Shown here: piece by piece, positions 1 to 64,000 of the stretch
Layout: each line of letters starts with the position of its first letter
Position numbering within the stretch: position 1 is the stretch's first letter
Source of the DNA: Spirochaetales bacterium
GTDB lineage: Bacteria > Spirochaetota > GWE2-31-10 > MWDO01
DNA length: 64,000 nt
Assembly: GCA_017540815.1 (NCBI GenBank)
Contig: JAFYAI010000016.1
Span: 666 to 64,665, forward strand
Direction of reading: 5' to 3'
Notes under the pieces: generated by a model
What the model was told of the DNA's origin: nothing
Database searches by the model: none
Seen by the model: only the letters and a program-made list of their open reading frames with translations
Made by a program: the position numbers and the translations under genes

Positions 1-647
1 AGGGGGCTATGACTAATTGGTCTTATTCTACAGGTTATACGACTCTGACAGTCACCAATACCAACACGATGTCTGCCGAAGACGCGATGTATCTCCTGCC
101 GTCGCATTATGTCAACCACGATGACTACCGCATTCAGAATATCGTCGCCGATGTAACAGCACAGCTGCCTGACGGAGCGACGACCTCCGATAAACTGCGG
201 GCACTGCATGATTGGGAGACTGACTTCCTCTACTACGACTACGGCAGTATAGGTGACTACAGCGATAACCGCCGTCATCAGGAGTCTGTATGGGTGCTGG
301 ATAACAAGACTGCTGTCTGCGAAGGATATGCCAATCTCTACGCCGCACTTGCACGGCAGATAGGTGTCAAAGTCCAATATATCTCCAGCAGCATTATGAA
401 TCACGGCTGGAATAAGACATTCTTCGATAACGGCTGGAGACTCACTGATGTGACTTGGGATGACCCAACGACAGAACCGCGTGACTATACAAACACTGAG
501 CCGCTGCCATACCGGGAGAACTACAGCTACTTCATCATCGATGGCAATGATGGTCACGAAGAAGGCACTGATGCCGAGGCTGACAGCGGACGAGGTTTAC
601 AGGCTCCGCCTAAAATGTTGGGAGAAGCATTGGACGGCTGGTATTAA
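1..647 (+). CDS. Transglutaminase-like cysteine peptidase domain protein. Frame is open to the window start, so the 5' end may be truncated. An in-window ATG at 9 follows AGGGGG.
   Basis: Cys/His/Asp triad context: AVCEGYANLYAAL ... NHGWN ... DVTWDD. Confidence 0.6.
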   Translation, partial: GAMTNWSYSTGYTTLTVTNTNTMSAEDAMYLLPSHYVNHDDYRIQNIVADVTAQLPDGATTSDKLRALHDWETDFLYYDYGSIGDYSDNRRHQESVWVLDNKTAVCEGYANLYAALARQIGVKVQYISSSIMNHGWNKTFFDNGWRLTDVTWDDPTTEPRDYTNTEPLPYRENYSYFIIDGNDGHEEGTDAEADSGRGLQAPPKMLGEALDGWY

Positions 648-681
648 ACAATGTGCAATTCATAATTCATAATGTATAATT

Positions 682-722
682 AAAAAAATGAGATTTTGCA
701 CTTGCAAAATCTCATTTTTTTG
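682..722 (+). terminator. Rho-independent terminator hairpin after the first gene
   Basis: aaaaaaatgagattttgcacttgcaaaatctcattttttt: A-run, perfect stem, T-run. Confidence 0.65.
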
Positions 723-735
723 ATATAATATCACT

Positions 736-1686
736 ATGAAAACTAAAGCAAAATTCAAATTATCTATCGTTGTTCCTTCTTATAATGAAGAGCAAAATGT
801 GATGGTGCTGGCAGAGCGGCTGACTGATGTCATTGCCGCATTGGAAGTGCGGGATTATCAGGTCATCTTCGTCGATGACGGCAGCAATGACGACACGCTG
901 CGTAATCTACAGTTGCTGCATAATCAGGATAAGCATATAGAGTATATCTCATTCTCACGGAACTTCGGACATCAGTGTGCACTGCGTGCAGGACTCGATT
1001 ATGCTGACGGAGACTGCGTTATCTCAATGGATGCGGATATGCAGCATCCGCCTGAGCTGATCCCCGATATGATCGCCAAATGGCAGGAAGGATATGATAT
1101 TGTATATACACTTCGTGAAGAGTCCAAGAAGCTGTCGTTTTTCAAGCGATCGACTTCCAAAATGTTCTATGGTGTGATAAACAAACTGTCCAATATCAAG
1201 ATCCGGCCAGGTGCAGCGGACTTTCGCCTGATTGACCGCAAGGTTGTCGATGTACTCAAGCAATTCAAAGAAAACACAATGTTTTACCGAGGCATCATCT
1301 CATGGATGGGATTCCGCCAATACGGCATCGTCTATCAGCCGGCTGACCGGCTCTACGGCACATCGAAATACACTATTAAGAAAATGTTTGCATTCGCACT
1401 GAGCGGTATCACATCATTCAGCGTATTTCCGCTGCAGATCTCGACGATCATAGGCACGACTATATCGATATTCGCATTTATATATACCATATATGCTTTG
1501 ATTATCCATTTCTTCACGGACAAGGCAGTCTCCGGATGGACATCGATACTGATATGCGTGCTGTTCCTCGGCGGCATACAGCTTATAATGCTCGGCATCA
1601 TCGGAGAGTACATTGGCAAACTCTTTATAGAGTCTAAGCACCGCCCGCCGTATATTGTGGGGGAAAGTTCCTTTGAAAAAGAATAG
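736..1686 (+). CDS. GT2 polyprenyl-phosphate glycosyltransferase (GtrB/ArnC-like)
   Basis: LSIVVPSYNEE ... VIFVDDGSNDDT ... DADMQHPPE motifs, plus C-terminal transmembrane helices typical of GtrB-type enzymes. Confidence 0.85.
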   Translation: MKTKAKFKLSIVVPSYNEEQNVMVLAERLTDVIAALEVRDYQVIFVDDGSNDDTLRNLQLLHNQDKHIEYISFSRNFGHQCALRAGLDYADGDCVISMDADMQHPPELIPDMIAKWQEGYDIVYTLREESKKLSFFKRSTSKMFYGVINKLSNIKIRPGAADFRLIDRKVVDVLKQFKENTMFYRGIISWMGFRQYGIVYQPADRLYGTSKYTIKKMFAFALSGITSFSVFPLQISTIIGTTISIFAFIYTIYALIIHFFTDKAVSGWTSILICVLFLGGIQLIMLGIIGEYIGKLFIESKHRPPYIVGESSFEKE

Positions 1687-1743
1687 ACTAAAAAAAGAAA
1701 AAATATCTTTGACTTTTTTCTTTTTTCTGAGTATAATTATTAT

Positions 1744-3384
1744 ATGAAAGCAGTTTATAAACTCTTAATCGGTATTACAGTATCACTAATCGGATTATCT
1801 GTCTCCGCACAGGATATGCCGGAGATACAGTTGCCGTCGCTGAGCCTTGAGGTTGAGGACAAGCACCAGATCGTTACAGACATTCTGATCAAGGATATAA
1901 GCCTGCCGGATATAAAGTTCGACTCTATAGACAAGCCGGACTTCACGGATATAATCAAAGTCGATCTCGAAGAGACTCTGCCGGCGATCAGTGCCGGAGA
2001 AGACAGAGGTCATCCGATCGATGCGGTTATTAAGTTCGGATATGGTCTGAATAACAATGTCCTTGCTGATTTCTCGCTATTCGTCAAAAATATCAATCCT
2101 AATATAAGCGTCCGCTATCTCCGTGAGGCTCGCGAAAGTATGTTCATCGATAAACCGGATGAGACATTCTCATCATCGCTGGATGATCTGCAGACTCAGA
2201 TACTGTATAACACATCGCGGTTCAGTCTCGGCTCAGAGGTCGGCTTCTATCAGAAGAACTACTCTCTACAGAATAACAGTGCTTATGAGCGGCTCAATAA
2301 AAAAGCTCTCAATGTCGATATAGGTCCGTCGCTGAAGTTCAACAACAACAATGATCTGACATTCAGAATGTTTAACTCATTTCTGTTTTTCAATGCTCAG
2401 GGCCGAACTGATGAGACACTTCGCCGGGCAGACTTTGCATATCTTATGCAGACTGATGTCGTCTACTCACAGGTGCTTGCCGGACAGCATTTCCTGACGA
2501 CACATGCCGGATATGACTTTACCATTGACGAAGCTAAGATCACAGGCAGCACTTCTCCCGATCTCTCATCCGATACGGCTGATATATTCTTCAACAATAT
2601 CAAGACAGGCATTAACTACTCTACACTGCTGTTCGACTGTTTCCTGATTAAAGCCTCTGCGGAATTCTTAGGAACATTCCGAGATGCGACATTCTACTGG
2701 TATATCGTTCCGAATGTGAAACTCGGATATAACTTCCGCGACTACTTCAGCTGTTATGTCGAGGGCGGTGCAAACCTTATCAAACGACCAGACCAATATT
2801 GGTATAAGTCCAATGACTATGTAGTCTATCACTCCGATGCCGTGCCCGGCTATAAATGGTATGTCAAAACAGGTATCCGAGGTGCAGCTACCGGCTGGTT
2901 TAGCCAATACACTGACTTTGAGTTCGCATACAATATGGGCGGATTGGATTGGACACTGACAAACAAATCAGAGCATCTGTACTCAGTGACTAAACGCGAT
3001 TGGACGGAGATCAACATTGGTGCAGGTATCGTATTCTCAGTCAAGCAGTATCTGGAGATTACAGCCGAGTGGAAACACTACTTCTGGCAGAAGAGTTTCT
3101 TCGCTGCGTCTGACAATGTGACAGCCGAGATCAGGGCAATGATCCCCAAAGCAGGGATGACATTCGGACTGGAGTTCAAAGGCGGATTCAACCGACGCGA
3201 TACTAACGGCAGTCTTATGGGCAATATATACCTGTTGAACGGTCTTATCGATTGGAACTGGCACGAGCGATTGGGCTTAGGCATACAACTCCACAATATG
3301 CTATACTTCCAGCAGTATCAGTTGATGCAGGGATACGACGAAGCCGGATTTGAGTTTATTATCTATATGAAGATAGGATTCTAA
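1744..3384 (+). CDS. Putative outer-membrane beta-barrel protein
   Basis: N-terminal signal peptide (…SVSAQD). The C-terminus has alternating hydrophobic residues and ends in Phe (…YMKIGF), the OMP beta-signal. No recognisable family. Confidence 0.5.
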   Translation: MKAVYKLLIGITVSLIGLSVSAQDMPEIQLPSLSLEVEDKHQIVTDILIKDISLPDIKFDSIDKPDFTDIIKVDLEETLPAISAGEDRGHPIDAVIKFGYGLNNNVLADFSLFVKNINPNISVRYLREARESMFIDKPDETFSSSLDDLQTQILYNTSRFSLGSEVGFYQKNYSLQNNSAYERLNKKALNVDIGPSLKFNNNNDLTFRMFNSFLFFNAQGRTDETLRRADFAYLMQTDVVYSQVLAGQHFLTTHAGYDFTIDEAKITGSTSPDLSSDTADIFFNNIKTGINYSTLLFDCFLIKASAEFLGTFRDATFYWYIVPNVKLGYNFRDYFSCYVEGGANLIKRPDQYWYKSNDYVVYHSDAVPGYKWYVKTGIRGAATGWFSQYTDFEFAYNMGGLDWTLTNKSEHLYSVTKRDWTEINIGAGIVFSVKQYLEITAEWKHYFWQKSFFAASDNVTAEIRAMIPKAGMTFGLEFKGGFNRRDTNGSLMGNIYLLNGLIDWNWHERLGLGIQLHNMLYFQQYQLMQGYDEAGFEFIIYMKIGF

Positions 3385-3836
3385 TAACTAATCGGACTGC
3401 TGCTGCCGGATCTGATATAATGCTTATGCTTAATATATGCAGCGACTCCGATACATATATCGGCAATATAAACCCAACTCAAAGTGACAAATATTACAGC
3501 CTCGAACAGTTTCAGTTCATCGTGATCATACATCCTGACAAGACCGACAAACTGACTGAATGTCATAATGAAGAATATGACACCAAGCATAATTGCCGTC
3601 AAAAGCGGAGTCGCCATTCGCTGTGATTCAGATATATTAAGCAGATCAAATACTCCACCTGCCGACTTTAAGCCAAGTCCATAAGCAATGATGAGCAGAT
3701 ATATCGGAACAAACATAAGTTTACCGATAGTAGAGAACATAACAGGTTCGACACTCATATCCCGCGAACAGCTATATACCAAGTCCACACAATATGAAAC
3801 AAAGCACTGCAAGTGCACACGATGCCCAATATCCAA
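3381..3836 (-). CDS. Possible small polytopic membrane protein. It may continue via a frameshift into the overlapping ORF 3755..3961.
   Basis: Three predicted TM helices. The overlapping ORF in another frame adds two more. Real start uncertain. Confidence 0.3.
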   Translation of the reverse strand: MDIGHRVHLQCFVSYCVDLVYSCSRDMSVEPVMFSTIGKLMFVPIYLLIIAYGLGLKSAGGVFDLLNISESQRMATPLLTAIMLGVIFFIMTFSQFVGLVRMYDHDELKLFEAVIFVTLSWVYIADICIGVAAYIKHKHYIRSGSSSPISY

Positions 3837-4023
3837 ACCACTCTTATGTCCTTGCTTATTAACTCAAATATCGCATCAGAAATCAGCACTATTGTGGGGA
3901 ATACCAACAGAAAAGAAGCAGCGATTTTCTTATTTAATTTCAGTATCCTGTGTTCTAACATACCAATAGGTTATATTATTAATTCCAATTTGTCAAACGA
4001 AAATATCAGTAATAAATTTTTCT

Positions 4024-4060
4024 ACAAAAAAAAAGCACTGCTTTTCGCAGTGCTTTTTTT
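4024..4060 (-). terminator. Terminator downstream of rny
   Basis: aaaaaaaagcactgcttttcgcagtgctttttttg hairpin with flanking A/T runs. Confidence 0.7.
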
Positions 4061-4071
4061 GTAGAGATTTT

Positions 4072-5640
4072 TTATTTTGCATATTCAATGAATCTCGACT
4101 CTCGTATAACGGTAACTTTGATCTTACCGGGATATTTGAGTTCAGACTCAATCTGTTTAGCAATATCTCGTGCAATACCGATAGCCGCATCATCACTTGA
4201 CAATGTGCTGTTCAGCATTACGCGCAGTTCACGACCGGCCTGAATAGCAAATGCTTTCTCAACTCCGGAGAAGTTCTCGGCAATATGCTCCAAGTTCTCC
4301 AGCCGCTTAATGTAATTCTCCAAACTCTCTCGTCTTGCACCGGGACGACTTGCACTAATCGCATCCGCTGCCTGAACAAGTATGGCTTCCAGACATGTCG
4401 GTTCAACATCATTGTGATGTGCCAAGATACAGTTGAGGACTTTCTCATTCTCACCCATTTTCTTAGCCATCTCATAACCTGCTTCCGCATGGTTGTTCTC
4501 ACCGTCAGTCGTAGCACCTTTACCAATATCGTGCAGTAATCCGCCTCGCTTGGCAATATTTTCATCGCAGCCAAGTTCCCGTGCCAACGCACCGGCAATG
4601 GTTGCAACATCGATAGAATGCTGTAAGACATTCTGTCCGTAACTGGTTCTGAAATACAGCCTACCGAGAGCCATAATGCCCTCCGTAGAGAAACCAGGCA
4701 TCCCAACTTCGAGAGTAGCTTCTTCACCCTTGTCAAAGATCGTTTCATTTACCTCATCCAGCACCTTCTTAGTCACCTCTTCGATGCGAGCAGGATGAAT
4801 ACGACCATCAGTCACGAGCCGATTGAGCACAATCTTAGCCACCTCTCGTCTGATCGGATCAAAACTTGAAATAACTATCGCCTCAGGCGTATCATCGATA
4901 ATTATATCCACACCAATGAGTGTCTCCAAAGTCCGGATATTTCGTCCTTCGCGCCCAATAATGCGACCTTTCATCTCATCGTTAGGCAGCGACACACTTG
5001 TAGTGGTTATATCAGATGTAACTTCCGAGGAAATACGCTGTATTGTAGAAACGAGTATCTCTCTGGCTTTATGTTTCGCAACAATCTCAGTCTCTTCCTC
5101 AATCTTACGAATATAGATTGCGGCTTCCTGACGAGCCTTGTCTTCCAAATCTCTGATAAGAGCCGCTTTCGCCTGCTCGGAAGTCATACCTGAGATACGC
5201 TCCAACTCAGCTATACACTTTTCCTGCATAGCATTCAGAGAAGCAATCTTTTCGTTCAGGTGACGCTCCTTATCGGTAACGCTCTGCTCACGGCGTTCCA
5301 TCTCGGATGCTTTCTTATCAAGCTGATCCTCTTTCTGCTGGTTTCGCCGCTCAAGATTTTTTAACTCATTCCTACGTTCTTTGTTCTCCCGCTCAAATTC
5401 CTTCTTTTCACTATCGAAATTCTCTCTCTCTTTGAGTATTTTAGATTGAGCTTCCAATAATGCGTTTTTCTTGATGGATTCTGAGTCAAGTTTTGCCTGA
5501 TTTCTTATATCTTCGGCTTGCTTTTCTATTGTAGTCAGATTTTTGCGTGCAAGTATTCGTCTGATTACAAAACCAATGACACCGCCAAGGAGGATTGATA
5601 CTACAGCTGTTACAATTATACTAATAATCAGCATCGTCAT
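4072..5640 (-). CDS. rny: Ribonuclease Y
   Basis: N-terminal TM helix, long coiled-coil, KH domain (GREGRNIR), HD domain (LLHDIGK). 522 aa. Confidence 0.95.
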   Translation of the reverse strand: MTMLIISIIVTAVVSILLGGVIGFVIRRILARKNLTTIEKQAEDIRNQAKLDSESIKKNALLEAQSKILKERENFDSEKKEFERENKERRNELKNLERRNQQKEDQLDKKASEMERREQSVTDKERHLNEKIASLNAMQEKCIAELERISGMTSEQAKAALIRDLEDKARQEAAIYIRKIEEETEIVAKHKAREILVSTIQRISSEVTSDITTTSVSLPNDEMKGRIIGREGRNIRTLETLIGVDIIIDDTPEAIVISSFDPIRREVAKIVLNRLVTDGRIHPARIEEVTKKVLDEVNETIFDKGEEATLEVGMPGFSTEGIMALGRLYFRTSYGQNVLQHSIDVATIAGALARELGCDENIAKRGGLLHDIGKGATTDGENNHAEAGYEMAKKMGENEKVLNCILAHHNDVEPTCLEAILVQAADAISASRPGARRESLENYIKRLENLEHIAENFSGVEKAFAIQAGRELRVMLNSTLSSDDAAIGIARDIAKQIESELKYPGKIKVTVIRESRFIEYAK

Positions 5641-5753
5641 TCACTCCAAAAAATATAAAATAATCACGATTTTAATATAATCTTTTTTGTCGTGATTGTC
5701 AAGAAATATTTTATGAAATTCTAATTATTTTGTAAAAAAATGCGTTTTTTTCG

Positions 5754-6755
5754 TTAAAAAAATGTCTTAATGTTCATCTTTGTCTGATTTTCAGGCAGCG
5801 TAACCTTAGAATTCGGCGGTATAGACGATACGATCCATACATTTCCACCAATCACAGAATTCCTGCCAATGACCGTATCGCCGCCCAATATCGTCGCTCC
5901 GGCATATATCGTCACTCCATCCTCGATCGTCGGATGCCGCTTCTTGCCTCTGATGATGTTGCCGGACTCATCTCTCGGGAAACTTTTACCGCCGAGAGTC
6001 ACTCCCTGATACAGCGTCACATTGTCACCGATAACAGTTGTCTCACCGATAACCACACCGGTTCCGTGATCTATGAAGAAATGCCGCCCTATCGTTGCTC
6101 CCGGATGAATGTCTATACCGGTCAAACTGTGCGAATACTCTGACATGATGCGAGGTATCAGCTCAATGCCCTTATTATACAGGATATTGGCAATGCGGTG
6201 AACTGCGATCGCATACAATCCCGGATAGCTGAATATTATCTCGTTATAATTCACTGCCGCAGGATCACCTTCATACGCAGCCTTAACATCGAATGCGAGC
6301 ATATCTCTCAGATACGGCAGCTGCTCGATCAGATACAGACTGACCTCCATCCCTTTCTCGACACATTCCTGACAGCCGTCGCAAGAGTTATCACCCACGA
6401 TATGGCTCTGACGGAAACTCTTAATGATTTCATTGGACAACTCATCGGCGATCAGCGTGAGCTTCGACCTGACAAACTCGCCGATACCTTCGCCCTGTAT
6501 ATTATATTCCGTGAAATATCCGGGGAATATAACATCGATAAGATTATTCAGCACACGAATAATGGCATTCTTAGACGGGATCGGATACTTATCGGCGTGA
6601 TACAGCATATCACCCTTGTAATCTTCCAGCACATTATCAGCTGCCGCATTGATCCTTGATTTTATCATTTCATTATCCATCATCATACCAGCTTCTGTCA
6701 TACTCGCTTCCATTCCAAAGAATACTCGCTGCTGTCGAAAAGAACAAAACTGCAA
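5754..6755 (-). CDS. cysE: Serine O-acetyltransferase. The true start is probably an internal Met near 6686-6713.
   Basis: Left-handed beta-helix hexapeptide repeats (DIHPGATIGRHFFIDHGTGVVIGETTVIGDNVTLYQGVTLGG) and an SATase N-domain. The ORF-track start overlaps the next gene by 58 bp. Confidence 0.88.
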   Translation of the reverse strand: MQFCSFRQQRVFFGMEASMTEAGMMMDNEMIKSRINAAADNVLEDYKGDMLYHADKYPIPSKNAIIRVLNNLIDVIFPGYFTEYNIQGEGIGEFVRSKLTLIADELSNEIIKSFRQSHIVGDNSCDGCQECVEKGMEVSLYLIEQLPYLRDMLAFDVKAAYEGDPAAVNYNEIIFSYPGLYAIAVHRIANILYNKGIELIPRIMSEYSHSLTGIDIHPGATIGRHFFIDHGTGVVIGETTVIGDNVTLYQGVTLGGKSFPRDESGNIIRGKKRHPTIEDGVTIYAGATILGGDTVIGRNSVIGGNVWIVSSIPPNSKVTLPENQTKMNIKTFF

Positions 6756-7273
6756 AACGGTGTATTCGGCTTAGGCTTGCCGAGAGTTCCCGGATTGCAC
6801 AGATACATCTTATTCTTATCCAGCATTATCTTCTTATTCGGAGGGATCTCGCCGCTACCGCTTATCTTCTTCTGCACATTATCATACTCAAACAGATAAT
6901 GTCTGTGAGTGTGTCCATAGAACAGTAGTGGTATATGCTCATCCGCCAAATACGGGAACACGCGAGCAGCATCCTCGGCATATCGTATATAATCATTATC
7001 GCGGTAAGGCGATCCGTGACATGCAATGAAGATATTATCCACTGTGATCGGTCCGTCGGTAAAGTCATATCCGTCATCGCAGTTGCCTTGGACAGCAGTA
7101 TAGCCGCCCCATCTAATCTCATCGTAGAGCTGCTGCACATGGTTATACATACCGCCGGTTATATCGCCCAGACTTACCATCCGCTTCTTCCCCGGTATCG
7201 TCCGCAAAATATTGTGCATACGGCTAAACTTATCAAGATTACCGTGAATGTCAGAGAAAATCACATAAATCAT
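6698..7273 (-). CDS. Calcineurin-like metallophosphoesterase (YfcE-like)
   Basis: Motifs DIHGN, GDITGG, GNCD, GHTH. Confidence 0.8.
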   Translation of the reverse strand: MIYVIFSDIHGNLDKFSRMHNILRTIPGKKRMVSLGDITGGMYNHVQQLYDEIRWGGYTAVQGNCDDGYDFTDGPITVDNIFIACHGSPYRDNDYIRYAEDAARVFPYLADEHIPLLFYGHTHRHYLFEYDNVQKKISGSGEIPPNKKIMLDKNKMYLCNPGTLGKPKPNTPFCSFVLFDSSEYSLEWKRV

Positions 7274-7282
7274 TGCAGGCTC

Positions 7283-8320
7283 TCATTTCAATTTCATGAA
7301 CGCAGTCATCGCTTCGATATATTTTCTCTGATGGAGCAGTAAAGCCAACTCTATAGCATTAGTCACATCTTTGGCATTGCACATTCCGTGACCGATAAGC
7401 ACAGTGCCATCCACTCCCAACAGCGGAGCTGCTCCGAAATATTTCGGTGTAACTTTACCCTTTATGCGTTCCTTGACTTTAGACCACAGATGGAAGACAG
7501 ACATCGCACTGGTCATAACTTTCTCTCCGAAGCCTTTATGCTTATCCGAAACAGATCCTGACAAAACTCCCATCAGGTATTTGATCATAGATTCGGCGAA
7601 TTTCAGCATTGTGTTGCCCAGCAATCCGTCACATACTACTATATCTGTCGAACCGTCCAATATATTATACGGCTCGACATTGCCGTTGAATATTACCTTG
7701 CCGATAGCAGCCTGTTTATTGAGATACGAGTATGCTTTCTTAATATAAGTCGTGCCTTTGTCTGCCTCTGTGCCCATATTGAGCAAGCCTATCCGAGGCT
7801 CGGCAAGACTGCTGCTTATAACAGAATGATACGCTACACCGAGTTTGGCATTCTGCAGCAGAGACTCTTCCGATACTTCGGGATTTGCTCCGACATCCAG
7901 CATCATAGTCTCTCCGCCGTCTTTGCGTGGAAATGACGCAGCCATAGCAGGACGCTTGATCCCCGGCAGATAGCCGAGATACAGGCATGCCGCCACAACG
8001 GTAGCTCCGGTATTACCCGGTGAAAAGAAAGCATCTATCGTCTTGTTTTTTAGCATTCGGCAGCCGATCACAACCGTGCAGTCTCTGCGTTTCCGCACAT
8101 CTGTCGGCTTCTCATCCATTCTGATAAAATCAGCAGTTCCGACAATCTTTACTCTTTTATCATTATCTTTAATAATGTGTGGGAATGACTCTAATATGCG
8201 ATTTTCGTTGCCGATGAGAGTAAGAGAAATATCCGGATCGAGCGCCAAAGATGCTAATGCACCGCGGACCATCTCCGCAAAAGGACGCTCGCCCGAATCA
8301 ACATCAATTCCGATATTCAA
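7283..8320 (-). CDS. plsX: Phosphate acyltransferase PlsX
   Basis: Full-length PlsX similarity. Conserved adjacency to rpmF. Confidence 0.93.
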   Translation of the reverse strand: MNIGIDVDSGERPFAEMVRGALASLALDPDISLTLIGNENRILESFPHIIKDNDKRVKIVGTADFIRMDEKPTDVRKRRDCTVVIGCRMLKNKTIDAFFSPGNTGATVVAACLYLGYLPGIKRPAMAASFPRKDGGETMMLDVGANPEVSEESLLQNAKLGVAYHSVISSSLAEPRIGLLNMGTEADKGTTYIKKAYSYLNKQAAIGKVIFNGNVEPYNILDGSTDIVVCDGLLGNTMLKFAESMIKYLMGVLSGSVSDKHKGFGEKVMTSAMSVFHLWSKVKERIKGKVTPKYFGAAPLLGVDGTVLIGHGMCNAKDVTNAIELALLLHQRKYIEAMTAFMKLK

Positions 8321-8326
8321 GGTAGA

Positions 8327-8512
8327 TTATGCCTCTGTAACCTGAACAACAGAATTGCCTTTGTAATAACCGCAATGTATACAAACCTTGTGAGGTGGTG
8401 TCAAGCCGCCGCACTCCGGGCATTTCGTCATACCAGGCAATGTCAGTTTCATATTGATGCTTCTGTGCATTCTCTTTCTTGATTTCGACGCTCTATGTTT
8501 TGGTACTGCCAT
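8327..8512 (-). CDS. rpmF: 50S ribosomal protein L32
   Basis: MAVPKHRASKSRKRMHR ... CPECG ... CIHCGYY zinc-ribbon L32. Confidence 0.9.
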   Translation of the reverse strand: MAVPKHRASKSRKRMHRSINMKLTLPGMTKCPECGGLTPPHKVCIHCGYYKGNSVVQVTEA

Positions 8513-8653
8513 TTTGCAACCTCCATATTTATGGTATTAAACATTCTCTTGTTATTGTTTTGTATTTATACAATATTTTACGAAAAAAGTCAATATAAAT
8601 GATGACTAAAAAGTCATGATAACTGCACGAAATGCAAACTGATTATTCTATGA

Positions 8654-9514
8654 TTATCTGTCGATGATAATCGCTACTCTTCCGTTGCGGATGCTGTCCC
8701 GCGTAGCGGAAGACGCAAGTATCCTTTTAGCATCCGGAGTTGTAATGACAAGCACACTGCCGACATCATCACCTGTCCCATAAGCGACCATCCTGTATGG
8801 GTTAGAGCCGATACGATCGGTGAGATCTCCATTAATATTGTATGAATACTGCACCATCCCCTGTCGGCGAATGACATTGGCATCGACATTATACTGATTG
8901 AACACCTGATGACCGTCATCATCAATGACAGACACAAACATACTCGGCTGAACAGTCACATCATGACCGCCAAAAGACTTCAGCACACCGCGTGCATCGA
9001 TGATAATCCCAGAATAATCCGACTTGAAATGGAATCCTTCGTATTGGTGCAGCTCCTCGGTATAGAAACCTTCCTGAGCCATAATGATATTCGCAACGGA
9101 GTTATCCCCGTAAAGGTTGATCGAATATGACAGCCTAACGGTACTCAGATCGGGATACTCGATACTCTCCAGATTAGCCTCGTCAATCAGGGTAAGCAGC
9201 GCACTGTCTCGGACAGGATTCTCCGATATATAGTCCATCAGCGGCACTGACTGGCTGATATTAATATCCGACAGTATCCTAAAGTAATTAACCTTAGCTT
9301 TCTCTCGTGCCGCTTCTGTCTGCAGCAGTCGATTATGCGGGAAGTTATAATTATACTCTGTCCGCACACTGATCACAGAATATATCTTGCCTTTCGACCA
9401 GTCGATATACGATTGTTCAGTCAAAGCAAATGATGAGAATGAAGCCGTTAATATAAAGAATGTCATTATCAGTTTTATTATATTTTTCATAACTATATTA
9501 TCGGCATTATCCAA
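8654..9514 (-). CDS. Hypothetical exported protein
   Basis: Signal-peptide-like N-terminus (MKNIIKLIMTFFILTASFSSFA). No recognisable domain. Confidence 0.5.
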   Translation of the reverse strand: MDNADNIVMKNIIKLIMTFFILTASFSSFALTEQSYIDWSKGKIYSVISVRTEYNYNFPHNRLLQTEAAREKAKVNYFRILSDINISQSVPLMDYISENPVRDSALLTLIDEANLESIEYPDLSTVRLSYSINLYGDNSVANIIMAQEGFYTEELHQYEGFHFKSDYSGIIIDARGVLKSFGGHDVTVQPSMFVSVIDDDGHQVFNQYNVDANVIRRQGMVQYSYNINGDLTDRIGSNPYRMVAYGTGDDVGSVLVITTPDAKRILASSATRDSIRNGRVAIIIDR

Positions 9515-9569
9515 AAGAAGTTAAAATAAACAATAATATTTTGCTAACGCAAAATATTATTGTTCATTT

Positions 9570-10178
9570 TTACACTTTCACAGTCTTATTGAACCTGCTC
9601 ATCGCTTCTTCGTAGTTCTTGTCGAAGATAAGCGGCAGAGCCTCGGCAATCTTTGGGAAAATATCATTCTCAAGAGCGGACAGCTGCTCCGGCGAGAAAT
9701 CGCCAAGTACATAATCTTTCAGCACATCGTTGCCGTCGGGACTGCTCTTAGGACTGCTCACGCCGATCTTGATCCGAGGGAAATCCTCTCCGCCGAGAAG
9801 CTGTATAATATTCTTGATGCCGTTGTGACCGCCTGCCGAACCTCGCTGACGAATCCGAATCATCCCGAACGGCAGAGAAATATCGTCGTATATCACGACG
9901 AGATTCTCCTTGGGGATCTTGAAGTAACTCATACAGGCTGTAACAGCGTTGCCGCTAAGATTCATATATGTCTGCGGCTTAATCAGATATACAGTTTTAT
10001 CGCCGAAAGCGTGACGCAATTGCGTAAAAGTAAAATTCTTCTTCTTCTTGAACTCGTCACATTCTGTTTGGCGGCTCAGATAATCAAGACATAAGAATCC
10101 GCTGTTATGACGGTTATGTTCGTATTCTGCACCGGGATTACCAAGACCTATAACGGCATAGGCATTATTATCTGACAT
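9570..10178 (-). CDS. pth: Peptidyl-tRNA hydrolase
   Basis: VIGLGNPGAEYEHNRHNSGF signature. 202 aa. Confidence 0.93.
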   Translation of the reverse strand: MSDNNAYAVIGLGNPGAEYEHNRHNSGFLCLDYLSRQTECDEFKKKKNFTFTQLRHAFGDKTVYLIKPQTYMNLSGNAVTACMSYFKIPKENLVVIYDDISLPFGMIRIRQRGSAGGHNGIKNIIQLLGGEDFPRIKIGVSSPKSSPDGNDVLKDYVLGDFSPEQLSALENDIFPKIAEALPLIFDKNYEEAMSRFNKTVKV

Positions 10179-12327
10179 GCTCGCTCCTTGTAAATATAAT
10201 CGGCGACTTAATGAAATGATCTATCCGCAGCACATCTCTGCGATAGCCGTCATAGTCAGCCGGTGGGATAACAGTCACCTTGCGGACAAACTTTGATGTG
10301 AATGTGACCGTATCACCATCATCGTTCGCTGCGGACTCAAATTTGCCGCTGTATGAGAAATACTTATTATCAATGTTCAATTCTTCAGGCAGCCCTGACA
10401 GTGCCAACTCTTTCGGCAGGTGTAGCATAAGAGTGCGATTCTCACCGAATGTTGTTGCATACTTAATCGGATATTTGCGGCTCTGCAGCGTTGTCTCACC
10501 ATAATCGCTCTTAAACGGCAGGCGGAAGACCATATACGGTCCGCAGTCTTTAAGAATATCTGTCGCCTGATAGTTATACTCCATCGTAAAATCCTTAGTG
10601 AAGTCCCGACCGTCATCGTGCGAATAACCTGTCAATCGGCTGCCGGGATAATTGTTGCTCACTATCGAAGTGAAGAGCCCTTTGACTTCCGCCTCATTCA
10701 TACTGCTGAAATAATACCGCATCGATGACTCCCAGCTGCCGCGGTAGATATTAGTCTGCTTAACAGAGCCTTTGCCATCGGCAGCAACTGTAATATCGCA
10801 GGCAAAATGCTGAGTATTATATGAGACATCAGGCGGCTCGATCTCGCGTATCGTATTGAGGATAGGATTCCAAGCAGGTATGCCGTGATCATCCGATCGG
10901 AAATACGGATATTTGTCAGTAGTGCTTGTCGAATCAAGATATATCACCCGTCCGTCTGCAAGATGAATCTCATTAATAGCATGATTGCCGGCACGAGAAC
11001 CGATCTTATCATAAGGCACACGCGGATTATCATTGGTATAAACAATAACAGGATAGGCATCAATGCCGATGTCCCGCAGGATGGTAGCGAAGAAGATAGA
11101 CTTATCGATACAGTCACCGTATCTGTTGGAGAATGTCTCAGCCGCCGGATGACCTGCCATTCCTGAAGAGATACTCGTCTTAACCGAGCGGTAATGCACA
11201 TAATCCTGAACAAACCGATACAAAGCGGCGATCTTCTCTTCTTCCGTCTCGGCGTTAGCCTTGCTAATCACTTCGGCGACAGCAGCACGCATATCATCGC
11301 TGCACACCATCCGTTCCTTGAAGAAACCGCTTAGCCACTTAGACAGATAAGTCTGATCATTGAATGTGCTGCCGCTCAAAACAGGAAGAAGTGCAGCCTG
11401 CGGAGGGCATAGCGGCTCTGATACAAACGGCTCACATTCTCCGCGGCGGAATGTATAAGATGTATAGCCGCCTTTCGTCGATACTATAGGCTTGTCGCTA
11501 AACTTGCCGAAGTTGGATATTGCCCAATAGTATGGAACATTCTGTGGCACTGTCAGCGTCACTATCGACTCATAGACAGGCACATCCGTTCCGAAATACC
11601 AGCCTGTATAGAACTGATTGGGATCTTCAGGTTTCGACTCAACAGTCTCATAAACATAGTCGATGATCGAGCCGACTTCCACATTCGGGATAACAGCCTT
11701 CATAATATACGCATCTTTGCGGCCTGAGAAAAACTGCAAGCCCTGCGACGGATAAGTCCTTGTAATGTCAGAGTCTTTAAGATATGCAACTTTGCCGTCA
11801 GGTGAAATACTGCGTGCCATCAGGATCTTAGTCTCGTATTCACCCTCATTGTTGTAGAATGACAACTGAGCGTTGGACAGCTCTTTCTCATTGAGGATCT
11901 GCACTGTATATCGTGAGCGTGAATACTGCGACTTATCGGCATTCATCTTCAGCTCGCCCTCGTCAAGCAGCACAAGACGGCCGCTATCGGGATACTTGCT
12001 TCGCAGAATGCCGGCTCGCCGAATGAGTTCCGCCGGACTCACATTATCTCTAAATGTCACTGCCGGTTTATCGTCATTTTTAACAGTATTAAACCTTATC
12101 ACAGCGACATCTTCGGTCGGCACAACATCCCCATCTATAGTCAGAATGTTATCTTTATATATAATCCTGCCTTCACCGACTGTCGCCTTATCCCAGCCGA
12201 CAGCCTGATCCGCGGCGTTCGCCGCCATTGCAGTTATGATTATCATTAATAATGGAAGAAGTTTTTTCATAAAATTATCCTTGATTTTCTCAAGATATAA
12301 TATAATAAAAAATAAATAATTCGTCAA
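10168..12327 (-). CDS. Exported transglutaminase-like protein (DUF3857-type N-domain plus transglutaminase core)
   Basis: Signal peptide. Core Cys context GDCIDKSIFFATILRDIGIDAYPV. Confidence 0.75.
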   Translation of the reverse strand: MTNYLFFIILYLEKIKDNFMKKLLPLLMIIITAMAANAADQAVGWDKATVGEGRIIYKDNILTIDGDVVPTEDVAVIRFNTVKNDDKPAVTFRDNVSPAELIRRAGILRSKYPDSGRLVLLDEGELKMNADKSQYSRSRYTVQILNEKELSNAQLSFYNNEGEYETKILMARSISPDGKVAYLKDSDITRTYPSQGLQFFSGRKDAYIMKAVIPNVEVGSIIDYVYETVESKPEDPNQFYTGWYFGTDVPVYESIVTLTVPQNVPYYWAISNFGKFSDKPIVSTKGGYTSYTFRRGECEPFVSEPLCPPQAALLPVLSGSTFNDQTYLSKWLSGFFKERMVCSDDMRAAVAEVISKANAETEEEKIAALYRFVQDYVHYRSVKTSISSGMAGHPAAETFSNRYGDCIDKSIFFATILRDIGIDAYPVIVYTNDNPRVPYDKIGSRAGNHAINEIHLADGRVIYLDSTSTTDKYPYFRSDDHGIPAWNPILNTIREIEPPDVSYNTQHFACDITVAADGKGSVKQTNIYRGSWESSMRYYFSSMNEAEVKGLFTSIVSNNYPGSRLTGYSHDDGRDFTKDFTMEYNYQATDILKDCGPYMVFRLPFKSDYGETTLQSRKYPIKYATTFGENRTLMLHLPKELALSGLPEELNIDNKYFSYSGKFESAANDDGDTVTFTSKFVRKVTVIPPADYDGYRRDVLRIDHFIKSPIIFTRSEHVR

Positions 12328-12341
12328 GTGCGATTATAGAG

Positions 12342-12415
12342 AAAAATTAAACCGACATTCAAACCGACAAAATGTCGGTTTGAATGTCGGTTTGAATTGA
12401 CATTTTGTCGGTAAT
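12342..12415 (+). promoter_or_regulatory. Consensus sigma70 promoter (TTGACA 12387-12392, N17, TATAAT 12410-12415) overlapped by an 18-bp-arm inverted repeat built from the 12-mer aatgtcggtttg
   Basis: ccgacattcaaaccgaca aaa tgtcggtttgaatgtcgg, then ttgaca-N17-tataat. AGGAG RBS lies upstream of the ATG at 12457. Confidence 0.6.
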
Positions 12416-12456
12416 GGAGTATAATATAATAACAGCATTTTTCAGAGGAGAACAGA

Positions 12457-13794
12457 ATGTCAGAATACATTGAGTCAGAGACCATTGAACTGAAAGAAAG
12501 ATTTACAGATGCTATTTGCAGAGAAATTGTAGCGTTTCTTAACTCTGACGGCGGTCAAATCATTATCGGTGTCCGAGACAACGGAGAAGTTGTCGGAGTC
12601 GATAATATCGATGAGACACTGAGAAAAATATCTGACATTATAACTATGCGAATCGAACCTAATCCGCAGGATGAAATTCGCTCTGAGTTAAAGTTTGATA
12701 ACGGGAAAACGCTTATTTGCATCAAAATATCAAAGGGTGTTCATAACATTTACTGTCAGAAAAAATACGGTTTTTCTTCCGGCGGTTGTGTTGTCCGCAT
12801 TGGCACCACTTGCAAAGAAATGACTCCCGAACAAATCAAAATCCGATATGAGAAAAACTTTATCGATGATGAATACATGGTCAAGAAAAGATCATCAATG
12901 GGTAATCTGTCTTTTCGGGAGCTGAAGATATACTATGCCGAGAAAGGCTTCCATTTAAGTGACTCTTCCATAGAATCGAACCTGAATCTGCGAAATAAGG
13001 ACGGGCAATACAATCTGCTGGCGGAACTTTTAGCAGACAGGAATAATATCCCGTTTATTTTTGTGAAATTCAACGGCACTGACAAATCAGCCATTTCCGA
13101 GCGGAACGACTACGGCTATGGCTGCATTCTCTCGGTATATGAAAAACTCAAATCACGCCTTCAGGCTGAGAATACTTGCATTTCTGACACAACAGTCCGT
13201 CCGAGGAAAGACACTTATCTGTTCGACTACGACTGCGTAAACGAAGCCGTAATGAATGCGTTGGTTCACAATGATTGGACTATTACAGAGCCGCAGATCT
13301 CGATGTTCAGCAACAGAATTGAGATACTGTCACACGGCGGTCTGCCACACGGTATGACCAAACAGCAATTTTTCGACGGCATCAGTCATCCGAGGAATGC
13401 AACACTTATGCGGATTTTCCTCAATATGGGTTTGACGGAACATACGGGTCACGGCATTCCGACTATTGTCCGTCAATACAGCAAAGATGTGTTTGAGATA
13501 GCCGACAATTATATCCGCTGCGTCATTCCATTCGATGAAAAAGTTGCAGCATCAATCGAAAATGTCGGTTTGAATGTCGGTTTGAATGTCGGTTTGAATG
13601 TCGGTTTAAACAAAACCGAAAAAGCGGTACTGGCTCTGCTCATCGGCAATCCTACCCTCACAGCAGAATCGATCTCCGAACAAATCGGCGTAACGAAAAG
13701 AACGATAGAGCGTGCATTATCGGAACTGCGGCGTAAAGGCAAAATTGAACGACTCGGCTCCCGCAGAGACGGCAGCTGGAAAGTGGTGGGGTGA
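12457..13794 (+). CDS. AlbA_2 (divergent AAA / Schlafen-like) plus HATPase_c_4 putative DNA-binding regulator. These are often annotated as RecG-like.
   Basis: N-terminal ELKE…REIVAFLNSDGGQIIIGV motif. C-terminal HTH-like region. Internal GLNVGLNVGLNVGLN repeat. Confidence 0.75.
   Translation: MSEYIESETIELKERFTDAICREIVAFLNSDGGQIIIGVRDNGEVVGVDNIDETLRKISDIITMRIEPNPQDEIRSELKFDNGKTLICIKISKGVHNIYCQKKYGFSSGGCVVRIGTTCKEMTPEQIKIRYEKNFIDDEYMVKKRSSMGNLSFRELKIYYAEKGFHLSDSSIESNLNLRNKDGQYNLLAELLADRNNIPFIFVKFNGTDKSAISERNDYGYGCILSVYEKLKSRLQAENTCISDTTVRPRKDTYLFDYDCVNEAVMNALVHNDWTITEPQISMFSNRIEILSHGGLPHGMTKQQFFDGISHPRNATLMRIFLNMGLTEHTGHGIPTIVRQYSKDVFEIADNYIRCVIPFDEKVAASIENVGLNVGLNVGLNVGLNKTEKAVLALLIGNPTLTAESISEQIGVTKRTIERALSELRRKGKIERLGSRRDGSWKVVG
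13559..13610 (+). repeat. In-frame tandem 12-bp repeat (aatgtcggtttg, about 4.3 copies) encoding (GLNV)n
   Basis: Direct reading of 13561-13608. The same 12-mer occurs twice in tandem and once inverted in the gene's own promoter. Confidence 0.9.
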
Positions 13795-13830
13795 TTATTG
13801 GGGGCTGTCTCAAAAACCAAATATCTTAGA

Positions 13831-14250
13831 TTATATTATATCTTCATTAATATAAATCTTCGTCTCCTGCACAGTGCAGCTTTTCCGTGCACGGACAAGA
13901 AGCGGCTCACGAAAAATGAGGAGTTCTTTGTATCGGCCGGAGATACCCAGATCGTGCAAAACTGCCTTGACAAGCAATCGACCGCACGGAGCATTCATAA
14001 ACGGCTTGAAAGAATTCGGATGGAAGTCATCCCTGTTACGCCGCATCAGAATATCATATTTGTTCATCTTGTCGCCCCAAGTAGAAAACAGCTGCACCGC
14101 CTGTTTCAGGCAAAACAGACAGACAACAGCCTGCGGAATGACAAGCCACCATGTCACTTTATATAAAGGAAGCAAAGCAACTATTATTCCGCAGATTAGC
14201 ACAAGAATAGCGTATATATTAAGATATAAAAATCTCGCTGCCTTACGCAT
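13831..14250 (-). CDS. Hypothetical membrane protein (2 TM plus cytoplasmic domain)
   Basis: Hydrophobic N-terminus. 8-bp overlap with the upstream gene. AT-rich island. Confidence 0.45.
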   Translation of the reverse strand: MRKAARFLYLNIYAILVLICGIIVALLPLYKVTWWLVIPQAVVCLFCLKQAVQLFSTWGDKMNKYDILMRRNRDDFHPNSFKPFMNAPCGRLLVKAVLHDLGISGRYKELLIFREPLLVRARKSCTVQETKIYINEDII

Positions 14251-14689
14251 TGCCGACCTGTGCAGCAGCGATAGCCCGATAGAATGCGTCTACAGTCTTC
14301 TGAGCTTCTTTTGCATCAGAGCCGTTTAGCATCACTTCTGTCGTCTGCGTAAATGATTCATAATACAGATAATATGCCGGACAGAAACAGCCGCAAGTCG
14401 CCATCTTGCGATACCCGACTTCCTTTACACTGCTCGGCAGCAAATACTTCACAGTCGAGCTGACATTGAAACAATAACAAGCGATGATGTTCTTCACTTC
14501 AACGACACGGCGATTGGTGATGACCAAAAAGCCCCGCTCACGGTGACCGCAAATCTTGGCAATAAACTTGCGTACTGCACCCAAAGCCCTCATTATAGGA
14601 TTGCTGCTCGTTGCCCACAGCTCCGCCTCGATCTCCATTACAACGGATTCACCGTCTTCCAAGATTAAACCTGATTTTAATTCTGACAT
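14243..14689 (-). CDS. Hypothetical protein, possibly a bacterial PH-like fold
   Basis: The GFLVITNRRVVEV segment is weakly reminiscent of bPH domains. Otherwise no match. Confidence 0.4.
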   Translation of the reverse strand: MSELKSGLILEDGESVVMEIEAELWATSSNPIMRALGAVRKFIAKICGHRERGFLVITNRRVVEVKNIIACYCFNVSSTVKYLLPSSVKEVGYRKMATCGCFCPAYYLYYESFTQTTEVMLNGSDAKEAQKTVDAFYRAIAAAQVGNA

Positions 14690-14705
14690 ATTTTGTACTC
14701 CTTAT

Positions 14706-15362
14706 TTATAGCTTCTTTACTATATCATTTGGATTATTCCCATTTGGATTATAACATTCAAATTCTAGTCTTTTTATCAAAGGTTTAGCATTAGAGGCTA
14801 AAACAATCAATTCACATTGATAAACTTCTTTAGATAAATTATTACATAACGCATTATTCATAATTGTATTATTCTCATCATCAATAACAGCAAACATTGC
14901 TTCCGTTCTTAAAAACCCCTGCATATTATTATTAAAAAAAAGAAAATCACAGTACTTCTCTGCCTTCTTTGCTATTACAGGTGCAGTGGTCGACGGATGT
15001 TTTGCATTATCCTGAAATGACCAAATTAAATTCATCGGTAACACATTTTTGCAATATTCAAAATCTCCTGTTGATGACATTTTCTTTATCCAATGAAGAT
15101 AAACCTGAACATTTTTAGCCGCAGCCCGCCCTTTATTCTCAATTCTTATTTTAAATGAAGATACATCTGTTTGTTTATCTCCAATTAAAATAATTGTTCT
15201 ATTTCGATAAGGGAATACGGTATCCCAAGTCAATTTTAATTTTGGATGAAAAAATACCTTTTTAAGACAACTTTCATATAATGCAAAAAAAGCAATCACT
15301 ACACTTGTTACAGTTCCAATAGCCGTTAAAACTGTACTCAAAACATCTCCACAACAATTCAT
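14706..15362 (-). CDS. Hypothetical membrane-anchored protein
   Basis: One N-terminal TM helix. Very AT-rich coding sequence. Confidence 0.45.
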   Translation of the reverse strand: MNCCGDVLSTVLTAIGTVTSVVIAFFALYESCLKKVFFHPKLKLTWDTVFPYRNRTIILIGDKQTDVSSFKIRIENKGRAAAKNVQVYLHWIKKMSSTGDFEYCKNVLPMNLIWSFQDNAKHPSTTAPVIAKKAEKYCDFLFFNNNMQGFLRTEAMFAVIDDENNTIMNNALCNNLSKEVYQCELIVLASNAKPLIKRLEFECYNPNGNNPNDIVKKL

Positions 15363-15419
15363 ATTGAACTCCTTGATTAATATGCACCCTCAAACAAAGG
15401 GCGAAATCATTTACTTGCC

Positions 15420-16943
15420 CTACTGAATCCCAAACTCATCACAAACTTTATCAACAGCCAAGTTCCAGACTTTTTGAACACTTTCTTTAGTATAACCTTT
15501 AGAAGTTGAAAATTCGTGAATATTTTCAGGCTTTTTTGCAAGTGAGTTTTCAATAACTATATTGCGGCCACTTTCATAAATACGATATGCCTTATATAAA
15601 CCACTTCTTGTTCCAAGATATTCAAACTTTTTGCTTTTGACCTTATATTCACCTTTTTTTACAGTACCATTAGTATTCAGAATATCCCGAACATTATCAC
15701 AGAATTTTGAAATATAATTTGCAATCAAATCTTCTTCTGCTTTCTTCTCTCGTGCAATACGTTCTGCTTCTGCTTTTTCACGAGCGATGCGAGCTTTTTC
15801 TGCAGCTATCGCTGCTTTTTTAATCGATAATTCATCAAAAACATTTTTCAATGCGTTGTAATCACTCTTCTTAACATAAGTATGAGCCCAATAATCACCT
15901 GGTTCCACAGAAAAAAATAAAAATTTAGGTTCTACAGTATATTTATTAGACATAGATTCATTCGATACCTCTATAGGAAGTGTAAAATCACTGGCTTCCA
16001 TCAACAATTTAAAAGCCTCAATATTACCAAGAAGTATAGGAAGCACAAATAACATATCGGAAGAGCCAGAAAATCTACCACCTCTCTTCGTTCCAAGTAA
16101 CTTTATTCGTTTTGTCAAATCTACCCCTTTAGCTATATAATCCTTTACTATTGCAAGAGATTTTTCATAATCCATAGAAGTATTATAATTTGCTATAAAC
16201 TTCATAAATTCTATTTCTTCTTGACTTACTAAATGTGTACAATATTTTGGAACAATTTCATTTATAAAATATGGAGTAATCATTCCATCATAACTAGTAT
16301 TCAAATCATAAGAATCTGTAGCCTCTAACAATTCAATAACTTCTGGTTTATTGACAAATAGTAATAGTTCTTTCACCGGTACTTTATAACCAGATTTTAA
16401 ATACGATTTAATAGCAGACATATCACCTGTAAGAAGTTGATAATATATAGAATCAACCGCTGTTACTATTGGATTATATTGTAATAGGGTTAAAATAGGA
16501 ATGATATAATAAGATTTGACATCATAAGAGAACCAATTTGCTTCCAAAAAAGTGTCAATCGCTGTCTTATTGTTCTTCCATTTTCTATTTACATCATCAT
16601 ACTTTTTATCATACATATACACCACCTTATCAAAAGTATAGCCAACACGTTGATAAGAATAATATTCAGCAAAATAATTATGTGCATAATCAATCACAGC
16701 ACCCTTCTCCATAAGATAATCAATGCATTTCTTATACATTTCATCTTTTCCTTCATATATAGGCCAATTTTTCAGACATATTTCAAGCAATCTAGAATCG
16801 CCTTTTACATCATAGTCCAACAATTCTATCTGCTTCTTCATAGTATCAAAATCACCACTTGCAGCAGCATCTGTCAACTTGCTCGCCATCGCACCCCACA
16901 CACAACAAAACACCAAACCAGTCACTAATAATTTCTTCTTCAT
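15420..16943 (-). CDS. Hypothetical exported protein, 507 aa, with a coiled-coil KAEAERIAREK segment
   Basis: Signal peptide MKKKLLVTGLVFCCVWGAMA. AAGGAGG RBS. AT-rich. Confidence 0.5.
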   Translation of the reverse strand: MKKKLLVTGLVFCCVWGAMASKLTDAAASGDFDTMKKQIELLDYDVKGDSRLLEICLKNWPIYEGKDEMYKKCIDYLMEKGAVIDYAHNYFAEYYSYQRVGYTFDKVVYMYDKKYDDVNRKWKNNKTAIDTFLEANWFSYDVKSYYIIPILTLLQYNPIVTAVDSIYYQLLTGDMSAIKSYLKSGYKVPVKELLLFVNKPEVIELLEATDSYDLNTSYDGMITPYFINEIVPKYCTHLVSQEEIEFMKFIANYNTSMDYEKSLAIVKDYIAKGVDLTKRIKLLGTKRGGRFSGSSDMLFVLPILLGNIEAFKLLMEASDFTLPIEVSNESMSNKYTVEPKFLFFSVEPGDYWAHTYVKKSDYNALKNVFDELSIKKAAIAAEKARIAREKAEAERIAREKKAEEDLIANYISKFCDNVRDILNTNGTVKKGEYKVKSKKFEYLGTRSGLYKAYRIYESGRNIVIENSLAKKPENIHEFSTSKGYTKESVQKVWNLAVDKVCDEFGIQ

Positions 16944-16970
16944 AAGAAATCCTCCTTAAATAATATATAG

Positions 16971-17062
16971 TCTCTCCCAATTCTGTTTGCTTAGAAGAGG
17001 AATCATTTAGTTTGTTCTGTCAAGAACAAACTAAATGTGGTATACCACATTTCAGATTTTTT
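16971..17062 (-). repeat. Conserved leader element copy 1: two adjacent palindromes upstream of the 507-aa exported-protein gene
   Basis: tttgcttagaagaggaatcatttagtttgttcTGTCAAgaacaaactaaatgtggtataccacattt. Near-identical copy at 46836-46928. Confidence 0.8.
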
Positions 17063-17174
17063 TTAAATTTACGCTATAGACATACCATCAGTCCAATATT
17101 ACAATACTATAATATTTAGTGATTGTCAAGAAATAAAATACAATAGTATAAATTTACTTGACAAATGAGGTTTT

Positions 17175-17522
17175 ATGATGCTAAATGAACGAATAAAAGA
17201 ACAGCGGATATTACATGGGTTAAATCAGGTGGAACTTGCGAAAAGACTCGGAGTCTCCAAGCAAAGCGTGTCAAATTGGGAGAATGACAACATTCAGCCG
17301 TCTATAGATATGCTTATACGAATATCGCATTTTTTCTCGGTGAGTACGGATTATTTGTTAGGCGAAGACAATCGCAAATATATAGAAGTATCAAATCTGA
17401 CTAAACGGGAACTCAGACACATTCAATATATAATAAATGATATAGTACATGCAAAATGGGGGAAAGGCAAAAATATAAAACGGCATCACGCCAAATCATC
17501 CGATATTCAGGATCTTCAATGA
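17175..17522 (+). CDS. XRE-family HTH transcriptional regulator
   Basis: LNQVELAKRLGVSKQSVSNWEN helix-turn-helix. Confidence 0.8.
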   Translation: MMLNERIKEQRILHGLNQVELAKRLGVSKQSVSNWENDNIQPSIDMLIRISHFFSVSTDYLLGEDNRKYIEVSNLTKRELRHIQYIINDIVHAKWGKGKNIKRHHAKSSDIQDLQ

Positions 17523-17531
17523 AGAAATTAG

Positions 17532-17620
17532 TTTTCGATGCCATTTTGTACGGTTTCACATCATTTTTCGGTGCCATTTTTGACGGTTTTACTTGACTTT
17601 TCGATGCCATTTTGATACAG
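17532..17620 (+). repeat. About 32-bp direct repeat, 3 copies (ttttcgatgccattttgtacggtttcac-like), between the XRE gene and the ATPase gene
   Basis: Units at 17533-17563, 17565-17597 and 17598-17620. The last unit overlaps a TTGACT-N17-TACAGT promoter 7 nt before the ATG. Confidence 0.8.
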
Positions 17621-17628
17621 TATGAATT

Positions 17629-18951
17629 ATGGAATATTCAAAGCGAAATATAGACAAGATTTTAATCGAATGGAAAAGAGAACAAAACAGGAAACCTCTG
17701 CTTTTACGCGGAGCAAGACAAGTCGGGAAAACTTCAGCTGTTAGAGAATTGGCTAAAACTTTTAAACATTATATCGAGATTGATTTCCTTGCTCCTGAAA
17801 ACAGTGATGTAGCGAACCTTTTTACAGGAAATTCTTCCATAGGAGAATTATGCCAAAAAATCGCTGTTATAAAAAACACACCGATTGCAGAAGGTGAAAC
17901 TCTGATTTTTCTAGACGAAATTCAAGCGTGTCCCAAAGCAATAGAGAAACTTCGGTATTTTTATGAGCAAACTCCCAATTTACATGTAATTGCTGCCGGC
18001 TCTCTCTTGGAGTTTGCATTGGAGGGACTGCCGTCTTTTGGTGTCGGGCGGATTCGTTCGATTTTTATGTATCCTCTGAGTTTTGAAGAATTCCTATCAT
18101 TTCAGAATCTTGAAATGCTTCGCAGTGAAATGAATAATGCATCTGTGAAAAAACCGCTTGCGGAAATATTCCATAATAAACTTATAGAGGAGCTGAGGAC
18201 ATTCCTAATTATAGGCGGAATGCCGGAGGTCGTATCAACATGGTGTCAAACGCATGACTATCTCAAATGCCGTCAAATCCAAAACGACTTGCTCATTTCG
18301 TATCAGGACGACTTCGCAAAATACCGCAGAACTGTTCCGGCTTCAAGGATTCAGGAAGTGTTCCGTTCCGTTGCCGAACAAGGGCAAGGTAAATTTATAT
18401 ACAAACATGTTAATCAGACCCTGCGAACAGATCAAATAAAAAATGCTTTAGACACACTAATACTTGCCGGTCTTGTTTACCCTGTTACTCACACGGCAGC
18501 TAACGGCATTCCGTTAGGAGCAGAAATCCGAGAAGATTACAGGAGAATGATATATTTCGACACAGGACTTCTACAGCGTCAGCTGAATCTCAAAGCAGAA
18601 TCCATACTTCTGTCAGGAGACCTTGATGTCATCAACAAAGGTGCAATTGCCGAAACCTTTGTTGGAACAGAGCTTATGAAAGCAGGCTCATTCTACGAAA
18701 AAAACGAGCTGTACTGCTGGCACAGGGAACAAGCAGGCAGCAATGCAGAAGTTGATTATGTAATCCAGCGAGAAAACGAGATTATCCCAATAGAAGTCAA
18801 AGCAAGCAAAAAAGGCTCTATGCAAAGTTTACGGCAATTCTTGGCTATCAAACAACGACCTTACGGCATACGCACTTCTTTGGAAAATTTCTGTGAATAT
18901 GATGACATTAAAGTTTATCCTCTGTATGCGATAAAAAACTCACTTTTATAA
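17629..18951 (+). CDS. AAA_14 plus DUF4143 family ATPase
   Basis: Walker A GARQVGKT. Walker B IFLDEIQ. Conserved DUF4143 C-terminal region. Confidence 0.85.
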   Translation: MEYSKRNIDKILIEWKREQNRKPLLLRGARQVGKTSAVRELAKTFKHYIEIDFLAPENSDVANLFTGNSSIGELCQKIAVIKNTPIAEGETLIFLDEIQACPKAIEKLRYFYEQTPNLHVIAAGSLLEFALEGLPSFGVGRIRSIFMYPLSFEEFLSFQNLEMLRSEMNNASVKKPLAEIFHNKLIEELRTFLIIGGMPEVVSTWCQTHDYLKCRQIQNDLLISYQDDFAKYRRTVPASRIQEVFRSVAEQGQGKFIYKHVNQTLRTDQIKNALDTLILAGLVYPVTHTAANGIPLGAEIREDYRRMIYFDTGLLQRQLNLKAESILLSGDLDVINKGAIAETFVGTELMKAGSFYEKNELYCWHREQAGSNAEVDYVIQRENEIIPIEVKASKKGSMQSLRQFLAIKQRPYGIRTSLENFCEYDDIKVYPLYAIKNSLL

Positions 18952-18978
18952 CAATTTCAAAAAAAAACAAAATTCCTC

Positions 18979-19031
18979 TTGACAATCATACTGCAAAGTG
19001 ATATTCTATGAATATATGAACAGGTATTCAT
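18979..19031 (+). promoter_or_regulatory. Promoter (TTGACA-N17-TATTCT) with an adjacent 7-10-7 inverted repeat (atgaata…tattcat) as candidate ArsR/SmtB-type operator
   Basis: Direct reading. The palindrome at 19008-19031 lies just downstream of the -10. Confidence 0.5.
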
Positions 19032-19056
19032 ATAATAAGATATTCAAAGGATATAT

Positions 19057-19374
19057 ATGAGCGATATAAATGTAACAAACAATGATTGTCAGATAGATGA
19101 AGAAATTCTGTTTGAACTGGCTGATCTTTTCAAAGTATTTGGTGACTCGACGCGCATCAGGATAATGAATCTCATCGCCGATAACGAACTCGCCGTAAGC
19201 CAGATTGCCGCCAATCTCAATATGGAACAAAGCACGATCTCTCAGCAGCTGCGTGTTCTGCGGCAGAATAAACTCGTGCGCATCAGACGTGAGGGCAAGC
19301 AGATATTCTACGCACTCAATGACGATCATGTGAAGAAGATCATCCAGATGGGACTCGATCACATCTTGGAATAA
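19057..19374 (+). CDS. ArsR/SmtB-family metalloregulator (CadC-like)
   Basis: ELADLFKVFGDSTRIRIMNLI … STISQQLRVLRQNKLV winged HTH. Confidence 0.88.
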   Translation: MSDINVTNNDCQIDEEILFELADLFKVFGDSTRIRIMNLIADNELAVSQIAANLNMEQSTISQQLRVLRQNKLVRIRREGKQIFYALNDDHVKKIIQMGLDHILE

Positions 19375-19384
19375 GGAGGACACT

Positions 19385-21514
19385 ATGCAATATGAACTGC
19401 TGTTGGAAAATCTCGACTGCGGCAACTGTGCGGCATATATCGAACGCAAAGTCACAGACCGCCCGGATGTGCAGAATGTCAAACTCAACTTCGTAATGAA
19501 GAAACTCACTCTGCACACAGAGAATGATATTATAAAGGAAGAGATCCAAAAAATATGCGATGAACTTAACGAAGGCATTATCGTTAAAGACTTTAACGGC
19601 GACAATGCAGATGACTCATCCGAAAAGAAAGAGGGTCATCTCCTGCTGTGGATAGCTGCCGCGGTGCAGATCCTCACAATTGTGCTGGAAGTAATATGGC
19701 ACTTCGACAAAACCATAACACTGTTCGGAATGACATTCGCTGTCAAAAGCATCATTCTCCTCGGACTGTCGCTCTTTACAGCGATCGCTTCGGGATATGA
19801 GATATTCATCGGTGGGATAAAAAACCTGATTAAGTTAAACTTCACCGAAGATGTGCTGATGACACTCGCCGTTATACCTGCATTCTGTCTCGGCGAATAT
19901 GTAGAAGGCTCGATGATAACAGTGCTGTTCTCGATCGGTGAGCTGATCGAAGAATACGCCGTAAGCAAATCTCGAAGAGACATCGCAAAGATCGCCGGCA
20001 TTCGTGCCGACACTGCAACAAGGTTAAATTCCGACGGCACAGAAGAGTCAGTCAATGCTCAAGACCTGCAGATCGGCGACACAATACGCATCAAGCCTTA
20101 TGAAAAGCTCGCCGTCGATGGACAGATCATAAGCGGACAATCCTCCATAGATATGTCGGCTCTGACAGGAGAGAGCATTCCGACTGACAAAGGTGTCGGC
20201 GACACAATCCTAAGCGGCTCGATCAACGGCAGCAATATGCTCACTGTCCGTGTTACGAAACTTTTCGGAGACAGCACTGCGACACGCATTCTCAAACTCG
20301 TCGAAGAAGCTGCCTCGGAGAAAAGCCGCGGTGAGAAACTCATAACTCGGTTTGCAAGAGTTTACACTCCGATCGTGATGATTATCGCCGTCCTCATCGC
20401 TGTTCTTCCGCCGATATTCGGACTTGGAACTTGGCAGACTTGGATCTATCGGGCATTGACGGCACTGATCGCTTCGTGTCCGTGTGCGATAGTTATTGCA
20501 GTGCCGCTGGCGTATTTCAGCAGCATTGGAGCGGCATCCAAGACCGGCGTGCTGATCAAAGGCAGCCGTTACATCGAGGCTCTCGCCCATGCCGATACTG
20601 TAGTATTCGACAAGACAGGTACTCTGACTACAGGCAAAATGTCAGTCACAGCAGTTAAATCTCTCTCTCCGTATTATTCCGAGAATGACATACTTGCATT
20701 GGCTGCCTCTGCGGAGAAATATTCGGAGCATCCGATTGCTCAGGCAATTAGAGATGCAATAGATGTTCGTCATGCTGAACTCGATTCAGCATCTCATCAA
20801 TCATACATCCTGACAGACTACTCCGAGAGTGCAGGACACGGTGTGACTGCAAAACTCGGTAGCAATACAGTCTGCGTCGGCGGTCAGAATATCCTGAGCA
20901 GTGCCGACAAAACATTAATCCTGGATGAAAATGTCTTCGTAACATTAGACGGCAGTCTCATCGGCACTCTGACTGTGACCGACACTATCAGAGACGAAGC
21001 GGCTTCTGTCATCCATTCGCTGCGGCAATGCGGCATCCGATATACAGCGATCCTTACAGGCGACAATGCAGCCACAGCCGAGACAGTCCGTCAGACTCTC
21101 GGCATAGACAAGGCCTATGCAAAACTGCTGCCGCAGGATAAGCTGTCGCATATCAAAGAGATAAAGAAGAATGCCAAATCCGTCGTATTCGTAGGAGACG
21201 GCATCAATGATGCACCGATACTGACCGCTGCAGACTGCGGCATAGCAATGGGCTTAGGCAGCGACATAGCACTTGAGTCATCAGATGCAGTTCTCTCATC
21301 CGGCACACTGACACAGCTGCCTACGGCACTTCGCCTTGCGAAGCGAACAGTTGCTACTATTATATCGATTATATCATTTGCACTCGGAGTTAAAGCTCTC
21401 GTTATCATACTCGGTGCATTGGGTTTGTCTCCGCTGTGGCTGGCAGTGCTTGCCGACACAGGATTAACCGTAGCTTGTATCCTTTGGGCTGTAACTGTGC
21501 TGAAAGTGAAGTAA
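19385..21514 (+). CDS. P1B-type heavy-metal (Cd/Zn/Co) translocating ATPase
   Basis: N-terminal CGNCA metal-binding motif, CPC motif (ASCPCAIV), DKTGTLT, GDGINDAP. Confidence 0.9.
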   Translation: MQYELLLENLDCGNCAAYIERKVTDRPDVQNVKLNFVMKKLTLHTENDIIKEEIQKICDELNEGIIVKDFNGDNADDSSEKKEGHLLLWIAAAVQILTIVLEVIWHFDKTITLFGMTFAVKSIILLGLSLFTAIASGYEIFIGGIKNLIKLNFTEDVLMTLAVIPAFCLGEYVEGSMITVLFSIGELIEEYAVSKSRRDIAKIAGIRADTATRLNSDGTEESVNAQDLQIGDTIRIKPYEKLAVDGQIISGQSSIDMSALTGESIPTDKGVGDTILSGSINGSNMLTVRVTKLFGDSTATRILKLVEEAASEKSRGEKLITRFARVYTPIVMIIAVLIAVLPPIFGLGTWQTWIYRALTALIASCPCAIVIAVPLAYFSSIGAASKTGVLIKGSRYIEALAHADTVVFDKTGTLTTGKMSVTAVKSLSPYYSENDILALAASAEKYSEHPIAQAIRDAIDVRHAELDSASHQSYILTDYSESAGHGVTAKLGSNTVCVGGQNILSSADKTLILDENVFVTLDGSLIGTLTVTDTIRDEAASVIHSLRQCGIRYTAILTGDNAATAETVRQTLGIDKAYAKLLPQDKLSHIKEIKKNAKSVVFVGDGINDAPILTAADCGIAMGLGSDIALESSDAVLSSGTLTQLPTALRLAKRTVATIISIISFALGVKALVIILGALGLSPLWLAVLADTGLTVACILWAVTVLKVK

Positions 21515-21519
21515 ATGAC

Positions 21520-21556
21520 AAAAAAACGGATTTTGCAAAGCAAAATCCGTTTTTTG
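21520..21556. terminator. Bidirectional terminator between the ATPase and MCP genes
   Basis: aaaaaaacggattttgcaaagcaaaatccgttttttg. Confidence 0.7.
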
Positions 21557-21571
21557 TTTAACCGGCTAAAC

Positions 21572-24169
21572 TCAATAATCAATACTTTTCAGTATATTCC
21601 TCATCTTGATCTTCTCACCTTCCAGCACATTCTTATTGAGCGTGTAGATACCTGTGTATTTATTATACGAATACTGCGAAGCGAAGAACTCCTTATCATC
21701 ATCACTCTGTATTCGTTTGATGATATTATTCGTGAATTTAGCCGCCCTAACCTTCTCAGGTATCTTTATCAGAGCCTCTTTACGCTCTCCGTGTTTCTTA
21801 ATGCTAAGCTTCTTTTCTTTATTCTTTTCGTTTCGCTCCATATTAAGCTCATCTTCACGGCGTTTACGAGCCTCTTTTTCTTCCTGTTTTTTCTTCTGTG
21901 CGGCGATCTTCTTTTCAGTATTCTCCTGTATCTTCTGTTTCTTGATCTCAGCCATTCGGGCTTTCTCTTCTGGCGTGATGATCTTAATATCAGTAACGAC
22001 TTCCTTGCTTGTAGACTGCAGTTTGAATGCTACAACCAGGTTACGCATCTTCTCAACCTCTTGCGAGAGCTGATTTCGCGTTTTGCCGAGGCTTTCGATA
22101 GATACGATATTCTTATCTGATACATCGGAGAATGAGTTGATGATGTCCATAATGACCTGCGAGCCTTTGGACTCCTCTTCAGTTGCAGTATATATCTGCT
22201 CAACAATGTCGGTAATATCATTGATACTTCCGTTAATCTTATCAAGTGCGTCGATAACTTCTGTAGTCTTATCAACACCTATCTTGATTCGTTTCTCATT
22301 CATCTTGATAAGGTCACCAATCTTATTGGCAGCATCATTAGACTGCAGAGCAAGTTTACGAATCTCAGTAGCAACGACATTGAATCCTTTACCTGCTTCA
22401 CCGGCTCGGCTTGCCTCGATCGCCGCATTAAGTGAGAGCAGTCGAGTCTTTTCAGAGATGTTATTGATGAGCTCTGTGATGAAGTTAATCTCTTTACTTG
22501 TATCAGCTATCTTGTTAATCTCATCAACCATTTCATTGATAACTTCGCCTGAATTCTGTGACTGCTTTTTCGCATTCTCAGCCAGATTAAGCGACTGACG
22601 CACATTCTCGGCGACCTGCTTGATCGAGAAGTTAAGCTGCTCAAATATAGACGAACTTTCGCTGATAGATGCAGCCTGATTCTTAATCGTCGTATCGAAG
22701 TCTTTGATAACACGGTCAAGTGTACTCTGATAGCCGACGAGGTTATTAGATGAACGCTGCACATTGGACAGAACTTCGTTAATAGTTCCGAGCATTCGTT
22801 TGAAGTTTCGATACAGATGACCGATCTCATCTTTAGACTCTGATGTAATCTCTACATCAAGATAACCCTGACTGACTTTGTTTGTCGCATAGTCAAGTGT
22901 AACCAGCGGATATGCCAGTGAGTTACTGATCATGATAGAGATCGGGATGATCGCAGCGATAATCAGCAGCACGATGAGCACAACCTGTCTCAAGATCTTA
23001 TATATAGGCATGTGGATAAGCTGTTTCGGATAGAAGTATACTACTTTAATGCCTGATTTCATATCAGAGAAGTTATTGGTATCGACAATATATGTCAGAT
23101 ATGTATTCTCCCGATGCCGCTCCACTTCATCACCGTTGATGATCTCCTTGCGGACATCTTTGTACTTCATATCGAAATACATACCGAAGTCGCCTTCTTT
23201 AACCTCATTGCCGAGTTTATCTTCGTAGTTGTCATTCAAGACATCAGCAACAAGCCCCTGAGTAAGTATGTCGGGGTTAGTTGTGATCATATTGGTATAA
23301 ATATCAGACTCAGGATCGTTGTCATACTCAGGTTCGAGGACTTTGCCGCCCCAGTTAGAATACATAATCTCATTCTTATAGTCCAATACATATATAGTTC
23401 CACTGGCTATACCGGATATATTCTCCATACATTTGGCAACGAAACCGGAGTCACCTTCATTGTTGAGGATAATCATAACGAAGTTGCGGAAGTCGGTATC
23501 ATCAGGATCGGGAGAACTGTTCTCATCCATAACAGGCCACAGCAGTGTAGTATAAGAGTCTGTTTCTGAGAATGTGGACTTCGCCAATTTACCCATTTTT
23601 ACAGAAGCAGCAGTTTTTACACCTGTTTCGTCGTATTGTCGCTGGACATCCTTAACTGCATCGAGGAACAGAGGATCACTCTCCATCATTGTGCCGACAT
23701 TAGGCTCGATATTGATGTTGGCACCACGCCAAAAAGTATAGCTCTCACCTGTTATGGGGTTATCCAGATAGCGATTGACGATATACGGGATACCAGGAAT
23801 GTTAAGCACAACTGTTAAGTTACGCAGTCCGCGCTTAGTCGCCTCATCTCCAACGATAGCGGTATCTATATCCTTGACCTGAGTTCTATCGGAGAAGCGT
23901 TCCATATACATATTATTCTTGATTTCCGCCGGCTCGATCAAATTCGGGATCTTGTTCGCATAGTCATTATACGACGCATTAATATTCGTCACCGCCTGAA
24001 ACAACAAAGTTTCGTTAAGCAGCAGTTTCTGCCGCTCCAAGTGATTGAAAATTCTTGTCGAAGTATGAGTCAAAACGATTGCAAGCGGAATAATCGCAAT
24101 CGGAATAATCGATAAAATCAATCGCCATTTAATCTTTAATGTTCTTTTTTTTAATAAAGGCATTGTCAA
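21572..24169 (-). CDS. Methyl-accepting chemotaxis protein with an extracytoplasmic sensor, HAMP and MCP signalling domains, and a long K/E-rich C-terminal tail
   Basis: N-terminal TM helix, then a second TM helix. Signalling-domain signature SRAGEAGKGFNVVATEIRKLALQS. Confidence 0.85.
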   Translation of the reverse strand: MTMPLLKKRTLKIKWRLILSIIPIAIIPLAIVLTHTSTRIFNHLERQKLLLNETLLFQAVTNINASYNDYANKIPNLIEPAEIKNNMYMERFSDRTQVKDIDTAIVGDEATKRGLRNLTVVLNIPGIPYIVNRYLDNPITGESYTFWRGANINIEPNVGTMMESDPLFLDAVKDVQRQYDETGVKTAASVKMGKLAKSTFSETDSYTTLLWPVMDENSSPDPDDTDFRNFVMIILNNEGDSGFVAKCMENISGIASGTIYVLDYKNEIMYSNWGGKVLEPEYDNDPESDIYTNMITTNPDILTQGLVADVLNDNYEDKLGNEVKEGDFGMYFDMKYKDVRKEIINGDEVERHRENTYLTYIVDTNNFSDMKSGIKVVYFYPKQLIHMPIYKILRQVVLIVLLIIAAIIPISIMISNSLAYPLVTLDYATNKVSQGYLDVEITSESKDEIGHLYRNFKRMLGTINEVLSNVQRSSNNLVGYQSTLDRVIKDFDTTIKNQAASISESSSIFEQLNFSIKQVAENVRQSLNLAENAKKQSQNSGEVINEMVDEINKIADTSKEINFITELINNISEKTRLLSLNAAIEASRAGEAGKGFNVVATEIRKLALQSNDAANKIGDLIKMNEKRIKIGVDKTTEVIDALDKINGSINDITDIVEQIYTATEEESKGSQVIMDIINSFSDVSDKNIVSIESLGKTRNQLSQEVEKMRNLVVAFKLQSTSKEVVTDIKIITPEEKARMAEIKKQKIQENTEKKIAAQKKKQEEKEARKRREDELNMERNEKNKEKKLSIKKHGERKEALIKIPEKVRAAKFTNNIIKRIQSDDDKEFFASQYSYNKYTGIYTLNKNVLEGEKIKMRNILKSIDY

Positions 24170-24260
24170 TCCCCTCGATATACTAAATCCGTTTCTGATT
24201 GTGAATATACACCAATCATATTATCGAAAAAAAAGAGTTAAATGTTTAGAGAATTTGAAT

Positions 24261-24296
24261 AAAAAAGCACGCAAGTGTGCGTGCGTGCTTTTTTAT
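24261..24296 (-). terminator. Terminator after the GH53 gene
   Basis: aaaaaagcacgcaagtgtgcgtgcgtgcttttttatt. Confidence 0.6.
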
Positions 24297-25549
24297 TCAA
24301 ATTCTTTTATAGATTGCAAAGCTTTGCCTTCTCCATCAAACATACCCCATTTATAGTTGCCGTAGAGATCGCCGCCCCATGCCAAGACTCCGGCAGCACC
24401 TGCGGAGCGGCTTTCTTCCATTATATGTCTTATAATATTAGCCTGATTGGACGGAGTGCCGCAGACATAACTGACTGTTCCGCTCTCAGCGGTTGTCAGA
24501 TCGTAGTAAACGCTGCCGGTATTCGGATCAATCATGTGAATATATGTATTATGCTGAGCGGCATAACCGTCACCTGAGTCATCATGCCAGTGAGCAGAAC
24601 ATTCTGCGACAATAATCTTGACGCCGTATTTCTTAATCTGCCTATCGATTGTCTTCTTCAAAATGGCGATAGTACCGTGATTGGCTTCCCACGGATAATA
24701 AGAGTAACCTATCACATCGAATGGCACTCCGGCATCCTTTATCGGATTGAAGAACCAGCCCCAATCATGATTACCGTCCGAAGCAACATGCAGAACTATA
24801 TTTATTGACTTGTCGAACGCACGCACTGCATCTGCTCCGGCTTTCAGATATTTTGTGAATGTGTCGGGTAAGAAGTCTGTTTCATTTTCATCTCCGTATG
24901 CCCGACCTGCGAACTTAAAACGCTCGTGCTTATTGTTATCAGTGTAGTCAGTCGCCTTATCGACGAGCAATCCGCGGTTGATCTCATTGCCGACCTGCAC
25001 ATACTTCGGAACGATGTTTGCCTGAGTTTTGATCTCATTTAACACGGAAGTCGTGTATTGCGAGAGAGCTTTCGCTATTGCAGTGACACTTTTCAGCGAT
25101 TCCCATTCTTGGGGAACTATCTGCCTGCCCGGATCTGCCCATGTATCGGAATAATGGAAGTCCAGCATCAAATCAAGTCCGGCAGCCTTAATCCGCTTAG
25201 CCATATTTATTGTGCGAGACAGTGTATTGTCTCCGTCGTTAATGCCCTCGGCATACAGACTCGGATTATTCCATATTCGCAGGCGGATTGTATTCACGCC
25301 GTGAGCCTTCAATATATCTAGAAAATCCTTCTCCGTGCCGTCAGTGTCTTTCCAGCGGATATTATATTTCTCCTCATACCAATCGACATACGATGCGTCG
25401 AAGCCTTTGATGAAATCAAAGGCGCTTTCATCCGAAGAAGAGACATTCTTCACAACATCAGCACCGGAATATTCGCTGCATGACGAAATAAGAACAGCTG
25501 CAAATATTGCTGTTACAACAGTAAAAAAAGCGTGTTTCATAGTTATCAT
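24293..25549 (-). CDS. Glycoside hydrolase family 53 endo-beta-1,4-galactanase, exported or lipoprotein
   Basis: DFHYSDTWADP and VQVGNE catalytic motifs. N-terminal signal with LISSCSE lipobox-like cysteine. Confidence 0.88.
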   Translation of the reverse strand: MITMKHAFFTVVTAIFAAVLISSCSEYSGADVVKNVSSSDESAFDFIKGFDASYVDWYEEKYNIRWKDTDGTEKDFLDILKAHGVNTIRLRIWNNPSLYAEGINDGDNTLSRTINMAKRIKAAGLDLMLDFHYSDTWADPGRQIVPQEWESLKSVTAIAKALSQYTTSVLNEIKTQANIVPKYVQVGNEINRGLLVDKATDYTDNNKHERFKFAGRAYGDENETDFLPDTFTKYLKAGADAVRAFDKSINIVLHVASDGNHDWGWFFNPIKDAGVPFDVIGYSYYPWEANHGTIAILKKTIDRQIKKYGVKIIVAECSAHWHDDSGDGYAAQHNTYIHMIDPNTGSVYYDLTTAESGTVSYVCGTPSNQANIIRHIMEESRSAGAAGVLAWGGDLYGNYKWGMFDGEGKALQSIKEFE

Positions 25550-25593
25550 AGTTATATCCTTGTGTGAGACCTAATCTTAGAGTCCCGATATGT

Positions 25594-26865
25594 TCATATC
25601 TCAACTGCTGATACATCCAATTTCCCACTCATCAGCTTGGGCAATAAAGTATCACGAATGATAGATAATTGTCTATTTTGTTTACAGTTTGAAAAGATTT
25701 GTTTGAACAGTGGTTCAACAAATTTTGCAAATTCTTTTACTTTGGGATTTTCTAAATCGTATATCCAGATTGCATTTACATCATTTTGATTTATTCCTGG
25801 GATTGCAGCTTTTCCTCCGTTATTAGCTAACCAGTTCCTTACATATTCTGTGTTGAAATAAAAATATGCGAATTCATTTAAACCTTTATCGTAAAAGTCT
25901 AACTTAAATACGTGTTCGTTTATATAACATTCGTCGTATGGGAAGCCTTCTCCGAACATTGAGAAATGAGGAATAAAGGTTCCTGGTTTACCGCCATCTT
26001 TATACAAGAGTAGTTCATAGCCATTTATTTTTCCTTTTCCTAATGAATCAGCATATTCGCGAGGAATAAACTTATTTGATGAAAAATCGAATACTCCTAA
26101 TTGCTTTACATTTTCGGCACCAATACTTGGTACACCCTCTGCAACTGCACCACCTTTAGGTCTTTTTCCTGTTTCCAAAAGATGAGGAATATCTGCTACT
26201 TGTACCATTTTTAATGAACGAGGAATCATTGTTCCTATTGGAGATTCTATTTTTTCTTCTGTTCCAAATGGTTCAAAGTCCACAAACCAGCTCTTAAATA
26301 TCGCCTGTGCCATCTGCTCCAGATTGTCATTGATCCTGTTATTCAACTCTATCTTGTCGTCGAGGGATGAGAGAATTCGTGCGATTTTTTGCTGGGTGGG
26401 GAGAGGGGGAAGATTTATTGATAGATTTTCTATATCAGATGGTTTTATAGCAGGATAGGCTGAAGTAGTCTGCTCTGCTATTGCATGTAGAGATTCTGTA
26501 TTTTCATTTTTAATTAAATTATAAAAAACAAAATTTGGATCAGCTATTGTTTTGTTAATATGTAATACCGCGAATCCTGTTGATACCAAGAAGTTTTCTG
26601 GTTGTTTTTTTATAATTCCGAAATGTTTCTGGTTAGGACGAACGGTTGAATAAATAATGTCATTAATTTGAACTTTTCTTCTTGCTCGACTAGGTAAAGA
26701 TTCAGAAGATAAATCTATAAATTGAATATCAGAGATTTTGTTTTCTGTAATGTTTCCAGTATCAAGATAATTCACAAAAGTCCAATTATCTTTTTCAGAG
26801 TATGAATTTATATTGGTTTTACATATATCTCCAAGTTTACATTCTTTCCACGCTTCCATTTTCAT
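25594..26865 (-). CDS. hsdS: Type I restriction-modification specificity subunit HsdS, full length with two target-recognition domains. No hsdM or hsdR in the window.
   Basis: Conserved central repeat LPPLPTQQKIARILSSLDDKIELNNRINDNLEQMAQAIF and C-terminal LLPKLMSGKLDV. Confidence 0.85.
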   Translation of the reverse strand: MKMEAWKECKLGDICKTNINSYSEKDNWTFVNYLDTGNITENKISDIQFIDLSSESLPSRARRKVQINDIIYSTVRPNQKHFGIIKKQPENFLVSTGFAVLHINKTIADPNFVFYNLIKNENTESLHAIAEQTTSAYPAIKPSDIENLSINLPPLPTQQKIARILSSLDDKIELNNRINDNLEQMAQAIFKSWFVDFEPFGTEEKIESPIGTMIPRSLKMVQVADIPHLLETGKRPKGGAVAEGVPSIGAENVKQLGVFDFSSNKFIPREYADSLGKGKINGYELLLYKDGGKPGTFIPHFSMFGEGFPYDECYINEHVFKLDFYDKGLNEFAYFYFNTEYVRNWLANNGGKAAIPGINQNDVNAIWIYDLENPKVKEFAKFVEPLFKQIFSNCKQNRQLSIIRDTLLPKLMSGKLDVSAVEI

Positions 26866-27917
26866 TCTCCGCCATGCTGCAACCTGTAAATCTCTTTTTG
26901 CTGTTCAATTTCTGCCTTGAGTTGCTCTTGTGTCGGCAAATATGTCAAATATTTTGCCATAAAAAGATTGTCGCTGTCATGCAGAATTGAATATCGGGCT
27001 ATATCTTCGCTTGTTTCACCGCAGAGCAGAATGCCAATTGTAGGATTGTCACCTGGCTTGCACTTCAATTCATCGTACATTCTGACATACATATCCATTT
27101 GTCCGACATCTTGGTGAGTAACCTTACCCATCTTCAAATCAATCAGCACATAACATTTTAATTCAATATTGTAAAAAACAAGGTCAATAAAATAATCTTC
27201 TGTGTCTGTTACAATGTGCTGCTGGCGGGCGACAAAAGCAAATCCGCGTCCCATTTCCATAAGAAAATCACGAATATGTGAAAGAATTGCACTTTCCAAT
27301 TCTGTTTCTGAAAAAGAATCTTCTGTTCTAAAGCCTAAAAACTCCGCAACTATGGGATTTTTTAGTAATTCAAATTTTTCAGCCTGATATTCACAAGTCT
27401 TTTCTTTCATTTCCGCAATGACTTTTTCTTTTTGGGGAGACTGCAAAAGTCTGTAGTAATATTGAGTGGCAATGTTTCTGTCTAAAGTACGAGAAGCCCA
27501 ATTTTGCTCGCTCGACTCTTTCAAATACCAGAGTCGGGCGTTTTCGTCTGAAACTCGTAGCAATGCACGGTAATGAGTCCATGTAAGATTGTGAACGCAT
27601 GCGTTCACAATTTCTTGGTTGGGAAAATACTCATAAAATTTTCTGTAATAAAAAAGATTCCGCCTGCTGAAATTTTTGCCAAACTCTTTTGTAAGTTCTT
27701 CTGCAAGCATATCAATCAGATGGGTTCCATACTCTGCACGGCTCTTGCCGTTCTGTTCCTGCTCAACTATGCGCTTTCCGATGTTCCAGTAAGTTTGAAT
27801 CATAACAGAGGACACGGCACTGTATGCGGCATTTCGCCCGTCTTGAATTATTTTCTTAATGTCATTTACAAATGTCATCTCTGATTTTTCAAGTTCATTT
27901 TTCATTTTGTCCTCCAA
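26862..27917 (-). CDS. DUF1016 / YhcG-like PD-(D/E)XK nuclease-fold protein. Probable ATG start at 27905.
   Basis: QTYWNIGKRIVEQEQNGKSRAEYGTHLIDMLAEEL N-region and C-terminal FIDLVFYN…LIDLKMGKV nuclease core. Such genes are typically embedded in Type I RM loci. Confidence 0.8.
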   Translation of the reverse strand: MEDKMKNELEKSEMTFVNDIKKIIQDGRNAAYSAVSSVMIQTYWNIGKRIVEQEQNGKSRAEYGTHLIDMLAEELTKEFGKNFSRRNLFYYRKFYEYFPNQEIVNACVHNLTWTHYRALLRVSDENARLWYLKESSEQNWASRTLDRNIATQYYYRLLQSPQKEKVIAEMKEKTCEYQAEKFELLKNPIVAEFLGFRTEDSFSETELESAILSHIRDFLMEMGRGFAFVARQQHIVTDTEDYFIDLVFYNIELKCYVLIDLKMGKVTHQDVGQMDMYVRMYDELKCKPGDNPTIGILLCGETSEDIARYSILHDSDNLFMAKYLTYLPTQEQLKAEIEQQKEIYRLQHGGE

Positions 27918-27952
27918 GTTTACATTCTTTCCACTCTTCCATTCCCCCCCCC
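27912..27952 (-). repeat. hsdS 5'-end remnant (31/33 nt identical to the first 11 codons of hsdS) directly preceded by a 9-nt poly-G tract (poly-C on + at 27944-27952)
   Basis: Minus strand reads GGGGGGGGG a ATGGAAGAGTGGAAAGAATGTAAACTTGGAG. hsdS reads ATGGAAGCGTGGAAAGAATGTAAACTTGGAG. Confidence 0.85.
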
Positions 27953-27992
27953 TATGGTTTTAACCGCAAGCCAAAGGCGAGTCGGCTCACAA

Positions 27993-28880
27993 TCACACAT
28001 TTTTCAACAGATGCTCTATCAGAGCGGCATCCAGAACTTCAAAGGCAAAGCATTTTTTGCCCAAATCTTTGAGCGACGCACCAATATGATACAATGCTTT
28101 CTGGTCGATTATCTTAAAGCGATCGTGCATTTTTGTTGTATGTTTTACTGTGAGCGTCGGGTACTGAGCATTGAACTTCCGGATGTCCTGTGCTGTCAGT
28201 TTTGTTTGTGGGTCGGTATAAATGATGGCGTTTACATTTTTCTTTTTCTTGGCAAGGCGTTCCAAAACGCTCATATCCACATAGTTGTCTATCAGAATTA
28301 TTTCCTGCTTAGCCTGTGCAATAAAGCTTTCAAACTTTGCGTAAGCGTCAAAAATCTGCCCCTGAAAGAAAATTCCCTGAGTGTCTTTTACATTGTATTT
28401 GTCGATTAAGTCGAATAACTCTTCAACCTTTTTATCCGTTTCCTTTTGATGAATATTCGTATCCAAGAGTTGCTTTTTTATCGTATTGATTTCTGCAAAC
28501 ACCTGCACATTGCTCTGAAAAAAGTGTCGCATCGCTACAAACGCCCGCATAATCTGAATGTTGACTTCCACTGCGGTCTGACTCTTCAGAACTGACGAAA
28601 GCATGGCAACCCCCTGTTCCGTAAAGGCATAAGGCATTGTCGAAGAATGTTTCATTGTCTCGAACCGGTCACAATTTGTGACCAGTTCCTCTTTCTCTGT
28701 TTCGTTCAAAGAAAACATAAAATCTTCAGGAAATCTTTCAATATTCCTTTTTACCGCCTGATTCAGAACTTTTGTTTCTGTTCCATACAGCTCCGCCAGG
28801 TCACGGTCAATCATCACCTGCTGATTTCTGATTGTGAGAATTTTTGATTCTATCGTCTTTGCCGTGATTTCGTTGTCCAT
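27993..28880 (-). CDS. ORF6N-domain protein (KilA-N / Bro-N related DNA-binding N-domain)
   Basis: ILTIRNQQVMIDRDLAELYGTETKVLNQAVKRNIERFPEDFMFSL matches the ORF6N signature. Confidence 0.75.
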   Translation of the reverse strand: MDNEITAKTIESKILTIRNQQVMIDRDLAELYGTETKVLNQAVKRNIERFPEDFMFSLNETEKEELVTNCDRFETMKHSSTMPYAFTEQGVAMLSSVLKSQTAVEVNIQIMRAFVAMRHFFQSNVQVFAEINTIKKQLLDTNIHQKETDKKVEELFDLIDKYNVKDTQGIFFQGQIFDAYAKFESFIAQAKQEIILIDNYVDMSVLERLAKKKKNVNAIIYTDPQTKLTAQDIRKFNAQYPTLTVKHTTKMHDRFKIIDQKALYHIGASLKDLGKKCFAFEVLDAALIEHLLKNV

Positions 28881-28984
28881 ATTTCATTCCTTTATATTGC
28901 CGCCTTTCCATTTTTTTTTGCCTCCAAAATTTGTCCTAATTTTGGGGGTCAGTTCAACCCGCGGATAGGGGCAGAGGGTGAGGT

Positions 28985-30298
28985 CTAATAACACTTTATC
29001 TCCAGCAGTCGGCACTCGATCGGACCGTTCCAAACTTCAATGCGGCGGCTGGTGCGAAGCCCGATATGCTTCATCGCTTCAAAGTTGCCTGTGAAGATAT
29101 ACGCAGACGACGAAGTACAGTGGTGCTTAAGGAAGTCGCCGATGTCCTTGTAGAGAGCGAATACTGTCTCCTCGTCATCGGACTCCAGCCGCTGCCCGTA
29201 GGGCGGATTGGTGATGATGAGTGCATTCTCATAGTTATCCTGACAGTGACGGAAATCATCATTAATAATAGTAATCATCTTGTCGAGTTTGAGTGACTTT
29301 ATAATCTCGGACGCTTTCTTCGCAGTGAGTCTGTCAATCTCATAGCCTGTCAGTTTAATATCACTCAGAATAATCTGCTTTTGCAGATCACTTCGGGCTC
29401 GCTTGTAAGCGGCTTCATCAAAGTCAGTCCAATTCTGAAATGCGAATCTGCGGTGCAGATTAGGCGGGGTCCGTGTAGCGATGCAAGCCGCCTCAATGAG
29501 CAGCGTGGCACTCCCGCAGCAAATGTCCAGCACATTAGTCTTGCCATCCCAGCCGGATAACTCAAGCAGTCCTGCGGCAAGTTCTTCTTTGAGCGGAGCA
29601 GCGAAATGCGTATCCTCACGATAGCCACGCTTGAACAGCGGTATGCCGCTGCTGTCCAGATACAGAGTAACATCTCTGCCTGTCAGATACGCTATGACAT
29701 GGATGTCAGGATTATCCTTATCGACGCTCGGCCGCTGCCCGTCGTTGAACTTCCGCTGAGTGTCGAGGATTGCATCTTTTATACGATGGATCACATACTG
29801 AGAATGTGTCAGCTCATCGGAAGAGCCTTTGACATCGATGCGGATCGTCTTGTCAATACCGAACATCTTGTGCCAGTTAATCTTCTTAGCCTGATAGTAA
29901 AGCATATCATAATCATGAGCAATGATAGTCTTAAGCGGACGCAGGATATTCACTGCACTGCGGACAGCCATATTCGCCTTGTATAGCGTATAGTTGTCAC
30001 CTGTAAAGAATACGGTAGACCGTGAAACGGCTGTCACATTCGCACCGAGAGCAGCCAACTCATCGGCAAGGACATTCTCCAGACCACGCTGACAGATAGC
30101 GGTGTATTGCTGATTGCCTTGTGCATCAGCGTGATACTCAGGATGTTTCGGGCGGGATGAGGTCTGCGGCTCATCTGTGTATTCGTCCGGCTGATGTCTG
30201 TCATGCCGATGCTTCGCAAAATGCGGTTTCCCGTCGAAGTGCCTCTTATTGTGCCCATCGAAGTTCGTTTCTGTATATTTATTTGATGTATATGCCAT
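28985..30298 (-). CDS. THUMP-domain class I SAM-dependent methyltransferase (RlmL/YpsC-like) with a His/basic-rich N-terminal extension
   Basis: NPPYGQRL motif IV. THUMP-like region upstream. Possible later start. Confidence 0.8.
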   Translation of the reverse strand: MAYTSNKYTETNFDGHNKRHFDGKPHFAKHRHDRHQPDEYTDEPQTSSRPKHPEYHADAQGNQQYTAICQRGLENVLADELAALGANVTAVSRSTVFFTGDNYTLYKANMAVRSAVNILRPLKTIIAHDYDMLYYQAKKINWHKMFGIDKTIRIDVKGSSDELTHSQYVIHRIKDAILDTQRKFNDGQRPSVDKDNPDIHVIAYLTGRDVTLYLDSSGIPLFKRGYREDTHFAAPLKEELAAGLLELSGWDGKTNVLDICCGSATLLIEAACIATRTPPNLHRRFAFQNWTDFDEAAYKRARSDLQKQIILSDIKLTGYEIDRLTAKKASEIIKSLKLDKMITIINDDFRHCQDNYENALIITNPPYGQRLESDDEETVFALYKDIGDFLKHHCTSSSAYIFTGNFEAMKHIGLRTSRRIEVWNGPIECRLLEIKCY

Positions 30299-30308
30299 TT
30301 GTTCCTTT

Positions 30309-32513
30309 TTATCTCACCTTGCCATTAACCACATTCTGAGTAATGATGTCGCTGCCGCCGAGTTTCATCTGCTGCCCCTGAGCAAGCACATGGTTATCCT
30401 TGACGGTGAGCTTCACTTTGGCAAAGTCATCAATAGTTATCTCATTTGCAGGAGCGGCATTCACCGCATCAATCGTTACAATATCGCCGATATTCGCTTT
30501 AGGACAGAAGAGGACTTCGACTGTAGTTTTCTTCTTATCCTCGGCTGCAAGTATCATACCGAATGACTCAACGCCTCGCAGATTGGCAGGCTTGAGATTA
30601 GCCACGACTATGACATTCTGACCAAGCAGCTGCTCCGCTGCATAGTATGGCACAAGTCCCGATACTATCTGACGAATATCGCCGCCACCGAGATCTATCT
30701 TCTCCACATAGAGTTTGTCTGCTTCGGGATGACGGTTGATCTCGATGATTTTGCCGACTTTGAGCTGCAGTTTGGCAAATGCTTCAAGATCAGCAGTATC
30801 GTCAGCGGCAGTCTCCTGTGAGCCTGCGAACTTAGCCTGCAACGCTTCGACTTGCTTCTTGTCAAGTTTGGCAAACAATATCTGCGGCTCGTTAATCTTC
30901 TTGCCTTTGAGTTTTGTATAGTCTCCGATATTGTCAAGAACGATGTCGGTCTTGGGCAGATTAAGAGTTGCGAAGACTTTCTCAACTGTCGCAGGGATAA
31001 ACGGATATAGCAGCAGTGCAATATCTTTGGTAAAGCATGCCAAACTGCCCAACATTGTTGCAGCCTTATCTTTATCTTCCTTTATAACTGCCCACGGGGC
31101 ATTGTCTTGGAAGAACTTATTGCCAGCTGAACAGATCGCCAACACATCAAGCAGAGCTTTCTTCAGTTCAACTGCCTCAAAGTCAGCGATGATAGTCTGC
31201 TTCTCTTTCTGCATATCTATGATGGAGAATATCGAATTCGGCGAAGCATTGTCGAAATCAGGGATAACGCCGTCGAAGAAGCGATTGATGAACTGATAAA
31301 CTCGGTTCACAAGGTTAGCAAAGTTGGCGATGATCTCACCGTTAGCCTTCTCCATGAAGTCATTCCAAAAGAACTGCGTATCACTCTTCTCAGGACGGTT
31401 GCGAATAAGATAATATCGGAACAGATCAGCATCTATGCCTGTATCGCGAGCCTGATCTCCGAACACGCCTGTGCCTCGGCTCTTAGAGAATTTCTTGTCT
31501 TCGTAGTTTAGATACTCCGTAGAACTGATGGTCTTAAGCAGAGTCCACGGCTTGCCTGTCCCCATCAGGCTTGACGGGAATATAACTGTATGGAACGGGA
31601 TATTGTCCTTGCCGATAAACTGATACAGGTCGGTATGGTCAGGATCGTGCCACCACTTATCGATGTCGAAACCGGCAGCGGCAGTGATCGAGATATACCC
31701 GATCGGAGCATCGAACCATACATAGAAGACTTTATCTTCATAGCCTGCCAAAGGTACCGGCACGCCCCATTTCAAGTCTCTTGTGATACATCGCTTCTGC
31801 AAGCCCTGCTCTATCCAGCCTTTAGCCACAGAGACAGCATTGTTTGACCAGCCGTTCTTCTCGGCAGTCTCATCAATCCACTTCGTCAGCTGCGGTGCTA
31901 CTTTCTGCAGGTCCAAGAATAAATGTCTTGACTGTCTGAATACCGGCTTCGATCCGCAGACTGTGCACCGCGGATTCTTCAGTTCAGCCGGATCAAGCAG
32001 TTTGCCGCATTTGTCGCACTGATCACCCTTAGCCTGCTCATATCCGCAGTGAGGGCAAGTGCCGTCTACATATCTGTCTGCCAGCGGCATATTGCACTTC
32101 TCGCAGAATGGCTGAGTTACTGTGCCTTCGGTAATGTATCCATTGTTATACAAGTCTCGGAATATCTCCTGCACAACTTTGGTCTGCTCCGGTGTGCTTG
32201 TCCGCCCGAATGCGTCGAACTGAATATTAAACCAATCGTATATCTCTTTATGAATGGCATGATATTTATCGCACAGCTGCTTAGGAGTAACATGTTCCTG
32301 CAAAGCACGAGTCTCAGTCGTCGTGCCGTATTCGTCATTGCCGCAGACATACAGCGTCTCATATCCTGCCATACGGCAGTATCTGGCAAAAACATCTGCC
32401 GACAGTACACAGCCTATTATGTTCCCTAAATGCGGAATGTTATTTACATACGGCAGAGCCGAAGTGATTAATCGTTTATTTGACATAAGACGCTCCTTTT
32501 GAACCTCACCCAT
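30309..32513 (-). CDS. metG: Methionine--tRNA ligase with a C-terminal tRNA-binding (EMAP-like) domain. Likely start at the MSNKRL Met near 32486.
   Basis: HLGN (LPYVNNIPHLGNI), KFSKS (KMSKS-type) motif, four-Cys zinc knuckle. Confidence 0.95.
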   Translation of the reverse strand: MGEVQKERLMSNKRLITSALPYVNNIPHLGNIIGCVLSADVFARYCRMAGYETLYVCGNDEYGTTTETRALQEHVTPKQLCDKYHAIHKEIYDWFNIQFDAFGRTSTPEQTKVVQEIFRDLYNNGYITEGTVTQPFCEKCNMPLADRYVDGTCPHCGYEQAKGDQCDKCGKLLDPAELKNPRCTVCGSKPVFRQSRHLFLDLQKVAPQLTKWIDETAEKNGWSNNAVSVAKGWIEQGLQKRCITRDLKWGVPVPLAGYEDKVFYVWFDAPIGYISITAAAGFDIDKWWHDPDHTDLYQFIGKDNIPFHTVIFPSSLMGTGKPWTLLKTISSTEYLNYEDKKFSKSRGTGVFGDQARDTGIDADLFRYYLIRNRPEKSDTQFFWNDFMEKANGEIIANFANLVNRVYQFINRFFDGVIPDFDNASPNSIFSIIDMQKEKQTIIADFEAVELKKALLDVLAICSAGNKFFQDNAPWAVIKEDKDKAATMLGSLACFTKDIALLLYPFIPATVEKVFATLNLPKTDIVLDNIGDYTKLKGKKINEPQILFAKLDKKQVEALQAKFAGSQETAADDTADLEAFAKLQLKVGKIIEINRHPEADKLYVEKIDLGGGDIRQIVSGLVPYYAAEQLLGQNVIVVANLKPANLRGVESFGMILAAEDKKKTTVEVLFCPKANIGDIVTIDAVNAAPANEITIDDFAKVKLTVKDNHVLAQGQQMKLGGSDIITQNVVNGKVR

Positions 32514-32674
32514 GCCACGCCGACGACTGTGGAGAGGGGTGGAAAAACTGACTTATTATAATAGAAAATAATCAAAAAAACAAGTATTTTTCTTGACAAA
32601 TTCAATAAAAATCATTATCTTATATTGGGGTTTGGTGTTCCCAAAAACCTATATAACAAAAACTAGGTGGTGCT

Positions 32675-33634
32675 ATGATAAGCGTTAAGGATTTAGTAAA
32701 GTCTTATGACAACTATGAACCTGCGGTTAAGGGTGTCTCATTCGAGATCGGCAAAGGAGAGATCGTCGGTCTGCTCGGTCCGAACGGAGCCGGTAAGTCT
32801 ACCATTATGAAGATGCTGACATGCTATATGAATCCGACAGCAGGACAGATTATTATCGACGGCAAGAATACGATGGACGAGCCGCTGGAAGTTAAGAAAC
32901 TGATTGGTTATCTGCCGGAGAGTTCTCCGCAGTATGAAGATATGACAGTATTTGATTATCTTAATTGGACAGCAGAGATAAGAGGTGTCGATCCGGCTGG
33001 CATACCGGCTAAGGTCGATGAGATGATTAGTCTCACAAGTTTGGAGAGAGTCGTCGCTAAGAAGATCGGACAGCTGTCCAAAGGTTACCGCAAGCGAGTC
33101 GGTCTTGCTTCTGTAATGATCCACGATCCAAAGATCCTCATCCTTGATGAGCCGACAAGCGGACTTGATCCTAATCAGATTATGACATTCCGCCGTATCC
33201 TGCGAAGACTCAGCGAGAAGAAGACGATCATCCTGTCTACGCATGTTTTGTCAGAGATTGAGGCTATATGCGAGAGAGTCATCATTATCAACCGTGGCCG
33301 CATCGTTGCCGACGATACGATCGCTAACCTTGTCGGTCAGAAATATGCCGATGAGCAGTGCATCGATTTCGCAGTTGAGGCAAAAGATCTGGCAGAGACA
33401 GAGCGTGAGATAGCGAAAGTACAGGGTGCATGGAAAGTCGAGTTCGAGAAGAAAGCGGCTAAGAATGTGTTCTGCTTCAAAGCACTTGTCACAAAAGGCT
33501 CAGACTATGAGACCAATCTGAAAGAGTTCTGTCAGAATAAAGGCTGGAATCTCAATTCGTTCGAGATACACAATGCCAATCTGGAAGAAGTATTCCTCAA
33601 ACTTGCCGGAGAAGAAGAAGGAGTTGACAAATGA
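32675..33634 (+). CDS. ABC transporter ATP-binding protein (GldA-like)
   Basis: Walker A GPNGAGKST, signature LSKGYRKR, Walker B ILILDEPTSGLD. Confidence 0.88.
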   Translation: MISVKDLVKSYDNYEPAVKGVSFEIGKGEIVGLLGPNGAGKSTIMKMLTCYMNPTAGQIIIDGKNTMDEPLEVKKLIGYLPESSPQYEDMTVFDYLNWTAEIRGVDPAGIPAKVDEMISLTSLERVVAKKIGQLSKGYRKRVGLASVMIHDPKILILDEPTSGLDPNQIMTFRRILRRLSEKKTIILSTHVLSEIEAICERVIIINRGRIVADDTIANLVGQKYADEQCIDFAVEAKDLAETEREIAKVQGAWKVEFEKKAAKNVFCFKALVTKGSDYETNLKEFCQNKGWNLNSFEIHNANLEEVFLKLAGEEEGVDK

Positions 33635-34443
33635 GTACATTTATAAATATTATAGTTCTGTTCGGTGTGCCGGCACTGCTGATCCTGCTGCCGAGTGTAT
33701 GGCTGCCGGTAGGCGTTCGTGCCGAATATAAAAAGGAGTTAAGCGGTTATTTTAATTCTCTTATCGCTTATATCTTCCTTATACTGTTCGTCGTTGTATC
33801 CAATCTGATGTTCTTCTATCTGCTTAACGGCTTGTTCCGGGAAGAGTCCGCATCTATGAGACGGTTCTTCGCAATGCTGCCGTATGTATTCGTAGTATTC
33901 ATACCGGGACTGACGATGGGTGCGTGGGCCAAAGAGAAGAACATCGGCACGATTGAGCTGCTCTTCACATTCCCGGTCAGTCCTTGGGAGATAATGCTCG
34001 GCAAGTTCTTCGCAGCACTGACACTTGTGATTACAGCATTATACAGCACGCTGTTTGTGCCTGTGCTGACTCAGATATTCATGGGTAACTTCGACTGGGG
34101 ACAGATAGTGACGCAGTATATCGGCTCGATTCTGCTGGCATGCTGCTATATCGCTATTACATTCCTGCTGTCGAGTCTGACAATGGAACTGATCAACGCA
34201 TTCCTGCTTAGTGCGATAACGCTGCTGGCACTGACGCTTATCGGCTATCTGCCGTCTATAATGCAGTTCCCTGTTTGGCTGGAGTGGCTTAGAAAAGTGT
34301 TCGTTTGGACAAGCCTTTCGACTCATTTCGGCAACTTCAGCAAAGGCGTAATCGATTCGCGTGACATTCTCTATTATGTCGGCGTGACGGCAATCTTCGC
34401 TTACCTCAACCTGCGGTCGCTGGACAGCCGCAAGTGGCGTTAA
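33631..34443 (+). CDS. ABC-2 type permease (GldF-like)
   Basis: Six predicted TM helices. 4-bp overlap with the ATPase gene. Confidence 0.8.
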   Translation: MSTFINIIVLFGVPALLILLPSVWLPVGVRAEYKKELSGYFNSLIAYIFLILFVVVSNLMFFYLLNGLFREESASMRRFFAMLPYVFVVFIPGLTMGAWAKEKNIGTIELLFTFPVSPWEIMLGKFFAALTLVITALYSTLFVPVLTQIFMGNFDWGQIVTQYIGSILLACCYIAITFLLSSLTMELINAFLLSAITLLALTLIGYLPSIMQFPVWLEWLRKVFVWTSLSTHFGNFSKGVIDSRDILYYVGVTAIFAYLNLRSLDSRKWR

Positions 34444-34458
34444 TCAAGGAGGACTACA

Positions 34459-36072
34459 ATGAATGATGTAAGCATAAAAAATAAAAAAATCCAGTCATGG
34501 ATCATCCTTGTGTTGGTTATACTCAATATTATCGCTTTTATATTTATCTCTAATAAAGCATATATCCGGTTCGACATGACCGAGGGCAAGAAGTACTCGA
34601 TCAGTGCAGCAACTAAGAATCTGCTGAAAAAACTCGATAACACTCTGGTCATCGAATATTACTATAATGACAAGAGCAAAGAGATTAGCGGTGTTGCACA
34701 GGTTATACAGTATATCACAGATATGCTGCGTGAATATGAGAATGCAGGCAAAGGCTATGTCAATGTAGTTATCCGGGAATTGAGCTTCCAGAAACCTGCC
34801 GATCAGGCTCTGATCTCGGAACTTGAAGTCAAAGGCATCAAGCAGTATCAACTGAGCCAGCAGGAGCAGGCAGAAGCCAAGAGTCTGCTCGGTTTCTCAG
34901 GTATGATCATCAAGTATAAAGATAATGAAACTGTAATCCCTGCAATCTTCCAGGATATGGGATTTGAGTTCCGCATTGACAGCGAGATCGCCAAACTTAT
35001 GGGCGGTGAAGAGAAAGTCGGTGTCATCTTCTCTTCGTCAGTCGGCACTCTTGAGAATGAGTTCAAGTATATTCGTCAGGTTGTAGAGCGAGAGTTTAGC
35101 GATGTGCGTGTGCTGCCGAAGGATCACAATATCCCGCCTGAGCTGACAGTTCTGCTTGTTGTAGGCGGCAAAGGCTTGTCTCAGTATGACATGCTGCAGA
35201 TCGATCAGTTCCTTATGAACGGTGGCAAAGTATTCTTCGCTGTCAACGGTGTCGATGTCAATATCAGCCAATACGGGATGTATGCAACTCCAGGAGATAC
35301 AGACCTGATAGACTTGCTGCAGCACTACGGCATCAAGCTCAACCGCAATCTCGTCGGTGACAATCAGTCATACAACGGCGTGCGACAGGGCTTCTCAATG
35401 CTGCGTTATCCACTGTGGGTCAAGGTTAAGTCCTCTAATATCAACAGAGACAGTGCTGTCGTAAGCGGCATTGACAGACTTAATCTGCTGTGGACATCTT
35501 CGATCGACATTATGGACAGTGCCAAAGACAAGGCACATTTCCTCTTCAAAACAACTAATGATGCGTGGTCACAGGATCAGAACTATCAGGTGGATCTTGA
35601 CTCTTACAAATATCCTGTGCAGCAGGGTGGCAATACTTACACTCTCGCAGTTGCATTCGACGGAGAGGTCAACAGCTACTTCGCAGACAAGGACATCCCT
35701 GTAAATGAAGTCAACGAGAAGGAGCAGTTCACTGCTAACCGCACAGCGAAAGGCAATGCGAAGTTTATATTGGTCGGCTGTGAGCAATTCCTGCACAGTA
35801 ACTTCGCCGGCAATGATGAGTTTATCTTCCTTATGAACGGACTTGACTGGCTGTCCAAAGACGGCTCATTGATTGAGATCCGAAATAAAGGCAAGTTCAC
35901 ACAGCCGTTGGACAAGATCAAAGATATGCGGACTTACGGTGCTGTGAAGTCATTCATTATCGGATTCTCTACATTTGGCGTGGCGGTGCTGTTTATCATC
36001 TTGGGTGTCGTGCTGTTCATCATGCGTCAGATACGCAGCAAAAAAGTTTACGAGCATTACAAAAAAGACTAA
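34459..36072 (+). CDS. GldG-like ABC-transporter-associated protein
   Basis: N-terminal TM, large extracytoplasmic domain, C-terminal TM anchor. Positioned after the GldA/F-like pair. Confidence 0.75.
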   Translation: MNDVSIKNKKIQSWIILVLVILNIIAFIFISNKAYIRFDMTEGKKYSISAATKNLLKKLDNTLVIEYYYNDKSKEISGVAQVIQYITDMLREYENAGKGYVNVVIRELSFQKPADQALISELEVKGIKQYQLSQQEQAEAKSLLGFSGMIIKYKDNETVIPAIFQDMGFEFRIDSEIAKLMGGEEKVGVIFSSSVGTLENEFKYIRQVVEREFSDVRVLPKDHNIPPELTVLLVVGGKGLSQYDMLQIDQFLMNGGKVFFAVNGVDVNISQYGMYATPGDTDLIDLLQHYGIKLNRNLVGDNQSYNGVRQGFSMLRYPLWVKVKSSNINRDSAVVSGIDRLNLLWTSSIDIMDSAKDKAHFLFKTTNDAWSQDQNYQVDLDSYKYPVQQGGNTYTLAVAFDGEVNSYFADKDIPVNEVNEKEQFTANRTAKGNAKFILVGCEQFLHSNFAGNDEFIFLMNGLDWLSKDGSLIEIRNKGKFTQPLDKIKDMRTYGAVKSFIIGFSTFGVAVLFIILGVVLFIMRQIRSKKVYEHYKKD

Positions 36073-36083
36073 GGCGGTAGAAT

Positions 36084-37067
36084 ATGAAATTATCAAGACA
36101 AAATATAATAATCGGTTTGAGTTGTCTGCTTGTCCTGCAGATCGTGATATTAATGTTTTTATATGTATTTAACTTTCAGAATGCCAAGATTAGAGCGATT
36201 GAGAAGCCGCTCATTGCCGGTCTGACTGAGAAGAATATTACAGGACTGGAGATCAAGGACTATATGGACAGTTTCTCTGTCAAGAAAGACGGCAGCGGTG
36301 TGTGGTTCGTCTATGTAGGTGAGAATACGATGCCTGTGAATGTCAGCAAGGTTCAGAGTTATATCAAAGATCTTGCAGAGATGAAACAGGGCGTAGCCGT
36401 TGCCAATACGCCGGACAGCAGTCTCGACAGCAAATACGGTTTCGATGAGAAGAACTGTCAGGAACTGACAATTCTCTGCGGCAGCAAGAAATATTCAATG
36501 CTTATCGGAAATACAGGCTCGAAGCGCGGTACTTCATATATCAAGTATAACGGTGAGAAGAAGATCCGCGAAGTGAAGTCTGTTGTCGCTACGGAGACAT
36601 CCAATCAGCCGATCAACTGGGCTCGCCGTGAGATACTCGGCAACATCCCTGAAAATGATGTGAAGAATTACGCTGTTGAGTCAACTCTTAGCTGGTTTAA
36701 CGGGAGCTATTCATTCTCTGCGAAGGAAAATACTGTCAAGGACAACACAAGCGATGCTCCTGATACATATCGGTTGGATACACCGCTGTCTGATCCTAAC
36801 AAGAAACTGTCAGACTATGTAATGCAGCGTCTTATGAAAGAAGTCCTGACGATGAAAGCAAGCGAATATAAGTTCGGTGCAACTTTGGCAGGCAGAACTA
36901 AGTCAGCTTCAATGCGTATCACTCTTAAGAATGAGAAAGTGATTAACCTGTCAGTCTACAACGCTGACGAAGATGACATAGGTGATTACATTATCGATTC
37001 GGATGCAGACAACTATCTGTATCTGATCCATGAAGAAGATCTAAAGAAAGCAGTGAAAGAACTGTAA
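36084..37067 (+). CDS. DUF4340-like membrane-anchored protein
   Basis: Single N-terminal TM. Conserved position after GldG-like genes. Confidence 0.55.
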   Translation: MKLSRQNIIIGLSCLLVLQIVILMFLYVFNFQNAKIRAIEKPLIAGLTEKNITGLEIKDYMDSFSVKKDGSGVWFVYVGENTMPVNVSKVQSYIKDLAEMKQGVAVANTPDSSLDSKYGFDEKNCQELTILCGSKKYSMLIGNTGSKRGTSYIKYNGEKKIREVKSVVATETSNQPINWARREILGNIPENDVKNYAVESTLSWFNGSYSFSAKENTVKDNTSDAPDTYRLDTPLSDPNKKLSDYVMQRLMKEVLTMKASEYKFGATLAGRTKSASMRITLKNEKVINLSVYNADEDDIGDYIIDSDADNYLYLIHEEDLKKAVKEL

Positions 37068-37107
37068 AAAAATAAGGAAGTTTGCTTGCAAACTTCCTTA
37101 TTTTTTT
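37066..37107. terminator. Bidirectional terminator
   Basis: aaaaaaataaggaagtttgcttgcaaacttccttattttttt. Confidence 0.7.
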
Positions 37108-39508
37108 ACCCTCGCATCATATCAAGATATGCCTGCAAATCATGAGGCAATTTGCCGTCTTCAAGATATTTGTGGTATCGGCTCTCCAACGACTTGTAGT
37201 CTCGATTGCGAATGTTGTTAAACTTCGTATCAAACTCTGTAAACAGCGGCAGCTTAGCAAGGTAAGTTCTGGTCTCTTTTGGGAATGGCACATACTTATA
37301 GAACATTCCTCGGACAACCTTGTTAAGTTTCGGTATTCCCTGACTTTCATTCTGCAGCCACAGCAGATAATCGGCAGCGAAGCGGTCTCGATCGATCTTT
37401 ATTCTTTGGAACTGGATCTTAATCAGTTCTTTCGCTTCAAGCGAAAGTTCCTTATAGTTCTTATCATAATACTGCGAGTAGTCGTAATACGAGCCGACAA
37501 GTCCGCCTTCCGTCGGATCCATCCAGTTCGCTCCGGCGATGACTTTGTTCAGCTCCCAGCGGAAATGAGCAAATGCCTTGATAGTCGCCTTCTCTATATC
37601 GCCGTTAAACAATATCGGCAACACAAGACGGCCTCTCGTCGATCGCATATTGTTGATCATCTCCTGCCACATCTGCACACGGACACCGCTGCTCGGCACA
37701 AGTATCATATAAGGTGTAACTTCTTTCTTGATCAACTCACTCTTGCCCGGGACTTTCCAAGTAGTCTCTCTGAAAAACAAAGTATAGTCCAGCTTGTTAA
37801 TCTTGTCAGTTATGACTTCCATACGCTTCGGCTGCATAAATATCCTGTTCGGAGCACCCTTGAACGAATGTTCCGTCAGCACAGGCACATACGCACGCAG
37901 GTTATCACTTGTGATACGCATTGCGGACTTAACCATATTGCTAATCTCGAAATCCAGCCTGCCGGCAGGTGTATCTTCAATGACTTTCTCATTCTTACTG
38001 AATGTCCTCTTAACCACTTTAGAGAAGATCTCACCGGTCTCCGACATACTAGGCTGCTCCGTGCCGTCATAGATAAGTCGCAGATAATCCACAAGTGTGA
38101 TCAGTTTGATCTTGCCGTTATACGGCTTGCGCAGGATGCCTACAGAATTCACAAGGAACTCTGCCTGCTCCTCAGTAATGAGCGTCTCATCAGCAAATCC
38201 GAAATAAAGGAACAAGGAGATCTCCAGCGGCAAACTGTCTATAAGATCCTTCTCGAAGACTTTCAGCAGAATGTTATAATACAGTGCGAAGAACTCCTCC
38301 TGCATCTTGCGGATAATCAGGCGAGAGTCTTTTGCCGTAGGATCCTGATAGTTGATATTTTTCAGATTCTTAATCGCTTTGGCAACAGAGTCTTTCTTCT
38401 CCTTAGACAAAGTTGAGAATCCCAATATCTTCTGCACTGAGCCTTTCAGTTTCTTCTTGAATGCACCATTGCTTGTAGCTGCCGTTTGAGCAGTCTCCTC
38501 TGTCGGAACAGATGCTGCATTCTTAATGAGTTTAGCATATTTATCCGTCGGACTTATATGCTCGATGCCGATCAACTGAGTGTAGTTCTTCTCCATATTG
38601 CGGCACAGTGATACAATGCCGTTGCACAGAGCCGGACCTCCAATCTTGCCCAGTTTATCGCCGCATTCCGAGATTCTGTTAAATGCAGACTGTTCATCAT
38701 CGAAGAACGAAGTAAATGCCTGATCAATCTGCTTCGAGCATTTTGCAGTCTCAATGTTTATCTCATCAATGATAGCGGCTAATTCTTTATAGATGTATGT
38801 ATATATCTTAGGATTGGCGAAGAACAATGCGGAAAATGCTTCCGGTTTGGACTTAATCAGATTATTGTAGAAGTCAAGCCGATTGAAGTCATATCGCTCA
38901 ACCGGATCGAATGACAGAACATTATAATTCGTGCCGAGCTGTTCAGAAAAGTCCTCCAACAGAAATGTCGGAGCAACAGAAGAGTCGATCTCTCCTCCGG
39001 CTGCACGGAAATGTTTCATCAGCGGAGTATCCTTCTTATTGATATGAGAGTACAGCAGCATCAGATTGTCAGAGACTTTCTGCATATCAGAAGCCATTCT
39101 TGCATATTTTTTCATATTATTCATCGACTTCTGCACAATGTCTCTCACGCCATTCAGAACATTCAGTGCAAGACCGGCATTCATCCGCAGGAAATCTACA
39201 ATCTCATTAGTCGTCTGCGGCACAGTAACTGTCATCGCCTGACAATCAGTCAATGCACGCACGGTAACTGTCTGCGGCTCTTCATTAATCAGATTGCTAA
39301 CACCGACAAACTCCTTGCCTGCCGTCATACCGATACGGCGGCTCGCACCGAGCAGTTCGCTCTGACTCATACCGTCATTTCTGTCGGCACAATACAGCAA
39401 CTCCGCAGTTCCTCCTCCGAGGACCGTTATCTGACGATAGTTGTCCCCCTGCATCGCTATTATATCGCCCTGCTTATATATTTTTTTATCGGATGTGAAT
39501 GTCTGACT
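37106..39508 (-). CDS. Large protein with an N-terminal cyclic-nucleotide-binding-like domain. Start at 39508 with GGAGG RBS; the ORF is open further to 39649.
   Basis: GDIIAMQGDNYRQITVLGGGTAELLY…RALTDCQAM resembles a cNMP-binding fold. The remaining roughly 650 aa are uncharacterised. Confidence 0.55.
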   Translation of the reverse strand, partial: SQTFTSDKKIYKQGDIIAMQGDNYRQITVLGGGTAELLYCADRNDGMSQSELLGASRRIGMTAGKEFVGVSNLINEEPQTVTVRALTDCQAMTVTVPQTTNEIVDFLRMNAGLALNVLNGVRDIVQKSMNNMKKYARMASDMQKVSDNLMLLYSHINKKDTPLMKHFRAAGGEIDSSVAPTFLLEDFSEQLGTNYNVLSFDPVERYDFNRLDFYNNLIKSKPEAFSALFFANPKIYTYIYKELAAIIDEINIETAKCSKQIDQAFTSFFDDEQSAFNRISECGDKLGKIGGPALCNGIVSLCRNMEKNYTQLIGIEHISPTDKYAKLIKNAASVPTEETAQTAATSNGAFKKKLKGSVQKILGFSTLSKEKKDSVAKAIKNLKNINYQDPTAKDSRLIIRKMQEEFFALYYNILLKVFEKDLIDSLPLEISLFLYFGFADETLITEEQAEFLVNSVGILRKPYNGKIKLITLVDYLRLIYDGTEQPSMSETGEIFSKVVKRTFSKNEKVIEDTPAGRLDFEISNMVKSAMRITSDNLRAYVPVLTEHSFKGAPNRIFMQPKRMEVITDKINKLDYTLFFRETTWKVPGKSELIKKEVTPYMILVPSSGVRVQMWQEMINNMRSTRGRLVLPILFNGDIEKATIKAFAHFRWELNKVIAGANWMDPTEGGLVGSYYDYSQYYDKNYKELSLEAKELIKIQFQRIKIDRDRFAADYLLWLQNESQGIPKLNKVVRGMFYKYVPFPKETRTYLAKLPLFTEFDTKFNNIRNRDYKSLESRYHKYLEDGKLPHDLQAYLDMMRG

Positions 39509-39691
39509 CATTGCAAGCCTCCGTTTTTGTCTAAAAAAAAATTCACTCATTCCATTATCGGAACTCATAGCCAATAAATTTAACAGAACTGTTGTGCGAT
39601 TTTGGAGTAGAAGAAGGCTATAAATAATGGTATAAAAAATGCGTATCACGCATCCCTGCTCGGCTGTTCATTTTCTGAAAATATTATTTTT

Positions 39692-40411
39692 TTGCTTGCC
39701 TATCTCTCAAAAATACATTATAATATAACTATGAATGGTTACTACTATGAACAAAACAGATCGAAACTTGGTGCGACCGAGATTTTGATCATTATTAACT
39801 GCATATTATTCCTGCCGTGGTTTTTCCGCGGATTTCCGCTGTTTCGGGAATTATTCAGGTTTACACGGTATTATCTGTCTCTGAATATCGGATTCAGCGA
39901 TGTGCCTTGCTTTGACCGGTTGGCTTTGTGGCAGCCGGTGACAGCGATGTTTATGCACGGCAATGTGTCGCATCTGTTCTTCAATATGTATGCCTTGTAT
40001 ATATTTGGCAAGCCGTTGGAGGTACGATGGGGCACTGCACGATTTGCGTCATTCTATATGACTGTCGGCATCCTTGCGAATATCGCAGGCGGTCTGATAT
40101 TTATCCTGACCGGCAGACCGCTGTCTCTGATCGGAGCATCTGGAGCTGTCTACGGAGTATTGCTCGGATACGGAAGCCTCTATCCTGACTCACGGCTATT
40201 GCTGTTCTTCATTATCCCGATCAAAGTCAAATGGTGTGTCCTGCTCTATGCTGCCATCGAGCTTTTATCCGAGATCGGCAGTGTCTCAGACGGAGTGGCA
40301 CACAGCGTGCACTTGTTTGGATTTCTGTTTGCATTCTTATATATACTGATATTCATGCACCGTAATGCAATACACGATATGTTTTTTAAGGATGATGTAG
40401 AGATCTTATGA
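39692..40411 (+). CDS. Rhomboid-family intramembrane serine protease
   Basis: GASGAVYG (GxSG) and a downstream catalytic His in a TM helix. Six TM helices. Confidence 0.85.
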   Translation: MLAYLSKIHYNITMNGYYYEQNRSKLGATEILIIINCILFLPWFFRGFPLFRELFRFTRYYLSLNIGFSDVPCFDRLALWQPVTAMFMHGNVSHLFFNMYALYIFGKPLEVRWGTARFASFYMTVGILANIAGGLIFILTGRPLSLIGASGAVYGVLLGYGSLYPDSRLLLFFIIPIKVKWCVLLYAAIELLSEIGSVSDGVAHSVHLFGFLFAFLYILIFMHRNAIHDMFFKDDVEIL

Positions 40412-41172
40412 TAAATACCAATGTGCTTATATGTTGCTCTAACTCCGAAGACAGCAACATGCTGTCGGATGTATTCCTCAAACACGGCTTAGCAAGTACT
40501 GCTCTGGACTCGACCAAAGCAGTCAAGACGCTGTTCGAATCAGACGGCGTAGACCCGCATAGGTATTATTTCATCGTTATTGGGATGGACTTCGCAGGCG
40601 GGCAAAGCATGGACCTGCTTGAATACATCGACAATATCTACTACCCGCAGGGCAGTTCTGTACCGACAAATGACTCACTCAGACTGCCTATCATCATAGC
40701 GATGTCTGTATCTGCCGACGAAGAGCTTATCCGTATGATACGCAGCCATCATGTGACATCATTCCTTCGGCGGCCTTTGGAAGAGCGGCAGACAGCATAC
40801 AGAATTGCAGTGCTTATATACAAATATCGGGATCTGCTGCCGCCTAAGCAGGCAGTGTTTATAGAGCCGGACGAGCAGGAGCTGATGCGCGGCAACTACC
40901 GAATGAAGAATAACCGCCACGAATCCGTCAAGATTACTCAAGTCAGCATTGACGGGGTGCGAGTCCGCCATTACAGCCGCCCTGATGCAGACAAGTTCGA
41001 TCCGGCAGAATGTGATTTCATTGAGCATTTCATATTCGAGGCGGATGACAATATCATAGATACTGATGTTCGCATTCTCATCGAGCCGACAGGGTTATAT
41101 TTCGAGTTTACGCATTTCTACGGTGACAGTCACAGATATTTGCTGCATTATATCAAATCAAGAATGGAATAA
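40408..41172 (+). CDS. Protein with a CheY-like receiver-type N-domain and an uncharacterised C-domain
   Basis: YFIVIGMDFAGG … PIIIAMSVSADEE pattern resembles the receiver D/T/K layout. ATGA overlap with the rhomboid gene. Confidence 0.45.
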   Translation: MINTNVLICCSNSEDSNMLSDVFLKHGLASTALDSTKAVKTLFESDGVDPHRYYFIVIGMDFAGGQSMDLLEYIDNIYYPQGSSVPTNDSLRLPIIIAMSVSADEELIRMIRSHHVTSFLRRPLEERQTAYRIAVLIYKYRDLLPPKQAVFIEPDEQELMRGNYRMKNNRHESVKITQVSIDGVRVRHYSRPDADKFDPAECDFIEHFIFEADDNIIDTDVRILIEPTGLYFEFTHFYGDSHRYLLHYIKSRME

Positions 41173-41225
41173 ATAAACCGGAGAATATAGAGCATCACCG
41201 CCGCAGGCGGTGATGCTCTATATTC

Positions 41226-41888
41226 TTATCCGCCTTTTTTATCAATATTTGCCTTAACCTTCTCCAAATCAGCGGCGATAACTTTCACTCGGATCTTATC
41301 AAAAAACTCAAAAGCAAAACTGTAGAATGCGATCTTATGCTTAATCCCTTTCTGCCGCATTATCGATCTCATCTCGTCTTTAATCCGCTGCTCCTCATCA
41401 TACATCGATATTTTCTCTTCGTAGAATGTCACATCCGCCACTGCGTAGTCTATCGTATCGAGAGTGATATTGCTCGTAAGGATGCCGCCGTTATCATATA
41501 CCGTTTTGCGGACAGCCCGATAGTATATATCGAGATTGAGATACCCGATCCGAGTCAGTTCTGTCAGCAGTTCTCTGAATCTCTTTGCCGTCGCCTCATC
41601 AGCACAGCCGTCCACGATACTCGCCATCTTCGCCAGCTGATAATGCAGTTTGATCGGCATAGTCCTCACATTAGGATAGTCACGCTGCCACGCACGCACA
41701 CTGTCTATGAATGCCCTCTTGCCGAGTTTGAGTACCAGCCGCTCGGTAAATGACTTATCTTTATAGTTGTCATATTCTGAGATGAGCAGGTCGGCGATCT
41801 GACCGACGATCTGACCGTCTGTCACATTCTGTGCAAATGCTGTCAAAGGCAGAATAAAAATAATCAATACGAAAATCTTCTTTGTCAT
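41226..41888 (-). CDS. Hypothetical exported protein
   Basis: Signal peptide MTKKIFVLIIFILPLTAFAQ. Confidence 0.5.
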   Translation of the reverse strand: MTKKIFVLIIFILPLTAFAQNVTDGQIVGQIADLLISEYDNYKDKSFTERLVLKLGKRAFIDSVRAWQRDYPNVRTMPIKLHYQLAKMASIVDGCADEATAKRFRELLTELTRIGYLNLDIYYRAVRKTVYDNGGILTSNITLDTIDYAVADVTFYEEKISMYDEEQRIKDEMRSIMRQKGIKHKIAFYSFAFEFFDKIRVKVIAADLEKVKANIDKKGG

Positions 41889-41966
41889 AGCGGGATTATA
41901 GCAAAAGCGGTAAAAAAATCAAAGAATTTTTTATAATTTTTTGAAATAAAATCTAACCAAAAAACA

Positions 41967-41995
41967 TTGACAAAGCAAAAATTTTAAAATAAAAT
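41967..41995 (+). promoter_or_regulatory. Sigma70-type promoter TTGACA-N17-TAAAAT for the HD-GYP gene
   Basis: Direct reading: ttgaca aagcaaaaattttaaaa taaaat. Confidence 0.5.
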
Positions 41996-42021
41996 ACAGA
42001 CATTGATTTTAGTGAGGCATA

Positions 42022-43287
42022 ATGACCTATAATATAGAATTCCAAATTGCAGCTCTTGCATTCGCTATACTTATTACTGTCCATTTTTTCAGGAACCGAC
42101 GAGAATGGACAACAGACAGTAAGATTTTTGCAAATCTCGCAATATTCACCATATTTCTCACAATCGATGATATAATCTGTCCGATTCTGCTTGTAACGCC
42201 TGAGATAGATGTCGGTTGGAAACTTTTTTCAGGCAGACTGTATCTTATCCTGATGATCCAATGTATGACATCCCTTGTGCAATACACAATATGCGTTTCG
42301 TTGAATCAAGAAACTATTAGGGAAAAACTTTTCATTATAATTCGGATTGGTGCAGTTGTAATCGCCTTATTTACATTGTTCCTGCCGCTTCATTACGAAG
42401 GCGGAGAGGGAGCTCACATCTATGGCTATGCTCAGGATCTGCTATACATTATCGGCGGGCTGGTTGTATTCTTTGTCCTGATATTTGCAATCCTAAACAG
42501 AAAGAAAATCCCCAAAAATAAGATTATGCCTCTATATGCTTATGTAGTGATTGAGGGGCTTACCGCTCTTATCGAAAATCAGAATAAGGGGATCCTCCTT
42601 ACGAGCATTTCATTGGTTTTTGTATTGTTTCTGATCTACTTTACGCTGCAAGATCCAAAGATCAAAATGATAGAAGATCGTGACCGCAAACTTATGCAGA
42701 CAATTAATGAAATGCTCTTCACGCTTGCCCGTTCAGTGGATGCCAAAGATCACTATACGGCAGGTCATTCACTGCGTGTTGCAGAATACGCAAAACTTAT
42801 TGCCAAGAAACTGTCTTACTCACCGGAAAAGCAGATGATGATTTATCAGGCAGGACTTCTCCACGATGTAGGCAAAATCGGCATACCTGATGCAGTTCTG
42901 AATAAAAAAGACAGGCTAACTTATGAAGAGTATCTTCAGATAAAGAACCACACAACAATCGGTGCTGACATTCTCAAGAATACTGAAAGTTTCCCTGAAG
43001 CAGAGAATGTCGCTCATTATCATCACGAGAGATTTGACGGCAACGGCTACCCCGAAATGCTCAAAGGTTACGAGATCCCGGAGTCTGCCAGGATTACAGC
43101 AATCGCAGATACATTCGATGCTATGACATTGAAAAGAGTCTATCGTGAAAATATATATACCAAAGAAGAAGCTGCAGCTGAGATCAAAAGATGCAGCGGC
43201 AGCCAATTTGATCCGCAGATCGCACAAGTCTTTATCGATGCCATTCTTGCCGGCGAAGTTGATGAGATTATGAAGAAGTATGTGTGA
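42022..43287 (+). CDS. HD-GYP domain c-di-GMP phosphodiesterase with an N-terminal polytopic membrane sensor
   Basis: HD (LLHDVGK) and HHERFDGNGYP motifs. About 7 TM helices at the N-terminus. Confidence 0.85.
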   Translation: MTYNIEFQIAALAFAILITVHFFRNRREWTTDSKIFANLAIFTIFLTIDDIICPILLVTPEIDVGWKLFSGRLYLILMIQCMTSLVQYTICVSLNQETIREKLFIIIRIGAVVIALFTLFLPLHYEGGEGAHIYGYAQDLLYIIGGLVVFFVLIFAILNRKKIPKNKIMPLYAYVVIEGLTALIENQNKGILLTSISLVFVLFLIYFTLQDPKIKMIEDRDRKLMQTINEMLFTLARSVDAKDHYTAGHSLRVAEYAKLIAKKLSYSPEKQMMIYQAGLLHDVGKIGIPDAVLNKKDRLTYEEYLQIKNHTTIGADILKNTESFPEAENVAHYHHERFDGNGYPEMLKGYEIPESARITAIADTFDAMTLKRVYRENIYTKEEAAAEIKRCSGSQFDPQIAQVFIDAILAGEVDEIMKKYV

Positions 43288-43292
43288 TGTGT

Positions 43293-43333
43293 AAAAACTC
43301 CGAAAAAATCAAAGATTTTTTCGGAGTTTTTTG
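43293..43333. terminator. Bidirectional terminator hairpin. Member of the conserved-core hairpin family.
   Basis: aaaaactccgaaaaaatcAAAgattttttcggagttttttg. Confidence 0.7.
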
Positions 43334-43356
43334 AAGAATAAGTCTTATTCTTTCAC

Positions 43357-43575
43357 CTAATTACTCATCAAATGTAAATATGGGGATGTTGGCGGTAATT
43401 TTACATTTCCATTCTTGATAAGAGATGCTATAAAATCTGATGTCTCAGCCTGTGTTTCTGCTATTATTTCAGAAGCTGTCATCTGTATATGCCGCAAAGA
43501 ATTATACTCTCTTAATTTCTGAATATCCTCTACATCAAATCTTTCAGATAATATCGGTTTCGGTGGTTCTATCAT
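43357..43575 (-). CDS. Small hypothetical protein, 72 aa, possible partner of the PIN gene
   Basis: Abuts the PIN gene with a 1-nt gap. No recognisable motif. Confidence 0.35.
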   Translation of the reverse strand: MIEPPKPILSERFDVEDIQKLREYNSLRHIQMTASEIIAETQAETSDFIASLIKNGNVKLPPTSPYLHLMSN

Positions 43576-43576
43576 T

Positions 43577-44068
43577 CTAATCCTCCTCTTCCTGCAATGC
43601 TGATGGCGGATAAATTAATATATCTTTATAACCATCCATCGTAGTCAGGATTTTTATTCCTTTTATTGTTTTTACATTCACTATATGTTTAAAGTTCCAA
43701 GAAACTATAAAATCACAATTACTGACTATTGCCGCAGCAATATGCTGACAATCATCAAAACTTTTCTTTTTCAAAATACCAAAATCAATTATATGTTCTG
43801 CAAAAGCTACCATTTCATCTGTCACATTCACAAGAGTATATGGTATCTCAGATAAATGCTGCTGCAAAAGTTGTTTCTTATTTTCATCAGAACATTTCAA
43901 AATCTCCCTAAAAACTACATCCGAGATATAAATATCATAATGCCCTGATTTAAATGATTTCCATATTTCACGAGTTATATCCCTCTGCTCAGGAGCATCG
44001 TTCTGTTCCAAATAACTTATTACTGATGTATCAAGATAAACTTTTATTTTGCTTACAATTTCAGACAT
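43577..44068 (-). CDS. PIN-domain (VapC-like) protein
   Basis: VYLDTSVISYL (Asp in beta1), DCQHIAAAI…CDFIVSWNFKHI acidic residues in PIN layout. Confidence 0.6.
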   Translation of the reverse strand: MSEIVSKIKVYLDTSVISYLEQNDAPEQRDITREIWKSFKSGHYDIYISDVVFREILKCSDENKKQLLQQHLSEIPYTLVNVTDEMVAFAEHIIDFGILKKKSFDDCQHIAAAIVSNCDFIVSWNFKHIVNVKTIKGIKILTTMDGYKDILIYPPSALQEEED

Positions 44069-44081
44069 AAGAAACTCCTCA

Positions 44082-44133
44082 TTATAATTATAACAAAAAA
44101 TCCGAAAAAATCAATGATTTTTTCGGATTTTTT
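44082..44133. terminator. Terminator hairpin of the same family, with the conserved 5' flank ttataattataacaaaaaa
   Basis: aaaaaatccgaaaaaatcAATgattttttcggattttttg. Confidence 0.7.
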
Positions 44134-44172
44134 GAAACCTGTCAATCTTAGCTGTATTCCTTGTCTTTACCG

Positions 44173-46809
44173 TTAATGGTTGTTGTGCTCCTCTGCGACT
44201 TGACCAGGAGTTTTACCATCTCGTGCACCCTGTTCTATCTCTTTAATAGAAGGTTTAGTAAAATTCACATCACCATCAACATATTCATTCACAGCTGGAT
44301 TTGCAGGATAGCCATCTGCACTATACAGTATCCATAAAGCCATGCCAGCTGGCGCTCTTGATACTTCATCAGCAGACAAGTCACGTAAATCATATCCATA
44401 TGCGACAGCATCAAGACAAGCCCTATGTCCATCCTTCACAGCTTCTTTTCTTACAATAACAACAGGAAGGCCGTTTCCTTCTGGTAAATTTTGAGGAGCA
44501 GGACCTGCGATGTCGAGTACACCTACAGCATGAGTACCAATATAGCCATAACCAGTGGTATACATATCCACAAACTTAACATCAGAAAGATCTATCTCAT
44601 ACCGTATATTGAAAGCAGGCAAAAACACGCCAAATGACTCTTTATCTTGAATGGCTTGGCCGAGTTCATTAGACCAAAAATCATTAGGATTAGAATGCAT
44701 CGATAATTCATACTCTACAATTCTATCGATCTGAGACTGTTGCACTTTATCAAAATCAATCTTTGTACCATCATCTACAACACACCAGTTGCGTATATTT
44801 TCACAGCGATCATCTGAATGAGCGGCATACCAGGCAAGCAAGCCGGCAGGAAGTTTTGGACAGTCGGGATTCACTTCGTTGCCGTTGCCGGTATATATCG
44901 ATGGATAATCAGGAGTTCGGTAGCCATCGACATAATATCTTCCAAATACATCAATCTTCGATAAAGCACCAAGCTGATGATACTTTTCGATAATCTTGCC
45001 TATCAAAGAACAGTTTATAACCCAATTTATACCACTACCGCTATATGATTCTTTACCTCTATATGATCCCTGTTTGAACTCATCATCATTTATTCCAAAC
45101 ATCTCAACACCCCATAAGCCTGTTATATCAATCACAGGCAGCTGATCAGCAAAAGTAATAGAATCTATATCTAAGCCTAATAATTTCACAGCATAATCAA
45201 CATCAAGATTAGATACCGCTCCATCTCCACCATTATAACAATAATCATAGCCTACAAGTTTGAGTTTATTCCAGTCATCCACTCTCAGCGATGCACCTTC
45301 TTCCAACCAGAAGAGTCCTTTAAAATCAGAATGCCAGCGATAAACAAGATCTTGATAAATCGGTTCATATTCATCTGTCGTTCCTGCAATAACACTAAAT
45401 TCCGAATATTCCATCCACTGACTGTGAATATTTATCTCACCGGACAAACTCAATGTTCTGCCGCTCTCAACCTGAATTGAGTAAGCATACATATCACCAT
45501 GAAACATAGTCATACTATCAGATACCTGTAAACCTGATGCTAATACAAAATTAATACCCGGAATATATTCCAAGATTACCATATCATCCCGAATTCCATA
45601 TACTTTTTCACTTTCATAATCATAAAGAACCATATTAGTATAATCCCTCATAGAATTTAAAAAATCTAATGGACGAAGATGATGATACTCTCCTTTACAT
45701 TCATCAATCTCATAAAATCCATGCTGTCTTGTATAATCAATAAAAAAATCTATTATGATTTCCTGCTGATTCTTTCGTGTCCAAGCTGTATGACCAGAAG
45801 CACTATCCCCCATAGATAAGTCAGTCGGTTCATCCGGCACATCCAAGTGATAAACGACAGATTTCGGTATATCATCATATATCACACGCCCTGCACCTGC
45901 TTCAATCACTGCTTTTTTCAAAGCATAATAATCCATAATATCAAGGTCTGTTACACTATCAGCAACTCGTATTCGCACAAGATTATCTTTAACCAACTCT
46001 GCTGAAAATGTCGTTCCCTTACCTGTGTAAGTGATAATATAAGCATCATCAGGCGAGATAACTTTAATCGGCAGAGTGATATATACCCATTTCTCAGGAT
46101 AACTTTCAAATTTATATTTGATATAAACATTTTGTGTTCCCAACTTCGTCATATCAGGATCATCATATTCCAAAAATCCGGGATATTTTTGTTGAGATAC
46201 AGTTCCTTTCCAAGTAAAGCTATTTCCTTCCATTACATAATCGCTGCTTCTGTCACAGATGTCATAGACAAGCCATAACAGCGAAAACTCCTCTCCCGGC
46301 AAATATATCGATGAGAAAAACGGAGCATCCTCATGGATTCTGCCATAATATTGAGGTAAGTTGATGCTTATAGGCAGAGTTACAGAATACGGCTTATTCT
46401 GATATTGAAATGTCAGCACAACATTCTGAGTTCCTTTTTCAGCCATATTCGGTGCTGTATAGTCAAATGTTGTATCAGTATGCGACAACTCCTGCATAGT
46501 GTAGCCTGCATCATCATATATCGTAACACACAGTCCATCAAGGCTGAATGTCTCATTCTCGATATATTCCGTCTTAGGAAATGCAGTAATTACAGCAGTA
46601 AATTTTGATTCATCTATATCAGATTGAGAATTGCTTCCGCTATTGCTGTCGCTGCTGCTACTGCTGCTGTCATCACTGTTATTGCCGGAACTATTGCTGC
46701 CACCGCTTATTGTCGTTTCATTATTAGTGCTCCGCTCGATTCCATTAGGACAGCCGCACAGCACCGCCGCTATCACAGCTGCCGCAAAAATTAAATAAAA
46801 TTTTTTCAT
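44173..46809 (-). CDS. Large surface lipoprotein, 878 aa, with a Ser/Asn-rich linker. Function unknown.
   Basis: Lipobox-like LCGCP after a signal peptide. Low-complexity SGGSNSSGNNSDDSSSSSSDSNSGSNS segment. Confidence 0.6.
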   Translation of the reverse strand: MKKFYLIFAAAVIAAVLCGCPNGIERSTNNETTISGGSNSSGNNSDDSSSSSSDSNSGSNSQSDIDESKFTAVITAFPKTEYIENETFSLDGLCVTIYDDAGYTMQELSHTDTTFDYTAPNMAEKGTQNVVLTFQYQNKPYSVTLPISINLPQYYGRIHEDAPFFSSIYLPGEEFSLLWLVYDICDRSSDYVMEGNSFTWKGTVSQQKYPGFLEYDDPDMTKLGTQNVYIKYKFESYPEKWVYITLPIKVISPDDAYIITYTGKGTTFSAELVKDNLVRIRVADSVTDLDIMDYYALKKAVIEAGAGRVIYDDIPKSVVYHLDVPDEPTDLSMGDSASGHTAWTRKNQQEIIIDFFIDYTRQHGFYEIDECKGEYHHLRPLDFLNSMRDYTNMVLYDYESEKVYGIRDDMVILEYIPGINFVLASGLQVSDSMTMFHGDMYAYSIQVESGRTLSLSGEINIHSQWMEYSEFSVIAGTTDEYEPIYQDLVYRWHSDFKGLFWLEEGASLRVDDWNKLKLVGYDYCYNGGDGAVSNLDVDYAVKLLGLDIDSITFADQLPVIDITGLWGVEMFGINDDEFKQGSYRGKESYSGSGINWVINCSLIGKIIEKYHQLGALSKIDVFGRYYVDGYRTPDYPSIYTGNGNEVNPDCPKLPAGLLAWYAAHSDDRCENIRNWCVVDDGTKIDFDKVQQSQIDRIVEYELSMHSNPNDFWSNELGQAIQDKESFGVFLPAFNIRYEIDLSDVKFVDMYTTGYGYIGTHAVGVLDIAGPAPQNLPEGNGLPVVIVRKEAVKDGHRACLDAVAYGYDLRDLSADEVSRAPAGMALWILYSADGYPANPAVNEYVDGDVNFTKPSIKEIEQGARDGKTPGQVAEEHNNH

Positions 46810-46835
46810 TACATCCTCCTATGAAAATACAATCT

Positions 46836-46928
46836 CTCCTAATCTTATTTGCTTAGAAGAGGAATCATTTATGTTGTTCTGTCAAGAACAACATAAATGG
46901 AGTATACTCCATTTAAAAATTTTTTGAT
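46836..46928 (-). repeat. Conserved leader element copy 2 upstream of the 878-aa lipoprotein gene
   Basis: tttgcttagaagaggaatcatttatgttgttcTGTCAAgaacaacataaatggagtatactccattt. Differences from copy 1 are compensatory within both palindromes. Confidence 0.8.
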
Positions 46929-47776
46929 TTTTGGGCGTGATTCATCACGCCCGTACATACAAAAAACTCTCACATCATTTAAGTGATATTGTACGTACGG
47001 GTTCGATTTATCGAACCCAAACAATATATATTTGTTTGATTAGAAATAGAATTAAAAGAAAAAACAACTTGTTCTCATTCGAGACCTCCACAACTGATTT
47101 TAGCTATAAAAAACCCCGCATCAACAAATGTTCACTCAGGCAGCAGAATACTCAGTTGTGGAGAAATACTCATCAGCCTCATTTATAGATGCGAGAGTTT
47201 TCCAAAGAATTCCCCACATATAATGAGACCACATCTGAATATTCGCAACATTGACCGGCAAGGAGTGAATCTCACCTGTCAATGAATTTTTATAACATAA
47301 CAAAATAATATGTCATAATTTTGAATTTGTCAAGCGAAAAAAATTCCATTTGCATTTATTCCATTGGAAGACAAAGTTTTCGCTCTCAATCAACCTGCGA
47401 TGATTGTTGTTGCAGATCCACCTGTCTCATCATCGGAACATACTTCATACAGCGGCATTTCTGCAGAATGCAGCAACCCAAATCAAAATCACATCGAGAC
47501 CGCCAAATCGCTTTTCGGCATTCTATCAAACGATATGACATTAGAAGAAGCTAAGGCAGAGAGATTATACCAAATCTAAAGTACCGGTGCTAAATCCTGC
47601 TGATTTTTTGGAATTACTAAAAGCAAATATTACAAAATAATAAAAAATTACAATTTTTTAATTGAAAATTTTCCAAAATATGTTATTATAATAGTGAAGG
47701 AATAGATTCCTCGACTTCGCTCGGAATGACATATTTTAGTCATTCAAGATAGCACGAGTAAAAAGGACAATAAAAA

Positions 47777-48211
47777 ATGACAGTAAATACAAAGGCTTTC
47801 GGACCGACTGAGGTTTCCGAACAGCAAAGATTGACCTGCGATGACGGGCTTTTGGGGTTCAATGACATACATTCGTTTTATCTGATCGATTATCCCGATC
47901 CGAATACGCCATTCTATCTGCTGCAGTCAGATGAGCATACGGAGATCGCTTTTGTGCTGATCGATCCGACTCTGATAATGCCGGATTATCAGCTGAGCGT
48001 CTCGGACAAAGATCTGCGTCAGATCGGAGTGGAGAATCCATCCGATGTGCTGTATTTCTCAATCGTCACAATATATGACAATCCGCAGGACAGCACAGTC
48101 AATCTGCTCGGTCCGATTGTGATAAACAAGAAAAACCACAAGGCAAAGCAGATGATCAGTCAGAATGACGACTACTCCGTGCGTTATCCGCTGTTCAAAG
48201 GGGGCAACTGA
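47777..48211 (+). CDS. fliW: Flagellar assembly factor FliW
   Basis: [19 protein letters not shown] and the FYLLQS region match FliW. Confidence 0.85.
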
Positions 48212-48438
48212 TGTTAATCCTCGCCCGTAAAGAAGAGCAGTCCATAATGATCGGAGACAGTATTGAAGTCTCGATACTCAGCATTAAAGGCGACCATGTA
48301 AAGATCGGCATTAATGCACCTGGAGATGTCAAAGTCTACCGCAAAGAGGTTTTTGAGGAGATCCAATCTGCCAATATCGAAGCCGCTAAAACTGACGCAA
48401 GCAAGATCGCACAATTAGGCAATTTATTTAAGAAATAA
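48211..48438 (+). CDS. csrA: Carbon storage regulator CsrA
   Basis: [37 protein letters not shown]. Overlapping stop/start with fliW. Confidence 0.93.
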
Positions 48439-48468
48439 CAAAAGGCTGTCCGCAGGACAGCCTTTTGT
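48436..48468 (+). terminator. Terminator after csrA
   Basis: aacaaaaggctgtccgcaggacagccttttgtt. Confidence 0.7.
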
Positions 48469-48496
48469 TATTTCTTATTTATTTTTTATTTATTTC

Positions 48497-48976
48497 TTAT
48501 TTACTTCTGTAATATTTCTTCGTATTCTTATCTATCAGTCTCACATTCTCGGTTTCTTCTGTCGGCTGTAAGCCGTTATTGTCGAAGTGAATATCGGGAT
48601 ACATATCTCTAAGGGCATACATAATGTTAATCAGATCACTGAGGTCGTATATCTCCATATACTTGATATATATCTTATTATCTTTATCGGCAGCGATCTC
48701 GGAGATCTCTTTCGGAACATTAGTCAGAGTAACTGTATCGAATATCCTAAGAATACTCGGACGCAGACCTGTGTACCATGCTCCGCCGATCATGAGCGGT
48801 GTAAGCCGCTTATACTTATTCATCACGAATATCACATACACGCCCGTCATCTCTGTGAAAGTCTTGATCACATCAAACTTAGACTCGCAGTAGAAATACG
48901 GCGGCCACTGCAGATTATACAATATCAGACCATCTCGGCGAACCTTCTTCTCATAGCCAACATCACCTGTTCTCAT
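48497..48976 (-). CDS. Hypothetical protein
   Basis: ORF only. No recognisable motif. Confidence 0.4.
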   Translation of the reverse strand: MRTGDVGYEKKVRRDGLILYNLQWPPYFYCESKFDVIKTFTEMTGVYVIFVMNKYKRLTPLMIGGAWYTGLRPSILRIFDTVTLTNVPKEISEIAADKDNKIYIKYMEIYDLSDLINIMYALRDMYPDIHFDNNGLQPTEETENVRLIDKNTKKYYRSK

Positions 48977-48988
48977 AGCAGCTCCTGA

Positions 48989-49801
48989 TTATCTCTTACC
49001 TAACTCGGCAGATCGGTCAGCGGCATCTTTGACCGCTTCCATTAGTGCATTGCGCACACCGTGACGCTCCATCGCTGCCAACCCTGCGATCGTTGTGCCG
49101 CCGGGTGAAGTCACGGCATGACGGAGATCCTCGATCGCTTTGTCAGGATTCTGCTCTATCATCGCAACTGTGCCTTTGACAGTCTGGACTGCCAACTGCT
49201 GTGCAATCGGCTTCGGCAGCCCTGCCCACACACCACCGGATGTGAGAGCTTCTATAATCAGATAAATATACGCCGGACCTGAGCCTGATAATCCGGTGAC
49301 AGCATCCAGATATGACTCTGCCATAACCGCTGTCTTGCCGATACTGCCGAATATCTCAACTGCTTTAGCCATTCTGCTATCATCTATACCGTCAGAACCG
49401 CACAACACACTCATCGACTCCCCAACCAATGCAGGAGTATTGGGCATTACACGGACGGTCGGTATATTGCCGAATGATTCCCTGATACGGCCAATGCCAA
49501 CACCTGCCATTATCGTGATGATCGTCGTCTTATCGGCATGGAGCTGCTCACGGATGGATGCCCCATTCTGTGCTGCAAATGATGCGAACACCTGCGGCTT
49601 CAACGCAAACAGGATAAAGTCATACTCTCCGATGTGCGACAGATCGGATACGGCACCGACACCAAACCGGCTAACCACATTCTGACGAGTCGCCTCACTA
49701 ATCTCATAAATATCAATATCCGACTTGGCGAACACCTTACCGCATATACCGCCGATAATCGCCTGCCCCATATTGCCTGCACCGATAAATAAAATCTTCA
49801 T
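48989..49801 (-). CDS. proC: Pyrroline-5-carboxylate reductase
   Basis: MKILFIGAGNMGQAI Rossmann start and a ProC C-terminal dimerisation region. Confidence 0.9.
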   Translation of the reverse strand: MKILFIGAGNMGQAIIGGICGKVFAKSDIDIYEISEATRQNVVSRFGVGAVSDLSHIGEYDFILFALKPQVFASFAAQNGASIREQLHADKTTIITIMAGVGIGRIRESFGNIPTVRVMPNTPALVGESMSVLCGSDGIDDSRMAKAVEIFGSIGKTAVMAESYLDAVTGLSGSGPAYIYLIIEALTSGGVWAGLPKPIAQQLAVQTVKGTVAMIEQNPDKAIEDLRHAVTSPGGTTIAGLAAMERHGVRNALMEAVKDAADRSAELGKR

Positions 49802-49803
49802 AT

Positions 49804-50112
49804 CTAAACCTCTTCAATAACACATCGCAGCGGGAAACCATTCTGTCTGGCAGCCTGATGAACCTCTGCGACTTTAGTCTGAGCGATCTCCAAGCTATAC
49901 TCGCCACAGACACCACGCCCCGACTTATGGATAGTCATCATAATATTGATCGCATCGGCTTCATTCTTGCCGAAGACACTCTCCAGCATCGACACGACGA
50001 ACTCCATCGATGTGTAGTCATCATTAAGCATAATGACCCGATACCTACCGGGTTTCTTGACTTTCACCCGCTCTGCCGTGCTTGATGAAGAATGTGTCCT
50101 GCTGTCAGCCAT
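49804..50112 (-). CDS. clpS: ATP-dependent Clp protease adaptor ClpS
   Basis: YRVIMLNDDYTSMEFVV…FGK signature. Confidence 0.9.
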   Translation of the reverse strand: MADSRTHSSSSTAERVKVKKPGRYRVIMLNDDYTSMEFVVSMLESVFGKNEADAINIMMTIHKSGRGVCGEYSLEIAQTKVAEVHQAARQNGFPLRCVIEEV

Positions 50113-50191
50113 TGTTAGTCCTTTTTTGCGTTTCTTCTATTATATAGCATATCCGCAGAATGTCAATAAAAATATTCACGCCGCAATTTTT

Positions 50192-51241
50192 TCAGAAAAA
50201 TAACTTGGCTAATGCGAGAATTCCCTGTTTCCACGGAACTCGGTGCGACACTCCGCTTGTATTCTTAAACTTATCGACATTCTCCAGATACCATCGATAG
50301 TTCCGCAGCAGTGCATCCTTATTGGAATACTGCGGATTGAATCCGAGTTTAGCCTTCGCCTTGTCAATGCTTACAAACGAATCCTTGCTTGCCGTCTCGT
50401 AAACCCATTTATACAGCGGCGACAAGTGCAGTGCCTCTAAGATTCGCAGAGCCAGAATGACAGGACCGGCAGGGAATCCCTTAATCCGCTTGCCATATCC
50501 GGCCTCATCCAGCACGACCTGATAGTCCTCCCGCATCGTCGTAAACTCTGCCGCTCCGATGTTGAATGTGTCATTGACATCGGCTTCATCCTTCGTCAGA
50601 CACAGATATATCGCATCGCATAAGTCTTCGACATCAAGGAACTGGTAGCGATTCTTACCATTGCCGATCATCGGGAAGCCGTGACCTGTCATCGCCCAAT
50701 CGTAGAATATCGCAAATACTCCGAGCCGCTCAGGTCCTATGAATGACTTCGGGCGGATAATCGGCAGGATCATGCCCTCCTTGCGTGCGTCTAAACACAC
50801 AGCCTCTGCCATAATCTTCGCCTTGCCGTAGTGTCCAACACCGTCAAGTTTGTCATCCTCAGTCAGCGGATGATGGTCAGGAATGCCGTACACCGCCGTC
50901 GATGAGATCTGCACGAACCGCTTGATGCCATTCCGCTTGGCAGACTCCACCAACAGCCGCGTGCCATCTACATCAGTTGAGTATATATCCTGCTTCTTAT
51001 ACAGTGGCAAAGCGGCGGCACAATGCACAACCAGATCCTGTCCCTGCATACACTTCTCCACCATATCCCTGTCGCGAATGTCACCAAGCACCGCATTGAT
51101 TCGGTCAAACTCAGGATAGTCAAACTTCGCAAAGTCCAGAGAAGTAATATTATAGCCTAACTTCAATAAATATCGAATGAGATTAATCCCCAAAAAACCG
51201 CTTCCGCCGGTCACGAGGATATTTTTGCCATTATTGTCCAT
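50192..51241 (-). CDS. NAD-dependent epimerase/dehydratase family protein
   Basis: [11 protein letters not shown] Rossmann motif and YGKAK (YxxxK) catalytic motif. Confidence 0.85.
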
Positions 51242-51270
51242 AATGAAATGACTCCCAAGAATTGTGATGT

Positions 51271-51324
51271 ATTAATTATAACAAAAAAACAGCAAATAAT
51301 CAAAGATTATTTGCTGTTTTTTTG
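51271..51324. terminator. Terminator hairpin of the conserved-core family with the attaattataacaaaaaaa flank
   Basis: aaaaaaacagcaaataatcAAAgattatttgctgttttttt. Confidence 0.7.
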
Positions 51325-51327
51325 GTA

Positions 51328-52890
51328 TTATGGATTACTCATTCTTATAAGTCCGGTCTGATCAAATACAAGTGCCGTCTTGGTTATATGCTTCCCGCTT
51401 GCAATATATGGCTCAGCATACTTTTTATCCTCGATCTGCTTCAACGCCGCCGCTGCCAACTCGTCAGCATTACCCTCACGGCAACATTTCAGCTCGAAGA
51501 TATACACCTTATCTTCCAGTTCCACGACAATATCCGCCCGCCCCAAAAGTGACACTCTCTCCGCTGTCGTGCGGTAACTGGTCAGTGAGAACATCATAAA
51601 CAATATATTGCGATACATATCTTCGTTATAATTCTTATCCTGCATATACGGCAGAGATGCAACAGCAGAGCGGATCAGAGTTTCCAGCTCAGCCATATCG
51701 GCATTCTCCAATGCACTGCGGAATTGCTGAATCGTACCTGTCAGTTTAGTTTCCCTAATAGGCGTAATCCGACGCATTAGGTGCTTATAAAAACCTGTCC
51801 GTACTTCAACATTAGGAAAGTCAAGCGTATAGAACCGGCTTTTTTTATCATAACTTTTTAGTGTCAGATAACCTGTCTGATACATAATCGGCAAAAAATT
51901 ATCATCTGTAGGATCGAAACTGTCGAAATCACTCTCAGCAGCCACAACATCTTCCACAAAATCTGATATGTCAGCTTCCTGATGATTAAGAATGTTCAAA
52001 AGAGACTTAGGAGTGCCGCTGCCAAACCATTTACTCGAAAATTCATTGTCAGCAAAAGCATTTATCAGACTGAACGGGTTATACACATCTGTCATCGACT
52101 TGCTGAAATGATACCCGTCATAAGTCAGTTTCAGTTTATCAAGACACTCCCGACGGCTCATCTCATTGGCAGCCGCCATATCATCGATTCTGTCCGAAAA
52201 AACAGTCAGCAGTTCTTCCTTTGTAATGCCACATATCGCAGAATATTGGTCACTCATACTAATATCACGAATGTGATTCAATCCGCTGAAAATATTCAGG
52301 TGCGGCACGCGGGTAATACCTGTCAGGAATATGAATTTCAGATATTCATCGCAGCTTTTCAGCACGCTGTAGAAATCACGAATCATTGTGCGATTGACAT
52401 TCTCGACATCGGTATATAACGCATCAAGGATGGGCTTATCATACTCATCAATGAGAACGACAACATTTTCATCGGCAGCTTCTTTCGCAGCGATAATCAC
52501 ATTCTTGAATCTGACATCATAACTGGTTGTCTCAGCCGGAGTTATATTATATTTCCGCTCATATCCGATTAGGACATCGTTAATCACAGCCCTCAGTTTC
52601 TCATTTGATTCATAACCGCTCAGTCCGAAATCAATGCGAATGACAGGATATTTCTTCCACTCTTCCTCCAACTTGGCAATCTTGAGACCTTCAAACAACT
52701 CCTTCCGCCCGTTGAAATAAGCATCCAATGTTGAGACGAGCAAACTCTTGCCGAATCGGCGCGGACGAGAGAGGAAATAAACCGTTCCGTTGTGAACCAA
52801 ATCATAAATCAAATCGGTCTTATCTGCATAAACGCAGTCATTATCGCGAAGTTTCTCAAATGTCTGTATGCCAAGCGGCAGTTTTTTCAT
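51328..52890 (-). CDS. Predicted AAA-ATPase N-domain plus PD-(D/E)XK (PDDEXK_9) C-domain protein
   Basis: Family-typical GKSLL N-region and a C-terminal ELK nuclease-fold motif (IFELKCC). Confidence 0.85.
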   Translation of the reverse strand: MKKLPLGIQTFEKLRDNDCVYADKTDLIYDLVHNGTVYFLSRPRRFGKSLLVSTLDAYFNGRKELFEGLKIAKLEEEWKKYPVIRIDFGLSGYESNEKLRAVINDVLIGYERKYNITPAETTSYDVRFKNVIIAAKEAADENVVVLIDEYDKPILDALYTDVENVNRTMIRDFYSVLKSCDEYLKFIFLTGITRVPHLNIFSGLNHIRDISMSDQYSAICGITKEELLTVFSDRIDDMAAANEMSRRECLDKLKLTYDGYHFSKSMTDVYNPFSLINAFADNEFSSKWFGSGTPKSLLNILNHQEADISDFVEDVVAAESDFDSFDPTDDNFLPIMYQTGYLTLKSYDKKSRFYTLDFPNVEVRTGFYKHLMRRITPIRETKLTGTIQQFRSALENADMAELETLIRSAVASLPYMQDKNYNEDMYRNILFMMFSLTSYRTTAERVSLLGRADIVVELEDKVYIFELKCCREGNADELAAAALKQIEDKKYAEPYIASGKHITKTALVFDQTGLIRMSNP

Positions 52891-52914
52891 GGAATGTACC
52901 TCTATATAATTATA

Positions 52915-52966
52915 ACAAAAAACAGAAAAAAGTCAAAGACTTTTTTCTGTTTTTTGAGATGAGAGG
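52915..52966. terminator. Terminator hairpin of the conserved-core family with the tataattataacaaaaaa flank
   Basis: aaaaaacagaaaaaagtcAAAgacttttttctgttttttg. Confidence 0.7.
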
Positions 52967-53007
52967 ATACTCTTAACAGAACTTCTTTTGTCCTCACATT
53001 TTTTGTT

Positions 53008-53796
53008 TCATTCCAATATCCCGTCTGTATCATCTTCCGCCAACGGCAACTTAGACAAATAATCCTTCAGTTTATTCGCCATAGGCAAAAATGTTGCCGC
53101 TGTAATGCTTCCGGAAAATATACCGCCTACGATAGGGATAATCTTGCTTATTGTTTTGCCGAAACTCTGCTTGGTCAGACTAATCCCTAACCATTTTGCA
53201 ATCTGTTTCGCGATATTATAGACCCCCATTTTCGACAATGCCATTCTCGGAATTCTTTTGGCTGCCTGCTCCGCCAAACTGACAGAAATCTTGCTTATTG
53301 CAGCCGCTGCTCCTTTTGCCCCTGACATAACACCGATAAACAAAGTCAGCAATCCCAAAAATTCATCGCTCGGCTGTTCTTCATCGAAACTCGGCCAGCC
53401 ATACAAAAAAGCAAGTTTCTGAGTGACAACAATAACATTATAATAAAATTGTGCAAGATCAGCAGGGATCGTTCCTGCCATCCACCAGCCGCCCGGTAAA
53501 CCTGTAGCAAATGAAATTCCGGTCACAATGATTGTATGATTTTTGATTACTGATTTGGCAATCTTATCAATATCCTCTTTTTTGGCGGGAGAGTTTTTTA
53601 TCCCGTTTCTAATGATTTCCTGAACATCATCTTCTTTATAATACTTTATAAGTTCTTTTCTTAAGAAAGCACTTCTGTTTACCTTAGCTCCCGGTATTTT
53701 CAAAGCCGTAGACAAAACCCCGTTCCATACAGTCACCGCTTTTTCATCATTGATGTTATAATCTTCATTTAATTCTAATTCTTCTTCGTTGTTCAT
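53008..53796 (-). CDS. EcsC-like protein
   Basis: Central Gly-rich TGISFATGLPGGWWMAGTIPADL region and overall size resemble the EcsC family. This is a from-memory family call. Confidence 0.5.
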   Translation of the reverse strand: MNNEEELELNEDYNINDEKAVTVWNGVLSTALKIPGAKVNRSAFLRKELIKYYKEDDVQEIIRNGIKNSPAKKEDIDKIAKSVIKNHTIIVTGISFATGLPGGWWMAGTIPADLAQFYYNVIVVTQKLAFLYGWPSFDEEQPSDEFLGLLTLFIGVMSGAKGAAAAISKISVSLAEQAAKRIPRMALSKMGVYNIAKQIAKWLGISLTKQSFGKTISKIIPIVGGIFSGSITAATFLPMANKLKDYLSKLPLAEDDTDGILE

Positions 53797-53799
53797 TAG

Positions 53800-54363
53800 T
53801 TACTCCTCTGATTTAATAAATTTCCATTCAATTTGATATTGTTTGCCAGTCAACTCACCTATCTGCCGAACATAATTCTCTATAATCTTCATTGCTCGTG
53901 TCTGAGCATTCTGCATTAGAGAATGATTCTCCTGTAATGTTGTTATGCAATTATTACGAGCTTTTTCAAGTGCATCTACTTGATCTTTTGAAGATATACG
54001 AGCTTTAAACAGACCTTCAATGAAACCAGGCATTTCTGACAAAACTTCCATAGAAGGTATAGATATTTTAGGCTCTCCGATAATCTTTGCATTTGGAATA
54101 GTGACTATCACTTTTGATTTATTAACTTCAATATTAACAGATGAAATATCTATTCCAAGTTTGACAGTTGACTCGTACTCAATCCACTGCTGTAAACCGT
54201 TTTTCTCAATCGTGACAAGATTACGATAATAACATTCCTGTGTTGCCAGATCGCAAACCTGTCGTATATCTATTAAATTCGGACTTATATCCGACTGTTG
54301 TTTACATGATATAAGCAAAACAAAAAAAACGCAAAATAATATAGTCCTTCTTATATATATCAT
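53800..54363 (-). CDS. Lipoprotein, paralog B of a tandem pair. Possibly DUF4230-like.
   Basis: Signal plus lipobox LISC. Shares VIVTIPNAKI / GIDISSVNIEV blocks with the upstream paralog. Confidence 0.5.
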   Translation of the reverse strand: MIYIRRTILFCVFFVLLISCKQQSDISPNLIDIRQVCDLATQECYYRNLVTIEKNGLQQWIEYESTVKLGIDISSVNIEVNKSKVIVTIPNAKIIGEPKISIPSMEVLSEMPGFIEGLFKARISSKDQVDALEKARNNCITTLQENHSLMQNAQTRAMKIIENYVRQIGELTGKQYQIEWKFIKSEE

Positions 54364-54977
54364 AATGACTCTCCTTCTACAACAAAGTTATACGATGAAC
54401 TCTTTTTAAATGGCATGCACAATGCCTTAATAGTCTCTTTGGCATTTTCATTTGCCAAATATAGTATTTTCTGATTATTTATCACTTTAGAACGCAGATC
54501 ATTTCGACAAATACTGAGATGTTTCTTAATATTCGGGTTTTTCTTATATTTATTCTTGAAATACAGGAACTTCATCGTTTCTGCTTCAGTACTGACATTA
54601 TATTCAAGAATTTTGGCATTAGGGACATCTACATAAATTGTATTTCCTTCAACTTGAACCGTAGGTGGTTCATCAATACCAGCTCTGACAATTCCCCTAT
54701 ATGAAATTGCATATCGGCGATCCTTTTCTGTTTCAGTAGGTACATCAGTCTCATCAGCAGACACATCTACAGCGATGTCTTCCCAATAATCATCAATATG
54801 TGGTGTTACAATTACATAACTATTGTATACATATTCTATAGTGTGTAATTCTTTCACATTTAAAACTTTCTCCAATGTTAGTTTAGTTGTTATCGAATAA
54901 TTTTTGCATCCGATTAAACAAAACAGAAACATTAATACAATAATAAATTTGATACTTATCGATTTTTGTCTATTCAT
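54360..54977 (-). CDS. Lipoprotein, paralog A of the tandem pair
   Basis: Signal plus lipobox LIGC. TIYVDVPNAKILEYNVS / GIVRAGIDEPPTVQVEGN blocks. 4-bp overlap with paralog B. Confidence 0.5.
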   Translation of the reverse strand: MNRQKSISIKFIIVLMFLFCLIGCKNYSITTKLTLEKVLNVKELHTIEYVYNSYVIVTPHIDDYWEDIAVDVSADETDVPTETEKDRRYAISYRGIVRAGIDEPPTVQVEGNTIYVDVPNAKILEYNVSTEAETMKFLYFKNKYKKNPNIKKHLSICRNDLRSKVINNQKILYLANENAKETIKALCMPFKKSSSYNFVVEGESL

Positions 54978-54991
54978 ATTCTACCCCCATT

Positions 54992-55426
54992 TTACTCATC
55001 CTCACCTATATGTGTCATCTTCAACTTTTTATCACATTCGTCGATTGTTTCATCACAATAGCGAATCTCTTTCAAAATATTTCTAATATCATCATCAATA
55101 ATCAGATCCGTTTGATTGGGATTATTATTTAGAATCTCAAACATCATTTCTCCCAACATTTCCATAGCCTTTTGCCTTTTGGTTTCTGCATTTTTCTTCT
55201 CAATTCTAACAGGAACAACCTTTGCTTCATTTCCAAGCCATTTCAATCCTTTCTTACCGGCTTCCCCAGCTTTTTTTCCTATTTCTTTAGCTTTTTCTCC
55301 GGCTTTCTTTGCTCCTTCTTTGAACTTTTCTTTCATTTCAGATTCCTGTTTCTCAGGCTCTTTCTTCTCCTTTCCTAAGAAAGGAAACCACCCTTTCTTT
55401 TCTTCCTTCATTCCTTCTTTACCCAT
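54992..55426 (-). CDS. Lys/Glu-rich small protein
   Basis: Low-complexity KEEKK/GKKAGE repeats. No TM helix. Confidence 0.4.
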   Translation of the reverse strand: MGKEGMKEEKKGWFPFLGKEKKEPEKQESEMKEKFKEGAKKAGEKAKEIGKKAGEAGKKGLKWLGNEAKVVPVRIEKKNAETKRQKAMEMLGEMMFEILNNNPNQTDLIIDDDIRNILKEIRYCDETIDECDKKLKMTHIGEDE

Positions 55427-55465
55427 AATAGTATCTCCTTATTTATAATTTATAATTGTTCATTA

Positions 55466-55975
55466 TCACTGCCGTCTCTTCCTCTTATCCATCTCCATCA
55501 CACGCCATTCCGTTTCGGTAAGACCATACACATCGGGAAGCTCAGGATTAGCAGGATGCCATTTTTCTTTATGCTTTATCCTAACCGCAAATTCTTTAAA
55601 CTCATCTTTAATATCTCCATCAGGCATGTAAGATTCTTTACTCCAACGATGAAAATCCATAGCAATATTGCCCACATAAAACGGCTCAAAACGATGTAAG
55701 TCCCCCAAAATCTTTATCGCATCCATAGGTTCATAGCAAAGCAATCTGATATGATTTCCGATACCTTCCTGCGAATCACGAAATATCAGCTCCAATACGA
55801 CTGCATCATCATCAGCATACTCACCGTCATCATAATGATAACATAATGCAGTCTCTATATTGCTGACAATTTCATGCGTTAGATATTCTGTATCCAAACC
55901 ATCAAGAACATCTGCTCCATTGAGAAAAAACAAACTTTCATTCTGTTCTTCCCAATCATATTTATTAAGCCTCAT
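55466..55975 (-). CDS. Acidic hypothetical protein, 169 aa
   Basis: First gene of the AT-rich five-gene cassette. No motif recognised. Confidence 0.4.
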   Translation of the reverse strand: MRLNKYDWEEQNESLFFLNGADVLDGLDTEYLTHEIVSNIETALCYHYDDGEYADDDAVVLELIFRDSQEGIGNHIRLLCYEPMDAIKILGDLHRFEPFYVGNIAMDFHRWSKESYMPDGDIKDEFKEFAVRIKHKEKWHPANPELPDVYGLTETEWRVMEMDKRKRRQ

Positions 55976-56158
55976 ATTTTTACCTCGCTTTCAAATAATA
56001 CTTCAACCTTCTATTATAACACACATTCACCATTCAAATGTCGTTTTCAAAGCGACAAATGCACAAAAAAAGCTCTTGACTTGTTTAGAGTCAACAATTT
56101 GTCAAATAAAAAAAAGATTAATATTGTTTATTGCCAATTTTTATGATATAATAAAATT

Positions 56159-56470
56159 ATGGATATAACTCTGATACAATCTTTATGTAAACAACGCAAG
56201 ATAAAATGGTCTTTGCATTCATCCGAAAAAATGGCAGAGCGAGGAATAATGCGTTCCGATGTAATTAATTGTATAGAGTATGGTGAAATCATCAAAGATT
56301 ATCCTGATGATACTCCAAATCCAAGTTATCTGATATTCGGTCAAGATTTACGAAGTAAGATTCTGCATACAGTTGTCGGATATAGTAAAGAAACCTTGTT
56401 TATAATAACAGCTTATTATCCGGACACAAGTATATTTGAATCGGATTTACGAACAAGAAAAAAGAGGTGA
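56159..56470 (+). CDS. DUF4258-family protein (toxin-like)
   Basis: HSSEKMAERGI…GEIIKDYPDD…LHTVVGY…IITAYYPD matches the DUF4258 signature. Confidence 0.7.
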   Translation: MDITLIQSLCKQRKIKWSLHSSEKMAERGIMRSDVINCIEYGEIIKDYPDDTPNPSYLIFGQDLRSKILHTVVGYSKETLFIITAYYPDTSIFESDLRTRKKR

Positions 56471-56703
56471 ATATGTGCTTTTACTGCAAAAACGAAAAAA
56501 CTAAAAATTCCATCACAACATATATGGTAGACTTAAAAGACTGCATTATCATTATAAAAAATGTTCCGTGTGAAGAATGTACTCAATGTGGCGAGAAATA
56601 TATCAGTGACGAAGTAATGGAACGAATCGAAAAAATTATTCGACAGGTTCGTTCAATTGCAGGAGAAGTTTTTGTCACAGATTATACGAAAAAAATCGCA
56701 TAA
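56467..56703 (+). CDS. YgiT-type (MqsA N-terminal-like) zinc-finger protein
   Basis: CFYCKNEK…CEECTQCGEKY four-Cys zinc ribbon. ATGA overlap with the DUF4258 gene. Confidence 0.65.
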   Translation: MNMCFYCKNEKTKNSITTYMVDLKDCIIIIKNVPCEECTQCGEKYISDEVMERIEKIIRQVRSIAGEVFVTDYTKKIA

Positions 56704-56739
56704 GAAAAAAGAGATTTCCTTTTAGGAAATCTCTTTCCC

Positions 56740-59235
56740 TTACACTATCCCGGTAACCTTATAATCTTTTGCTTCAACTGCTGTTTTAAGCACATCGTCA
56801 GCGACATCTTTGCTCAACTCGACAATCGCCGTACCTGCAGTATGGCTTGGCGTTGCAAGTGTTACTCCGTCGATAGCCTCCAATGCTTTTTTGACAGTGG
56901 CTTCACAGTGTCCGCACATCATCCCTTCGATCTTAAGTGTTTTTGTCATAGTAGAAGTCTCCTTATTGTCTGTTAGATTTTTATCAGAGTTATCATCAGG
57001 TGATGATTTTCCATTTTTGTTAAATTTCAGCAGGTTAAGCCGCAGTGCATTGCTGACTACACAGAAACTCGACAGGCTCATTGCTGCCGCACCAAATGCC
57101 GGAGTAAGCACAATGCCGAACAGCGGATACAATGCCCCTGCCGCCAACGGAATGCCGATAATATTATAGATAAATGCCCAGAAGAGATTCTCATATATAT
57201 TGCGAAGCACGGCACGCCCGATCCTGACAGCTGCTGCGACATCAGTCAGCGAATCACGCACCAGCACAACATCTGCGGCATCTTTGGCAACATCCGTTCC
57301 GGCACCGATTGCAGCACCGACATCGGCAGCGGTTAAGGCAACGGCATCATTGATACCATCACCGACCATCATCACACGACCTGTCTGCTGTATTTCCGCC
57401 ACGATCTTGGCTTTCTGATCCGGCAGCACTTTGCCGAATATCTTATCTGCCTTGATCATATTACCGACTTTATCGGCAGCAGCCTGATTGTCACCTGACA
57501 GCAGACATACACTTAGTCCCATACTGTGCATACGCGATACTGCGGCGATACTGTCAGGTTTCAGCTCATCCGAGAATGTGATAATACCTATCGGCTGATC
57601 TCCAACAGCGACTGCGATAAGTGTCTGCCCGGCAGTGCTTATTTTGCTCAATGTCTCTTCTAATGCTGTCTTTGCATTGTCGGCTGTTATCTCCGCCAAG
57701 ATCATATCTGCACTGCCGACAGTTATCGGAGTTCCATTCTGAGAGACAGCTCTAATCCCATGCCCTGCGGTCTCTGTGATATTGCTGACATCCTGAGCCG
57801 TCACATTCTGAGCTTCGGCATAACGGCAGACAGCCACCGCCAGCGGATGAGAACTGCTCCGCTCCAGAGAGTAAGCCGCCTGCACAATTGTGAGGCTATC
57901 CGCATCCCCGATCGGATAAATGCCGGTAATCTCAGGCTGCCCCTTCGTCACAGTGCCTGTCTTATCAAGTATCACATTCCGCACGCGACCTGTCAGTTCC
58001 AGACTCTCCGCCGTCTTGAACAGGATGTTGTGACGAGCCGCAACGCCGCTGCCGACCATGATAGCAACAGGTGTCGCCAGACCCAATGCACACGGGCAAC
58101 TGATAACCAGCACGCATATACCGCGAGCCAATGCAAAGCCGACAGTCTGACCTGCGAAGAGCCATATCAGAGCGGTTATAATCGCAATCATCGTCACAAT
58201 AGGCACGAAGATGCCGCTCACCCTGTCAGCGACTCTGGCAATCGGAGCTTTGGCAGCTGCGGCATCTCCTACCATAGCTATAATCTTGGACAATGCAGTA
58301 TCACTGCCGACTTTGTCGGCACGAATATGGATCACGCCATTGAGATTGATCGTTCCGGTATAAACCTGTGCCCCCTCGGACTTATTCACAGGCATACTCT
58401 CGCCGGTCAAGGCAGACTCGTTGATGCTTGTCATTCCGTGAATGACAACCCCGTCTGCACTGACATTCTCACCGGGGCGGATGACGATCTCATCACCGAC
58501 AGACAGTTCCTCTATCGGAATAATCAGTTCCACACCGTTCCTGATAACAGACGCATTCTGCGGAGTCAGGCTCGCCAACGCACGAAGTGCATCCGTAGTG
58601 CGGCCTTTTGCAATCGCTTCAAGCAATTTGCCGACAGTGATAAGCACGAGTATCATACCGGCAGACTCGAAATAATAATCCGATGACGAGAGATGCTTGT
58701 CCATTGACAGCATTATCAGAATGACAGTGCTGTAGATATATGACACTCCAGAGCCCAACGCCACAAGAGTGTCCATATTGGGAGACAAGTGCATAATGCC
58801 TTTTATGCCATTGATGAAAAATCTGCGGTTGATAATCAAAATAATCCCGGATAATATCATCTGGATAATGCCAAGCGTCACTGGATAATCTTTGAGACCA
58901 AAGTCAGGAGCTCCGAACATCAGTCCCATCCCGAAATACATCAGTACCACCAAAACCACTCCGGAACTGATAAGACGCATAACAGCATTACGCACTTCGT
59001 CGGATTGAGTCGATTGTGTCTCATCTTGCTTCTTTGCAGAAGGCACAGCCGCATCATAACCTGCCTTGCGCACAGCCTGTATTACCCTGTCCGGCGGCAC
59101 ATCACCATCGACTGTCATGCTGTTAGTCAGCAAATTAACAGAGCAGTCTGTTACCCCATCCACTTTTGAGACCGCCTTCTGCACTCTGGCCTGACAGGCG
59201 GCACAACTCATACCCATTACATTATATTTAATCAT
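56740..59235 (-). CDS. copA: Copper-translocating P1B-type ATPase CopA with an N-terminal HMA domain and an extra C-terminal HMA (CopZ-like) domain fused in frame
   Basis: GMSCAACQ, CPC (SCPCALGLATP), DKTGT, GDGINDA, C-terminal MMCGHCEATVKKALE. Confidence 0.92.
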   Translation of the reverse strand: MIKYNVMGMSCAACQARVQKAVSKVDGVTDCSVNLLTNSMTVDGDVPPDRVIQAVRKAGYDAAVPSAKKQDETQSTQSDEVRNAVMRLISSGVVLVVLMYFGMGLMFGAPDFGLKDYPVTLGIIQMILSGIILIINRRFFINGIKGIMHLSPNMDTLVALGSGVSYIYSTVILIMLSMDKHLSSSDYYFESAGMILVLITVGKLLEAIAKGRTTDALRALASLTPQNASVIRNGVELIIPIEELSVGDEIVIRPGENVSADGVVIHGMTSINESALTGESMPVNKSEGAQVYTGTINLNGVIHIRADKVGSDTALSKIIAMVGDAAAAKAPIARVADRVSGIFVPIVTMIAIITALIWLFAGQTVGFALARGICVLVISCPCALGLATPVAIMVGSGVAARHNILFKTAESLELTGRVRNVILDKTGTVTKGQPEITGIYPIGDADSLTIVQAAYSLERSSSHPLAVAVCRYAEAQNVTAQDVSNITETAGHGIRAVSQNGTPITVGSADMILAEITADNAKTALEETLSKISTAGQTLIAVAVGDQPIGIITFSDELKPDSIAAVSRMHSMGLSVCLLSGDNQAAADKVGNMIKADKIFGKVLPDQKAKIVAEIQQTGRVMMVGDGINDAVALTAADVGAAIGAGTDVAKDAADVVLVRDSLTDVAAAVRIGRAVLRNIYENLFWAFIYNIIGIPLAAGALYPLFGIVLTPAFGAAAMSLSSFCVVSNALRLNLLKFNKNGKSSPDDNSDKNLTDNKETSTMTKTLKIEGMMCGHCEATVKKALEAIDGVTLATPSHTAGTAIVELSKDVADDVLKTAVEAKDYKVTGIV

Positions 59236-59351
59236 AGACTGCTCCTTTCAACAGCAGACTTTTTTTGCAGGCATCCGTGCCTGCCGCCTGCATTAGCACT
59301 TCCGTGTGCGTCAACAGCGGCACAAGACATACCCATTACATTATACTTCAT
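59232..59351 (-). CDS. Candidate 39-codon leader ORF whose first 12 codons duplicate the copA N-terminus. Its stop overlaps the copA start (ATGA).
   Basis: Minus-strand translation MKYNVMGMSCAAVDAHGSANAGGRHGCLQKKSAVERSSL*. copA begins MIKYNVMGMSCAAC. Confidence 0.35.
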   Translation of the reverse strand: MKYNVMGMSCAAVDAHGSANAGGRHGCLQKKSAVERSSL

Positions 59352-59393
59352 TGTTTTACTCCACTAACTTTTTATGATATATTTTCCCCTGTA

Positions 59394-59430
59394 AAAAATC
59401 CGAGGTTCGTCAGGACCTCGGATTTTTTTG
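59394..59430. terminator. Terminator after the trpB2-like gene
   Basis: aaaaaatccgaggttcgtcaggacctcggattttttt. Confidence 0.7.
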
Positions 59431-59442
59431 TCTTATTATATT

Positions 59443-60810
59443 TTACATCTTCGGCAACGCATCGAATCCTTTCTGCAGATCCGCATCAGTCGGGATATAA
59501 TCCGTCATTGTGCCGTTGTTGTATGCTTCATAAGCCTTGAGGTCAAAGTAACCTGTGCCTGTCAATCCGATAAGGATCGTCTTAGCCTCCCCGGTCTCTT
59601 TGCACTTCATCGCTTCATCGATAGCGACTTTGATAGCGTGGCTGCTCTCAGGTGCAGGCAGGATGCCTTCCACTCTTGCGAATGTAACAGCCGCCTTAAA
59701 TACATCAGTCTGCACTGCGGATCGTGCTTCCATCAGACCGTCATCAAATAATTGTGACAGAACCGAACTCATACCGTGGTATCGCAGACCGCCTGCATGA
59801 TTAGCCGATGGGATAAAGTCAGCACCCAAAGTGTACATCTTAGCCAGCGGACAAACGCGACCTGTATCACAGAAGTCATACGCATACTTACCGCGTGTCA
59901 GACTCGGACAGCTGGCCGGCTCTACAGCGATGATCTGATAATCTTTAATTCCGCGGATCTTATCAGTCATAAACGGAGCGATCAATCCGCCGAGGTTAGA
60001 CCCGCCTCCGGCACATCCAACGACTATATCCGGTGAGATACCGTATTTATCCATCGCTGCTTTAGCTTCCAGACCAATGACTGACTGGTGGAGCAGGACC
60101 TGACTGAGCACACTGCCCAGCACATATCTGTAGCCTTCGGACTTAACAGCTGTCTCAACAGCTTCGGAGATCGCACAGCCCAAACTGCCGGTAGTTCCCG
60201 GATGCTCAGACAGGATCTGTCGTCCTACATCCGTTGTATCAGACGGCGACGGAGTTACGGAAGCACCATAAGTCCTCATAACTTCACGGCGGAACGGTTT
60301 CTGCTCATAAGAGCACTTAACCATATAGACTTTGCAGTCCAATCCGAAATACGAGCAAGCCATCGACAATGCTGTTCCCCACTGACCAGCACCGGTCTCT
60401 GTGGTGACACCTTTCAGTCCCTGCTTCTTAGCATAATATGCCTGTGCGATAGCAGAGTTGAGTTTGTGGCTGCCGCTTGTGTTGTTGCCTTCAAATTTGT
60501 AATAGATCTTAGCCGGCGTGCCTAATTTCTTCTCCAAGAAGTATGCCCTCACAAGCGGTGACGGACGGTACATTTTGTAGAAATCGAGTATCTCCTGCGG
60601 AATCGTAATAAACTCATCGGTATTATTCAACTCCTGCTTCACTAACTCGTCGCAGAATACGCCTCGCAACTCATCGAATGTCATCTCCTTATGAGTGCCG
60701 GGATTCAGCAGCGGTGCCGGTTTGTTCTTCATAACAGCTCGCATGTTCAGCCAAGCTGTCGGCAACTCCTTTTCTTCCAGATAGATTTTGTACGGAATAT
60801 TTTTGTCCAT
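59443..60810 (-). CDS. trpB: Tryptophan synthase beta chain-like PLP enzyme (TrpB2-type, stand-alone)
   Basis: GSHKLNSA…ETGAGQWGTALSMACSYFGLDCKVYM matches the TrpB PLP-lysine region. 455 aa with an N-terminal extension typical of TrpB2. Confidence 0.85.
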   Translation of the reverse strand: MDKNIPYKIYLEEKELPTAWLNMRAVMKNKPAPLLNPGTHKEMTFDELRGVFCDELVKQELNNTDEFITIPQEILDFYKMYRPSPLVRAYFLEKKLGTPAKIYYKFEGNNTSGSHKLNSAIAQAYYAKKQGLKGVTTETGAGQWGTALSMACSYFGLDCKVYMVKCSYEQKPFRREVMRTYGASVTPSPSDTTDVGRQILSEHPGTTGSLGCAISEAVETAVKSEGYRYVLGSVLSQVLLHQSVIGLEAKAAMDKYGISPDIVVGCAGGGSNLGGLIAPFMTDKIRGIKDYQIIAVEPASCPSLTRGKYAYDFCDTGRVCPLAKMYTLGADFIPSANHAGGLRYHGMSSVLSQLFDDGLMEARSAVQTDVFKAAVTFARVEGILPAPESSHAIKVAIDEAMKCKETGEAKTILIGLTGTGYFDLKAYEAYNNGTMTDYIPTDADLQKGFDALPKM

Positions 60811-61011
60811 TTTACCTTGACCTCCTATGCGTCAATTATTAAGATTAATACAAGAATATCATTTTTGCGGATTATTGTCAATCAGAAATATGAAAAATTA
60901 TATATAAACAACTTCCTTAATTTGTATTTTTTTCCGGCAATCTGTAAAAAATATATAAATTAGGAAGATTTAAGTGTTTGAGAAATGTTATTGGTGTGTA
61001 AGTAAAATCAA

Positions 61012-61740
61012 TTACTCATATTTCATCGCGACAAGTCCGGTCAGATCAAAGACAAGTGCTGCTTTGATAATCTTCTTCCCGCTCATATCATAACGATCGG
61101 CATAATGCTTTTCGTCAATCTGACTCAATGCCTCAGCTGCTCGTTTGTCAGGATCTGTTTCCAATGAACATCTGCGGCTGTCGCATCCATGCACTGCAGA
61201 TGCTGCCGACATCCGTGTCGTCAGTATTTTATATTCAAATATATATACCTTGTCAGATAATTCTACAACAGTGTCGGCTCTGCCGCAGAGTGAGACCGAC
61301 TCGCTTGTCGTAGTGAAACCTGTCAGCGTGAATACCATGTGCAGCACATTGCGGTACATATCTTCGCAGACGGATTTGTCTGTCAAATACGGCAGATTGG
61401 CGATACTCGCTTTGATCAGTCCTTCCAGCCGTGCAAAGTCACATTCACGAAGTGCATTGCGAAAATGATATGCGGTTAAGCCTAATCCGTCATTCGTTAT
61501 CGGCGAAATCTTCGGCAGCAGAGACTCATAAAAACCGGATCGGACTTCATAATTCGGCAGACCGAGAGTATAGAGTTTCGATTCTTTATCGTAGCTCTTT
61601 ATCGTAAGATAGCCGGACTGATAAAAAAGCGGCAAAAATCCGACTGCATTCGGCTCAAAGTTATCAAATGCAGACTCCAAAACGGAAGAAGTCTCGACAA
61701 GGTTGGATATATACTCATTATGCTGATTAAAATACCACAC
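61012..61740 (-). pseudogene. 3' fragment, about the last 220 aa, of a paralog of the AAA-ATPase/PDDEXK_9 gene at 51328-52890. The N-terminal ATPase part is absent.
   Basis: Aligns with residues about 300-520 of the intact paralog (…YQSGYLTIKSYDKESKLYTL…IFEYK…ALVFD). No upstream coding continuation. Confidence 0.7.
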
Positions 61741-61914
61741 CGCAGATACATGGATTATGCAGGCAAAGAGTTTTTTCAGTAATATACATAAAAACTTATA
61801 TAAATTAGCAAGTTTCTAAGTTATTTACTTAAAAATTATCAATAAATAAATACTTTTTCAGTGTTTTATTTAAAAACTATTGACAAAGATGAAGTTTTTC
61901 AGTAAAATGTCAGT

Positions 61915-63111
61915 ATGAACAATGAAAACATAAACAGACAAAGTTATATCAATCAACTGGATAAATATCGCAATATACAATTAGTCAAAATATTGTCAGG
62001 CATTCGCCGCTGCGGTAAATCAACACTGCTGGAGATGTATAAACAACATCTGCTGCGAAATGGCATACCCTCAAGTCACATTATTCACAGAAACTACAGT
62101 GCTATCCAATATGAAGATTGGACTGCCAAACAGATGTTTGACGACATCATGTCGGGAATGCACGATGCTGATACGCACTATCTGCTGCTCGATGAAGTGC
62201 AGGAGATAAACGGTTGGGAGCGGACTGTCAATACGCTGTTGGAGACCAACAAAACCGATATATATATAACAGGCTCCAATTCCCGTCTTATGTCGTCAGA
62301 ACTGTCCACATACCTGACCGGTCGGTATGTTCAGATACCGATATACACACTCTCATTCCGTGAATATCGTGATTTCTGCGGTGCCAATCAAACTCGCAAT
62401 AATCTGTTCCAAAAATATCTGCGGTAGGGAGGCTTCCCGATTACTGCTATTGGCAATTTTGACGACAACTCGGTTTATCAGATTGTCGAAGATATATTCG
62501 GCTCGGTTGTAACGAAAGATATTTCCAAGCGGCATAATATCAGCAACACTGCATTGTTTGATAAAGTCGTCAGATTTGTGCTGGAGAATGTCGGCAAGAA
62601 TTTCTCCACTAACTCTATCGTGAAATTTCTTAAAGGTCAGGGGCGGTCTATCAATCCTGAAACAGTCTATAACTACCTTGATTGGCTGGAGAGAGCGTTT
62701 GTAATCTATCGCTGCAACCGCTACGATATACAAGGTAAAAATGTTCTCAAAACTCAGGAGAAATACTACCTCGCAGACAGCAGTCTGAAATATGCTTTGA
62801 TGGGATATAATCCGACATCAGCAGCATCTATGCTGGAGAATATTGTCTACCTTGAACTGTGCCGACGAGGTTATGAAGTCTATACCGGCAAAGACGATAC
62901 TCGCGAGATTGACTTCGTTGGAGTTCGTCAGAATGACAAAATATACATACAGGTCTGCCGTCAGCTGCCTGAGAATTCCGATCGTGAGATAGGCAACCTT
63001 AAACTAATCAAAGACAATTATCCGAAATATGTCTTGACCTTAGATGAAACTGCTATCGGCACTGATGACGGCATTATTATTGAAGATATTAGAGATTGGT
63101 TGGAGAGGTAA
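61915..63111 (+). pseudogene. AAA_14 / DUF4143 ATPase paralog interrupted by a single in-frame TAG at 62425-62427
   Basis: ORFs 61915-62427 and 62554-63111 share one frame. Translating through gives …YLR*GGFPITAIGNF… where intact family members have YLRYGGFP, so TAG replaces a Tyr codon. Confidence 0.7.
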
Positions 63112-63260
63112 GAACAAGCAAATATTGAAAAAAAAGTTATGAATGGAGCAATTTATTGACCAATTCATAACTTTTTTTATTATAACATTCTGTAAATGTC
63201 ATAAGTGCTGCGGATTTAATATATAATAAGCTAAAAGACAATTTACGGAAACGAAAACTC

Positions 63261-63503
63261 ATGTATAAAAACAAAAACGGAAACTTAAATAACATCGCCG
63301 GGCTCAGAATTGCCGAACTGCGGAAAAATCTGTTCCCCGGAATGTCACAGCGAGCATTGGCAGACCAAATGCAGTCTGTCGGTATCGACATCGATAAAAA
63401 CGCAGTGCAGCGGATAGAATGCGGCAAGCGGTTTATCACCGACATAGAACTCAAAGCCTTCGCCGAAGTGCTGAATGTGGATGTGCGGAAACTGCTGTGG
63501 TAG
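63261..63503 (+). CDS. XRE-family HTH protein, 80 aa
   Basis: MSQRALADQMQSVGIDIDKNAVQRIECGKR helix-turn-helix. Confidence 0.7.
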   Translation: MYKNKNGNLNNIAGLRIAELRKNLFPGMSQRALADQMQSVGIDIDKNAVQRIECGKRFITDIELKAFAEVLNVDVRKLLW

Positions 63504-63504
63504 G

Positions 63505-63972
63505 TCACTGCAATATCCCGACGAGCGGACCGGTGTTACGCCCCATCAAGTCGGCACTGACAATGGCAGACCTCTCACTGTGAGCATCATATAATTCAAT
63601 AATATACGATCCGATACCGTTGGGGAAACAGCTGTCAGCCTCTGTCCATCCGTCAAATGAAGTATTCTCCCAGATAATGCTGTCATCAAGATCAAATGCA
63701 GTAACAATCGGAACAGAATCAGCAGTACCGCTAAAATCAGCCGAACTCTGTCCGCAGCAGATAATCTTATCATCAAACAAACTGATCTGATTATACCAGC
63801 AATGCGTATTCACGGAAGGGCATGTCCGAGGAGCAACATTCTCAGCTACCATTGATGACGACAGATAACAGCCCTGCAGTATCTTGCCTGTAAGCATCGC
63901 TTCTCCGCAAATGTAATAATCATCCTGATGACCGTCAATACCGAAAAACAGGCAATTATCATAAGAAGCCAC
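63505..63972 (-). CDS. Hypothetical Cys-rich protein. It may extend beyond the window end.
   Basis: ORF only. The upstream frame is open to position 64000. Confidence 0.35.
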   Translation of the reverse strand: MASYDNCLFFGIDGHQDDYYICGEAMLTGKILQGCYLSSSMVAENVAPRTCPSVNTHCWYNQISLFDDKIICCGQSSADFSGTADSVPIVTAFDLDDSIIWENTSFDGWTEADSCFPNGIGSYIIELYDAHSERSAIVSADLMGRNTGPLVGILQ

Positions 63973-64000
63973 CGTATCGGCAGTCAGATCATCACTCGCA

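Follow-up and report, generated by a model that had tools for sequence, protein, structure and literature searches.

An internal copZ-like start site within copA of a Spirochaetales bacterium and of many Clostridia: a candidate source of two copper proteins from one gene

The copA gene analysed here, from a Spirochaetales bacterium, appears to be a fusion of copA and copZ in which the start of copZ has been kept by selection, and the gene would yield both a copper pump with a tethered C-terminal domain and a free CopZ-like protein; we give this reading a probability of about three in four. It is also fairly probable that some Spirochaetales, this organism among them, together with hundreds of Clostridia from gut and rumen, obtain two copper proteins from one gene in this manner, with the ratio of free to tethered domain hard-wired by two ribosome-binding sites.

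The copper pump and its C-terminal domain

The analysis covered a window of 64,000 nucleotides, in which the following features of the copA locus were located:

56740..59235, minus strand: copA, 831 aa, a P1B-1 type Cu(I)-exporting ATPase that has one HMA domain at its N-terminus and one at its C-terminus
59053..59226, minus strand: N-terminal HMA metal-binding domain with a CAAC motif (Pfam HMA, aa 4-61)
56950..57030, minus strand: linker (aa 736-762) from the last transmembrane helix to the C-terminal HMA, A-rich and predicted to be disordered
56958..56964, minus strand: internal Shine-Dalgarno (SD) motif AAGGAGA, in codons Lys-Glu-Thr, anti-SD duplex -8.2 kcal/mol
56947..56949, minus strand: internal in-frame ATG (Met763), at which beta-strand 1 of the C-terminal HMA begins
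56740..56949, minus strand: nested CopZ-like ORF in the copA frame, 69 codons plus stop, Met763 to Val831, with the motif GMMCGHC
56700..56738, minus strand: intrinsic terminator hairpin and U-run directly 3' of the copA stop, fold -24.7 kcal/mol, z = -6.8

Pfam analysis of the copA product showed an HMA domain at aa 4-61 followed by E1-E2_ATPase, HAD hydrolase (Hydrolase) and a second HMA domain, and the P-type ATPase core was recognized by PF00122 (1.8e-57) and PF00702 (1.4e-26), with LDKTGTVT present in the translation. The product scored 536.4 bits against TIGR01511 (ATPase-IB1_Cu; NCBIfam cut-off 397) and did not reach the cut-off of the E. coli-type equivalog NF007952 (560 vs 1316). The translation contains SCPCALGLATP, FIYNIIGIP and AAMSLSSF, all invariant in the ortholog alignment, which supply the CPC in TM4, YN in TM5 and MxxSS in TM6 that we take to be the signature of the P1B-1 Cu(I) transmembrane site. 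The CAAC motif of the N-terminal HMA was found in 69 of 72 orthologues.

The first-pass annotation had described a complete HMA domain at the C-terminus of CopA, and this was borne out, as the last 69 residues alone matched positions 1-61 of the 62 in the Pfam HMA profile (E=2e-12); its extent is 69 codons, Met763 to Val831, rather than the 67 first given. An AF2 model showed the complete beta-alpha-beta-beta-alpha-beta fold over residues 763-830 (block-mean pLDDT ~76-89), where beta-strand 1 (E763-770) begins at Met763 itself. The last helix of the same model extends to residue 735, and pLDDT falls below 50 across residues 741-761 of the linker. The C-terminal domain carries a CxHC motif in all 80 sequences compared, as does S. 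aureus CopZ, in comparison to CAAC in the N-terminal HMA, and it aligned better with annotated Listeria CopZ (55.5 bits, 51% identity) than with the N-terminal HMA of its own pump (31.6 bits over 25 aa). A single HMA domain of ~70 aa with an MxCxxC motif, the mark of a CopZ metallochaperone, is what the 69-aa ORF encodes; its sequence scored below the curated NCBIfam CopZ cut-offs (CopZ_AFE_1862, 52.1 against 85; chaper_CopZ_Bs, 46.8 against 91; chaper_CopZ_Eh, 34.4 against 95).

No other HMA-encoding ORF was found in the 64-kb window, and the four found within 3 kb on either side of copA in 79 orthologous loci include no free copZ of ~70 aa. A metal-binding domain at the C-terminus had been thought uncommon on CopA, which does not hold for this clade: the domain is common to all 120 best homologues, and species-representative genomes gave at least 588 confirmed matches with it, mostly in gut Clostridia.

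Junction with separate copZ genes and the internal start

The Listeria monocytogenes operon csoR-copA-copZ and the copAZ operon of Staphylococcus have a separate CopZ gene downstream of copA (reviewed in PMC10233261). The Listeria junction reads TCA TAG GAG GAA TAT AAC ATG, and in S. haemolyticus the copA stop TAA is followed by ...GGAGGTGA, 5 nt and the TTG start of copZ; in both, copZ lies in the copA frame. The fused orthologues share with these operons the order csoR, copA, HMA chaperone (in the many loci with csoR upstream), the frame of the chaperone, an SD 5-9 nt before its start and the CxHC motif within it. They differ in that Listeria and Staphylococcus copA ends at TAG or TAA before or inside the SD, leaving two annotated genes, whereas here the stop is replaced by sense AAG and the pump runs on into the chaperone domain. 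As the consensus of the fused genes is AAG GAG GAA NNN NNN ATG in comparison to TAG-GAG-GAA-NNN-NNN-ATG in Listeria, the fusion amounts to a difference of one lost stop codon. The fused junction is evidently homologous to the copA-stop-SD-ATG-copZ junction of Listeria and Staphylococcus, and the evolutionary path is unusually clear: in an operon of two genes, the stop that lay at the copZ SD or within it becomes a sense codon. The csoR gene lies directly upstream in many orthologous copA loci; no csoR adjoins copA in the window.

Within the window, the ATG at 56949 sits behind AAGGAGA in the N-K-E-T-S-T codons just as the first-pass annotation had reported, with the motif at 56964-56958, a spacer of 8 nt and 9 nt from the GGAG core to the ATG. 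The SD:anti-SD duplex of -8.2 kcal/mol equals the value of the annotated copA start, and both the internal SD and the ATG are unpaired in the predicted fold of the region. Since the site combines a start-like duplex energy and an unpaired state with conservation at a set distance in orthologues, it lies beyond what chance would give. ArcB-C-type internal initiation has this arrangement too, an in-frame start that coincides with a domain boundary and follows an SD by 5-10 nt. As an example, the N-terminal sequence of an internal-start product would be (M)TKTMKIEGMMCGHCEAR. The residue before the internal Met is T, N, E or A in many orthologues, none of them a site of tryptic cleavage.

The homology of the junction can alternatively be interpreted as the mark of a relic: the SD and ATG would be inert leftovers of the ancestral copZ site, the fusion would be the sole product and the C-terminal HMA purely a tethered regulatory metal-binding domain (MBD). 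Such a relic is the null expectation right after fusion, cis-acting C-terminal MBDs are known (A. fulgidus CopA, as referred to in PMC7558416 and PMC11970713), and the short product is so far predicted from sequence, none having been observed. We nevertheless regard this explanation as unlikely, for reasons that lie in the orthologues.

Conservation of the start site and competing explanations

Comparison of orthologues, a check set beforehand, was made on 80 sequences from different species (the copA of the window and 79 others), whose shared ancestry makes them non-independent, although divergence of the linker is close to saturation. The loci were picked as the best continuous tblastn matches, so that a count of 80/80 fused genes is biased. 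Among these fusion carriers the internal ATG was present in 80/80, with an SD core at 8-9 nt: 41 sequences have GGAGG and 10 have GAGG, in both cases at 8 nt, and 18 have GGAG at 9 nt. The first base of GGAG falls at -13 in 59 sequences, and the motif starts almost nowhere else from -90 to +60. A relic should decay, yet these elements persist at an exact distance next to a linker that varies from 20 to 53 aa, has a pairwise nucleotide identity of 0.37 at -46..-17 and shows 78 distinct upstream 30-mers among the 80 sequences.

Mean SD:anti-SD energy at the internal site was -9.5 kcal/mol across the 80 orthologues, in comparison to -2.7 kcal/mol for other in-frame Met codons of the same genes (n=2311; Mann-Whitney p=4e-46) and -8.6 kcal/mol for the annotated N-terminal starts, and on average the 5' SD is no stronger than the internal one. 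Codon choice was equally restricted. Codon -5 can specify K, E, S, M, Q, R or T, but whichever residue it encodes, its third base is G in nearly every case, and Lys at this position is AAG in 44 of 48 cases (p=1e-7). Glu at codon -4 is GAG in 70/72 (gene-wide 51%, p=4e-18), and Thr at codon +2 is ACA in 35/45 (78%, in comparison to 22% gene-wide; p=5e-15). Synonymous recoding weakened the anti-SD energy to -6.5 +/- 0.3 from the observed -9.5, and on these figures the constraint at the internal SD is one on nucleotides, not amino acids. Folding energy in 40-nt segments reached its minimum of structure at the ATG (-1.2 kcal/mol vs -6 to -10 in the flanks). Both the constrained synonymous sites and this structure minimum centred on the ATG speak against a relic, and together with the conserved start and SD they make up the pattern of conservation known for ArcB-C-type internal starts.

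The lone exception to the ATG among 120 close homologues (P0023) has GTG behind a perfect AAGGAGGTGA, which is again not what decay would leave. As independent evidence this case was set aside as having little weight, because every one-step change from Met to Val gives GTG. Some distant relatives that lack the Met or the SD were also seen (P0247, P0121 and P0127).

A second alternative is that the free chaperone is the only product that matters, and that read-through became nearly neutral after loss of a stop within the SD, leaving a tether with no function. In its favour, the Listeria stop TAG is part of the SD (TAGGAGG), where one T-to-A change fuses the genes and keeps the SD, and one gut species has putative frame-breaking indels in its low-complexity linker (L082-85 and L092) with an identical 69-aa ORF. 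These indels lie in low-complexity A-runs and may be assembly errors. Selection on the fusion is suggested by the reading frame of the linker, which is uninterrupted in many species although indels are numerous, though the sampling is biased. A search for naturally split copA and copZ likewise gave little to this explanation: apart from L082-85 and L092, the 69-70-aa HMA 'proteins' of metagenome catalogues that were traced to DNA all proved to be artefacts, being gene calls from the internal ATG at contig ends (L081, L087-89, L099, L101-103), calls across scaffold N-gaps (L090, L091, L093-95, L098, L100) or calls after an upstream frameshift (L086, L096). We consider this second alternative improbable.

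It is very unlikely that the SD-like motif is instead an elongation pause for insertion of the last transmembrane hairpin or upstream folding, with Met763 a structural residue; anti-SD complementarity is strong and real and the motif lies ~27 codons past the last transmembrane helix, where a co-translational pause would be plausible, yet a pause leaves unexplained why an ATG invariably follows at 8-9 nt, why the start region is A-rich and unstructured and why ACA is favoured at +2, and the inner HMAs of tandem arrays fold with no Met at the aligned start. Whether SDs induce pausing in vivo is itself disputed. Among nine proteins with tandem C-terminal HMAs, five have Met at or next to the aligned start position in the last HMA only, indicating that the fold does not need it, and in four of those five K/E-rich codons precede this Met. 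A structural role for the residue was rejected, as the inner HMAs mostly lack it.

The proposal that internal initiation yields a free CopZ-like protein beside the full-length fusion is thereby strengthened by the conserved SD and ATG, synonymous constraint, start-like pairing, the RNA-structure minimum and junction homology, all of it comparative support for a product that stays predicted.

Proposed route to two products and its relation to known systems

In the preferred reading of a fusion with a retained copZ start, the ancestor would have been a Bacilli-type csoR-copA-copZ operon, in which copZ has an SD and start codon of its own immediately downstream of the copA stop and is translated from them. 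This stop would have become a sense codon in hundreds of Clostridia as well as in some Spirochaetales, so that the pump reads through a flexible linker into the chaperone, while selection retained the copZ ribosome-binding site and ATG inside the ORF. Ribosomes starting at the 5' ATG would make CopA with a tethered C-terminal HMA, and those loading on the unstructured, A-rich internal SD-ATG of the same mRNA would make a free soluble 69-aa CopZ-like Cu(I) chaperone; we infer both the initiation at the internal ATG and the chaperone role of the short product. The copA mRNA is likely under CsoR control in most orthologues. An internal promoter for a separate copZ transcript was considered and rejected, since promoter-like sites occurred at 5/80 loci in comparison to 3% of background windows and none was conserved. 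With no conserved internal promoter and a probable common control of the mRNA, both products would be co-induced, in a ratio set by the two start sites. The internal site could be occluded by elongating ribosomes from upstream. If A. fulgidus CopA and its C-terminal MBD are a guide, the tethered domain may have a regulatory role or serve as an acceptor.

The predicted internal-start copA-copZ would join known kinds of system, namely in-frame internal initiation and E. coli CopA(Z). In E. coli, a programmed -1 ribosomal frameshift lets a single gene supply both pump and chaperone (Meydan 2017; Drees 2017; cited in PMC10187127 and PMC7558416). Both systems have one copA giving a pump and a free chaperone of ~70 aa identical to an MBD of the pump, with co-regulation built in (predicted in the present case). 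In E. coli the frameshift leads to an early stop and so releases the N-terminal MBD1 as the chaperone, whereas here the C-terminal domain and internal initiation are proposed. The E. coli-type slippery heptamer CCCAAAG, which there follows the first of two N-terminal MBDs, is absent from the copA of the window, which has only one N-terminal HMA.

In-frame internal starts were found by Ribo-RET in arcB (ArcB-C), infB, clpB and mrcB (bioRxiv 10.1101/520783). Like ArcB-C, the copA site has an SD and an in-frame start exactly at the C-terminal domain boundary of a membrane protein, is conserved with locally constrained synonymous sites, and would release a diffusible copy of the domain. ArcB-C differs in having been verified by blot and profiling, the copA internal start being a prediction from sequence, and the copA site differs in its clear origin as the start of a former separate gene and in its far stronger conservation. 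In A. fulgidus CopA the C-terminal MBD is treated as cis-acting, in an organism with a separate CopZ, according to references in PMC7558416 and PMC11970713. That pump, too, is a Cu(I) P1B-ATPase with an N-terminal MBD and an HMA beyond its last transmembrane helix, and it differs in that no internal start has been described for it. A report of internal initiation in copA or of a copA-copZ fusion was not found in the full-text literature searched.

If our reading is true, this would be a second and mechanistically different way for a single gene to provide pump and chaperone, with internal initiation acting on the C-terminal domain rather than frameshifting on the N-terminal one, and an independent solution, via gene fusion, to the problem that E. 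coli solves by frameshifting. Among in-frame internal starts known outside E. coli, it would also be one of those with the strongest conservation. The carriers include abundant gut Clostridia (Roseburia, Ruminococcus, Fusicatenibacter and Faecalibacterium relatives), and culturable ones are Roseburia faecis JCM 17581, Ruminococcus albus 7 and Fusicatenibacter saccharivorans. Because the RefSeq records examined have the fused form as one ATPase CDS with no separate copZ, these genomes look chaperone-less, and if the reading is true a separate copZ entry is missing from the annotation in all of them. The gene offers a natural system for comparing a tethered with a free metal-binding domain in a P1B-ATPase.

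An Rfam search around copA returned no known RNA element at E<=1, and the copA leader, including the upstream ORF described below, showed no unusual structure (z = -0.5). This ORF is context and lies outside the copA/copZ finding:

59232..59351, minus strand: upstream ORF, 39 codons, TGA overlapping the copA ATG, SD pairing -5.9 kcal/mol

Its opening codons duplicate the N-terminus of copA, and it is kept in a MAG of the same species (L104).

A copper ATPase gene ending in a CopZ-like domain

The copA product has the Pfam domain order HMA, E1-E2_ATPase, HAD hydrolase and another, C-terminal HMA, and its score against NCBIfam model TIGR01511 (536 bits, cut-off 397) places it in the copper P1B-ATPase subfamily. 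Its features are as follows.

56740..59235, minus strand: copA ORF, 831 aa
aa 4-61 of the copA product: N-terminal HMA (Pfam)
56964-56958, minus strand: internal Shine-Dalgarno (SD) AAGGAGA, 8 nt between motif and ATG
56949-56947, minus strand: internal ATG, read from the sequence

The first-pass annotation had placed the internal ATG and AAGGAGA correctly, and the minus-strand reading of the 3' end of the linker agrees (...GAC AAT AAG GAG ACT TCT ACT ATG ACA AAA ACA...); the domain it counted as 67 codons has 69 (Met763-Val831). By themselves these 69 residues cover HMA profile positions 1-61 of 62 (Pfam, E=2e-12), and the cut-offs of curated CopZ models were not attained by the window's C-terminal domain. 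An AF2 model (36 homologues as input, mean pLDDT 75.8) ends the last transmembrane helix at residue 735, gives residues 741-761 pLDDT <50 and then shows a complete beta-alpha-beta-beta-alpha-beta domain. As strand 1 begins at residue 763, the internal Met, the internal product would, on this model, be the entire domain with no surplus residues. The copA stop is followed by a strong terminator hairpin (-24.7 kcal/mol, z = -6.8).

A metal-binding domain at the C-terminus of CopA had been called uncommon and proved to be common. All of the best 120 homologues (50-55% identity, 825-936 aa, mostly Clostridia MAGs) span the query in full and carry the same C-terminal domain, and a one-genome-per-species scan gave at least 600 pattern matches, at least 588 of them confirmed. 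The best 80 loci of these at least 588 belong to Lachnospiraceae, Oscillospiraceae, Ruminococcus, Roseburia, Fusicatenibacter and Faecalibacterium relatives, and include two Spirochaetales, one Synergistaceae and one Senegalimassilia. At 99% identity the closest protein comes from a Spirochaetales MAG, and the contig that encodes it also has the window's flanks, which makes a spirochaete the window's probable source. In RefSeq the fused genes each appear as one ATPase.

Conservation of the internal start site

The junction was compared in the window and 79 loci picked as best continuous matches, so that the open frame in all 80 is partly a selection effect; the 80 sequences are related to one another and the linker (20-53 aa) is near saturation. 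This comparison of orthologues, which the first-pass annotation had proposed, showed that fusion carriers keep both SD and ATG. The ATG is present in 80/80, at codon 11 (once 12) before the first Cys, and (A)AGGAGG(A) almost always lies upstream at a fixed distance (GGAGG + 8 nt in 41, GGAG + 9 nt in 18, GAGG + 8 nt in 10). GGAG starts at -13 in 59/80 and is almost missing elsewhere from -90 to +60. Mean predicted pairing with the 16S 3' end was -9.5 kcal/mol at the internal site, compared with -2.7 kcal/mol at 2311 other in-frame Met codons of the same genes (p=4e-46) and -8.6 kcal/mol at annotated 5' starts; in the window, the internal and annotated copA SDs are both at -8.2 kcal/mol. The 40-nt folding energy has its structural minimum exactly at the ATG (-1.2 kcal/mol, with -6 to -10 on both flanks), and the window's internal SD and ATG are both predicted to be unpaired.

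One rival explanation is that the SD-ATG is an inert relic. Upstream of the ATG, 78/80 30-mers are distinct, and nucleotide identity between pairs of sequences rises from 0.37 at -46..-17 to 0.68 at -16..-8. Residue -5 may be K, E, S, M, Q, R or T, yet its third base is nearly always G; Glu at -4 is encoded by GAG in 70/72 (51% elsewhere, p=4e-18), Lys at -5 by AAG in 44/48 (p=1e-7), and Thr at +2 by ACA in 78%, where the gene-wide share is 22% (p=5e-15). When the seven codons upstream were recoded by each gene's own codon usage, pairing came to -6.5 +/- 0.3 against the observed -9.5 kcal/mol. Judged from these alignments, the internal start site of fused copA is probably under selection. A second rival explanation takes the SD-like motif for an elongation pause site, and a third holds that the tether is functionally neutral.

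Relatives with 2-4 tandem C-terminal HMA domains bear on the Met itself. In 5/9 (P0073, P0122, P0123, P0124, P0133) the last domain alone has a Met on the aligned start or adjoining it, indicating that Met is unnecessary for the HMA fold, and K/E-rich codons precede it in four of these five; three others (P0121, P0127, P0147) break the pattern. Some distant relatives lack Met at the position. Among the best 120 homologues only P0023 does so, with GTG behind a perfect AAGGAGGTGA, which is weak evidence since every one-step Met-to-Val change yields GTG.

Promoter-like sites occurred in 5/80 loci against a 3% background, and as no conserved internal promoter for a separate copZ transcript was found, one mRNA would yield both products. 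The 5' start would give full-length CopA carrying the tethered CopZ-like domain, and the internal SD-ATG a free 69-aa CopZ-like chaperone. Since the internal site matches or exceeds the 5' site in strength and lies in open RNA, more free chaperone than pump could be made. By analogy with the AfCopA C-MBD, the tethered domain could work as a local acceptor or in regulation. Overall, we give internal initiation that is real and selected for a probability of about three in four.

Relation to copA-copZ operons and known systems

Established csoR-copA-copZ and copAZ operons encode CopZ as a separate protein (PMC10233261). When the last 125 aa of the copA protein were searched against plasmids by tblastn, 99 records from Staphylococcus and 2 from Listeria gave a single continuous match over the copA end and the annotated copZ. 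In S. haemolyticus pBNF01A (L106) the order is csoR, copA (..2893), copZ (2927..) and in L. monocytogenes (L107) csoR, copA (..2899), copZ (2912..), with copZ in the copA frame in both. The Staphylococcus junction (L106 2885..2930) reads TAA, then GGAGGTGA, 5 nt and TTG; in the Listeria junction (L107 2890..2915; TCA TAG GAG GAA TAT AAC ATG) the copA stop TAG sits inside the copZ SD (TAGGAGG). Given the shared frame in both genera, a single base change would fuse the genes. The fused-gene consensus AAG GAG GAA NNN NNN ATG has the Listeria geometry, a sense codon replacing the stop. The window's C-terminal domain matches Listeria CopZ at 51% identity (55.5 bits) and its own N-terminal HMA over 25 residues only (31.6 bits). 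CxHC, common to S. aureus CopZ (6ff2), occurs in the C-terminal HMA of 80/80 sequences, and CAAC, common to B. subtilis CopA MBDs, in the N-terminal HMA of 69/72; csoR (PF02583) adjoins copA in many orthologous loci. As read from these junctions and motifs, the fused gene is by descent a Bacilli copA-copZ pair minus its stop codon.

According to PMC10187127 and PMC7558416, E. coli CopA(Z) obtains pump and chaperone from one gene, as window copA would. However, window copA has no slippery site, its domain is C-terminal and the proposed route goes through initiation instead of a frameshift, which sets it outside that system. The proposed mechanism agrees with ArcB-C, where in-frame internal initiation has been shown in a membrane protein, at the edge of its C-terminal domain (10.1101/520783). 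Full-text literature searches found no description of such internal initiation or fusion in copA.

Other HMA genes and the surroundings of copA

Among HMA ORFs of the 79 loci there was no free ~70-aa copZ beside copA, and the 64-kb window has no HMA ORF besides copA. Four other HMA-encoding ORFs lie beside copA in the 79 loci (L009, L075, membrane-anchored L048 and an HMA-like motif in L077). Extra HMA proteins of about 125-137 aa are encoded at:

L048 400..781
L082 782..1159
L009 3768..4179
L075 188..575

They represent a copper protein distinct from CopZ; the L048 protein is membrane-anchored at its N-terminus and contains a Cys-rich stretch. Public protein catalogues list hundreds of '69-70 aa HMA proteins', and those traced to DNA on metagenome contigs (L081, L086-L103) were really 3' ends of fused copA, the internal ATG having been taken as the gene start owing to a contig end, scaffold Ns or an upstream frameshift. 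Such mis-calls swell the apparent numbers of free-standing CopZ.

No naturally split copA and copZ was found in close relatives, apart from candidate linker indels of one gut species (L082-L085 and L092; order csoR, 125-aa HMA protein, copA). Its contigs differ by frame-breaking variants (A11 run +1, two deletions of ~19-22 nt) ~30-110 nt before the internal ATG, the 69-aa ORF being unchanged. Either strain variation or slippage truly uncouples chaperone from pump here, or the low-complexity sequence was misassembled.

Around window copA lie:

59232..59351, minus strand: upstream ORF of 39 codons, MKYNVMGMSCAAVDAHGSANAGGRHGCLQKKSAVERSSL and stop, directly before copA
59443..60810, minus strand: PLP-dependent (TrpB-like, PF00291; PALP) enzyme gene, upstream of copA
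59393-59428: hairpin terminator of the PLP-dependent enzyme gene, within the 59236..59442 interval before copA
56159..56703, plus strand: DUF4258 / YokU-like pair, overlapping ORFs converging on the copA terminator

Unlike in many orthologous loci, csoR is absent directly upstream, and no CsoR-type ATACC..GGGTAT operator was seen in the copA leader. The first ~12 codons of the 39-codon ORF duplicate the copA N-terminus with the second Cys lost; a weak SD of its own (-5.9 kcal/mol) precedes it, its stop TGA and the copA ATG overlap (ATGA), and it is kept in the same-species MAG L104 with synonymous changes only. A partial duplication is one possible reading of this ORF, a leader ORF with translational coupling to copA another; its region showed no unusual structure and no Rfam match. 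The DUF4258 / YokU-like pair, a putative toxin-antitoxin, also flanks copA in the L104 contig. GC rises from 0.31-0.34 downstream of copA (53600..56600) to 0.45-0.54 over copA and the PALP gene (56800..60600), which, together with Clostridia-like homologues in a probable spirochaete, suggests horizontal acquisition.

Follow-up and report, generated by a model that had tools for sequence, protein, structure and literature searches.

Bacterial copper exporters are usually described as being under the control of transcription factors such as CueR, CsoR and CopY, and post-transcriptional control of copper genes by upstream ORFs (CruR, CutF) has been recognised recently. Translational coupling via an overlapping stop and start codon (ATGA), together with control by leader ORFs, is a general bacterial mechanism. 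CruR, a DUF2946 protein of Bordetella pertussis, is encoded by a copper-responsive upstream ORF (PMC9426467), and CutF of Rhodobacter capsulatus by an upstream ORF ahead of a copper-homeostasis gene (PMC9973294). Both exceed 100 aa and have an export signal, a conserved CXXC or CxxxC motif and a C-terminal RAPP or proline-rich arrest motif at a fixed spacing. Their control is post-transcriptional, depends on translation of the upstream ORF and acts via Rho termination or a stem-loop that masks a Shine-Dalgarno sequence (SD) (PMC9426467, PMC9973294). In Escherichia coli, programmed -1 frameshifting within copA yields the small HMA chaperone CopA(Z), according to two studies listed in PMC7558416 (Meydan et al. 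2017, Drees et al. 2017).

Here, we describe a short ORF, the leader, that precedes copA in a 64-kb stretch of DNA from an uncultured member of the Spirochaetales, hereafter the window (Table 1). The copA product matches TIGR01511 at 536 bits (cut-off 397) and is thus a copper-type P1B ATPase. The initial annotation placed a 39-codon minus-strand ORF about 115 nt upstream of copA, and the two start codons are 116 nt apart. An identical 39-aa ORF has been predicted independently by gene callers on public contigs, and 16 contigs from independent samples carry the exact leader, its context being identical in all of them. Contigs of this kind come from ruminant-gut samples such as ERZ28653461 and ERZ1029114/5. 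No regulator gene adjoins the leader-copA unit, and no match for the leader was found in plasmid or phage records that would point to a mobile-element origin.

Table 1. Features of the leader-copA unit and its surroundings in the 64-kb window
Feature	Position	Strand	Description
Leader ORF	59232..59351	minus	39 codons plus TGA, MKYNVMGMSCAAVDAHGSANAGGRHGCLQKKSAVERSSL; from the ORF list and independent gene calls
Leader start	59351..59349	minus	ATG
Leader stop	59234..59232	minus	TGA
copA start	59235..59233	minus	ATG
Leader SD	59359..59362	minus	GGAG, 7 nt 5' of the ATG; ancestral copA ribosome-binding site, kept in both clades
Mimic	59317..59348	minus	Copy 1 of copA codons 2-13, AAGTATAATGTAATGGGTATGTCTTGTGCCGC
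Core	59270..59312	minus	43 nt, GC-rich, conserved, GACGCACACGGAAGTGCTAATGCAGGCGGCAGGCACGGATGCC
Core k-mer		minus	Example k-mer from the core, CACGGAAGTGCTAATGCAGG
Hairpin A	59296..59309	minus	GCAC-acggaa-GTGC, 4 bp, weak
Hairpin B	59267..59284	minus	GCAGGCA-cgga-TGCCTGC, 7 bp
CAGGCGGCA	59282..59290	minus	In core; exact reverse complement of the copA CAAC codons at 59195..59203
Tail	59236..59269	minus	Variable; holds an A7 run (59260..59266) and the present copA SD, AGGAG (59242..59246)
Overlap	59232..59235	minus	ATGA, leader stop and copA start
Copy 2 of repeat	59198..59229	minus	Within copA, codons 3-13
copA	56740..59235	minus	Copper P1B-type ATPase, 831 aa, N-terminal and C-terminal HMA domains
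Terminator hairpin	59393..59428	.	Two-way; closes the upstream PLP-enzyme gene, about 40 nt 5' of the leader SD

The leader was found only in two sister clades of uncultured Spirochaetales, the window clade and a second clade that includes locus L083, and the CopA proteins of these clades are 74% identical (72% at the nucleotide level). Homologous ORFs of 37 to 42 codons are present in loci L083, L085, L087, L090 and L103. An exhaustive HMMER search of 1.84 billion representative proteins returned only three real peptide clusters, and a metagenome scan added only contigs of the second clade (L090, and L091, which is the L087 contig) and one chance match. Neither the leader nor the duplicated start described below was present upstream of 80 more distant copA loci (50-54% identity). 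The neighbouring genes and upstream sequences are unrelated between the two clades, and the unit lies in different neighbourhoods. Its layout is common to both, and alignment demonstrates the same anatomy in each: SD GGAG, a 7-nt spacer, ATG, a copy of the copA start (the mimic), a conserved core, a variable tail, and a TGA on the copA ATG. In the second clade, gene callers fuse part of the leader into copA, and the resulting 842-aa models conceal the leader, an annotation problem that the comparison exposes.

Absence or disruption of the leader in close relatives, which the initial annotation had raised as evidence against a regulatory role if copA expression were unchanged, was seen in part, and by itself speaks neither for nor against such a role. 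In L088, a member of the second clade with 97% nucleotide identity, the leader is entirely gone, and by alignment it was lost by collapse across the repeat. There, the leader's upstream region and the ATGAAATAC start directly head copA, which shows that the original initiation region of copA now serves the leader. In L085, a 1-nt deletion (A6 for A7) has shifted the frame at the 3' end and changed the last 12 codons. The element is therefore dispensable or tolerant of change.

As initially annotated, the leader opens with a near copy of the copA start. From TATAATG to GCCGC the two share 27/29 nt, and the sole two mismatches form a TCT versus AGT exchange in which both codons specify Ser. The self-match score of the duplicated start is 23 in this lineage and at most 12 in the 80 other copA loci. 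The duplication is limited to copA codons 2-13, and over the 80 nt that remain beyond nt 36 of the leader, local alignment found no similarity to copA (p=0.33 and 0.53). Although the mimic differs at 12/39 positions between the clades, in each clade it resembles its own copA copy. This shows it to have been copied from that start, as opposed to being an independent gene, and the similarity has apparently been maintained by gene conversion between the repeats. Within clades, its variation is mostly non-synonymous (Y3S, V5L, C7G, S9L/N, C10Y, V12A). The second Cys of the CxxC motif is replaced in the window, as had been noted (CAAV), and the corresponding loop is CAVC in L083, YAVC or YAAC in L087 and L090, and CAAC in L103. 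Within clades, the alignments demonstrate a rate of change in the mimic and the tail that is 4-6 times that of copA, with mostly non-synonymous changes, and the weight originally placed on a CxxC-like peptide was therefore misplaced.

The tail is unalignable between the clades, with differences at 21/31 positions and a length difference of 3 nt. A difference of 3 nt preserves the frame and with it the stop/start overlap, and the leader of the second clade likewise ends in a TGA on the copA ATG (AGATGATGA). The importance that the initial annotation gave to the overlap of the leader TGA with the copA ATG is upheld by its persistence in the second clade despite the unalignable tail. The stop of L085 is the variation on this arrangement, falling 11 nt inside copA. 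The ORF is open in all nine distinct leader variants; that it should stay open and end at or after the copA ATG by chance is, by our own estimate, only weakly improbable. At its other end, GGAG, the 7-nt spacer and CAATGAA have been kept in both clades within upstream sequence that is otherwise unrelated. In both clades, the tail supplies the present SD and ATG of copA. The predicted unpaired fraction is 0.6-0.74 for the leader initiation region versus 0.4-0.5 for that of copA; no conserved hairpin masking the copA SD was found, and the predicted masking is moderate.

The segment that is actually constrained, the 43-nt core, was missed initially. Judged by these alignments, the core is the part of the leader under selection. 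It differs at only 1/43 positions between the clades, compared with the 12/39 and 21/31 of the mimic and tail and 28% for copA, and all 13 of its synonymous sites are identical where 52% would be expected, which demonstrates constraint at the nucleotide level. Just 17 of 814 copA windows are as conserved. Polymorphic sites within the clade number 0/43 in the core (a count from 10 contigs), 4/39 in the mimic and 26/404 in copA. The core is 65% GC, a value equalled or exceeded by 0.4% of 43-nt windows. It occurs once in the window and is absent from the 80 outgroup loci, a covariance model of it found no further match in either, and, by its sequence, it is not derived from copA. Close to the core, copA shows short-tract recombination between the clades, so part of the identity of the core could reflect exchange instead of constraint.

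Two hairpins are predicted in this region. All seven pairs of hairpin B are kept in six sequences; a double change from A-U to U-A and one change from G-C to G-U separate the clades and alter two amino acids (R24W, L28Q). Retention of the hairpin by a double change that alters two residues points to constraint at the nucleic-acid level, the covariation here being a single double change in a comparison of two clades. Hairpin A is invariant apart from one break in L085. The folding energy of the whole leader is ordinary (z = -0.2, -1.5 and -0.5, not significant).

Taken together, the evidence makes a gene-specific translational leader the most likely identity of the ORF, in preference to a decayed copper chaperone. 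The reading that we prefer, tentatively and with nearly even confidence, is that it is a lineage-specific, translated, cis-acting copA leader which links translation of copA to the transit of ribosomes across the structured core. In this view, about 116 nt would have been inserted at the 5' end of copA, leaving the original ribosome-binding site, ATG and codons 2-12 at the head of a short ORF, with the second copy of these codons opening the present copA. Ribosomes would load at the old, open initiation region, translate through the GC-rich core and terminate on the copA start codon, where they could re-initiate. CopA synthesis would thus be coupled to, and limited by, passage through the core, with the new copA SD permitting additional direct initiation. 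The likeness of the peptide to the HMA metal-binding loop would be a by-product of its origin, kept by gene conversion and not by peptide function. Translation of the leader, its coupling to copA and the modulation of this coupling by the core are our inferences. Against coupling, copA has its own SD and, in the folding models, a moderately structured initiation region, neither of which would force dependence on the leader.

The best-surviving alternative, though unlikely, is that the leader is a non-adaptive scar: a 5' rearrangement, comprising the partial duplication and about 80 nt of unrelated sequence, would have left a short ORF without regulatory function, translated only because the old ribosome-binding site was inherited and now undergoing slow decay or deletion. 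The rapid, mostly non-synonymous evolution of the mimic and tail, the L085 frameshift and the complete loss in L088 are as a scar would predict, as are the very narrow distribution (three clusters among the 1.84 billion representatives and 0/80 outgroup loci) and the lack of any significant result from RNA structure searches of the leader. However, a scar would not be expected to contain a 43-nt island that is about 98% identical, synonymous sites included, between flanks that differ by 31% and 68%. Nor would it be expected to retain an intact SD and ATG amid randomised upstream sequence, or to hold its stop on the copA ATG across an unalignable tail.

As no regulator gene is adjacent and the neighbourhoods differ, control is either self-contained or exerted by a distant factor. 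We consider it rather improbable that the core is a binding site for such a trans-acting factor, either a metal-responsive DNA repressor acting as a roadblock or an mRNA-binding protein or small RNA, with the ORF incidental. Two short palindromes in the core, GCAC-ACGGAA-GTGC and GGCA-CGGA-TGCC, do have a centre in common, and the symmetric double change between the clades would suit a dimer site as well as a hairpin. However, the position of the core, about 40-85 nt 3' of the leader ATG, is far from that of any promoter, and neither a sigma-70 nor a sigma-54 promoter fits inside it by scan and inspection. A motif scan of the 64-kb window found no CsoR, CopY, MerR or ArsR signature, and the motif occurs only once in the window. 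Weaker, loose matches to GGCA-N4-TGCC are enriched there (9 versus 2.6 expected), but they sit within long reading frames; the enrichment is probably a coding-sequence effect, and we rejected GGCA-N4-TGCC as a regulon motif.

A more ambitious version of control without a dedicated regulator protein would make the core and its surrounding ORF a new cis-acting sensor for a copper exporter. Either a structured RNA or a nascent His/Cys peptide (DAHGSANAGG-x-HGC) would respond directly to Cu(I) or thiol stress and gate ribosomes to the overlapping copA start, with the duplicated start as a decoy. We regard this as distinctly improbable.

Two narrower proposals of this kind fare worse. That the leader is a three-segment RNA switch, in which the core pairs antisense with the CxxC codons of the leader (the decoy) or with those of copA and ribosome occupancy of the leader decides whether the copA start is trapped, seems very unlikely. 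In both clades, the core contains an exact reverse complement of the CAAC codons of copA, CAGGCGGCA (p about 0.05) or GCAGGCGGC. Predicted duplexes reach -27 to -32 kcal/mol for core:copA and -20 to -27 for core:leader-copy, and the sole core substitution, C to T in L087, keeps its pair as G-U. Set against this, the energies are unremarkable relative to dinucleotide shuffles of the core (z = -2.2, -1.0, -0.6, -1.1), the helix would lie at copA +21 to +42, mostly beyond the initiation footprint, the pairing registers are not the same in both clades, and covariation support is absent. We also considered pairing between the two copies in antiparallel orientation about the exchanged Ser codons; the TCT/AGT arrangement favours it in the window (-17.5 versus -12.7 kcal/mol). 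It was rejected, as there is no such gain in L083 and S9N breaks the pairing in L103.

By analogy with CruR and CutF, Cu(I) might instead be bound by His16, His25 and Cys27 of the nascent peptide (within DAHGSANAGG-x-HGC) and alter ribosome progress and copA translation, which we think has a slim chance of being correct. Copper-sensing upstream ORFs have precedents (PMC9426467, PMC9973294), and leader residues D14, H16-G23 and H25-C27 are invariant in all variants. However, the synonymous sites are conserved too, and the hairpin B double change alters residues 24 and 28, which together place the constraint on nucleotides. Further, the CxxC-like part is not conserved, and the peptide has no RAPP or proline-rich arrest motif, export signal or DUF2946 match. 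The weakest alternative, a decayed copZ or degenerate extra HMA domain as first suggested, is largely refuted already and extremely improbable: the first 12 residues match an HMA start, CxxC is kept in L083 and L103, and a genuine HMA gene or domain precedes copA in some distant relatives, but those HMAs are of a different type (IEGMHCxxC), only codons 2-13 were copied, nothing past codon 13 resembles copA or an HMA in any frame, the leader has 37-42 codons versus about 65-70 for the HMA domain, and the mimic follows its own copA start.

The leader and copA form a self-contained unit, found in two genomic neighbourhoods, with a short, strongly constrained element inside a predicted translated leader. 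If the core gates copA translation, the unit would be a compact, transferable control module and another case of metal homeostasis without a regulator. It also shows that partial duplication of a gene start can create a leader ORF.

Searches against known families agree with the initial view that the ORF is not a functional HMA. Three leader variants matched no Pfam family, including the ferredoxin-like HMA domain (PF00403), at E<=10 and no NCBIfam family, and the GMxCxxC metal-binding loop of HMA is not conserved among them. The best matches in Rfam 15 scored 24 bits against thresholds of 62-86 (E>0.1). Within 58900..59800, only the hairpin upstream of the leader resembles a terminator, and hairpin B is followed by A7 in the window or UUGG in L083, with no U-run; as there is no terminator between leader and copA, this is not a transcription-attenuation leader of the trp/his type. 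The sequence also departs from a programmed -1 frameshift site, as the heptamer A AAA AAG is in frame solely in the window clade and the downstream hairpin starts 0-1 nt after it; the A-run is A6 in L085 and missing in the second clade.

Compared with copZ-copA operons, the leader is likewise a small ORF with an HMA-like start directly upstream of copA, but it is not an HMA by profile or length and shows no similarity past codon 13. It shares with CopA(Z) a predicted second short product from the 5' region of the copA transcript and, in the window clade, an in-frame A AAA AAG. However, CopA(Z) is a complete HMA domain produced from inside copA, whereas the leader is a separate upstream ORF with 12 HMA-like residues and an A-run that is absent from one clade and varies in length within the other. 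As with CruR and CutF, an upstream ORF with Cys-containing motifs precedes a copper-homeostasis gene. Unlike them, the leader is 37-42 aa long, lacks Pro and therefore any RAPP or Pro-rich arrest motif, has no hydrophobic N-terminal segment or signal peptide and no Pfam match to DUF2946, and has a variable CxxC and C-terminal tails that are unrelated between the clades. The leader also resembles coupled leader ORFs: it is a short upstream ORF with its own SD, its stop overlaps the start of the gene that it would regulate, and the initiation region of that gene is, by prediction, less accessible than its own. The present leader differs from these in that the downstream SD is not predicted to be strongly masked, it opens with a copy of the first codons of the gene it would regulate, and it encloses a GC-rich core conserved at the nucleotide level.

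The leader, the short ORF directly upstream of copA, opens with a near copy of the copA start, as the initial annotation had claimed. A distance of 116 nt separates the two starts, which share 27/29 nt from TATAATG to GCCGC; the sole differences lie in a Ser codon (TCT versus AGT). The repeat is real, as the first 60 nt of copA give a self-match of 23 against their own upstream 500 nt, compared with at most 12 in 80 other copA loci. The overlap of the leader stop with the copA start that was remarked on at the same time is also present. Shine-Dalgarno (SD) sequences precede both ATGs, GGAG 7 nt 5' of that of the leader and AGGAG 6 nt 5' of that of copA. No promoter was identified, and a transcription attenuator was rejected because no terminator lies between the leader and copA.

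Features of the leader-copA region in the window
Feature	Position	Strand	Details
Leader ORF, MKYNVMGMSCAAVDAHGSANAGGRHGCLQKKSAVERSSL	ATG at 59351, TGA 59234..59232	minus	39 codons
copA	59235..56740	minus	831 codons
Core of the leader	59312..59270	minus	43 nt
Hairpin B	core 3' half		7 bp, GCAGGCA-cgga-UGCCUGC
Two-way terminator hairpin	59393..59428		closes upstream PLP-dependent enzyme gene
G-M-S-C Ser codon, leader	59325..59327		TCT
G-M-S-C Ser codon, copA	59206..59208		AGT
A7 run	59260..59266		in-frame dnaX-type slippery heptamer (A AAA AAG)
Second HMA domain of CopA, C-terminal	56740..56940	minus	motif IEGMMCGHC
DUF4258 / YokU-like gene pair (putative toxin-antitoxin)	56159..56703	plus	converges on copA 3' end
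PDDEXK_9 and AAA_14/DUF4143-type ORFs	61012..62427	opposite strands	upstream, fragmented look

copA encodes a P1B ATPase of the copper type (TIGR01511 at 536 bits, cut-off 397), which has one HMA domain at its N-terminus and another at its C-terminus. Clostridial relatives that are 50–54% identical align across the C-terminal HMA, so this architecture is common to them, and copA appears Firmicutes-like despite its location in a spirochaete MAG. The DUF4258 / YokU-like pair adjoins copA in the window clade and in the second-clade contig L088, and HSP20 genes are found instead in L087. The PDDEXK_9 and AAA_14/DUF4143-type ORFs correspond to one 539-aa AAA-ATPase_like/PDDEXK_9 gene in L085, and may represent a rearranged or decayed gene. 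The loop and upper stem of the terminator hairpin differ among strains (TCCTGACGA, TTCGGTCGA and TTCAGCCGA; equivalents in L086 and L096), and the stem stays complementary.

When 5.8 billion sequences were searched, the nearest CopA relatives formed a 99%-identical cluster and a 74%-identical cluster, with no others above 55%. Members of both close clusters are named by NCBI as uncultured Spirochaetales MAGs, and the leader is present on contigs of both, namely L081/L082, L084/L086 and L085 in the window clade and L083, L087, L089, L090 and L103 in the second (sister) clade. An identical 39-aa peptide was found on 16 contigs from independent samples, flanked in every case by the PLP-enzyme gene and copA. 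No more than three real peptide clusters were recovered by indexed search, a metagenome scan and exhaustive HMMER of 1.84 billion representatives; thus the leader is stable yet confined to one lineage. In the second clade the gene upstream encodes a repeat protein, not the PLP enzyme, indicating that leader and copA travel as a unit. We conclude, from sequences that are all metagenome assemblies, that copA in a narrow spirochaete lineage has a real leader, conserved and not described before. For the sister clade, gene callers place the copA start at the ATG within the core hairpin (444..2972 in both L083 and L087), and the resulting 842-aa models (P0002 and P0124; alternative models of this gene have 829–831 aa) take in a stretch of the leader, concealing it from annotation.

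Alignment of the distinct sequences divided the leader, 5' to 3', into a mimic of the copA start (ATG through the CxxC codons), a core and a tail. Between the window and L083, differences were found at 8/16 positions in the upstream/SD segment, 12/39 in the mimic, 1/43 in the core and 21/31 in the tail, which also has a 3-nt length difference. The first 57 nt of copA differ at 11 positions and the whole gene at 28%, and third positions at identical copA residues are just 52% identical between the clades. Of the whole leader, the HMA-like start that the initial annotation highlighted is the least constrained; what deserves attention is the 43-nt core.

The mimic resembles the copA start of its own genome (mimic and copA alike read NVMGM in one clade and NVF(C/G)M in the other), which is concerted evolution; gene conversion between the repeats is the simplest reason. 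Within clades the mimic is more variable than copA, and most of its changes are non-synonymous (Y3S, S9L and A15T in L085; C10Y in L087 and L090; V5L, C7G, S9N and V12A in L103, two of which make the mimic identical to L103's own copA copy), so the mimic peptide is not under purifying selection. The G-M-S-C Ser codons are swapped in the sister clade, where the leader has AGT and copA has TCT (L083 392..394 and 504..506), and 76/82 outgroup loci have an AGY codon. Either a reciprocal repeat exchange or two independent Ser-preserving double substitutions could account for this; RNA pairing offers no clear explanation.

The leader can be lost or altered in close relatives. L088, whose copA is 96.7–97.5% identical in nucleotide sequence to other second-clade members, has no leader, and the 41 nt that elsewhere lie ahead of the leader and open it (agagaaagtaaaaagaggagatgttcaATGAAATACAATGT) lead directly into copA. 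This is the product that would be expected of recombination between the two repeats, and it shows that the SD and ATG of the leader are the original copA ones. In L085, A6 replaces A7, shifting the last codons and placing the leader stop 11 nt into copA. The initial annotation had set its reading against a leader absent or frame-disrupted in close relatives with copA expression unchanged; L088 and L085 supply the sequence half of this, expression being a matter apart. The −1 frame from the A7 run would end in KKVCC and a stop, 24 nt 5' of copA. A conserved frameshift site was rejected, the heptamer being in frame in one clade only, and as L085 has A6 and the sister clade has no run, A7 is probably only a mutational hotspot.

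The core is 65% GC (window, 42.5%), a value reached by only 0.4% of 43-nt windows, and uses non-preferred codons. All 13 of its synonymous sites are identical between clades, conservation matched by only 17/814 copA windows, and among ten window-clade contigs it has no polymorphic sites (mimic, 4/39; copA, 26/404). Between clades hairpin B carries one A-U to U-A double change and one G-C to G-U change. As these alter two leader residues (R24W and L28Q), the constraint on the core appears to act on nucleic acid. A repeated or mobile element was rejected, as the core has no second copy in the window, is absent from 80 outgroup loci and is unmatched among plasmid and phage records. In L094, L096 and L101, 11 changes are densely clustered at copA nt 59–92 (~35 nt, equivalent to window 59177..59144; KVDGVTD to KIDGVTE), and this patch resembles the other clade, partly matching its ATTGACGGTGTAAC. 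It indicates short-tract recombination between co-resident relatives; such exchange between clades thus occurs, and it could contribute to the identity of the core. The fixed, compensated differences at the core 3' edge argue against very recent transfer.

Our preferred reading, held tentatively, is that the leader acts in cis as a translated ORF and was built on the original copA initiation region. Ribosomes would translate past the structured, constrained core and stop on the copA ATG, where they might re-initiate, so that CopA output would be tied to leader translation, with extra direct initiation from copA's own SD. That translation matters is suggested indirectly by two features. One is the retention of SD, spacing and ATG amid otherwise randomised upstream sequence. 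The other concerns the tail, the source of the copA SD and ATG in both clades, which cannot be aligned between them and yet preserves both the leader frame and the overlap of stop and start, such that the leader stop lands on the copA ATG (as ATGA in one clade and as AGATGATGA in the second). A non-adaptive scar is unlikely and leaves the core unexplained, and we consider it less likely still that the core is the binding site of a trans-acting factor.

It is improbable that the core forms part of a three-segment RNA switch, pairing with either a decoy in the leader or the copA copy. RNAalifold predicted hairpin B and a long-range helix that joins GCAGGCGGC of the core to GCCGCCUGC, the copA CAAC codons; in either clade the two segments are perfectly complementary, and predicted duplexes are strong (−27 to −32 kcal/mol for core:copA copy, −20 to −27 for core:leader copy); if formed, they would give an attenuator-like layout of decoy, antisense segment and target. 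However, dinucleotide shuffles of the GC-rich core almost match these energies (z = −2.2, −1.0, −0.6 and −1.1), and whole-leader folding energy is ordinary. Among the proposed pairs 13/18 never vary and one has a double change, covariation being almost powerless statistically with two clades only. The copA initiation region is only moderately paired (predicted unpaired fraction 0.4–0.5 versus 0.6–0.74 for that of the leader), so that such a switch is at most a possibility.

A copper-sensing nascent peptide is scarcely probable, given the conserved synonymous sites and the hairpin compensation that alters amino acids. The decayed copZ or HMA duplication offered initially is the least credible, as the ORF is too short, has no Pfam or NCBIfam match at E≤10 and shows no resemblance to copA beyond codon 13 (p=0.33 and 0.53).

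The leader matches no Rfam family. CruR/DUF2946 and CutF were rejected, as the CxxC is variable and DUF2946 was unmatched; unlike these, the leader has no export signal and no RAPP or proline-rich arrest motif. High interest would attach to the leader only if its core were to sense metal or stress directly; it is a fresh variation on the known theme of translational coupling by leader ORFs.
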